Source: the human T2T-CHM13v2.0 reference genome, Homo sapiens
Strand: one strand, 5' to 3'
DNA length: 64,000 nucleotides
NCBI RefSeq assembly: GCF_009914755.1
Contig: NC_060925.1
The notes under the pieces were generated by a model, which saw only the letters and a list, made by a program, of their open reading frames with translations, was not told the origin of the DNA and did not search any database. Numbering within the stretch: position 1 is the first letter of the stretch; the number at the start of each line of letters is the position of its first letter. The translations under genes and the position numbers were made by a program. Shown piece by piece: positions 1-64,000 of the stretch.

Positions 1-345
<345 letters not shown>

Positions 346-1934
346 TAGAAACATAATTCTAAGATGAGAGTTAAATAGGTTCAAATTAGAATACAATAGA
401 TTGGGGGCATGTGCCCAAGTTTCATTTAACTCAGTGAGGGAACCAGTAGGATGAAAAAGTTAGTTGAAATGATAATATTAAAGACTTGGTTATTGTTTTT
501 TATAATGAATGGGGGAAAAAGGAATGCTGAGATAAGATTGCTAAATTAGATACAAAACTAGTCAGTTCTATAGGGCAATGAAAGTATAATCTTTAAAATT
601 ACCCTTTCTACTGGTCAGAAAAGAGAATTGTCACACTTCATCCATTTTATTTGTTAGCCTCTAGCTATAAAATTGTTTGTTATGTAGATATGTGAGCTCC
701 AAGCCATAGTGAATACAGTGTGCAACAAAATTACTTTCCCTGGAGAATTAGATGACTGTTAGGCAGCCTTTTTAAACAGTGCCCTAACATGACATTAAAA
801 GGTCATGCAGCTATCGCTTAACCTTATTTCCAAGTTTTGAATGTTCTCCTTGATAGCTGCAATAATGAATACTCTGAACTTTACTCAGAGTTAAAGCTTT
901 TTCCCTTCCTAGCATTAGTCTGGCTACCTGCAATGGCAGAGAGCTCTTCTTTCCTCTTGCACTAGACCAGAATAAAGGGGTACAAAAACAAAACCTCCCT
1001 TCACTCTCTGCCAAGCTGTGGTTGGGGTCTAGCAATCTAGGCAGCAGAATTAACAGCAGAATTAACAGCAGGATGGCATCAGATACTACTGGATAATGTT
1101 AACTATGCTGAAGAACAAATATGCTTATATGCTAAATACCAGACTGTAATGTTGTGGTGATTTCTGGGAAAAAGGAAAACTATAATAAAGTGAGAATAAA
1201 TAAAATGAAAAAAATTTTTAAGAGAAAAAAGGATAAAGATACAATAGGAATTAACATTTAATATGTGCAAAGTATTGTATCCCATTATAAACTGTTGTAC
1301 CTCCCTAAAATATGTGGCCAGTTGTACAATCTAAGATAACTCTAAAATATTACTTGGTAATTGGAATTGGATTTTATTTTTGTGAATTAAAAACTCACTA
1401 ATGAGCCTCACCCTCACAAAATTTCCACAAAACTAAGTACTTGGTTGATTTGAAATAATTTAAGGTTAAAAGTTGCTAAACATTCCAACCTTCAAAATAA
1501 GTATTCAAAATTTGCAAATCCAAGAAATTTACTGTCAGTTATTTTCATTTCCACTCAGTCTTTATAAATCCTTGTTTGTGTTTTTTCCACATAGAATAAC
1601 CTCTTACCATTTGAAATTTAGATTGTTATAGTTGAAGTTTATTTTTCTCCCCATTTTTTAGGCCACAGGAAATGGAGTCTGAAATAAAGCCACTGTATCT
1701 AAAACATTTATTTAATGGTAAAACTTGATGATTAATAGTATTATTAGCGTTTTAAAGACTATATGTTTAGAGTTTGAAGTAAAGCTCCAGTGTTAATTTA
1801 ACTTACTTTTCAAGGCTTAACGTGTTCTCATCTAAAAACAATGATGTCCAAAATTTCTGTTTTCTACTGTAAGTATTATGTATAATAAAATAGGTAGTAA
1901 ATCTATTCTAATGTGTTCTACTTATTGTCTGCAG

Positions 1935-2152
1935 AGGGACTGAAACTGGGCTGACCCTTTTGATTTCCAAACTCAGCGTTTTGGTGTAAGGCGGCCAAAG
2001 AAGGATGCGGAGCCCAGCACTGTGAAGCCTACAAAAACATTGATGCGCTGGCTTGGGGATTTGAATTTGAACATCTTTCACACTAAGTTCAGACTCATGA
2101 AACCAATCTTCAGATGCTCTGTAAACCACATAATAAAGAGTTTGGAAATTAT
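1935..2152 (+). ncRNA. LINC00467: Terminal exon of a spliced + strand transcript, probably LINC00467
   Basis: Branch-like TTCTAAT (~1906), pyrimidine tract and acceptor TTGTCTGCAG|AGGG (AG 1933-1934), unique non-repeat body, AATAAA at 2132-2137, T/GT-rich downstream element (TTTTGTTTTT). Gene name comes from recalled synteny with RD3 and recalled sequence, not from a search. Confidence 0.65.
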
Positions 2153-2342
2153 ATTTTGTTTTTGAAGGCCCACGTGCAAAACTTGAGAGCCTCAAGTCCA
2201 AGCCAGTTGTGGCAATTCTAGCCTACTTTTTTTTTATATTCAAGTGTGTTGTAGGGAAGGAGGAGAATAAGTCTGCTTTCTTGAATATTATGCCTAATTA
2301 ATTACGTATAAAATACTTTTACCAAAGTTCTATGCAAGGTAG

Positions 2343-3189
<847 letters not shown>

Positions 3190-3199
3190 TAAAAATGAT

Positions 3200-3280
3200 C
3201 ACATCATGCAGTATACCCAGGAATCAAACCTGCACATCTATCCCCTAAGTCTAAAATGAAAGTTGAAAAAAATAAAAATT
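3200..3280 (+). mobile_element. Short 3'-terminal L1 fragment (old L1P type)
   Basis: AAACCTGCACATCTATCCCCTAAGTCTAAAATGAAAGTTGAAAAAAA resembles the L1PA/L1PB 3' terminus plus A tail. Confidence 0.6.
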
Positions 3281-3310
3281 ATATAAGAAAAAAATTATCA
3301 CAGTGTTTTA

Positions 3311-3695
<385 letters not shown>

Positions 3696-3847
3696 ATTTG
3701 CCAGGTAAGCCTTTTATGTTGCCTTTGATAGTTTTATAGATCCTTGGGATTTTTGCTCACTTAGGTTTATGATTGAATGTGTATCCCATCTAACTGTGTA
3801 CTTGATATTTGCTTTTAAAACAAACTCCTGTTAGAAGTAAATGTTGA

Positions 3848-4600
<753 letters not shown>

Positions 4601-5637
4601 TTAAAAATAAAACAATATGTTGTTCATATTATCCTAATGTAGTGTTTTACTGAATAGAATTCCTTAAAGGATTCTTTTCCCCAAGGATATTAACTCAAGG
4701 TAAATTATAATAGGATTGCAGATAAATTAAGCATCTTTATCTTTGATTACAGAGATATTTAGCATATGACTATAGATAATTTCCCCTTCATATTTTCTTG
4801 GGCTTCTAGTATTTATGTATCAAGAAAATTATTTCCTTATGTTTGAAATGGTGACATTTCTGAAATGTACCAGCAGAGGATACAGGGATTTTTGTTTGTT
4901 TTTCATTTTCTTATTTACTGAAGAAATAAAGGCATTTTAGTTTATAAATGGACTGTTTCTTTTTTCCAGGAAAACTAATATTCATAATTATGGGAAAACC
5001 GTGGTCTCTTCAAAAGGGCATAATAAAATGTAGATATTAGACATTATTTCAAATCGTTTTTTGTTATTTGTAGATTAATTAAAACAGTAACCATACCTCT
5101 GGAAGACAGAATAACAGAAGTAGTTTGACTAAATGGAGTTTGAAGTAGTGCATTACTTCTCTGGATTTGTTCTTAATTTCAAGCTTGTATTTATCCATAT
5201 GAATAGTACTTTTGATGGATCAAATTATGAATAAAACTCTCACTTTCGAGAGGTATAATGCTTTCTGGGATAAAAGTTAAATCTACTGAAAGAATCATGT
5301 AAACAAAATCAAAAGCAAGAGGTAATTTAATGGAGAAGAATTTTAAAAAGATTTAAAATATGTTCTGGTGGAAAACACTGTGGACCACAGTAAGGAGACC
5401 TGCGTTCTCATGCCAATTTGTTCCTCCCAAGCTGTTTTCCTCTCCATTTTCTTCATCAGCTGAGCTTCCTGATACCAGGAAGCTGATGAAGCTTAAGCTT
5501 CAGGGCCCCTGCCAAGGCCCTGGGAGGGTCCCTAGCATGGGGCTTACATGGTCATATGCTTTTGTAACACCAAGGTGCAGGGCCAGAGGTCTTACCACAA
5601 TGTGAATCTGTCCTAGGTTGCCTGGCATTGGAAGTTA

Positions 5638-6024
<387 letters not shown>

Positions 6025-6431
6025 TCAGATACGAAAAATCGGAAAAATTGTTAGCAGAGGATTTGGGTCTCATCAATACCTAGCACAACCCTGCAGCAGT
6101 AATACAAATAGTGTACCTACATAGCTGTGTAAAGACATACTTGTGAATTTTGTATCCTATAATTAAAAAAAAATTATCAACTATGCCAGAGGAAGGACTG
6201 AATTTATATATATATAAAAAAAGATATTACAAAGTCATACAGTGAAGTGACAAAGAGTATGCATCCAAAAAAGTTGGAAAAAATAATATATAGATATGTC
6301 AAGCAGTTAATAAAAATAGAATGTTATTTTTCTGGATTTTGTTATATTTCTGCTGTGTCAAGTAAAATTTATAATTTGTAATTTCTGTTACCATTGCACA
6401 TAAATATTCACATTTAAAAGTACCTGACTTT

Positions 6432-6800
<369 letters not shown>

Positions 6801-7299
6801 CTAGTATTACCCAGCTTGTTGTATAATGAAGAGGTTAAATTATATTCAGGGATTAAAATGAAGTAAGAAGTCATGAAAATGATTTCATTCCTGAAATATC
6901 AATATAGATAATTCCATCATGTTTGGGTGAAATATCTATAAAACTAACACACTTTTAATAATTCTGACTTTCTGCTGTGATAATTCCAGTGGGTTGTTAT
7001 GCTAACAGTCTCTCTTTTCTATGCCTCATCAAAGACCTCTTCTAAAGGAGGGGATAAAGGAGGGAGAAAACCCTATCCTTTCACGTGGAAAAGTCGTATT
7101 ACCCCCTAAGCTTTAGTTTCTTCCTCTAAAAAATAAAGTTAGAAACCTCTCCCTGAGATCTGAAATATCACGGTTGAATTTCTGATGTTCCTGGATCCAA
7201 ATGCCTAGTTTTTAGTTAAAGAGATAAAACTCAAATTGATAATATTTCCTTGTTAGCATAGGTACAAATTCTATGGAGACATTGATTAAAATACAAGAC

Positions 7300-8262
<963 letters not shown>

Positions 8263-8521
8263 AGGACACAATACTCTTGCATAAAGAAACGAAACTCTGG
8301 ACAGTTCCGTTGTCGTGGGCTTTCTTATTTTCCTGCTTTGGCAATTGCTAACCAGAAAACTAGAAACCAACACAGAAAGAGGAGAAAGAGTATTTGGAGT
8401 GTCTGTATGAGTGTAAAATGTGATTGGGATTGTGGAAATACATAGATGGAGAGTTACTTATACTCCCAACCCCTCTGTATTCCAGGATGTTCACATATAT
8501 GTCATGGACTAGGAAATTGGC

Positions 8522-8874
8522 TGCTGTGGTCTAAATGTACCCCCCAAAATTCATATATTGAAACATAATTGCCAATATGCTACAATTAAGAGGTGGGGTC
8601 TTTAGAAAGTAATTAAGTCATGAGGGCAGAGCTCTTATGAATGGGATTAATGACCTTACAAAAGGTGCAAGGAAGCTGCTTGTTCCTTTTCACTCTTTCT
8701 ACCATGTTAATATGCACCAAGAAAGCACCATTTTGGAAGCAGGGAGTGACGCTGAACCTGCTGGCGCTGATCTTGGATTTTCCAACCTCCAGAACTGTGA
8801 GAAATAAATTTCTGTTGTTTATAAATTACCCACTCTAAGATATTTTGTTATAGTAGCAGGAATGGACTGAGACA
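8522..8874 (+). mobile_element. MaLR solo LTR (MSTD/MLT1A-like)
   Basis: TG...CA ends (TGCTGTGGTCTAAATG...GGACTGAGACA), CCTCCAGAACTGTGAGAAATAAATTTCTGTTGTTTATAA core, near 5-bp TSD (T/C)TGGC. Confidence 0.85.
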
Positions 8875-9084
8875 CTGGCATATTCCATAATTTGTAGATT
8901 TTATATTTTTATTGCATACAAATTGTGCTATAAATATAAATACATTATAGAAGTGACCATTTTAAAAAGACATCCCATATATTAGATTTTAAAATGCTTT
9001 GTGTGGAATTTTACAAAAAGTATAGTGAAGCACTCTTTACCTCTCAAGTATGTCACTGATAAGGGTTTATTGATATTATCATCT

Positions 9085-9510
9085 CTATTTTATTTATTTT
9101 GAGACAGAGTCTTGCTTTGTTGCTCAGGCTGGAGTGCAGTGGTGTGATCTCAGCTCACCACAACATCGCCTCCTGGGTTCAAGCGATTCTCCTGCCTCAG
9201 CCACCCGGTTAGCTGGGACTACAGGCACGCACCACTATGCCCAGCTAAATTTTTTGTATTTTTAGTAGAGATGGGGTTTCACCATGTTGGCCAGGCTGGT
9301 CTTGAACTCCAGGCCTCAAAGGCACCTCCTGGGTTGAAGTGATTCTTCTCCCTCAGCCTCCCAAGTAGCTGGGAGGCCACCACACCCGGCTAATTTTTGT
9401 ATTTTTAGTAGAGACAGGGTTTTGCCATGCTGGCCAGACTGGTCTCGAACTCCTGGCCTCAAGTGATCTGCCTGCCTTGGCCGCCCAAAGTGTGAACCAC
9501 TGCGCCCAGC
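9085..9510 (-). mobile_element. Compound Alu (one Alu fused to a partial second Alu)
   Basis: The reverse Alu middle region (GCTAATTTTTGTATTTTTAGTAGAGA) occurs twice, at ~9245 and ~9390. Confidence 0.85.
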
Positions 9511-10525
<1,015 letters not shown>

Positions 10526-10833
10526 TAGACTACAGCAGTGATTCCAAAGTTATCAAAGCATTTGGGAAACAGAATAAACAGAGATTTTAGTTCCCCACTC
10601 CAACCCATTAAAACCAGAATCTCAGTTTCTGAGGCCCTGGAAATATGTATTTTTTAATGCTTTTCAACTGGTTCCAATGATCAATCGGTATTTTCAGACT
10701 TTAGGTCCTGACCTATTTAGTTTTTAATGAAATCAATGATTTAGACTGTGACCAGAAATTTTAAAAGATAAGCAATAGAGTAGAAAATATCAATGTGCAC
10801 TTCACATAAGAATAAGTATTATTTCATGAAATC

Positions 10834-11137
<304 letters not shown>

Positions 11138-11199
11138 TCATGAAATCTTTGCCTCAGTTATATATCCATGTAATATGTATGTGCTAGGTCACAATGTAA

Positions 11200-11648
<449 letters not shown>

Positions 11649-11872
11649 GACACTTTATACTCTTAAAATTTATTAAGAAGCCCAAAGAGCTGCTGTTTAT
11701 CTGAATAGTGTCTATCAACATCTACTGTATTATGAGCTATGATGGCACCATTGCGCTACAGTCTGGGTGACAGAGACTCTGTCTCAAAAAAAGGTTTAAT
11801 TTCTGTTTTAGAAATTAAAATTGAAATTAAGAAATATAATTCATTACTAATTCGTTTAACGTAACAATTAGA

Positions 11873-12688
11873 GGAAACCCGGGTGCCACCAAGATGCCGG
11901 CTTACCACTCTTCTCTCATGGATCCTGACAACAAACTCATTGGAAACATGGCATTCTTATCTATCAAAAGTCAATTCAAAGGACCTGCCCCTAGAGAGAC
12001 AAAAGATAGAGATATTGTGGATGAAGCCATTTATTACTTCAAGGCCAATGTCTTCTTCAAAAACTATGAAATTAAGAATGAAGCTGACAGGACCTTGATA
12101 TATATACCTCTCTACATTTCTGAGTGTCTGAAGAAACTCCAAAAGTGTAATTCCAGAAGCCAAGGTGAGAAAGAAATGTATACACAGGGAATCAATAATT
12201 TTCCTGTTCCTGGAGAGCCTAGTTTTCCACTTAATGCAATTTATGCCAAACCTGCAAACAGGAAGATGAAGTGATGAGAGCCTGTTTACAACAGCTAAGG
12301 CAAGAGACTGGACTGAGACTTTGTGAGCAAGTTTTCAACCCTCAGAATGATCAACCCAGCACGTGGTGGACTTGCTTTGTGAAGAGACAGTTCATGAACA
12401 AGAGTCTTTCAGGACCTGGACAGTGAAGGGAGCCCAGGCAGCCACCATCTCCAGAGCCCTGAGCAGCATTTTCCAGCAAGATGTACACAATCTTTTGCCT
12501 TTATTTCATAAAGTTTTATACAGAAGAGAGAAGACCAGAAAAGCATGTCTTTACTTGAAAAACTCTTGATCAAGAATTCGGGTGGGAGCAAAGAAAGTGG
12601 GTTATCAAGGGTTATTTGAAATTTTCTGTAGTATTAAGCTGGCACTTAATAAGAATAATAATAAAGAAATTTCTAACATTCAAAAAAA
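11873..12688 (+). pseudogene. ARPC3P2: ARPC3 (Arp2/3 p21) processed pseudogene
   Basis: Intronless copy. ORF 11894 starts [12 protein letters not shown]...[27 protein letters not shown]. Frameshift near 12258 (short deletion in the PANKQE codons) gives an early stop at 12274; the parental C-terminus (..[14 protein letters not shown]) ends at 12426 in another frame. AATAAA 12660-12665, short A tail, TSD TAACAATTAGA (11862-11872, 12689-12699). The pseudogene number is recalled and less certain than the ARPC3 call. Confidence 0.93.
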
Positions 12689-12748
12689 TAACAATTAGAA
12701 ACTCATATATTAGCATAAATAATACACATGTTTATGAAATAATAATTA

Positions 12749-13045
12749 GGCCAGGTGTGGTGGCTCACACCTGTAATCTCAACATTTTGGGAGGGCAAAG
12801 TGTGCAGATTGCTTTAGTTTTGAGACCAGCCTAGGCAACGTGGTGAAACCCCATCTCTACTAAAAATTAGACAGTCATGGTAGCACGTGCCTGTAGTCCC
12901 AGCTACCTGGGAGGCTAAGATGGGAGGATCACCTGAGCCTAGGAGATCGAGGCTGCAGTGAACCATGATCGTACCACTGCACTCCATCCAGCCTGGGACA
13001 CAGAGTGAGACCCTGTCTTAAAAACAACAACAGCAACAAAACAAA
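12749..13045 (+). mobile_element. AluJ
   Basis: Diverged Alu dimer with GAGGCTGCAGTGAACCATGATC. Confidence 0.9.
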
Positions 13046-13085
13046 CAGTAGCTTTGTTTTAACACTTTTCAAATCTAATGTCTGG

Positions 13086-13610
13086 AGTGGTACAAACACC
13101 CTAAGGTGTTACCAGTGAGTTTTGTGAGTGCAGGAAAATCTGTGCCTTGCTTCTAGCCAAAAGAATATGGCAAAAGGGATGATACAGTGACTCCCATAAT
13201 CATATTATGTTATATAAGACTCTATCATAGCTGACTGGAGGGAGATTTCCCTGCTGGCTTTGAAGAAATAAGTGGCCATGTTGTGAGAGGACCACGTGGC
13301 AAGGACTTGTGGATGACCTCTGGTTGCTTAGAGCAGTCCTTAGCCAACAGCTAGCCATTAAATAAGGCCTTCAGTGCTACAAGACACTGAATTCTGCCTA
13401 CAACCAGCGAGCTTGGATAAGGATCTGAGCCTTAGATGAGATTGCAGCCCTGGCCAACTCCTTGATTTTAGCATTGTGAGACCCTGAGAAAAAACCCTGA
13501 GGAGCTCGTCTGAACCTAGACTCCCAACCCATGGAAAACTGATATAATAAGTGAGTGTTGTCTTAAGCTGCTAAAGTGATAATTTGTACACAGTAATAGA
13601 AAACTGATAT
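13086..13610 (+). mobile_element. MLT1E-like MaLR solo LTR
   Basis: CCCTGCTGGCTTTGAAGAA, AGATGAGATTGCAGCCCTGGCCAAC, TGTTGTCTTAAGCTGCTAAAG and end TAGAAAACTGATATA. Confidence 0.75.
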
Positions 13611-13819
13611 ATATGGCTTCTTACATTGGCTTCTGCATTCAACTATTGCAACATGTTGTTTTAATTGAAGTACATAAAGAAAATCCAGCCTCACACAGAT
13701 CAGTTATGTAGCTGGAAAAGGGAAGGTTGTATTTTAGTGGCTTTTTACGATTATCATGAATAGTCTTCTTTGCACTACATCAAAACTCAACTGGTTGTAG
13801 TTTCTTAAATGTTAGTTGG

Positions 13820-16100
<2,281 letters not shown>

Positions 16101-19047
16101 GCCCGCAATTCAGAGGTAGAAAAAGAAGTTAGTTGCAAAAAGAAGTTAGGTGGAATCTGAAATTATATCAATGATTTTCATACTTTGTTACATTAAAATT
16201 CACTGGACTATCTTGCACTATAATTGGCTCTTTTACCCATGCATGATTTTGTAACATCATGCATTGGACAATCTGAAAAATACTGGTCTGCTGAGTTATA
16301 CAGATCTTCCAAAAATTAACTCATTTAATTATACAACATAAAAATTGTATACCAGTATCACTACCAGTATTTTCAGAAAAGTCATTAAGTATTGGAAAAA
16401 TGTCAAACTCATGATGTAAGAAGAAGGAAATGAGAGTTACGGATGTGTTTTCCAAAATTATTTTTTCCTTGAGTTTTATCATTGGCAACAAATACAGTCA
16501 GATGTTTTTCTTGAAATGATAAGCTCATTTCATTCATTTTAGAGAAAATCTCTGCCAAATACTCATCTGGATAACCATATTTCTCTGTCAGTTTTTCTTT
16601 CAAATAAAAATGGTGGTCTCTGAGAAAAACAGCTATTTCAGCTTGCAACTCAATCAGTTTGAGTAGTTTTCCTTGAGAAACCACTGTACTTTGGCATGCA
16701 GATGTACTTTACACACACTTCCCATTTTGTCACACAGAATATTACAAAGATGTATACTCAAGGTTTGAGATTTAATAAAATTATTACTTTTTACTGCCTC
16801 ACCAAGAGTATTTTTCTTGAGAGGCAGAGCAAGATGGCAGAATAGAAGGCTTCACCAATCATCTCCACCACAAGGAGCCCAATTTTACAACTGTCTACAC
16901 AGAAAAGAACACCGTCATAAGAACCAAAAATCAGGTGAACACTCATAGTACCTGGTTTTAACTCCATATCGCTGAAAGAGGCACTGAAAAGATAGAAAAA
17001 ACAGTCCCAAATTGCCAACACCACCCCTTCCCCACCCCTGGCAGCAGTGGCATGGTGCGGAGAGCTGCTCTGGTCACTGGGGGAGGGAGAACACAGCAAT
17101 TGTGAGGCTGTGAACTCAGTGCTGTCCTGGTAGAGCAGAAAGGAAAACTGGACCAGACTCAGTGACACCTGCCCATGGAGGGAACATTTAAACCAGCCCT
17201 AGCCAAAGGGGAATCACAGATCACAGTGGTTGGAACTTGAGTTCCTGCAAACCTCACCACTGAGGGCTACAGTGCTCTGCGTCTCCAAGTAAACTTGAAA
17301 GACAGTGTAAGCCATAAGGACTGCAACTCTTAGGCGTGTCCTAGTGCCGAACTGGGCCCAGAGACAGTGGACTGGGGGGCCATGCAACCTACTGAGACAC
17401 CAGCTAGGGCAGCTAAGGGAGGGCTGGCATTATCCATCCCCTAGTCCCACGCTGCACAACTCACACTCCACAAGGAACCCCTTCCTTCTGCTTGAGAAGA
17501 GGAGAGGGAAGAGTGGGCAGGACTTTGTCTTGCATCTTGGATATACCAGCTCAGCCACAGCAGGATAGGGCACCGGTCAGAGTCATGAGGCCCCTGATGC
17601 AGGCCCTAGCTCCTAGGCATCATTTCTAGACACACCTTGGTCCAAAAGGAAATCTGCTGCCTTGAAGGAAATAACCCAGTCCTTGCAGCATTCATCATTT
17701 TCTAATGAAGAGCCCTTGGCCCCTGAATAACCAGCAGCGATACCCAGGTACTGCACTGAGGGCCTTGGTGAGCCTCTGAGACTTGCTGGCTTCAGGGGAG
17801 ACTCAGCATATTACCAGCTGTGATGGCTATGAGGCAAAACTCCTTCTGCTTGAGAAAAGCAGAGGGAAAAATAAAAGGGTCTTTGTTTTGCACCTTAGGA
17901 ACCAGCATGGCCACAGGGGATAGAGCATCAAGTGGACTCATGGAAACCCTAATTCTAGGACTTGACTCTTGGATGGTATTTCTGGACATGCCGTGGGCCA
18001 GAGGGGAGCCCACTGCCATAAAGGGTGAGTCCCAGGCCAGGCCGCATTCACCACAAGCTGACTTAAGAGCCTTTGGTCTTTAAGAGAACATCAGACATAG
18101 TCCAGCAGTACGCTTCATGACCCAGGGTGGTGGTGGCTACAGGGTGATGCTCCTTTGCCTTTGGAGAGGAGGGAAGAGTGGGAAGGACTCTGTCTTGTGA
18201 TTTGAGTGCCAGCTCAGCCACAGTACAATATAACGCCAGGTAGACTTCTAAGATTTTCGACTCTAGTCCCTGACTCTTGGTTGGCACCTCTGGACTCATC
18301 CAGGGCCTGCAGGACCTTGCTGCCCCAAAGGAAAGGAGACAGGCCTGGCTGGCTTTGCCACCTGCTGATTGTACAGCCCCAGGGCCTTGAGAGAACATAG
18401 GCACTAGCCAGGGAGTGGTTACAGCTGACCTTGGGCAAGACCAAGTGCTGTGCTGGCTTCAGGTCAGCAGTCATAGTGGTGGTGCAGTCATGGTGTTGGT
18501 GGCCACAGGGATGCTTGTGTCACTCCATGCCCAGCTTTAGGTGGCTCAGAACAAAGAGAAATACTCTGGGATAAAGTAAAGGAAGAGAACAAGAGTCTCT
18601 CCTGGTAATCCAGAGAAGTCTCCCAGATCTTGTCCAAGACCATCATGAGTCTTCAAGAACCACAGCATTACTGGCCTTGGGGTGCTCCCTAAAGCAGATA
18701 CAGCTTAGATCACAACACCTAGGTCCTTTCAAATATCTGGAACGCCTTCCCAAGAAGGATAGATACAAATAAGCCCAGGCAGTGAAGACTACAGTAAATA
18801 ATTCTTCAATGCCCAGACACTGAAGAACATCTACTAGCATTATCACCATCTAGGAAAACATGACCTCACCAAATGAACTAAATAAGGTACCAGGTACCAA
18901 TCCTGGAGAAAGAGATATGTGACCTTTCAGATGGATAATTTAAAATAGCTGTGTTGAGGAAACTCTAAGAAATTTAAGATAACAGAAGGAATTCAGAATT
19001 CTATCAGATAAATTTTAAAAAGAGACTAAAATAATTTTTTAAAATCA

Positions 19048-19421
<374 letters not shown>

Positions 19422-20154
19422 TCAAGCAGAAGAAAGAATTAGTGAGCTGGAAGACAGTTTATTTGAAAATACACAGAAGAGACAAAAGAAAAAATAAAAA
19501 CGCACCTACAGGATCTAGCAAATAGCTTAAAAAGGGCAAATCTAAGTGTTATTGGCCTTAAAGAGGAAGTAGAGAAGAGATAGGGGTAGAAAGTTTATTC
19601 AAAAGGGATAATAACAGAGAACTCCCCAAACCTAGAGAAAGATATCAGTATCCAAGTACAAGAAGGTTATAGAACATCAAGCAGATTTAACCCAAAGAAT
19701 GCCATCTCAAGGCATTTAATAATCAAACTCCCAAAGGTCAAAGATAAAGAAAGGACCCTAAAAGCATCAAGAGAAAAGAAACAGATAATATACATTGGAG
19801 TGCCAATACATTTAGCAGCAGATTTTTCAGTGGCCAGGAAAGAATGTCATGACATATTTGAAGTGATGAAGGAAAAAATCTTTTACCCTAGAATAGTATA
19901 TTCAGCAAAAACATTCTTCAAGCATGAAGGAGAAATAAAGACTTTCCCAGACAAACAAAAGCTGAGGGATTTCATCAACACCACACCTGTTCTACAACAA
20001 ATGCTAAAGGGAGTACTTCATTCAGGACATTAATGAGCAATAAGTGATCACCCAAAGGTACAAAACTCACTGTTAATAGTACACAGAATATTATTATGCT
20101 GTAACTGTGGTGTGTAAACTACTCATCCTAAGTAGAAAGACTAAATGATGAACC

Positions 20155-20542
<388 letters not shown>

Positions 20543-21786
20543 TTAAAAAGCAAGGGGATGAAGTTAAGGCATAGAGTTTTTATTCACTTTCTTTTTGATT
20601 GTTTCTTTATGCAAACGGTGTTAACTTGTTATCAGGTTAAAATGATGGATCATAAGATAGTATCAGCAAGCCTCATGGTAACCTCAAACCAAAAAACATA
20701 CAATAGAGACACAAAAAATAAAAAGCAAGAAACTAAATCATATCACCAAAGAAAATCATCATAACTAAAGGAAGACAAGAAGGATAAAAGAAATATTGAC
20801 TAGCCTTAAAAAGAGAAAAATAAAAAAGAAGGAAGAAAAAAACACAAAACAACCAGAAAACAAATAACAAAATGGCAGGAGTAAGTCCTTACTTATCAAT
20901 AATAATATTAAATGTAAATGGACTAAACTCTCAAGTCAAAGGCGTAGAGTGGCAGAATAGATGAATAAACAAGACCCATTGATTTATTTCTATAAGAAAC
21001 ACACTTCACCTATAAAGACCCACATAAACTGAAAATAAAGGGATGGAAAAAGATATTCCATGCCAATGGAAACCAAAAAAGAGCAGGAGTTGGTATACTT
21101 ACATCAAACAAATAAATTTCAAGACCAAAACTATAAGAAGAGGCAAAGAAAGTCTCTATATAATGATAAAGGGGTCAATTCAGCAAGAGAATATAACAAT
21201 TTTAAATATATATGCACCCAACACTGGATCACCCACATATATAAAGCAAATATTATTGGAGCTAAAGAGAGAGATAGGCCTTGATATGATAATAGCTGGA
21301 GACTTCAGGACCCCACTTTCAGCATTGGACAGATCTTCCAGACAGAAAATCAACAAAGAAACATCAGACTTAATCTACACTGTAGACCAAATGGATCTAA
21401 TAGATATTTACAGAACATTTCATCCAACAGCTGCAGAATACACATACTTTTCCTCAACACATGATTATTCTCAAGGATAGACCATATGTTAGGTTATGAA
21501 ACAAGTCTTAAAACATTCAAAAAAATTTAAGCATCTTCTCTGACCACAATGGAATAAAACTAGAAATTAATAACATGAGGAATCTTGGAAACTATGCAAA
21601 TATATGGAAATTAAACAATATCCTCCTGAATGACCAGTGGGTCAATGAAGAAATTTAGAAGGAAATTGAAAAGCTTCTTGAAACAAATGATTATGGAAAC
21701 ACACATACCAAAACATAGGATACAGCAAAAGCAGTACTAAGAGGGAATTTATAGCTACAAGTGCCTACATCAAAAAAGAGGAAGAC

Positions 21787-21790
21787 TTTC

Positions 21791-21849
<59 letters not shown>

Positions 21850-21988
21850 CTTTCTTTCTTTCTTTCTTTCTCTTTCTTTCTTTCTTTCTTTCTTTCCTTT
21901 CTTTTCTTCTTTTCTTTCTTTCTCTCTCTTTTTTTCCTTTCTTTTCTTCTTTTCTTTCTTTCTTTCTTTTCTTTTCTTTTTTTTTTTT
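21787..21988. repeat. (TTTC)n / pure pyrimidine tract of about 200 bp, an expanded Alu tail
   Basis: Directly visible; adjoins the minus-strand AluJ at 21989-22260. Confidence 0.95.
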
Positions 21989-22260
21989 GAGACAGAGTCT
22001 CACTCTGTCACCTGTCACCCAGGCTGGAGTGCAATGGCACAATCACAGCTCACTGCAGCTGAGACCTTCCAGGCTCAGGTGATCCTCCCACTTCAGGCCC
22101 CTCAAGGAGCTGGGACTACAGGTGTGTGCCATCACACCTGGCTAATTTTTTGTAGAGATAGGGCTTTGCCATGTTTCCAAGGCTGGTCTCAAACTCCTGA
22201 GCTCAAGTGACCTGCCCACCTCGGCCTCCCAAAGTGCTAGGATTACATGTGTGAGCCACC
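21989..22260 (-). mobile_element. AluJ inside L1MA1 ORF2
   Basis: Reverse Alu dimer; the host L1 resumes at GAAAACTTCAAATAAACAA. Confidence 0.9.
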
Positions 22261-22460
22261 CAGCACTTTGGGAAAACTTCAAATAAACAATCTGGCAATG
22301 CATCTTAAAGAACCAGAAGGTGGCAGGGGGTGAGGGAGGCTAAGAAAATAAAAAAAGAACTAGAAGAGCAAGAGCAAACCAAACCTAAAATTAGTAGAAG
22401 AAAAGAAATAATAAAGATCAGAGCAGAAAGAAATAAAATTGCAATAAACCCAAAAGATCA

Positions 22461-22770
<310 letters not shown>

Positions 22771-23039
22771 AAAAGTTAAACCAAATTGACAAACCTTTAA
22801 CCAGATTACCTAAGAAGAAAGCAGAGAAGATACAAATAAAATCAGAAACAAAAAAGGAGACATTACAACTGATATTGCAAAAATTCAAAAGATCATTAAT
22901 GACTTACTATGAATAACCAAATGGCAATAAATTGGAAAATCTAGAAGACAGAGACAAATTCCTAGACAAATACAACCTACCAAGATTGAACCAGGAAGAA
23001 ATCCAAAACCTGAACAGACCAATAATAAGTAAGAAAATC

Positions 23040-29166
<6,127 letters not shown>

Positions 29167-29478
29167 AAGAAAATCAAAGCTGTAATTAAACGTCTCTCAA
29201 TAAAGAAATGCCCAGGACTTGATGGTTCACTGCTGAATTTTACCAAACATTTAAAGAACTAATACTAATCCTACTGAAACTATTCTGAAAAATAGAGGAT
29301 AAAGTAATATTTCTCAACATATTCTATAAGGCCAGTATTACCCTGATACCCACACCAGATAAAGACACATCAGAAAAAGAAAACTACAGGCCAATATCTC
29401 TGAAGAATATTGATGCAAAATTCCTCAACAAAATAGTAGTAAACTGAATTCAACAATACATTAGAAAGATCATTCATC

Positions 29479-31606
29479 GGATTCTCCTGCCTCAGCCTGC
29501 GGAGTGCCTGCAATTGCAGGCGCGTGCCGCCACACCTGACTGGTTTTCGTATTTTTTTGGTGGAGACGGGGTTTCGCTGTGTTGGCGGGGCGGGTCTCCA
29601 GCTCCTAACCGCGAGTGATCCGCCGGCCTCAGCCTCCCGAGGTGCCGGGATTGCAGACGGAGTCTGGTTCACTCAGTGCTCAGTGGCGCCCAGGCTGGAG
29701 TGCAGTGGCGTGGTCTCGGCTCGCTACAACCTCCACCTCCCAGCCGCCTGCCTTGGCCTCCCAAAGTGCCGAGATTGCAGCCTCTGCCCGGCCGCCACCC
29801 CGTCTGGGAAGTGAGGAGCGTCTCTGCCTGGCCACCCATCGTCTGGGATGTGAGGAGCCCCTCTGCCTGGCTGCCCAGTCTGGAAGGTGGGGAGCGTCTC
29901 TGCCCAGCCACCATCCCATCTGGGAAGTGGGGAGCGCCTCTTCCCAGCCGCCCTCACATCTGGGAAGTGAGGAGCGTCTCTGCCCGGCCGCCCATTGTCT
30001 GGGATGTGGGGAGCGCCTCTGCCCCGCCGCCCCGTCTGGGATGTGGGGAGCGCCTCTGCCCGGCCGCCACCCCGTCTGGGAGGTGAGGAGCGTCTCTGCC
30101 CGGCCGCCCCGTCTGAGAGGTGAGGAGACCCTCCGCCCGGCAGCCGCCCCGTATGAGAGGTGAGGAGCCCCTCCGCCCGGCAGCCGCCCCATCTGGGAAG
30201 TGAGGAGCATCTCCGCCCGGCAGCCACCCCGTCTGGGAAGTGGGGAGCATCTCCGCCCGGCAGCCACCCCGTCCGGGAGGGAGGTGGGGGGGGTCAGCCC
30301 CCGCCAGGCCAGCCGCCCCGTCCGGGAGGGAGGTGGGGGCGTCAGCCCCCCGCCCGGCCAGCCGCCCCGTCCGGGAGGTGAGGGGCGCCTCTTCCCGGCC
30401 GCCCCTACTGGGAAGTGAGGAGCCCCTCTGCCCGGCCAGTCGCCCCGTCCGGGAGGGAGGTGGGGGGATCAGCCCCCCACCCGGCCAGCCGCCCCGTCCG
30501 GGAGGGAGGTGGGGGGGTCAGCCCCCCGCCCGGCCAGCCGCCCCGTCCGGGAGGGAGGTGGGGGGGTCAGCCCCCGCCCGGCCAGCCGCCCCGTCCGGGA
30601 GGGAGGTGGGGGGGTCAGCCCCCCGCCCGGCCAGCCGCCCCGTCCAGGAGGTGAGGGGCGCCTCTGCCCGGCCGCCCCTACTGGGAAGTGAGGAGCCCCT
30701 CTGCCCGGCCAGTCGCCCCGTCCGGGAGGGAGGTGGGGGGGTCAGCCCCCCACCCGGCCAGCCGCCCCGTCCAGGAGAGAGGTGGGGGGGTCAGCCCCCC
30801 GCCCGGCCAGCCGCCCCGTCCGGGAGGGAGGTGGGGGGGTCAGCCCCCCGCCCGGCCAGCCGCCCCATCCAGGAGGTGAGGGGCGCCTCTGCCCGGCCGC
30901 CCCTACTGGGAAGTGGGGAGCCCCTCTGCCCGGCCAGCCGCCCCGTCCGGGAGGGAGGTGGGGGGGTCAGCCCCCCGCCCGGCCAGCAGCCCCGTCCGGG
31001 AGGTGAGGTGTGCCTCTGCCCGGCCGCCCCTGCTGGGAGGTGAGGAGCCCCTCTGCCCGGCTGCCACCCCGTCTGGGAGGTGTGCCCAACAGCTCATTGA
31101 GAGCGGGCCAGGATGACAATGGCGGCTTTGTGGAGTGGGGGGGGGGAAGGGTGGGGAAAAGATTGAGGAATCGGATGGTTGCCGTGTCTGTGTAGAGGGA
31201 GGTAGACATGGGAGACTTTTCATTTTGTTCTGTACTGAGAAAAATTCTTCTGCCTTGGGATCCTGTTGATCTGTGACCTTACCCCCGACCCTGTGCTCTC
31301 TGAAACATGTGCTGTGTCCACTCAGAGTTAAATGGATTAAGGGCGGTGCAAGATGTGCTTTGTTAAACAGATGCTTGAAGGCAGCATGCTCATTAAGAGT
31401 CATCACCACTCCCTAATCTCAAGTACCCAGGGACACAAACGCTGCGGAAGGCCGCAGGGTCCTCTGCCTAGGAAAACCAGAGACCTTTGTTCACTTGTTT
31501 ATCTGCTGACCTTCCCTCCACTATTGTCCTTTGACCCTGCCAAATCCCCCTCCGTGAGAAACACCCAAGAATGATCAATAAAAAAATAAATAAATAAATA
31601 AATAAA
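29479..31606 (+). mobile_element. SVA retrotransposon (young, D-F type), 5'-truncated with no CCCTCT hexamer
   Basis: Antisense Alu-like domain, GC-rich VNTR (~29780-31075), SINE-R ending GAAACACCCAAGAATGATCAATAAA, (AAAT)n tail, perfect 16-bp TSD AGAAAGATCATTCATC (29463-29478, 31607-31622). Confidence 0.97.
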
Positions 31607-33138
31607 AGAAAGATCATTCATCATGACCAAGTGGGATTTATCCCAGGGATGCAACGATGGTTCAACATATGCAAATCAATCAATGTGATACATCATATCA
31701 GCAGAATGAAGGATACAAACCATATGATCATTTCAATTGATGCTGAAAAAGCTTTCGATAAAATTTAACATCCTTAATGATAAAAGCCCTCAAAAAACTG
31801 GGGATACAAGGAACATAACATAACAAAAGTCATATACTACAGACTCACAGCTAGTATCATACTGAACGGGGAAACACTGAAAGCCTTTCCTGTAAGACCT
31901 AGAACATGACAAGGATGTTTGCTGTCACCGCTGTTAGTCAACATTGTACTGGAAGTCCTAGCTGGAACAATCAGACAAGGGAAAAAAAATAAAGGGCATC
32001 CAAATTGGAAAAAAAGAAGTCAAATTATCCTTGTTTGCAGATGATATCTCTTATATGTGGAAAAACCTAGACTCCACTAAAAAACTATTGGAAGTGTTAA
32101 ATAAATTCAATAAAGCTGCAGGATACAAAACCAACATACAAAAATCAGTAGCATTTCTATATGCCAACAGTGAACAGTGTGAAAAAGAAATTAAAAAGTG
32201 ATCCCATTTACAATAGCCACACATAAAATTAAATACCTAGCAATTACCCAAAGAAGTGAAAGATCTCTGTAATGAAAACTATAAAACACTGATGAAAGAA
32301 ATTGAAGAGAACACCAAAAAAAATGGAAAAATATTCCATGTTCATAGATTGGAAGAATAAATATTGTTAAAATGTTTATACTACCCAAAGGATGCAATGC
32401 AATCCCTATTAAAATACCAATGACATTCTTCACAGAAATAGAAAAAAAATCCTAAAATTCATATGGAATCACGAAAGACCCAGAATAGCCAAAACTATCC
32501 TGAGCAAAAAGAACAAAACTAGAGGAATCATATTACCTGACTTCAAATTATACTACAGAGCTATAGAAAACAAAACAGCATGGTGCTGGCATAAAAAGAG
32601 ACACCTAGACCAATGGAACAGAATAGAGAACCCAGAAACAAATGTACACACCTACACATTTTTGACAAAGGTATCAAGAACATACACTGGGGAAAAGACA
32701 ATCTCTTCAATAAATGGTGCTGGGAAAATTGGATATCCATATGCAGAAGAATGAAACTAGACCCCCCTATCTCTCACCATATATAAATATCAAATCAAAA
32801 TGGATTAAGCACTTAAATTTAAGACCTCAAACTATGAAACTACTACAAGAAAACATTGGGGAAAATCTCTAGGACATTGGTCTGGGCAAAATTTTCTTGA
32901 GCAATACTCCATAAGCATAGTCAACAAAAGCAAAAATGAATAAATGGGATCACATCAAGTTAAAAAGCTTCTGCACAGCAAAGGATACAATCAACAAAGT
33001 GAAAACTCACAGCATGGGAGAAAATATTTGCAAACTATCCATCTGACAAGGGATTAATAACTAAAATATATAATGAGCTCAACAACTATATAGGAAAAAA
33101 TCATAACAACCCGACTGAAAAATGGACAAAAGGTCTTA

Positions 33139-33851
<713 letters not shown>

Positions 33852-35239
33852 CTACAATGAGATGTTATCTCATCTCAGTTAAAATGGCTTATATCCAAAA
33901 GACAGGGATTAACAAATGCTAGTGAGGATGTGGAGAAAAGGGAACACTTGTACACTGTTGGTGGGAATGTAAATTAGTATAACCACTATGGGGAACAGTT
34001 TGAAGATCCCTCAAAAAGCTAAAAATTGAACTACCATATGATCTCAGCAATCTTAATGCTAGGTATATATCCAAAAGAAAGGAAATCAGTATATCGAAGA
34101 GATATCTGCACTCCTATGTTTGTTGCAGCACTGTTTACAATACCTAAGATTTGGAAGCAACCTAAGTGTTCATCAACAGATGAATGGATAAAAAAAATAT
34201 GGTACATATTCACAATGGAGTACTATTCAGCCATAAAAAGAATGAGATGCAGTCATTTGCAACCATATTGATGGAACTGGAAATCATTATGCTAAGCGAA
34301 ATAAGCCAGGCACAGGAAGACAACATTGCATGTTCTCACTTATTTGTGGGATCTAAAAATAAAAACAATTGAACTCATGGACATGGAGAGCAAAAGGATG
34401 GTTACAAGAGGCTGGGAAGGGTAGTGGTCGGTGGAAGTGGGGATGGTTAATGGGTACAAAAACATAGAATGAATAAGACCTACTGTTTGATAGCACAACA
34501 GGGTGACTATAGTCAATAATAACTTAATTGTACATTTTAAAATAATTTAAAGGGTGTAATAGGAGGATTGTTTGTGACTCAGAGGATAAATGCTTGAGGG
34601 GATAAACACCCCATTCTCTGTGATATGCTTATTTCACATTACATGCTTGTATCAAAACATATCATGTACCCCATAAATATATATACCTATTATGTACCCA
34701 CAAAAATTAAAAATAATTTTTTTAAAAAAGAGTATTGTCTTGAAACTTGCTTTTCTTTTTTTGCTTGTTGTTGTTTTTGCTGCAAGTGTTTGGCATTGAA
34801 GAGTACAATGACTATTAGTACAGTTTGGCATCACTGCCTTGATTCATGCTAAGGTGTCAGCAGAAAATTGCTGGTCAGTAAAAACAACGTTGCTTGTGCA
34901 TTATCAGTGCCATTGTCAAGACAATGAGAAAGCAAAATGACATATTACTATGAAAATAGTTTTTCTCTCTCAGACCCCTTGAAAGGGTGTTAGGACCCTA
35001 GAAGTCCACAGGCCACACTTTTGAACATAGCTGCTCTACATGAACCTCCATTGCTCCTCTACCCCAGAACTACTGCCTACGTCCCTAAAAAACTTTCCAA
35101 ACCAACCAACATATTGTGTTCCTCAGATTAACATCTAACATGGTACTAGCAGCAAATATTCTGCTTCTACCTCCTGTAAATCAGTCATTTTTCTAAAGCA
35201 TAGGTCTCTCTTCCCTTTGCTTCAAAATCTCCAAACAGG

Positions 35240-37935
<2,696 letters not shown>

Positions 37936-38029
37936 AACTTTAAAAATTAAAAGGTAAATTGAAACTGGAAAAAAAAGTCACAATATATATAATAGACCAA
38001 AATTTAATGTTTTTAATATTTGCAGTCTG

Positions 38030-38450
38030 TGATAGTTTGGATGTTTGTTTACTCCAACCCTCATGTTGAAATTTGATCTCCAAAGCTAAAGGTGGGGCCC
38101 AATGGGAGATGTTTGGGTCATGCAGGTAGCCCCTCATGAATAGATTAATGTCCTCCCTTGGGAGTGAGTCAGTTCTCACTCTTTGAGTTCCTGAGAAAGC
38201 TAGTTGTTAAAAAGAGCCTGGCCTCTGTCCTCCCTTCTCTTGCTTTCTGTCTTGCCATGTGATTTCTGCACACACAGGCTCCCCTTTGCCTTCCATCATG
38301 AGAGGAAACAACCTGAGCCCCTCACTAGATGCAGATGCCAGGTCTTGAACTTTCCGGTCATCAGAATCATGAGCCAAATAAACCTTTTTATCTTTAGAAA
38401 TTACCCAGTGTCTGGTGCTCCTACATAGCAACACAAAAGGTCCTAAGACA
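38030..38450 (+). mobile_element. MSTB-like MaLR solo LTR
   Basis: TGATAGTTTGGATGTTTG...CTCATGTTGAAATTTGATC...CCCCTCATGAATAGATTAATG...CTAAGACA. Confidence 0.85.
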
Positions 38451-39489
38451 AAACCCTAACAGATTAATTAGAGAAAGAGATAGCCAAAATATTTGACTAG
38501 GTAATTCACATGATAATGCAAATTGCCAGTACATGTCCCTTTTCATGTTCAATCTTTCTTGTAATGAAATAAATGTAATTAAAATAACATTTTTATCCTA
38601 CCAAACTAGCAAAGAGAGAAAAAAAACAATATTGCTGAGGGATCAGCTACCCCAATTCCCTGCTGGAGTCTGATTCCCCTCCCAAAAAAGTAGGCTGACT
38701 ATAGTGACTTGCTTGATTAATAGGACAAAGCAAAAATGATGTCTTAAAACATCCATAGCCAGCTTTTAACAAGCCTGTAGCTTCTGCCTGGACCGTTTGT
38801 TCTTGGCACACTCTCTGTCCTTCAGAACCCAGCCACCATGTGTGAAAAGCCCAAGTCACATGGAGTGGGCAAATGGCCGGGAGGAAACATCTGCTTCCTA
38901 TGTGGGTCAAGTTAGGGTAGCATCCTCAGCTAAAGAAGTGTGTGTTCTTTCTTAGACGTGTTAGTCATTCAGGGTAAATGGACCTGAAATATCTCAGGAG
39001 GCAGTCAAGCCACATGTATTATCCATTCTCAGGCTGTCTGGGTTGTTAGTGGTGGTTTGTCTATATCAACTGGTCCACAAAAGACAAAAATGACAGCCAA
39101 CAGAATAACAGAGAATGACACCTAAGAAAATAGAAAAGAGGAAGAAAAAATGAATTATACTTCTCTTTTGGAGCTCTCCTGTGAGAACAAAGCGGGGATT
39201 GATATTTTTCTGGGGACCAACTGATTGTGGCCATCAAAATTCTGAGTCCTGAGAGGCATACATTTTTGGCTATTCAGCATTAGGCAGTAAGTTATCCTAA
39301 GTAAAAACGTCTCCAGGAAAAGAGAAGAGAAATCAAACACTGTGCTTTTGGTAGCTGTGGATTTGCTAAGTTGTTCCTAGAGCAGCATCATGTTGCAAAA
39401 GAAGCAGTTTTCTAGGAATCAAGAGAACTAAGTTCAAGTTACTGCCAGAGAGGCAGAGAGGCCTCTACAGCTGATGAGAAATGGGTTTA

Positions 39490-40130
39490 AATTCTGGCTA
39501 TGCCTGCTACTCTCTTTACAACTTTGAAAAGTCAGCCATCTAAACCTCTGCTTCTGTACCTGTAAAATGGAGATAAAAATACCTGCCTCACCATGTTGTT
39601 TGTGAGGATAAAATGAGATAATGCACGCACCATGCTCAGCATGTGCCTTACTCACATAGTAAGTGTCCCAAAATGGTGGGTCATTTTCTTGCTACTCTTG
39701 CCAGTGATTTCCTGTTTGATGGTGGGCAAATTGCTTAGCTCCTGGCTACACTGGAAAGGATGTTGCTTCCTCATCTACCTCCCAGAGTTAGTGTGGAGGT
39801 CAAATGAGAAAATGAACTGAAGGAAAGCAATGTGATGTGGTGGTAGGTGGGAGGCATCCAAGCTAAGCCTCAGGAAACAGAGGCTACACCATGGGGACAG
39901 GTCACTGAGGACCCAGAGGCAAGTGAGCAAGTGGAAAATAAGAGCACACACATAACACAGCAAGAAGCCTTTGAACACCCTTCTGGTTCCAGGAGCTTTA
40001 TATGCCTTGATATCAGTTAATTTCCACAACCACAGTGTCGTGCAAATATTGTTACTCAAATGAGAAAACTGAGACTCAGCAAAGTTAAGTAGCTGTGCCA
40101 AGGTCACACTGTTTGTAGATGTCACAGCAG
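39490..40130. mobile_element. MIR remnants (about 39490-39680 and 39960-40130)
   Basis: MIR core: CTGTAAAATGGAGATAAAAATACCTGCCTCA and AAATGAGAAAACTGAGACTCAG..AAGTTAAGTAGCT..CCAAGGTCACAC. Confidence 0.7.
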
Positions 40131-40332
40131 GTGCTCCATGTCTGCAGCTGAGAGAGGATGTGACGGCGCAAGTCTCTTGTCCTGCCAAAGGCTATCCTGG
40201 GCAAACCTGCAAAGGGAGGCTGCTTCCGGCTGGAGAAGAATGGTGCACTCAGAGCGCACTCTGCTCCGGTACAGGCGCTGATCCATGGGGATCCCACAGC
40301 CAGCACAATGGACTCTCTGGCTGAGCCGCCCG

Positions 40333-40351
40333 TGACCACCAGGGGGCCTTC
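40333..40351 (+). promoter_or_regulatory. Candidate CTCF site
   Basis: TGACCACCAGGGGGCCTT matches the CTCF core CCACCAGGGGGC, in a non-repeat patch with retained CpGs. Confidence 0.55.
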
Positions 40352-40796
40352 ACGGGACCTCTGCAAATAAGAACAAACTTGATTCCCAGGACCGGCTCGC
40401 ATCTGAAGATGGCTTTAAGCCCAACGGTCAAACATGTCACTTTTACCTGTTCTGAGGACAAGGGCAGCACCTGCACCCTCCCACTCACCTTTACTAGCTC
40501 CAGCTGCCTCCCTCCCAGTTCTACCACTTGGCACAAGAAGCAGGAAAGAGTTCCCTACAACCCACTCCCAGACAGCTATTTCTACCTGCTGGATTACAAC
40601 TTTCTCATTTTCTCTCTCTCTCTCCTTCTCTCTCTCTCACCCCTTATGAATAGTGTCCATAACAGACACCAGATAATTTTCATCCTATGTAATTGTATTC
40701 TTGCAGGTTTATAAAAAAAGCTCAGATCTTATCACCCTCTCCATTTTCTAGTTGCTATAAAATGGTATTTGCAGCACTCTTGACAAGATACATTTT

Positions 40797-41123
40797 GGCC
40801 AGGCATGGTGGCTCACACCTGTAATCCCAGCATTTTGGAAGACTGAGGTGGGTAGATCACCTGAGGTCAGGAGTTCGAGACCAGCCTGGCCAATATGGTG
40901 AAACCCTGTTTCTACTAAAAATACAAAAATTAGCTGGGCATGGTGGTATTTTATTTGTAAAAAAAAAAATATGAAAATAGCCTGCAACCCCAGCTATTTG
41001 GGAGGCTGAGTCAGGAGAATTGCTTAAACTGGAAGGAAGAGGTTGCAATGAGCCAAGATCGTGCCACTGCACTCCACTCCAGGCTGGGCAACAGAGCGAG
41101 ACTCTGTCTAAAAAAAAAAAAAA
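40797..41123 (+). mobile_element. AluS
   Basis: Alu dimer with an AT-rich insertion at ~40948-40980; TSD AAGATACAT. Confidence 0.9.
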
Positions 41124-41379
41124 GATACATCTCATCTTCAAGCATTTCCTGAATGCTGCTAAGGAGATGATAAACATCGATCACAGCTGATAAACATCTA
41201 TGTGATAAACTACTTTGCAACCATCTATCTCTAACATAAGATCACATAACCATTGTAATAGGTCCAAAGCGCATTAATCTATTGAAATGAAATCATTTGT
41301 GCATGTGTTAGAGTTAAATAGATTCAATTGTGCCAACAGAGAATTTCCTGATTTCCCCAGAAAGAATAATCTAAAACCA

Positions 41380-41530
41380 TAGTTTTCAGCCTTGGCTGCA
41401 CAATGGAACCACCTAGAAAACTTTAGAAAAACTGATGCCTGAGTCCCATCCCAAGTTTCTGATTTAACTGGCCTGAGATGTGGCCTGGGTGCCAGATAAT
41501 CTAATGTGCAGCCAAGCTTGAGAACCACAG
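41380..41530. mobile_element. MER5A hAT MITE
   Basis: CTTGGCTGCACAATGGAACCACCT...TCTAATGTGCAGCCAAGCTTGAGAACCAC with terminal inverted symmetry. Confidence 0.8.
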
Positions 41531-43213
41531 ATCTAAAAGATGAGGGAAATTGGGCTCAAGGGCAATGATTAAAGAGCCAGGTCTGGACACTCCAGAGGAA
41601 GGAAGGTGAAAAGTGCTCTTCAGTGTGTTCAATCGACTTTCAGTTACCCATACTAATTGAAGAGAAGACTGTCACAGACAACTGTAAGATCTTAAACTTG
41701 AAAGTTCTTTTATAGTTGGGAAAGCATTTGATCTTATTTAAACCTCACCACAAGCCTGGGCAGTAGAAAGGTATCTATGCTTCTCTAATAGATAAGGAAC
41801 AGGAGCCTCAAGAGAGTGAATGATTTGCAAAGATGTAAGTGGCAGAATAATTTCACCAGAACTATAATCCAGAATGTTCAATAGCCTCAAAATTCAAACA
41901 ATTTTATCTAGACCGTTAAATTCCTTTTGTTCCCCTGAGTAAGAGCAAAATCTGCTCATGGGTTAAAAAACCAAGCCAACCAACCAACCAAACAACAACA
42001 AAAACAGGAAACTTTTTAAGATAAGATGGAGTGGCAGAGAAAAAACAAAAAAAACAAAACGAAAAGTTTCTCAGAAAGCAATAATAGTGAGCTGACTTCA
42101 CAGTAGGGACAATGAGTGACTGTCATTTCTTCCTGTATATATCTACACCTGGGCAGAAGGTTGATATGGCCACGGACAGTTAGACAAAAAAACTTTCTCA
42201 TTTTCCCACCCATGAGACCTTCAGTTGGAACCTTATTTGTCGTCTTTGAAGCAAGAATAAAAGTAGGATGGAAGCTTCTGCGAATTACCTTGATATGAGA
42301 TTAAAGGTAATTTTAAGGTCTTTGGAAGAACTGAGATGATATTACAACAGTCATTTTAATATTAAGCTATTCAGATTTTCAAAGAGTACATCTTTTGACC
42401 CTTTGAGATTTTGGGTTGCTCTCTTAGGCAGAGCTTTGGGAGCTGATTTCAGGGTCGGCAGGGGCATCTCATATATTTTCCCATCCACTTTCTTGTAGCA
42501 ACAACACCCCCCTTTCACTTCATGTGGTCTTAGTGGGGCTGTGATCTGGTGCCCTAGGTTCCCAGAAGGGCACATGATCCAGGCTAGGTCACTCTTAGTA
42601 CCTCATTCCCCAGCAATAGTAACTGGTCCAATGGTGGTAGACATCCCAAGTAGGGGCAATCAAGGTGTATGTTGGTTACAGGTCAGTTACTCCAATATCT
42701 GCAGAGATAAACTTCAAATCTCAGTGGTTTAACAAATAGAAGTATATTTGTAATTCACATAAGAAGTCCAATATGGCCTTCCATGTGGTCATTCAGGGAC
42801 CCAGGCCCCTTTCATCTTGTGACTACCCTCTCTTCTTGGGTCTCAGAGTCCTCTCCATTCAGCCAGCAAATGGGGAAAGAGAACAGAGAATCACTTTTGG
42901 AAGGTTTTTAATGGGCCAAACTGGAATGGAGGCTTTCATATCTGCTCACATCCTATTGGCCAAACTTGGTCACATGGCTACTGCCAAGGAAAGGGAGGCT
43001 GGAAATGCCATGTAATTGTGAGTTCAGCAGAACGAAAAGCAGGTTTGGTGACTAACTCGCCAGGCTCTGCCACAAGGTCTTCCTCTGGGATTAGTATATG
43101 GGTGTTGGGAGTGCTAAACTGGGGACACATCAGCCTGAACTACCAGCAGCCATCTTTTCTAGTTGCAGGGAGGGATGTGATCACACTAAAGAGGGGATTA
43201 AGAGTCAACCACT

Positions 43214-43510
43214 GGCCGGGCACGGTGGCTCACGCCTGTAATCCCAGCACTTTGGGAGGCCAAGGCGGGCAGATCATGAGGTCAGGAGATCGAGACCATC
43301 CTGGCTAACACGGTGAAACCCCGTCTCCACTAAAAATACAAAAAATTAGCCGGGCGTGGTGGCGGGTGCCTGTAGTCTCAGCTACTCGGAAGGCTGAGGC
43401 AGGAGAATGGCGTGAACCCAGGAGGCGGAGCTTGTAGTGAGCTGAGATCGCGCCACTGCACTGCAGCCTGGGCGACAGAGGAAGACTTGGAGTCTCAAAA
43501 AAAAAAAAAA
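43214..43510 (+). mobile_element. AluY
   Basis: AluY diagnostics; TSD AAGAGTCAACCAC. Confidence 0.95.
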
Positions 43511-45451
43511 AGAGTCAACCACCACACAGAAGAAGACAGAGCTAAGAGATGGAAAAAAAGAAGGAGAAGGGGAGGAAGAGAAAAGAGACTGAGAGAAGGA
43601 GGAAAAGAGGAGGAGGAGAGAGAGCACATTCCATTGCGCTCAGGTTTGGTCAGTAACAACCCTGAACTTCCCGATTATGGGTGCCATCAGGACCAGCTAC
43701 ATAAGGGCAAAATTAAATTTGGAGACCTTTGTTAAAAAATCATTAATAATTTCAAGACAGCAAGAGTCTTATCTGGCTGGAAGGCTTATGGGTAACCACA
43801 CCTCTGCCCCATTTCCTTTATAATTATTACCCATGGTGTTGTTCAGTAAATATTTGATGAGTAAAGGAATACATTCTTAGGTTTTTGACTACTGTCTGAG
43901 TGACATATCTTGAGTTACACAAACTGAAATGAGACATGAGCACCATAGTGCCTCAAAGAATGTATAATCTAATGAATGATACAGATGTATCATAATTGCC
44001 TCAGTGTTCACTCCTCTCTTCACTCTGCCTCTGTCCTAGGTAAGCTCTCTATGTTGGTGTCCCTATTCACCTATCTGTTAAGTGCATTTGTAAAGTACCT
44101 ACTGTGTGCCCAGAAGATGGGGACACAGAAGTAAAAGACCTACTTCCTGCACTTAAGGATTTCACAAACTACTGGAGGCGGGGGAACAGCAAAGTGAGAG
44201 GAAGAAGCGACAGCAAAAGCATGTGCATTGACATCACTTTGTGATAAGTACAGTGATAGAGTAGTTGGGGACTGTTCCAAGAACACAGAAAGATCTATAA
44301 TGCTGACAGCATGTGGAAGGAACTCTGGCTTCCAGTTCTAGGCAGCCACATAATGCCCAATCTGAAACAAAACATAATGCACCTCAATCCCTGGTCAAGA
44401 TCAAGTGAGATGACATGAGTGAAAGCACTTTGTAAACTGTAAAGGGTCATTAAAATGTTAATAAAAGAGTTTCTTGATGACAAAGCCTTTTCTGTCCACA
44501 GCAATATTATTGGGCTGGCTTATTTGGATAAAGTACACATTTCCCCTGTTCCTTTTACAGTTTGGAGACTTTTTTTTTTTCCCTAGTGGCTTGATTTCTT
44601 TTCTACTAAGGAGAGGTTAACTTCAACTGTATCCCCCTTTGCCTTGGATTCTAGAGAGGCCTATGGCCCTGAGCAGGTGCCAGAAGTGGCTTCGAAGCAG
44701 TTAGCTGCAGTGCTCAGTTCACATAGAGAGGAACAGCTTGTTCCTGGAATGTAATTTTCCCTGAACCAAATCCTAGCTGAGTTGGGAGACTGAGCTGGAA
44801 AACTTCCAAGTTTTACTGCCGAGCTTTAAGAATATTGTGTTTGTTTCAACAAGGGAATTGTAACTAGAATGCAATACAATAAAATGTTTTAGAAAACACT
44901 TCCCAACCTCTATTGGCTTGTGAACACCTTTTACGGTTATATAAAAACTTGCACATTTTTAGAAACTTAAATTATTATTTTTGCCTTGAATATGATAAAG
45001 AAATAATTTTTGTTTTTGTCTTTAGCACCTTAATATTATAATGCTAATTTGATGCAATATGTAATAATATTTGTAAAGGGAAATAGATGTCAATTTCCCC
45101 TTTTAACAAATGAGTCAAGGTAATAAATCAAAATAATTTTCTAAAAATAATTTGTCTATGAATAAATTTTGAAGTAACATTGTGTTTTTTTGGGAGACCA
45201 TATGAATATTAAGACATAGACTGAAATTTAACTATGTGATGAACAATGGCATCAAAAATAGACAAACTTTTTTCATTATCTGCTATTGGAATTCTTCAGA
45301 TTTCCCCTGAGTTATTTTGATAAATGTTAGTGTTTTGTTTCTAAATGGCAAGAAAAAGGGAGAAGGTTTTAGGTTGCTATTTGCAAGCATGTCCTAGTAA
45401 ATAAAACATATGATGTGACAAGTATTTTCATCAAATGAAAAGTCGGGTTAG

Positions 45452-45772
<321 letters not shown>

Positions 45773-46485
45773 ACTACCAATTTTTAACATTACGTTTCAA
45801 AGTATGAAGGAATCTTGGTTCCGACTATGGAAGAATTTTAATCAAATAACATAACGAGGATCTGAGTAAAGCGTATCATTAGGCTAATTTGCAGAATTTT
45901 TATCATTTGTGTTCAGTCACTAACTTATTGCATGTTAACATGAGTGTTCCGTAAGCACTCTATCTTTAAGCAATGCTTCATTATGGAATTACATAATACT
46001 ATATGACCACTGTAAAACAAACTGCAAATAAAATATAATAAAATAACAACAACAAAAAAATAAACTGCAATTTTCTTGTCAATGTGTGGGACTTGATTAG
46101 ATCCTTGTTCAAAGGAATAAACGGCAAGAATCATTTCTTGGGAACAGGGAAATGTGAATATGGACAGGGCATTAGGTAATATTAAAGAATCACTGTTAAT
46201 TTTGTTAGGAGTGATAATGGTAGTATAGTTATATAGGAAGAAGTTTTTATTCCTATGTAGTGCATACTGAAGTATTCAGGGGTGAATTGTCACAACACCT
46301 TGGGATTTATCTTAAAATACTCCACACACAAAAATAAAGACAATATGGCCAAATGTTAGTAACTATTAAACTTTCATGGTAGGTATATGGGGCTTCTTAA
46401 ACTTCTCCCTCTACATTTTTGTGTTTGAAGATTTTCATAAGTTAAAAAAAAAAATGTAGTCACCAAGTAGTACAAGCCTCCCACC

Positions 46486-46503
46486 CACGCCCTCTAGTGG
46501 CTA
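46486..46503 (-). promoter_or_regulatory. Candidate CTCF site just past the RD3 3' end
   Basis: Reverse complement TAGCCACTAGAGGGCGTG, close to the CTCF consensus. Confidence 0.65.
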
Positions 46504-46628
46504 GTGGTATTGAGCTGGGTGCAAACAGGCTGGCTGTGGTAGTCTTGAACACACTCAACCCATCCCCTCCAAAATAACACCAGCCACTCATCAGATACTT
46601 ACAAGGACACTCTCAAACTTTTTGTTCT

Positions 46629-46634
46629 TTTATT
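46629..46634 (-). terminator. RD3: RD3 distal polyadenylation signal
   Basis: TTTATT on + (AATAAA on -), followed on - by GT-rich sequence (GTTTGAGAGTGTCCTTGT...GGTGTTATTTTGG). Confidence 0.65.
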
Positions 46635-47269
46635 TGTGGTTATTGAGGTTTCAATAATAGTAATGGAAGCAGACCTCATTAGTCCCTTTAACAACCTGAA
46701 TCCAGAGGAACAACTTCTGGACCCTCATGAATTTGAGAGCCACCAGCTGGGGATAGCCTGTAGTAGTCTGAGGAGTGTCTAAGGAGGGTGGTGGATTCTG
46801 TCCACATGCCTGCGGCTCGAAGGGAAGGTTTTCATTGGCAGCCAGTTACTTAAACTTAAGAAAGAACACCACATTGAAAGCCTAAGGTCTTCCTTCTCTT
46901 TGGGGAGAATAGGTACATGTAAGGTGATAGGGAAGGAGAAAAATAGACATTCTCTTATCCAGCCTCCTTTGAATCTCCCTCCAGGTTAACTACTTCCTCT
47001 AAAACATTTGCTGACCCACATCCAGGGCACCCGGAAAGCCCACAATGTGGAGGCCTTTTTCTAATCCTCCCCCAACACTTTTGCCCCTACCAGCTGAGCA
47101 GTCTGCTTACCAAGGGTCACTTCTGCTTGTTCCAAAACTCTTTTACGCCAGTTGTTCTTATTGTTATGATTAAAGTGCAAACCAAGAAAACTTAAGTGTA
47201 GAACTCCCACCAGACAAAACATATAGGTCACAAAAAAGCACAGCTTGGACCCACATCAAAAGTTTGGCA

Positions 47270-47560
47270 GCCAGGCACAGTGGCTCATGTCTGTAATCCC
47301 AGCACTTTGGGAGGCCAAGGCGAGTGGATCACGAGGTCAGGAGTTCAAGACCATTCTGGGCAACATAGTGAAACCCCATCTCTAATAAAAATACAAAAAT
47401 TAGCTGGGGTGATGGCACGTGCCTGTAGTCCCAGCTACTTAGGAGGCTGAGGCAGAAGAATCACTTGAACCCGGGAGGCAAAGGTTGTGGTGAGCCGAGA
47501 TCACGCCACTGCACTGCAGCCTGGGTAACAGAGTGAGACTCAGTCTCAAAAAAAAAAAAA
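47270..47560 (+). mobile_element. AluS in the RD3 3'UTR (antisense to the mRNA)
   Basis: Full Alu with TSD AAAAGTTTGGCA. Confidence 0.93.
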
Positions 47561-49129
47561 AAAGTTTGGCAACCAAGTGAACTTTTTATGTCTTCAAATA
47601 AAATACGTAAGATGTTTAAGATGTATATTTTAAGTGATTCTCAACTTCTACCAATTACATTAATAAGCCAATCAACTCTTTCATCTTGATAGTGTTGGAT
47701 CAGAGGTTTTCCACCATCCTATGATTCTCTGTCCAGATTCAAGTGAAAATCCAAAAAAACTTCAAAAGGGAAGTTCAAAACCAAATCATTCAAAAAAACT
47801 TTTTTCCACTGAGGGAATACACACTTTTCCCCCCTGTTGATTATATCTCCTCCGGGTATTTTATTTAGGCTACTATTAAGGTCCACTTGCATTTTCTGCA
47901 TGTGTGCTGGTAGTTGAGGGTAGACACTTCCCCACCCATCCCCCTTACACCCCACTTCAACCCCAGAGTGTGTGGGAAGGCCTCCTGGCCTTCCAGATTT
48001 TCCATGGGTGATCCACACATTGGGTAATCCACATGCCCATCATCAAGGCCTAACCATGTTAGAAAAGGGAAGGACAATGAAGCTGCAGGAAGCTCTTCTA
48101 GAACATTTCACTCAGCTGCCTCAAGGTCAGTCAGGGGTTTGGGCATCACTTTCTGGAGAAAGCCAGAGAGCAGGTGTGACCAGCTGCAGAAAGCGGAACC
48201 CTGGAATTGAGAAACCTGGGCTCTTTAGGGCAGCATCTGAAGTCCTTGGAGCTGAGCCTCTGGAAGAAGCTGTTAGGGACTGGCCACAGCCCATGAGATG
48301 ACATTGTGGCGTGGGGTAATGAGTAACCTACCTCCACCCCTAGCTACACTTCTTGGAGAGCAGCTTAGATTCTCATCCCACTGCCAAGGTAAGAGATGGA
48401 TCAGGCCACAGGTAGGTAGAGATGTAGCCTTTGGACCTGTCCCTTCATAGCCCAGGATTCCAAACTCAGGAACAGACACTATTCATGCAGGAACAATCTC
48501 ACTGTTCATGAGGAGCTGGCTGCAGTTAAAGGCAGAAGAAGTGTCCCTCTCTGAGCCTCAAGTTCCACATTTACTAGCTGAAGAGAGTGGATCTAAATGT
48601 CTCTCTGGTCCCTTCCAGCTGTGCCTGCCTATGAGGCTGTGTGTGACCCACCTGCAGTGGTGAGCTCAGCCAGTCACTAGCAAGAAGGCATACCAGCCAA
48701 CAGGTCCCTTCTCATTGGGGATGGGGGTAGGGGGGTGAATGGGACATCCCTGAAATTGGGGTGAGAACCTAGGTCTTGCCAAAAGGCAGGGCAACTGTCC
48801 CCTTTTAGACAGAACCAGGAGATGAGGATGGGGCAATGGTCTGTCTTCCAAAACCTTGAATCTGCCAGTTAGGGAAGGGGCTGCTCCTGCAGACTAGCGC
48901 AGGAGAGGGAGAGGGCGGTGCCGCTCTACGACCTAACTCAGCTTTGTGGCCAGAGGAAGAGGATGGGGCAGGGAGTCGCTTCATTTTATAGCAGCGTCTT
49001 GGGATGGGGCCGCCTCTTGGGTCTCCTCGTCAGGCCTAGGTGGGGAGGTTCCAGGGCCCGGCGCTCCGGTCACCGGCCTATCATTCCCCCTGCAGAAGGC
49101 TCCGCTTCTGGGCAGGGAAGCGGCCGGGG

Positions 49130-49513
<384 letters not shown>

Positions 49514-51202
49514 TCATGGCCAATTAGTCCACTCTACTCTGCTCCTGAAGCGAATCAGGAACCACCCCACGCTGCTACTGCTTCAACCAATCCTGCGTTC
49601 AAATCCCAGCTCTGCCACTTCTGGCCTCAGTTGGCCTCAGCCTCCTCGTCTGTCATCTGAGATGACAGCTGCCTTTGTGTGAGCTATAATGAACTAAGAT
49701 ATGTAAAGATCCTGACACTTACCTAAGGTTGTTGATGACGAAGCATTAAGGGGAGCCCTTTGCCGTGGCAGCCTTCTGGCTAAGCCTCTCCTGTCTCTTC
49801 TCCACCCACTGGCCAGCATGATCTTTCTGAAACCTATATCTGATTATGTCACTGCCCCTGTGATATTCCTTCCAGGTGAGCTGTTTGCCATGCACAGGGG
49901 TCCCCTGATACTTCCCTGGAAGACCCTGCACATCAGCTGGGAAGAATCACTTGTGGCCCCGACATGTCCCAGCTTCTCCCAAGGCCCTGTGTTTTCCCAA
50001 GCTGTTTACTCTGCCTAGGCTATCTTTGCTTAGAGCTCACAAGTTAATGTTAGCAAGTCTATTTAATACCAGGTTTCCTCCACCAGATTGAGAGTCAGGA
50101 CTTCCCAGCAGTGACATGAGACCGGAAATGAGACAGGACAATCATGACCTGTGTGTACCCAGCCTTCCCCCTCACTTTTGAGGCTTGATTTGCCAGCCCA
50201 GATTCCCTTTTCAGCAGCTCCACCCCATGACCCACCCCCGTCCCCAGGTGCTTCTGGAATAGATACACTTTGGAGGCTTCCACAGTACAGAATCAGAGCT
50301 GGGGGAGAGTAAGGTTCTCCATCTGGAGGAAGAAAGGGGAGGGATGGTAAAAGCTCTGCAAAAACCAAGGAGTGTGGACGGGGCTGAAGAAGGTGAAAGG
50401 GGCTGAAGGAGAGGAGCTTTTGAAGGGAATTTCAAAGAAAAAGGTGTATAATAAATGCATATGTTGGTTAAAGGGATGGGTGAGGGAAGATTTTGGGAGA
50501 CTAACAGGAGTTTTAAGATGTTTTATTGTGGATTTATATTCCTTTACAAAGAGAAATGTAGACAAAGAACTTGAGTTATTTTGAAATTACTCGATGCTTC
50601 CTTGACATCAGCACCAATCCTTCTGAGACAGGACCATGTGGTCACAGCTTCAGTAAGTCAGTAAGGTTACATTTATATTCAAGGAATATTGTTGTACCCA
50701 AGCTCTAAATGTGCAGTGCCCCAGGGTTTTGTTTGAACCCTTCCTACACACACACACACACACACACTCACCTGTGGTCAGACTAGCATGAAAGCTAACA
50801 TAAGCTAAGATAATTAAGAATCTGACTTTGGAGAAATGTCTGGAAAACTTCTCCGAGAAGGTAATATTGAAGATAAACTGACAAGAGAAAAGAAGCCAGG
50901 TAAGTTAAAATCCAGGACAATAACAATCTGGGCAGGAAGAAGAGAAAACTCAAAAGTATTGTGTTCTCTTGAATCAAAACTCACGCGCCTCCAGGAGCTG
51001 CCTCCTGCCTCCCGCTGGACCCCTAACCCTAGTCCAGCGTTTCATGGTCTCTTTCAGACTCCTTTTCCCCTCTTGCTCCTTCTAACAGATAACTAGGTCA
51101 TCCAGGCTCCCTGACTCTAGTCCTGGTGGCCTCAGGCCCCTGCCACTGCAGCCACCTTTCCTGGAGCCTGCAGCCCAGCAAGGGTCCCCATCCCAGTGCT
51201 CA

Positions 51203-51553
<351 letters not shown>

Positions 51554-52017
51554 TTAGTCAGAGTGGGGAACCTGGGAACCCAAGGGGGAGAGAGGAGAGC
51601 TGGGACCCAGGAGAGAAGACCTGCTCTGCCCTAACAGTTGAGTGGCCTCAAGTAGGTGGCTTAATTTCCCTGAGCAATCATTTCTAATTCTGTAAGACAA
51701 GATAGGGCTGTTGTGAGAAGCAGTTGTGAATAAACTTTGTACACTGTAAACATCACATAAAAGTAAGAGACTCTTGTGATTATGATCCTTAAAGCATCCC
51801 CAGGATTGTGCCCAGAGAAAGGGCCTCCTGAATCCTCACTAACTCCCAACAAAGCTGGAAACACATGGACTATGGCTGAGCACAAGCTTTCCCTATGACT
51901 TAAGGGGAACACACACACACACACTCAGAACAGATACATCCTATGTCAGTCTACCAGGAAAACACCCTCAGCTTCTAAATGCCTCCAGCCTATTGACGAA
52001 AGACACTTAGAACTCTA

Positions 52018-53552
<1,535 letters not shown>

Positions 53553-55957
53553 GAAATCTGAGAACTTTCATTCTCCACGCAACCTAAGCCTATCACCAAT
53601 GGAGGCTTCAGATTACACAGCTGACCGCTTCCTGGGAGAGTGGGACGAAAGGACGAACCATTAGACCCTACTCCTGGGGTCAGTAGCAGCTAGGACGTTT
53701 ACTTCTTAGCCCTTACCTGCTTTATGTGCCCAGAATAAAGAGGTTGGGTAGTACTGTGTGTACTGGGGGGTGGGAGTGCAGGGGTGGGGGTGTCATGGCC
53801 AGAGAGCCATGAGCATCAGGAGCCTCGCCTAAGGCTAAAGGATTCCATCAGTTCAGGCACAAGGACTGTAACTGTAACTGAATGTGTCACTTTCCCTGGA
53901 GTGTTTGTATTTTTAAAAGTCTATGGGTTAGGTTGATGCTTAGCACCAAAAGAGTGAATGGTGTAGCCACTGAAGAGCACTGCGAGCATGCGGAGTCACT
54001 GTTCCTGCAAGGGCTACTGAATGTGCTGGGCTACTGCACAGCTCCATGCCTTTGTCATGTTCCTCCCTCTGCCTGAAATGCCCGCCCATTCTACATGGAG
54101 ACCAGGTCTAGGGTCAGCACCCTCGGAAGCTTTTCTTGACCTTCCCATCTCCGAGGTAGATGTGGCCACTCTCTACCTTGTCCCCTGACTGCACTCTGCA
54201 CAGGTGCTTTTCAGAGCTCAGGAGCACTTTACGGAACGTGACTGCCTACCTCCCCTGACCCCGGGTGTGGTATGTGGTCAGGGCCTGTGCCTTATTCACC
54301 TTTCCATCCCTGGGGCTGGACATGTAGTCAGTAGGCACTTAATAAATAGCAAACAAATGAATGAATGAATGCCCGAACAAAGGAACGAATAAATGATGGA
54401 GAAGCTATAACAGTTGGATCAAGGAACAAGCCCCACAGACCTGACCTGACCTGATCCTGAACAAGAAGGCATTTTCCAAAGCTCCTTAGGGAGCTTTTTT
54501 TTCTTCTTAATCTGGGTTTGAATTTGAGCTGAAAGAAGAGAGCAAGAGAGTGGCTTGGCAGCAGAGGGTTCTCCTGTGGCCGGGAGAAATGTGAGAGAAG
54601 AAATGGAAGACACTGAAGAAAACTTTTGCCTCCAGGGCAAATTGACTGCAGAATATCCATGCCACAGCCACATAAGCTAACAAACTATTAAATAAAGTAT
54701 GTTCCGTTTCCTCCCTTGTGAACTATACCTTCCTAACAACATGGAGGGTGAGATTCAGACAGCATTCTTGGACTCCTCAGAGTTCTTCTCTGACACATGG
54801 AGGTGGGTTGGGACTGCTCTCGGCCCTCAGCCTGCCTCCCTCTCTTCCCACCTCCGCTTCATCCCACATGGTAAGGGGCCTTGCAAACACGTGTGGGGAC
54901 ACCCCAGCTTTCACCTCCAAGGCCCAGCCACACCCCTGCAACCAGCCACCTCTGTGCCACCCTCTGACTTAGGGTTGCTCGCTGGCAGTGCTGTCTGCCC
55001 TGCTCAGTGGCCCCTTCTGTGGGGAAGTGGGCGGGCGACTGTCTGGCAGGGAATTCTGATTTCAGTCCCTAAGCCTGACCTCGAAGGGAAGTGCCCACAG
55101 GGTGGCATGTCTCCTGGACCCCCAGACACTTCACCTCAAGGCAGAGTAAGGCCAGAAGCAAGCCCGAGTACAGTCTGGGGTGCAGCCTGTATGGGGTCCT
55201 GCTTCCCTGGGCTTAAGGCTCCCGACCTGAGCTGGCCGCTAGAGAAGGTGCTTTGTGACCCACCTCCCCCATCTCCAGATGGCAGGGGCTGAGTGGAGTG
55301 ATCCCACCTGAGTCCTGAATTTTGTGGGCTCTAAGCCTCTTTGGCCCAGGTGTAGGGTCTCAACAGGGGAGGAGGGTGTTCTGAGTCATCTCCTCCCCAT
55401 CCCCTCACTTCCCGCAACTCTGGCCAGGACTGGAGGCTTTGGCAGAAACAAGATTTCTGCTGGTGCTATTTCTGTCCCCAGTGCCAGCTGCTCCCCCAGA
55501 AGGCTCTTCAGTGGGTCCGATTAAGTTCTTAAGGGCAAAGGAGGGAGGGAGAGACAGAGGGAGGAAGAACAGAGACAGAGAGGCAGGAGGGCAGGCTAGA
55601 CAGACTCCAGAGGGGGCTGCCTTATCCCAGGGTATCCCCAGAACCTGAACCTCGGCTGAGACTGGGAAGGACGTGGTGCCTGGGGGAGGTCTGTTAAACA
55701 ACAGAAAGAGTGACCTTTGGTGAGTGTCTGGCACAATTTTCTACACTGCCTGGCTCCAGATTCACCACCGTGGCAGAGCCAACTCCTCAGTGTAAGCCCC
55801 AAGGCCCCCGCACTTGGCTCACCACCTGGCGAGTGGCAGCGCCATGGTGACCTCAGAGTCTTCCCATGATGAATGGTTCCCACTCAGTCAAAGGCACTTA
55901 CAACCTGCCTCAAACACATGAACACTGATTGAATCCTTGTTTTAAAAAATTAGGATA

Positions 55958-56951
<994 letters not shown>

Positions 56952-57084
56952 CTATCTGTGGAATATTGGCCAATAGCTCAATCTTAGGAGGTGCTGAAGT
57001 GTTTATGGGTGTCTACAATATCTTACATTCAAATAGTTCAGAAAACATTACATAAATATGTATACACACACCCCATAAACAGGA

Positions 57085-57565
57085 TGTTGGGGCTCAGAAA
57101 CCAATATCCTAAGATATGGCATTTGGACATGCTGAGCTGAAGAAGCCTCGTGGTCTCTCTGGCCCTCCCCACGGCCACCGTCTCTTCCAAAGCCTTTGTC
57201 TGCCTAAGATCCAGATCCACCAAAGGGAACAATGGTTTTTTTCTTCCCCTTTCTTAAGACCGAGAATGAGCCCCCACCTGAACAGACCCTCTCCCAGGAT
57301 AATGTACAAGTTCATTTCTGATCCCTGCCCCGTTCATTCTCCCTAGTAATCCTCTCACCAGAACTGCTGTTCTCCCCCTCCCATAACCTGCTTTGCCAGG
57401 ATGATATATAAGCTTCCGAACCACAGTGTGGGGTGAGCAGTTCCTCTGTGATTCTCCCCATGTACGCGTTTGTGATAAATGTGTACACCTTTTCTCTAAT
57501 TAATCAGCCTTTCTTGAGTTGATTTTTAAGTGAACCTTCATAGGGCCAAGCCCTTGGCCCCTACA
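57085..57565 (+). mobile_element. ERV1 solo LTR (MER39/MER34-like) in RD3 intron 1
   Basis: TGTTGGGGCTCAGAAA...CCTTGGCCCCTACA termini; TATA-like GATATATAAG at ~57403. Confidence 0.75.
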
Positions 57566-58335
57566 AGAGCAAATATGGCAAAATATTAGCAATTGTTGTA
57601 TCTGGGGGATATTGATAGATATTTATCACACTTTTCTGCATGTTTATGCATATTCAAGTTTAAAAGTTGGGAAAGCTCTACCTCAAAACTCACTTGTGCA
57701 GGAAGCCTTCCTGATTCACTCTACCTGATGGCCTGCGTTGTTCCTCGGGACCCCTGTCTGCAGTCCCTATTCTGCTCATTTCTGCTGCTGTGTCTTTCTT
57801 CACCCACGAGCCTGGGCATCGAGGCCTTGCACAGTGGCGTGTGCGGGGAGGGCCTAGGGCCTGGAGACTGAGGCGCAGGGCTGAGTTCTCATCCACTCAC
57901 TCGCTCAGCAGACACAGGAGGAGTGTGTGACCTGCCTGTCGCTGTGCTAGGTGCTGGGACTCCCTCAAGGAGTGTACACTCAAGAGAGGGGGGAAAACAA
58001 GCAGACAAGCAATTGCGATGCCACCAAAGGCACAGCTCTCCTGAGTGGAAAGGGACTCCTGGGCCTCGGCTGTGTAAGCAGTGCAGGGTGTGCCCAGGAA
58101 GTGCCTGCCCCTGTTCTCTGCATAACCGCTACTGCTCATTAACCAGCGAGGCCTTGGTTTCTGCATTTATAAAATGGTGTTCAGACACCAGCTCAGCCCA
58201 CTCCACAGGGCTTCTCTGAGACTCGGGCAGGAGACAATATGTGAAAACATTCAGTAAACTATACAAATCCTGTGCAGTGATCAGGGGTTGTAATTCTTAT
58301 GAGACACAATCAGGTGGCTAAAAAGTTCACCTGGA

Positions 58336-58633
<298 letters not shown>

Positions 58634-59311
58634 CCCACCTGGAAAGAGGTCTTGAAGGCTCTATAGAGAGGAGACAGATGACCAAATGCAATGATGACAC
58701 AAAACAAGAAGAAAAGAAATGAAAGCCAGCTAGGAACATGGGCTGGGCCCTGCTTGTTAAGACCCCTATCCATCTTGGGGTCCTTAGTAAGAATCTTTGG
58801 GCTGCGTTTCCCTCTTTTGTCTGGGAGCCGGGGTGGGGACAGAGTTGCTGCTGTCCATTGACACATACATGCCTTCCGTTCCCTCTCCCCATATTCCCTC
58901 CGTGGAGTCTGGGGCCTGGGGTCCAGTACCATCCCCACTCTCACCCCCACTCACCACCTCCACTGCTTTTGACCTCAGATGCATGCTGGGTGGCCTGGCT
59001 GCACCCCCACTCCGCCTCTACTTGATCACCAGCTCAGGTGGAGCAGGCTGGGCTTGGGGAGACAGTGCAGCCTTCAGCAGATAAAACCTGAATTCAGTTC
59101 CTACGCCCTTCCCCTCCCGTGTATGCTGCCTTTGTCCAAGTCACCTTCATGGCCCCAAGCCTCAGTTTCCCCAATCTATAAGGGAATAATAAAGGTACCT
59201 ATTTCAAGTTACTGTGAAAATCAAATGAGATTATGTCTTTGTAAATGTTTTATTTTTATAAACTAACAATAAGCTGATTCACCTAGATCAGTGGCTACCA
59301 TTGTCGCTTAG

Positions 59312-59806
59312 TACAGATTCTTACCCTTGGGTCCTAGGGAAAATTCAGGGATTTATGAACTTGGGTGGGGAAAAAAGTCATCTTTATTTCCACTAACCTT
59401 TAACTGAAATGTGGTATTTTAGTTATGAATGAGGGTCATAGACCACAGTAATATCAGTAGCCCCATGGCTTTATCTCCAGCAGAAACCACAGATTTTTCA
59501 CAAAATGCTTTAAAGTTGTTATTCTTGAATTATCTGGTATGCTCATCACTACTATGAAATTGTGGCATTTATTAGACTTGCTACTAGGTTTTATTATTTC
59601 ACATGTTGATAGGGAAGCACACATATTATTATATCATAAATCATTTTTTCTTTCTTTTTTTTTTTTTTGATAGCTGCATTTCAATAGAGCTTGTTTCCTT
59701 TGTACCCCAATGAATTTACTTTTATGCATTTAGAAGCATTTTTCTAGGAACGTGTCCACAGGCTTCACAGACTCCCAAAGGGGGCACAAAAATAAAGGAT
59801 CCCCTG
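59312..59806. mobile_element. Charlie4a-like hAT element
   Basis: GAACTTGG.TGGG.AAAAAA..CATCTTTATTT.CACTAACCT, GCTCATCACTACT, GGCTTCAC.AGACT.CCAAAGGGG...GGATCCCCTG match the recalled consensus. Confidence 0.75.
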
Positions 59807-61848
59807 GCTTGGTGCAAGCTTGACCCCAACTTTGTTCCTGGCCTTCCCCAGCCCTGGCTTCTGGTCACCGTGTTGGGAGAGCTGAGCCTCCCTGTTTCAA
59901 GAGAAGGCCCAGGTGGTGAGGCCTCAGGTTTACAGAGCAGAGTGGATGATGGGGAAGCCCTCGCACGTTCTGTCTCTGCCTTTTGGTGTCACTCACCCAT
60001 GCCCGTTATCTTCCATTCTCTGATCTTCTCTTTCCTCTTTCCTTTCTCCTTCATTACCCCTTCCACCCCCACACTCTCAGAGCCTTCCTTTCAGCCTATT
60101 TTTGAACATCCCTGAGGATAATGTCTTTTCTGTGGCTCCTGGGAGGCGCCACTACCAGCTGTGGCTCGTTAGCTGTGCTGGAAAAACTCTCGCGTTGTGC
60201 CTCAAGGGCAAGAGGAGTCTCTGGTTCCACTTGGCACTCAGAGGGGGACCAGGGATGTCTCAATGGTGGGAACAATGGGGAGTGTGACCTTGGAGCTGGA
60301 AGCAGGGCTCTGACCCCCTGCAGGAGGGATGAGAGTGCCCTCACCTCTAGTGAGAACTGAGGCCCTGCGCCGGCCCCAGCCAAACAGTGAGGGCGTGCAG
60401 ACCTTGCCCAGGAAGGCCAATTTCTCAGTGCAAAGGGAGCCATGGCCAGGGAACCCGGCCCGGGTCCTCCACCTCTGAAGCTGAGCTAGGCATCTGCAGG
60501 CCAGGGTGAGGGGCTGCCCTGTGTGACCCGCCGGACCCAGGCATAGAGCAGCACCTGAGTCAGGCTGTCCCAGAGCACTGGCAGCTTCACTGCAGGGGCA
60601 GGCTGGCTCTGCTGACGCCAGACGCTCAGTCTGGGCAGAGACTTCTCAGTGGGGGCAGAGAGTAGGTGCTTCTCTGGCTAATCTGCCTCCCAGCTCTGTG
60701 TTTGATAAGGCCCAAGTCCAACTTTACAGATTGCAAATTGACCTTATTTCTCTTTGGCATCACAGAAAAACAACCTATAATCCACCAAGCCAGATATGAG
60801 CGGGCCTGACCTGTGGATCCTCTGCCCACCTGACAGACATCTGCTCATTTGTCGGGAACCCCTCAAGAGACAACTCCTCCCTGCAGCCGGCCCCTCACTT
60901 CCCCCCACCCATGGAGCACTGATCCCAGCCACCAGGGCCTGACACAAGGGCCCATCACCATGGCATCTAGCAAACACGTTTCTCACGCTTTGGGTTGTAT
61001 TTATCTCTTCCCCACCTAGCTATGAATTCTGCAAGGGCGAGAGGAATGTGGGTTGAATCTGCTGCACATGGTAGCACTTGATAAGCGGTTCCTGAATGAA
61101 TGAGTGAATGGCAGCCAGTCCTTCCCATTCTGAGGCAGAGGTGCAGCCAGGAGAGGGCGTGTACACAGGTCTGACTGACCACAGTGGGAGGGGACTGACC
61201 CTCATCCCTTGGTCGCAGCTGGACTTTCCTTCTAGGCCCGATCTCCCTGGCGCCCCACCCTGCACCCATCTGCCTGGGCCCACTCTCCTGGGCATGTTAT
61301 CAGGGATGCACAGACTGCTCCATGTTCGAGGGGACTGAGGCACATCCATCACCCTCGTGCCCTGGGTGCTGCTGCATCCCCAGAGCCTGACTCTGTGCCT
61401 TGGACTTAGTAGATGCTCGAATCACAGTTCGCAAACCCATGCAAGAGTCTCTGATTTGGGTTTCGCTTTCCTTCCCCCTGCCTGTGTCCACTCTATAAAG
61501 GCAGAAAGGAACCTGCTGGAGCTGGGTCCTCCCCGAGAGGCTTGCAGTTCCAGAACAGGCAAAAACAATGGCTTCCCACAGGTTTACAAAACAAGGAGCA
61601 GGCTATAGCCCCGAGGAAGCTGCAGGACCCTCATCGGTTCCAACTCCTGTGGAACTGATGAGGACTAAAGGGGCCTTCCTGTGGCCATCTGGGTCCCGGA
61701 GGTGGGCGGCTTTCTAGGCTCCCCAGCCTGCCACACCCCTTGAGGCCACCCCACCCAGCTTCAAGCCTCAGCCCTAACTTCCAAAGGTGCAGCTGTGCCA
61801 GGGTGCGGGTGGGGAAGACACTGTCTCCTGGGGAGACCTCCATCTTAC

Positions 61849-62127
61849 CTCTGAGGTCAGCCTCTGCTCAGGTGCAGCGTCACAGCAGGGGGCCTGCGTT
61901 CTGCTTCCCAGTCTGGGAGAAGAGAGTGTCTGGATATTTTCAGGAAAAAAAAAGAAAGTTGAGCAGCCACAGCAGGGCAGGGCAGTCTACATCCTCAAGT
62001 CTCCCTCAGCTTCTCTGCTGCTGCCGGCTGGCCTCAAGATTTTGCCTCTCTTTGGTTCTCTGAGAAGTTTTACCAAGAGAAGAGACAGGAGGAGAGATCC
62101 AGCCTGGACTATTGTTTGTGGGGTGTG

Positions 62128-62175
<48 letters not shown>

Positions 62176-62250
62176 CGTGTATGTATCCCGCGAGGCTGGA
62201 GCCACAGCTTCCCTGATGAACCATGGAGGCGGGCCAGCTCCTGAGCTGCG
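61849..62250 (-). other. RD3: RD3 non-coding exon 1 (5'UTR)
   Basis: Strong donor GAG|GTAAGA (GT at 61848-61847) about 10.3 kb upstream of exon 2, in line with the recalled gene structure. The TSS is approximate and cannot be derived from sequence alone. Confidence 0.6.
62131..62172. repeat. (GT)21 microsatellite
   Basis: Directly visible perfect dinucleotide run. Confidence 0.97.
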
Positions 62251-63030
62251 GTTGCCCTGGAGACCCACCTAAGCCTCTTTGCCTGGAGCAGCATTATCTG
62301 TAGAGGGAGTGGCTGATCTGACACAAAAGCCTGAGGCGACCCAGGCCCAGGCAGTGAGGGAGCACTTGTGTCCAGATGGCATTCTGTCCGCTTCCTCCTC
62401 CAGCCGGTGCTCAGTGTGGCACAAACTGGGCAAGACCATTCTCACCCAACCCTCTGCTGAGCCCTAGGTGTACCTGCTGTTGGCAAATGTTTCCAGCTGC
62501 CTGGTGGGTGGCTCCTGGATGGAGATCCCCTCTTTCTATCAGCTCCCTCCTACAGGGAAGGGGTGATTCTGGGTGCTGAGGACAGGGACCTGTGAAGATA
62601 CATCTCCGCCTTTGCCCCACCACATCCCTTGCCTGTCTTCCTCTCTGCTTATCTAAATTATTTCCTTCCCTCAAGGCAAGCTCAAGAGCAGACAGTTCTG
62701 ACTTTCAGAAGGAGGGGCTGTCCAGGGAGAAGAGGAACATGGAACAGAAAGCATTGACGTTGAGGTATTTGAGATAACATTTGGGGATAGCAGAAGCATC
62801 CTGTTGCTGTTCTGCAGCATCCCACACTCATGTCTGGGCCTCCTTCCTGTCTCTGCTCTCTGGTCACGCTGTCACTTGTAGACTGTTCTGCCTAGAAGCC
62901 ATGTGTGGGCCAGCTTGCACCTAACAGACATTAGGTAGCACTAAAACAGATGCACGCTGCCCTGTGAGGGGCATGGGAATACTGTAATGGGCATGAAGCT
63001 GCATTATAATAGATCTTAGGTAATCCTGTG
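62250..63030 (-). promoter_or_regulatory. RD3: Putative RD3 promoter with CRX/OTX2-type motifs
   Basis: CTAAGCC at 62269-62275 and TAATCC at 63021-63026, upstream of the inferred exon 1. Confidence 0.4.
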
Positions 63031-64000
63031 CTGGGTGATAGCGTGACTTTTGCACACATCTGGTTTTGATTGTGTTGGAAATAAAGCAGAAAGTACAACC
63101 AAGAATAAATTAAACAATGGCTGATGAAATGGACTCAGGTTGCCCACCTGCCTGCCTGCATGATTTCGTCCCTGGGTGATTTGTCACTTCGTGCTTGCTC
63201 TGTGGCTGGTTCCACTCAGCTGGTTCCATCCGCCTTCCCTCTTCATCCATCAAGCAGGCAAGATTCTTGAGTCAGGAGTTGGATCATATACTTCTCTTGA
63301 CCAGTTCACAGCACGACAGCCCCAAAGATTGAGTGGGTCACTTGGGGATGGAAGATCCCCACATTTGAGGGAGCTGAAGCTGACTTCCTCTGACCCACAG
63401 TTCCCAGGCGGCCTCCACCTCAGGGCCAGCTAAGGCCAGAGTCACCCAAAGCAGGTAACTGGGAGTCCCCACCTCTGAGCACCCCACCACTATCCTGGCA
63501 CTTTCCCAAGGGGCGTGGCTTGGAGGTCCAAGGGCAGAAATTCCCAGGCATTTCCACACTGTAGGGAAGGGAGCAGGGGGATGACAAGACTTTACCTTCC
63601 CTTTAGGAAAGTTGCTGGAGGCAATGAGGAGAGGAGGGCATGGACTAAGTCACATGCTCATCTGTGCAGCACGTATTTCTAAAGCACCATTCTACAGGGG
63701 CACCAAGCTAGGAGCTGGCTGAGCCTGGCTCTCCTCTCTGCACACATCCCAGCCAAGCCTGTGTGTGCTGGATTGCTGGATCAGATGAGGAGGAGGTGGA
63801 AGTCTGGCAGGCAGGTGGGGAGCAGGGACAGCATTAGGGCCCAGAGTTAAAGACTTTTATCTCCAAGTAGTACAACCTTGGGTCTGCTACTGACCATTCT
63901 GTGTTTGAATAAAAACAATTCATCCCTTTTCTATAGCCATGCTTTTGTATTAATATCTCCCCTTCTAATGCACACACAATGAATGTAAATGAGATCATAG

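What the first reader, a model, noticed from the sequence alone, without database searches (positions are those of the whole stretch)
29479..31606. A-to-G hypermutated SVA: possible genomic fossil of an ADAR-edited RNA
Seen: the internal unit CCGCCCCTACTGGGAAGTGAGGAG is intact at 30399 and 30672, but reads ..GTGGGGAG at 30897 (pos 30916) and CCTGCTGGGAGGTG at 31024 (pos 31032, 31039). All three differences are A to G. Against the SVA consensus as I recall it, about 25-30 sites in total have G for A on the sense strand in all three domains. Alu-like: 29625, 29683, 29713. VNTR: 29886, 29890, 29922, 29930, 30119, 30159. SINE-R: 31103, the GGAATAGAAAG segment now GGAGTGGGGGG at 31132-31146, then 31168, 31197-31198, 31237, 31287, 31441. 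Established: APOBEC3 leaves sense G-to-A and CpG decay leaves C-to-T/G-to-A; clustered sense A-to-G is the signature of A-to-I editing read by reverse transcriptase. Inference: the source RNA, or an ancestral source element, was hyperedited as dsRNA and still retrotransposed by L1 ORF2p (perfect 16-bp TSD, A tail). That would be a route by which RNA editing is written into the germline. I cannot say whether this copy has been described.
Basis: partly seen in the sequence, partly recalled or inferred. Interest (0 to 1): 0.85.

Follow-up and report, generated by a model that had tools for sequence, protein, structure and literature searches.

The report
SVA copy carrying fossil A-to-G hypermutation
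This old, 5'-truncated SVA retrotransposon carries about 26 adenine-to-guanine changes on its sense strand and almost none of the mirror-image kind. That is the mark expected if its RNA, and the RNA of its ancestors, was edited by an ADAR enzyme before being copied back into the germline.

Summary
I compared 1,366 alignable positions of the SVA (window 29479-31606) with its closest genomic relatives. The copy differs at 46 substitutions: 26 A>G, 2 T>C, 10 CpG transitions and 8 others.

- **Direction:** eight of eight HERV-K copies have A at the 12 SINE-R sites (7 of 8 at one), so G is the derived state.
- **Position:** every A>G lies at or before 31287. None of the 74 As after 31290 is changed.
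- **Context:** changed As avoid a 5' G, both here and in an independent sample of 53 chromosome-1 SVAs.
- **Inheritance:** eleven Gs are shared with two or more other copies, mostly a small lineage on chr22, chr16 and chr19. About 15 are private or nearly so, and the private combinations occur nowhere else in this genome.
- **Other copies:** 4 of the 53 sampled SVAs carry their own clusters of 7-12 A>G.

Best reading (about 0.6): repeated ADAR editing of SVA RNA, fixed by L1-mediated retrotransposition. No double-stranded RNA partner was found, and the enzyme is inferred, not shown. The nine literature searches found no description of this in SVA. One key paper could not be read.

The parts
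29463..29478 (+). 5' copy of the 16-bp target-site duplication AGAAAGATCATTCATC
   Evidence: Exact repeat found by script and visible. The bottom-strand site reads TTCT/AA, close to the L1 endonuclease consensus; that consensus is recalled, not tested.
29479..29790 (+). Alu-like domain of the SVA, 5'-truncated. The CCCTCT hexamer and roughly the first 170 nt present in full-length relatives are missing. The first base, G at 29479, is not templated by SVA or by the target.
   Evidence: 94-97% identical to the same domain in 22 other SVA copies. A full-length relative, L018, shows the missing 5' part. A>G at 29625, 29683 and 29713, with 0 T>C.
29791..31084 (+). VNTR domain, about 1.3 kb with units of about 37-49 bp
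   Evidence: Tandem Repeats Finder arrays. GTGGGGAG makes up 6 of 16 units here against 23 of 321 pooled in 27 other copies. A>G at 29886, 29890, 29930, 29962, 30046, 30119, 30159, 30186, 31032, 31039 and 31063, and also 30240 and 30916 in less alignable stretches.
31085..31290 (+). 5' part of SINE-R, the densest part of the A>G zone: 12 of 57 As changed
   Evidence: A>G at 31103, 31135, 31137, 31139, 31140, 31149, 31168, 31197, 31198, 31201, 31237 and 31287, plus a 1-nt deletion. HERV-K has A at all of them.
31291..31576 (+). 3' part of SINE-R, the spared zone: 0 of 74 As changed to G. It holds only T>C at 31553 and A>T at 31531; the latter is shared with L002 and L003.
31577..31606 (+). AATAAA signal and A-rich tail degraded to (AAAT)n
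31607..31622 (+). 3' copy of the target-site duplication
31623..31765 (+). Host sequence: a decayed reverse-transcriptase-coding repeat that the SVA interrupted. I recognise it as L1 ORF2.
   Evidence: The frame runs through the TSD. Translation of 31613-31765 matches Pfam RVT_1 at E = 3.6e-5, 24 bits, below the 29.6-bit cut-off because the piece is only 51 aa.

Best explanation
**Proposed mechanism.** Sense-strand SVA RNA was deaminated at adenosines (A-to-I), most likely by an ADAR enzyme acting on a double-stranded stretch. L1 ORF2p then read inosine as G during target-primed reverse transcription, so the edits became germline DNA.

**At least two episodes are recorded in this copy.**
1. 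Older edits are confined to about 255 nt at the VNTR/SINE-R junction (31032-31287). They were already in the DNA of the source elements that also gave rise to the copies on chr22 (L002), chr16 (L003) and chr19 (L005).
2. A later, broader episode spans 29625-31237. It gave about 15 further Gs that no other copy in this genome combines. These are attributed to this copy's own template RNA.

**Shown:** the substitution spectrum, its direction, its strand, its clustering, its neighbour bias, the sharing pattern and the L1-type insertion.

**Inferred:** that the enzyme was ADAR, that the change happened on RNA, and what the RNA paired with.
For: - **Class and strand:** 26 A>G against 2 T>C, 1 A>C and 1 A>T over 1,366 positions. 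An error-prone polymerase acting at WA motifs would be expected to add many A>T and A>C changes; that ratio is recalled from somatic hypermutation, not tested here.
- **Direction:** 8 of 8 HERV-K copies have A at 11 of the 12 SINE-R sites and 7 of 8 at the twelfth.
- **Clustering:** 26 of 168 As up to 31290 are changed against 0 of 74 after it (p = 6e-5).
- **Neighbour bias:** 5' G at 2 of 25 changed against 19 of 32 unchanged As in 33 copies (p = 1e-4). This was replicated in 53 independently chosen chromosome-1 copies, polarised by HERV-K: 3 of 30 against 16 of 23 (p = 9e-6).
- **Episodic character:** in the 53 chromosome-1 copies, A>G per copy is over-dispersed (mean 1.4, variance 5.3; four copies with 7-12). 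T>C never exceeds 4. The 70 non-clustered copies of the combined 86-copy set, pooled, show no A>G excess.
- **Transmission through retrotransposition:** the shared Gs sit in copies with different 3' flanks on different chromosomes. A non-A>G marker, A>T at 31531, independently joins the window copy to L002 and L003.
- **Private set:** the private G combinations are unique in the genome. There is 1 exact place among 29 within one mismatch, and 1 place within two mismatches.
- **Expected background:** ordinary post-insertion mutation would give about 2 A>G, by my estimate from the roughly 10 other non-CpG changes and a recalled germline spectrum.
- **L1 hallmarks:** 16-bp TSD, A-rich tail and 5' truncation.
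Against: - **No dsRNA partner found.** Folding the unedited SINE-R gives z = +1.5, and the junction region gives z = +0.4. The minimum-energy fold of a full-length relative shows only fragmentary long-range pairing. No inverted SINE-R lies within 1.5 kb of any of 32 related copies, or anywhere in the 64-kb window.
- **3' G enrichment is not significant** (p = 0.14).
- **VNTR sites do not show the bias significantly.** In the 5' VNTR, 3 of 8 changed As have a 5' G, against 32 of 49 unchanged As (p = 0.24; the repeated GTGAGGAG-to-GTGGGGAG change). Exchange between repeat units could have made some of these.
- **The WA preference is shared with polymerase eta.**
- **Published cell-culture work is unhelpful.** One study found that ADAR1 restricts L1 retrotransposition independently of editing and saw no editing on L1 RNA (PMC5224506, passages read).
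- **Ancestral states outside SINE-R** rest on the majority of relatives, not on an outgroup.
- **The bases were not checked** in another assembly.
Confidence: 0.6

Rival explanations
1. The changes are polymerase errors made during retrotransposition. Either L1 ORF2p put C opposite template A, or an error-prone polymerase of the eta type carried out second-strand synthesis, which puts G for A at WA motifs on the new sense strand.
For: - 17 of 26 changed As in this copy, and 24 of 30 changed sites in the independent sample, follow A or T. That is also the WA motif.
- The changes are on the sense strand and are heritable once inserted.
- No dsRNA partner was found.
Against: - A>G outnumbers A>C plus A>T by 26 to 2. 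Polymerase eta in somatic hypermutation gives roughly as many transversions as transitions at A; that figure is recalled.
- Fifteen or more errors in 1.8 kb in one round is far above the published L1 RT error rate, which is also recalled.
- The last 290 nt, the first part copied by ORF2p, are spared entirely. No polymerase model predicts this without extra assumptions.
Confidence: 0.13
2. The changes are strand-asymmetric DNA mutation in place. Source loci, and this locus, accumulated A>G on the non-template strand. Possible routes are transcription-associated mutagenesis, or deamination of the sense DNA strand held in a hybrid with antisense RNA. Offspring sampled at different times would then give the nested pattern.
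For: - The nested sharing (window inside the L002/L003 group, inside the L005 group) is what a slowly mutating master gene would leave.
- ADARs have been reported to edit the DNA strand of RNA-DNA hybrids. I know this only as cited in PMC7693803 (passages read).
Against: - The known germline transcriptional asymmetry is well under two-fold (recalled), not 13-fold.
- Twelve of 57 As changed in 200 bp would need a rate tens of times above background.
- No copy with the window's private Gs exists elsewhere in the genome, so no surviving master carries them.
- This copy is 5'-truncated and intergenic, about 15 kb beyond the 3' end of RD3 (hub annotation). There is no evident reason for hypermutation here.
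Confidence: 0.12
3. This is ordinary lineage-diagnostic substitutions, plus exchange between VNTR units, plus chance.
For: - 31201 G is common (12 of the 53 chromosome-1 copies), and 30186 G is in 10 of 25 relatives.
- About 24 of the first 100 genome-wide matches listed carry the 31201 G variant, by my hand count.
- GTGGGGAG is a normal VNTR unit present once in most copies, so unit exchange could spread it.
Against: - Only 6 places in the genome carry the three Gs at 31197, 31198 and 31201 together.
- Nine A>G are found in no relative and six more in only one.
- Drift or GC-biased conversion would give T>C as often as A>G, yet the ratio is 26 to 2.
- The 70 non-clustered copies show no A>G excess.
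Confidence: 0.1
4. The Gs are assembly or sequencing artefacts.
For: The region is G-rich, with a run of ten Gs at 31138-31147. Only one assembly was available.
Against: - Eleven of the Gs recur in independent copies on other chromosomes of the same assembly.
- Long-read errors are mainly homopolymer length errors, not base substitutions (recalled).
Confidence: 0.03

Closest known systems
ADAR hyper-editing of inverted-repeat Alu RNA in human transcripts
   Same: Clustered, strand-specific A-to-G changes with 5' G avoided. The Alu-like domain of SVA is antisense Alu, a classical substrate.
   Different: Here the changes are in genomic DNA of a retrotransposed copy, not in RNA against DNA. They are densest in the VNTR/SINE-R junction (19-21% of As) and sparse in the Alu-like part (3 of 41 As). 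No inverted partner is seen.
APOBEC3 G-to-A DNA-editing fossils in endogenous retroviruses and other retroelements (Knisbacher and Levanon, PMC4866542, passages read; Carmi et al. 2011, recalled)
   Same: An editing enzyme's footprint is frozen into the germline because a hypermutated copy still integrated. It is detected as a one-directional, strand-biased mismatch cluster between related copies.
   Different: The enzyme class, the substrate (RNA before reverse transcription, not minus-strand cDNA) and the base change are all different. In this copy, G>A occurs only at CpG.
RNA editing of retrotransposons fixed in genomes, as proposed by Knisbacher and Levanon 2015 (Ann N Y Acad Sci)
   Same: The same idea: ADAR-edited retroelement RNA is reverse-transcribed and inserted.
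   Different: I could not read the paper (not held). I saw only its citation in PMC5850729. Whether it covers SVA is unknown to me, and its content as I describe it is recalled.
A-to-G biased hypermutation of RNA virus and retrovirus genomes attributed to ADAR
   Same: Bursts of A>G on one strand of a replicating RNA, which are then inherited.
   Different: The host here is a non-autonomous cellular retrotransposon mobilised by L1. My knowledge of the viral cases is recalled, apart from a reference title seen.
Polymerase eta WA-to-WG mutation in immunoglobulin somatic hypermutation
   Same: A>G at A preceded by A or T, with strand bias.
   Different: That process also yields many A>T and A>C changes (recalled). 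Here the ratio is 26 to 2.

Membership tests
SVA retrotransposon | 5' CCCTCT hexamer repeat | tested here: not met
   Absent because the copy is 5'-truncated. The full-length relative L018 has it upstream of the point where this copy starts. Truncation is usual for L1-mobilised copies, so this does not argue against membership.
SVA retrotransposon | Alu-like domain | tested here: met
   311 nt at 94-97% identity to the same domain of 22 other SVA copies.
SVA retrotransposon | GC-rich VNTR of about 35-50-bp units | tested here: met
   Tandem Repeats Finder periods of 37, 40 and 49 and their multiples over 29780-31082.
SVA retrotransposon | SINE-R domain derived from the HERV-K env end and LTR | tested here: met
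   492 nt at 96-98% identity to 29 genomic SVA copies, and at 82-88% to the stretch downstream of env in 8 HERV-K loci.
SVA retrotransposon | L1-type insertion: AATAAA, A-rich tail, target-site duplication | tested here: met
Named SVA subfamily (A to F) | Diagnostic positions of a curated consensus | not testable with these tools
   No Dfam or Repbase consensus is on hand. Only 6 genomic places share the three Gs at 31197, 31198 and 31201, so the Gs do not define any large subfamily.
ADAR-edited RNA fossil | Excess of A>G over T>C on the transcribed sense strand | tested here: met
   26 against 2, p = 2e-7.
ADAR-edited RNA fossil | G is the derived state | tested here: met
   Met for SINE-R by the HERV-K outgroup. 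For the Alu-like and VNTR parts it rests only on the majority of relatives, including the sister copy L003.
ADAR-edited RNA fossil | Changes clustered in a domain, not spread evenly | tested here: met
   26 of 168 As against 0 of 74. Per-copy counts are over-dispersed.
ADAR-edited RNA fossil | 5' neighbour G depleted | tested here: met
   Not significant within the VNTR taken alone (3 of 8 against 32 of 49, p = 0.24).
ADAR-edited RNA fossil | 3' neighbour G enriched | tested here: inconclusive
   14 of 26 against 81 of 216, p = 0.14. No enrichment in SINE-R across copies.
ADAR-edited RNA fossil | A double-stranded RNA partner for the edited stretch | tested here: not met
   Fold z-scores of +1.5 and +0.4. 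No inverted copy within 1.5 kb of 32 relatives. The true source loci are unknown, and an antisense transcript cannot be tested here.
ADAR-edited RNA fossil | Gs already present at the time of insertion | not testable with these tools
   Needs ape orthologues. Met for the 11 Gs shared with two or more independent insertions.
APOBEC3-edited retroelement | Clustered sense-strand G>A outside CpG | tested here: not met
   All 7 G>A are at CpG. The reverse reading, with G ancestral and A derived, is excluded by HERV-K.

The most novel reading that the evidence does not exclude
A-to-I editing of SVA RNA is recurrent, not a one-off. Several independent SVA lineages carry bursts of sense-strand A>G that cover the VNTR and the first 200-220 nt of SINE-R and always spare the last 270 nt or so. 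In an unselected chromosome-1 sample, 4 of 53 copies have 7-12 such changes.

This would mean three things:
- Germline SVA transcripts regularly form dsRNA over a defined domain, for instance with an antisense transcript starting inside SINE-R.
- Edited SVA ribonucleoproteins stay competent for L1-mediated insertion.
- ADAR editing has supplied a sizeable share of the substitutions that distinguish SVA sublineages, building G-runs on the sense strand as it goes.
Probability: 0.4. Interest if true: 0.75.

Novelty: new member of a known kind. Interest (0 to 1): 0.6.

Why it matters
RNA editing is normally thought to leave the genome untouched. A retrotransposon whose edited RNA was written back into the germline, more than once along one lineage, is a concrete route from RNA editing to heritable DNA change.

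It also shows that hyper-edited SVA RNA can still be mobilised by L1, and that some SVA sublineage markers may come from editing, not from random mutation. That matters for dating and for building SVA phylogenies from "diagnostic" substitutions.

The spared 3' end points to a defined double-stranded domain in germline SVA transcripts, which can now be looked for directly.

Tried and rejected
- **Reverse direction** (G ancestral, A produced by APOBEC in the main SVA lineage): rejected by the HERV-K outgroup.
- **Intrinsic hairpin as ADAR substrate:** SINE-R alone and the VNTR/SINE-R junction fold no better than shuffles (z = +1.5 and +0.4).
- **Pairing of the 5' CCCTCT repeat with the purine-rich 5' SINE-R,** which would put the edited As opposite C: the minimum-energy fold of full-length L018 pairs 23 hexamer-region bases with SINE-R columns 15-50. 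These are short interrupted helices and do not cover most edited sites. I left this as an untested idea.
- **Inverted SVA or LTR partner:** none within 1.5 kb of 32 relatives or in the window.
- **Site-specific hot spots beyond the neighbour rule:** 6 of the window's 12 SINE-R sites recur in four independent clustered copies. That is about what the 5'-neighbour preference alone predicts (my estimate is 4.5-6), so there is no extra hot-spot claim.
- **A sharp common boundary at 31290:** softened. Clusters in 16 copies end anywhere from 31160 to 31288, and in L062 and L058 run on to 31305.
- **VNTR 3' end in the chromosome-1 sample:** alignment across mixed subfamilies was too noisy to use.
- **Rfam scan of the region:** no hits.
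- **Literature:** nine searches. Term look-ups for ADAR, editing or A-to-G in four SVA and retroelement papers (PMC10681720, PMC9706992, PMC6139936, PMC5640379) found no mention. The review PMC4982230 discusses ADAR only for Alu. None of these describes A>G or ADAR fossils in SVA. Knisbacher and Levanon 2015 is not held, and its supplements and those of the others were not seen.
Full report
**What is there.** Window 29479-31606 (+) is an SVA retrotransposon. It has an Alu-like domain (29479-29790), a VNTR of about 1.3 kb (29791-31084), a SINE-R domain (31085-31576), and AATAAA with an A-rich (AAAT)n tail (31577-31606).
- It is flanked by a perfect 16-bp target-site duplication, AGAAAGATCATTCATC, at 29463-29478 and 31607-31622.
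- It is 5'-truncated. A full-length relative, L018, carries the CCCTCT repeat and about 170 further nucleotides upstream of the point where this copy begins.
- It interrupts a decayed reverse-transcriptase-coding repeat. The reading frame runs through the duplication, and 31613-31765 matches Pfam RVT_1 at E = 3.6e-5, below the curated cut-off because the piece is short. I recognise this as L1 ORF2.
- By the hub's table the site is intergenic, about 15 kb beyond the 3' end of RD3.

**How I built comparators.** No curated SVA consensus is available here, so I used the genome itself.
- A search of the window's own assembly with the SINE-R domain scored 40 of 1,789 candidates and gave 29 other loci at 95.9-98.4% identity.
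- I aligned each domain and compared the window with the commonest base per column among these relatives: 22 copies for the Alu-like part, 25 for the first 450 nt or so of the VNTR, 32 for the last 140 nt or so of the VNTR, and 29 for SINE-R.
- Columns where the commonest base had under 60% support were dropped, as were the poorly alignable middle of the VNTR and gapped columns. That left 1,366 positions.

The window differs at 46 substitutions: A>G 26, T>C 2, G>A 7 (all at CpG), C>T 4 (three at CpG), A>C 1, A>T 1 and five other transversions.
- Given 242 As and 281 Ts, 26 against 2 has binomial p = 2e-7.
- Two more GTGAGGAG-to-GTGGGGAG changes (near 30240 and at 30916) lie in stretches I excluded.
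- GTGGGGAG makes up 6 of 16 such units here, against 23 of 321 pooled in 27 other copies.
The exceptions are 29922 (no difference) and 31441 (a CpG position where the closest copies also have G).

**Direction.** The alternative reading is that G is ancestral and the main SVA lineage suffered G>A, which would be an APOBEC-type pattern. I tested this with HERV-K. Eight proviral loci found with the Pfam env model cover SINE-R positions 11 to about 360. All eight have A at 11 of the 12 sites, and seven of eight at the twelfth. G is therefore derived. For the Alu-like and VNTR parts there is no outgroup. However, the window's sister copy L003 has the majority A at the window's private VNTR sites.

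**Where the changes lie.** The fraction of As changed rises from the Alu-like part to the SINE-R start, then stops.

| Segment | As changed to G |
|---|---|
| Alu-like | 3 of 41 |
| 5' VNTR | 8 of 57 |
| Last 140 nt of VNTR plus start of SINE-R | 4 of 21 |
| First 206 nt of SINE-R | 12 of 57 |
| Last 286 nt of SINE-R | 0 of 74 |

These counts come (p = 6e-5 for up to 31290 against after it).

**Context.**
- In SINE-R columns 1-210, pooling 33 copies, 25 of 57 As are G in at least one copy. A 5' G precedes 2 of those 25 against 19 of the 32 never-changed As (Fisher p = 1e-4). A 5' A precedes 17 of 25 against 5 of 32.
- For the window alone over all domains, 5' G is 5 of 26 against 91 of 216 (p = 0.03), 5' A is 13 of 26 against 48 of 216 (p = 0.004), and 3' G is 14 of 26 against 81 of 216 (p = 0.14).
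- Within the 5' VNTR the depletion is not significant: 3 of 8 changed As have a 5' G, against 32 of 49 unchanged As (p = 0.24).
- Avoidance of 5' G matches the known ADAR neighbour preference, which I recall and did not test. The expected 3' G enrichment is not shown.

**Inherited or private?** Both.
- Eleven of the 26 Gs are shared with two or more relatives.
- In SINE-R, L002 (chr22), L003 (chr16) and L005 (chr19) share 31103, 31137, 31139, 31168, 31197, 31198 and 31201. L002 and L003 also share 31287 and the non-A>G marker A>T at 31531.
- The two Gs at the VNTR end, 31032 and 31039, are shared with L002 and L003.
- These copies have unrelated 3' flanks, so they are separate insertions.
- The exact 27-mer with the three Gs at 31197, 31198 and 31201 occurs at only 6 places in the genome.
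- 31201 G alone is common: 12 of 53 in the unselected sample, and about 24 of the first 100 matches listed by my hand count. 30186 G is in 10 of 25 relatives. These two are ordinary lineage markers.
- Nine A>G are in no relative and six more in a single one.
- The private VNTR unit and the private G-run version of 31127-31161 are unique in the genome: 1 exact place among 29 within one mismatch, and 1 place within two mismatches.
- The shared Gs are confined to 31032-31287. The private ones run from 29625 to 31237. This suggests at least two episodes with different extents.

**Is this copy unusual?** To avoid the bias of choosing relatives by similarity, I took 60 chromosome-1 places from the first 62 listed in a degenerate pattern search, skipping two that were already held as L015 and L019. 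Of these, 53 hold a full SINE-R.
- With changes polarised by HERV-K, A>G per copy in the 5' part is over-dispersed: mean 1.4, variance 5.3. The distribution is 21 copies with 0, 21 with 1, and then 2, 3, 4, 7, 8 and 12. T>C never exceeds 4.
- Against the sample majority, four copies have clusters: L076 with 12 A>G and 0 T>C, L082 with 8 and 1, L062 with 8 and 0, and L058 with 9 and 0.
- The 5' G depletion replicates in this independent set: 3 of 30 against 16 of 23 (p = 9e-6).
- Across 86 SVA copies, 38 of 58 HERV-K-polarised A sites in 31095-31290 show a derived G somewhere, against 17 of 47 T sites showing C. In 31291-31440 the figures are symmetrical, 9 of 38 and 11 of 37. That set includes the 32 copies chosen for likeness to the window.
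- The 70 copies without clusters show no A>G excess at all: 41 A>G against 74 T>C in the 5' part. The process is therefore episodic, not a steady bias.
- Clusters in 16 copies end between 31160 and 31288, and in L062 and L058 run on to 31305. None reaches the last 270 nt or so.
- The window copy is thus one clear case of something that recurs in SVA.

**Mechanism.** The pattern has six features:
- almost pure A>G;
- on the sense strand only;
- in bursts;
- avoiding 5' G;
- transmitted to daughter insertions;
- sitting in an element with L1 insertion hallmarks.

This is what A-to-I editing of the SVA transcript, followed by reverse transcription, would leave. I put that at about 0.6.

What is missing is the double-stranded partner.
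- The unedited SINE-R and the junction region fold no better than shuffled sequence.
- A full-length relative shows only fragmentary long-range pairing.
- No inverted SINE-R lies within 1.5 kb of 32 relatives or in the window.

An antisense transcript starting inside SINE-R would explain the spared 3' end. That is inference only, and I found no test of it.

**Rivals.**
- *Polymerase error at WA motifs during retrotransposition* fits the 5' neighbour. It does not fit the near absence of A>T and A>C (2 against 26), nor the sparing of the 3' end.
- *In-place strand-asymmetric mutation of source loci* fits the nesting. It needs an implausible rate, and no copy carrying the private Gs survives as a master.
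- *Drift plus VNTR unit exchange* accounts for a few sites (31201, 30186, perhaps some GTGGGGAG units) but not the asymmetry.
- *Assembly error* is unlikely for the shared sites and untested for the private ones.

**Age (rough, my estimate).** There are ten CpG transitions and about ten other non-A>G, non-CpG changes against relatives, and the tail has decayed. The insertion is therefore probably many millions of years old, so ape orthologues should exist and would be decisive.

**Literature.** Nine full-text searches found no description of A>G or ADAR footprints in genomic SVA copies.
- Term look-ups in four SVA and retroelement papers found no mention of ADAR, editing or A-to-G: PMC10681720, PMC9706992, PMC6139936 and PMC5640379.
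- PMC5224506 reports that ADAR1 binds the L1 ribonucleoprotein, restricts retrotransposition independently of editing, and that no editing was seen on L1 RNA (passages read).
- The general idea that edited retroelement RNA can be fixed in genomes is, as I recall, put forward in Knisbacher and Levanon 2015. That paper is not held, and I saw only its citation. It may already cover SVA.

**Verdict.** I file it as a new member of a known kind (editing footprints fossilised in retroelements). The added points are that part of the signature is inherited along a small SVA lineage, and that similar bursts occur in other SVA copies.

Noticed in passing
L076 (chr1:36.106 Mb), L082 (chr1:39.74 Mb), L062 (chr1:23.824 Mb), L058 (chr1:21.326 Mb): Four of 53 unselected chromosome-1 SVA copies carry their own clusters of 8-12 sense-strand A>G in the 5' SINE-R, with 0-1 T>C. 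L062 and L058 share a dense run that turns an A-rich stretch (window equivalents 31237-31244 and 31303-31305) into Gs.
   Followed up: partly
L014 (chr1:112.65 Mb), L020 (chr20:33.85 Mb), L040-L042 (chr2, chr15, chr17): These copies have 4-8 A>G in the same zone, partly overlapping the window's sites. L061 and L047, then L014, then L076 look like a second nested lineage that gains A>G step by step.
   Followed up: partly
window 31062-31063: Relatives read CA here and the window reads TG. An A>G that created a CpG, followed by C>T decay of that CpG, would explain it. If so, the A>G is old.
   Followed up: no
window 29479: The first base of the insert, G, matches neither the SVA relatives (which have T) nor the target duplication. 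It is a single untemplated or mutated base at the 5' junction.
   Followed up: no
window 31138-31147: The A>G changes plus a 1-nt deletion have produced a run of ten Gs, with GGG blocks nearby (31151-31153 and 31155-31158). This raises G-quadruplex potential on the sense strand. Not tested.
   Followed up: no
window 31577-31606; L002, L014, L040 3' ends: The tails of the window copy and of several relatives have the same (AAAT)n form, not pure A.
   Followed up: no
genome-wide: The 25-nt SINE-R pattern allowing A or G at three positions matches 1,222 places. Among the first 100 listed, single A>G variants at the 31197 and 31198 equivalents appear 3 and 4 times, and the double variant AAGGAG twice (hand count).
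   Followed up: partly
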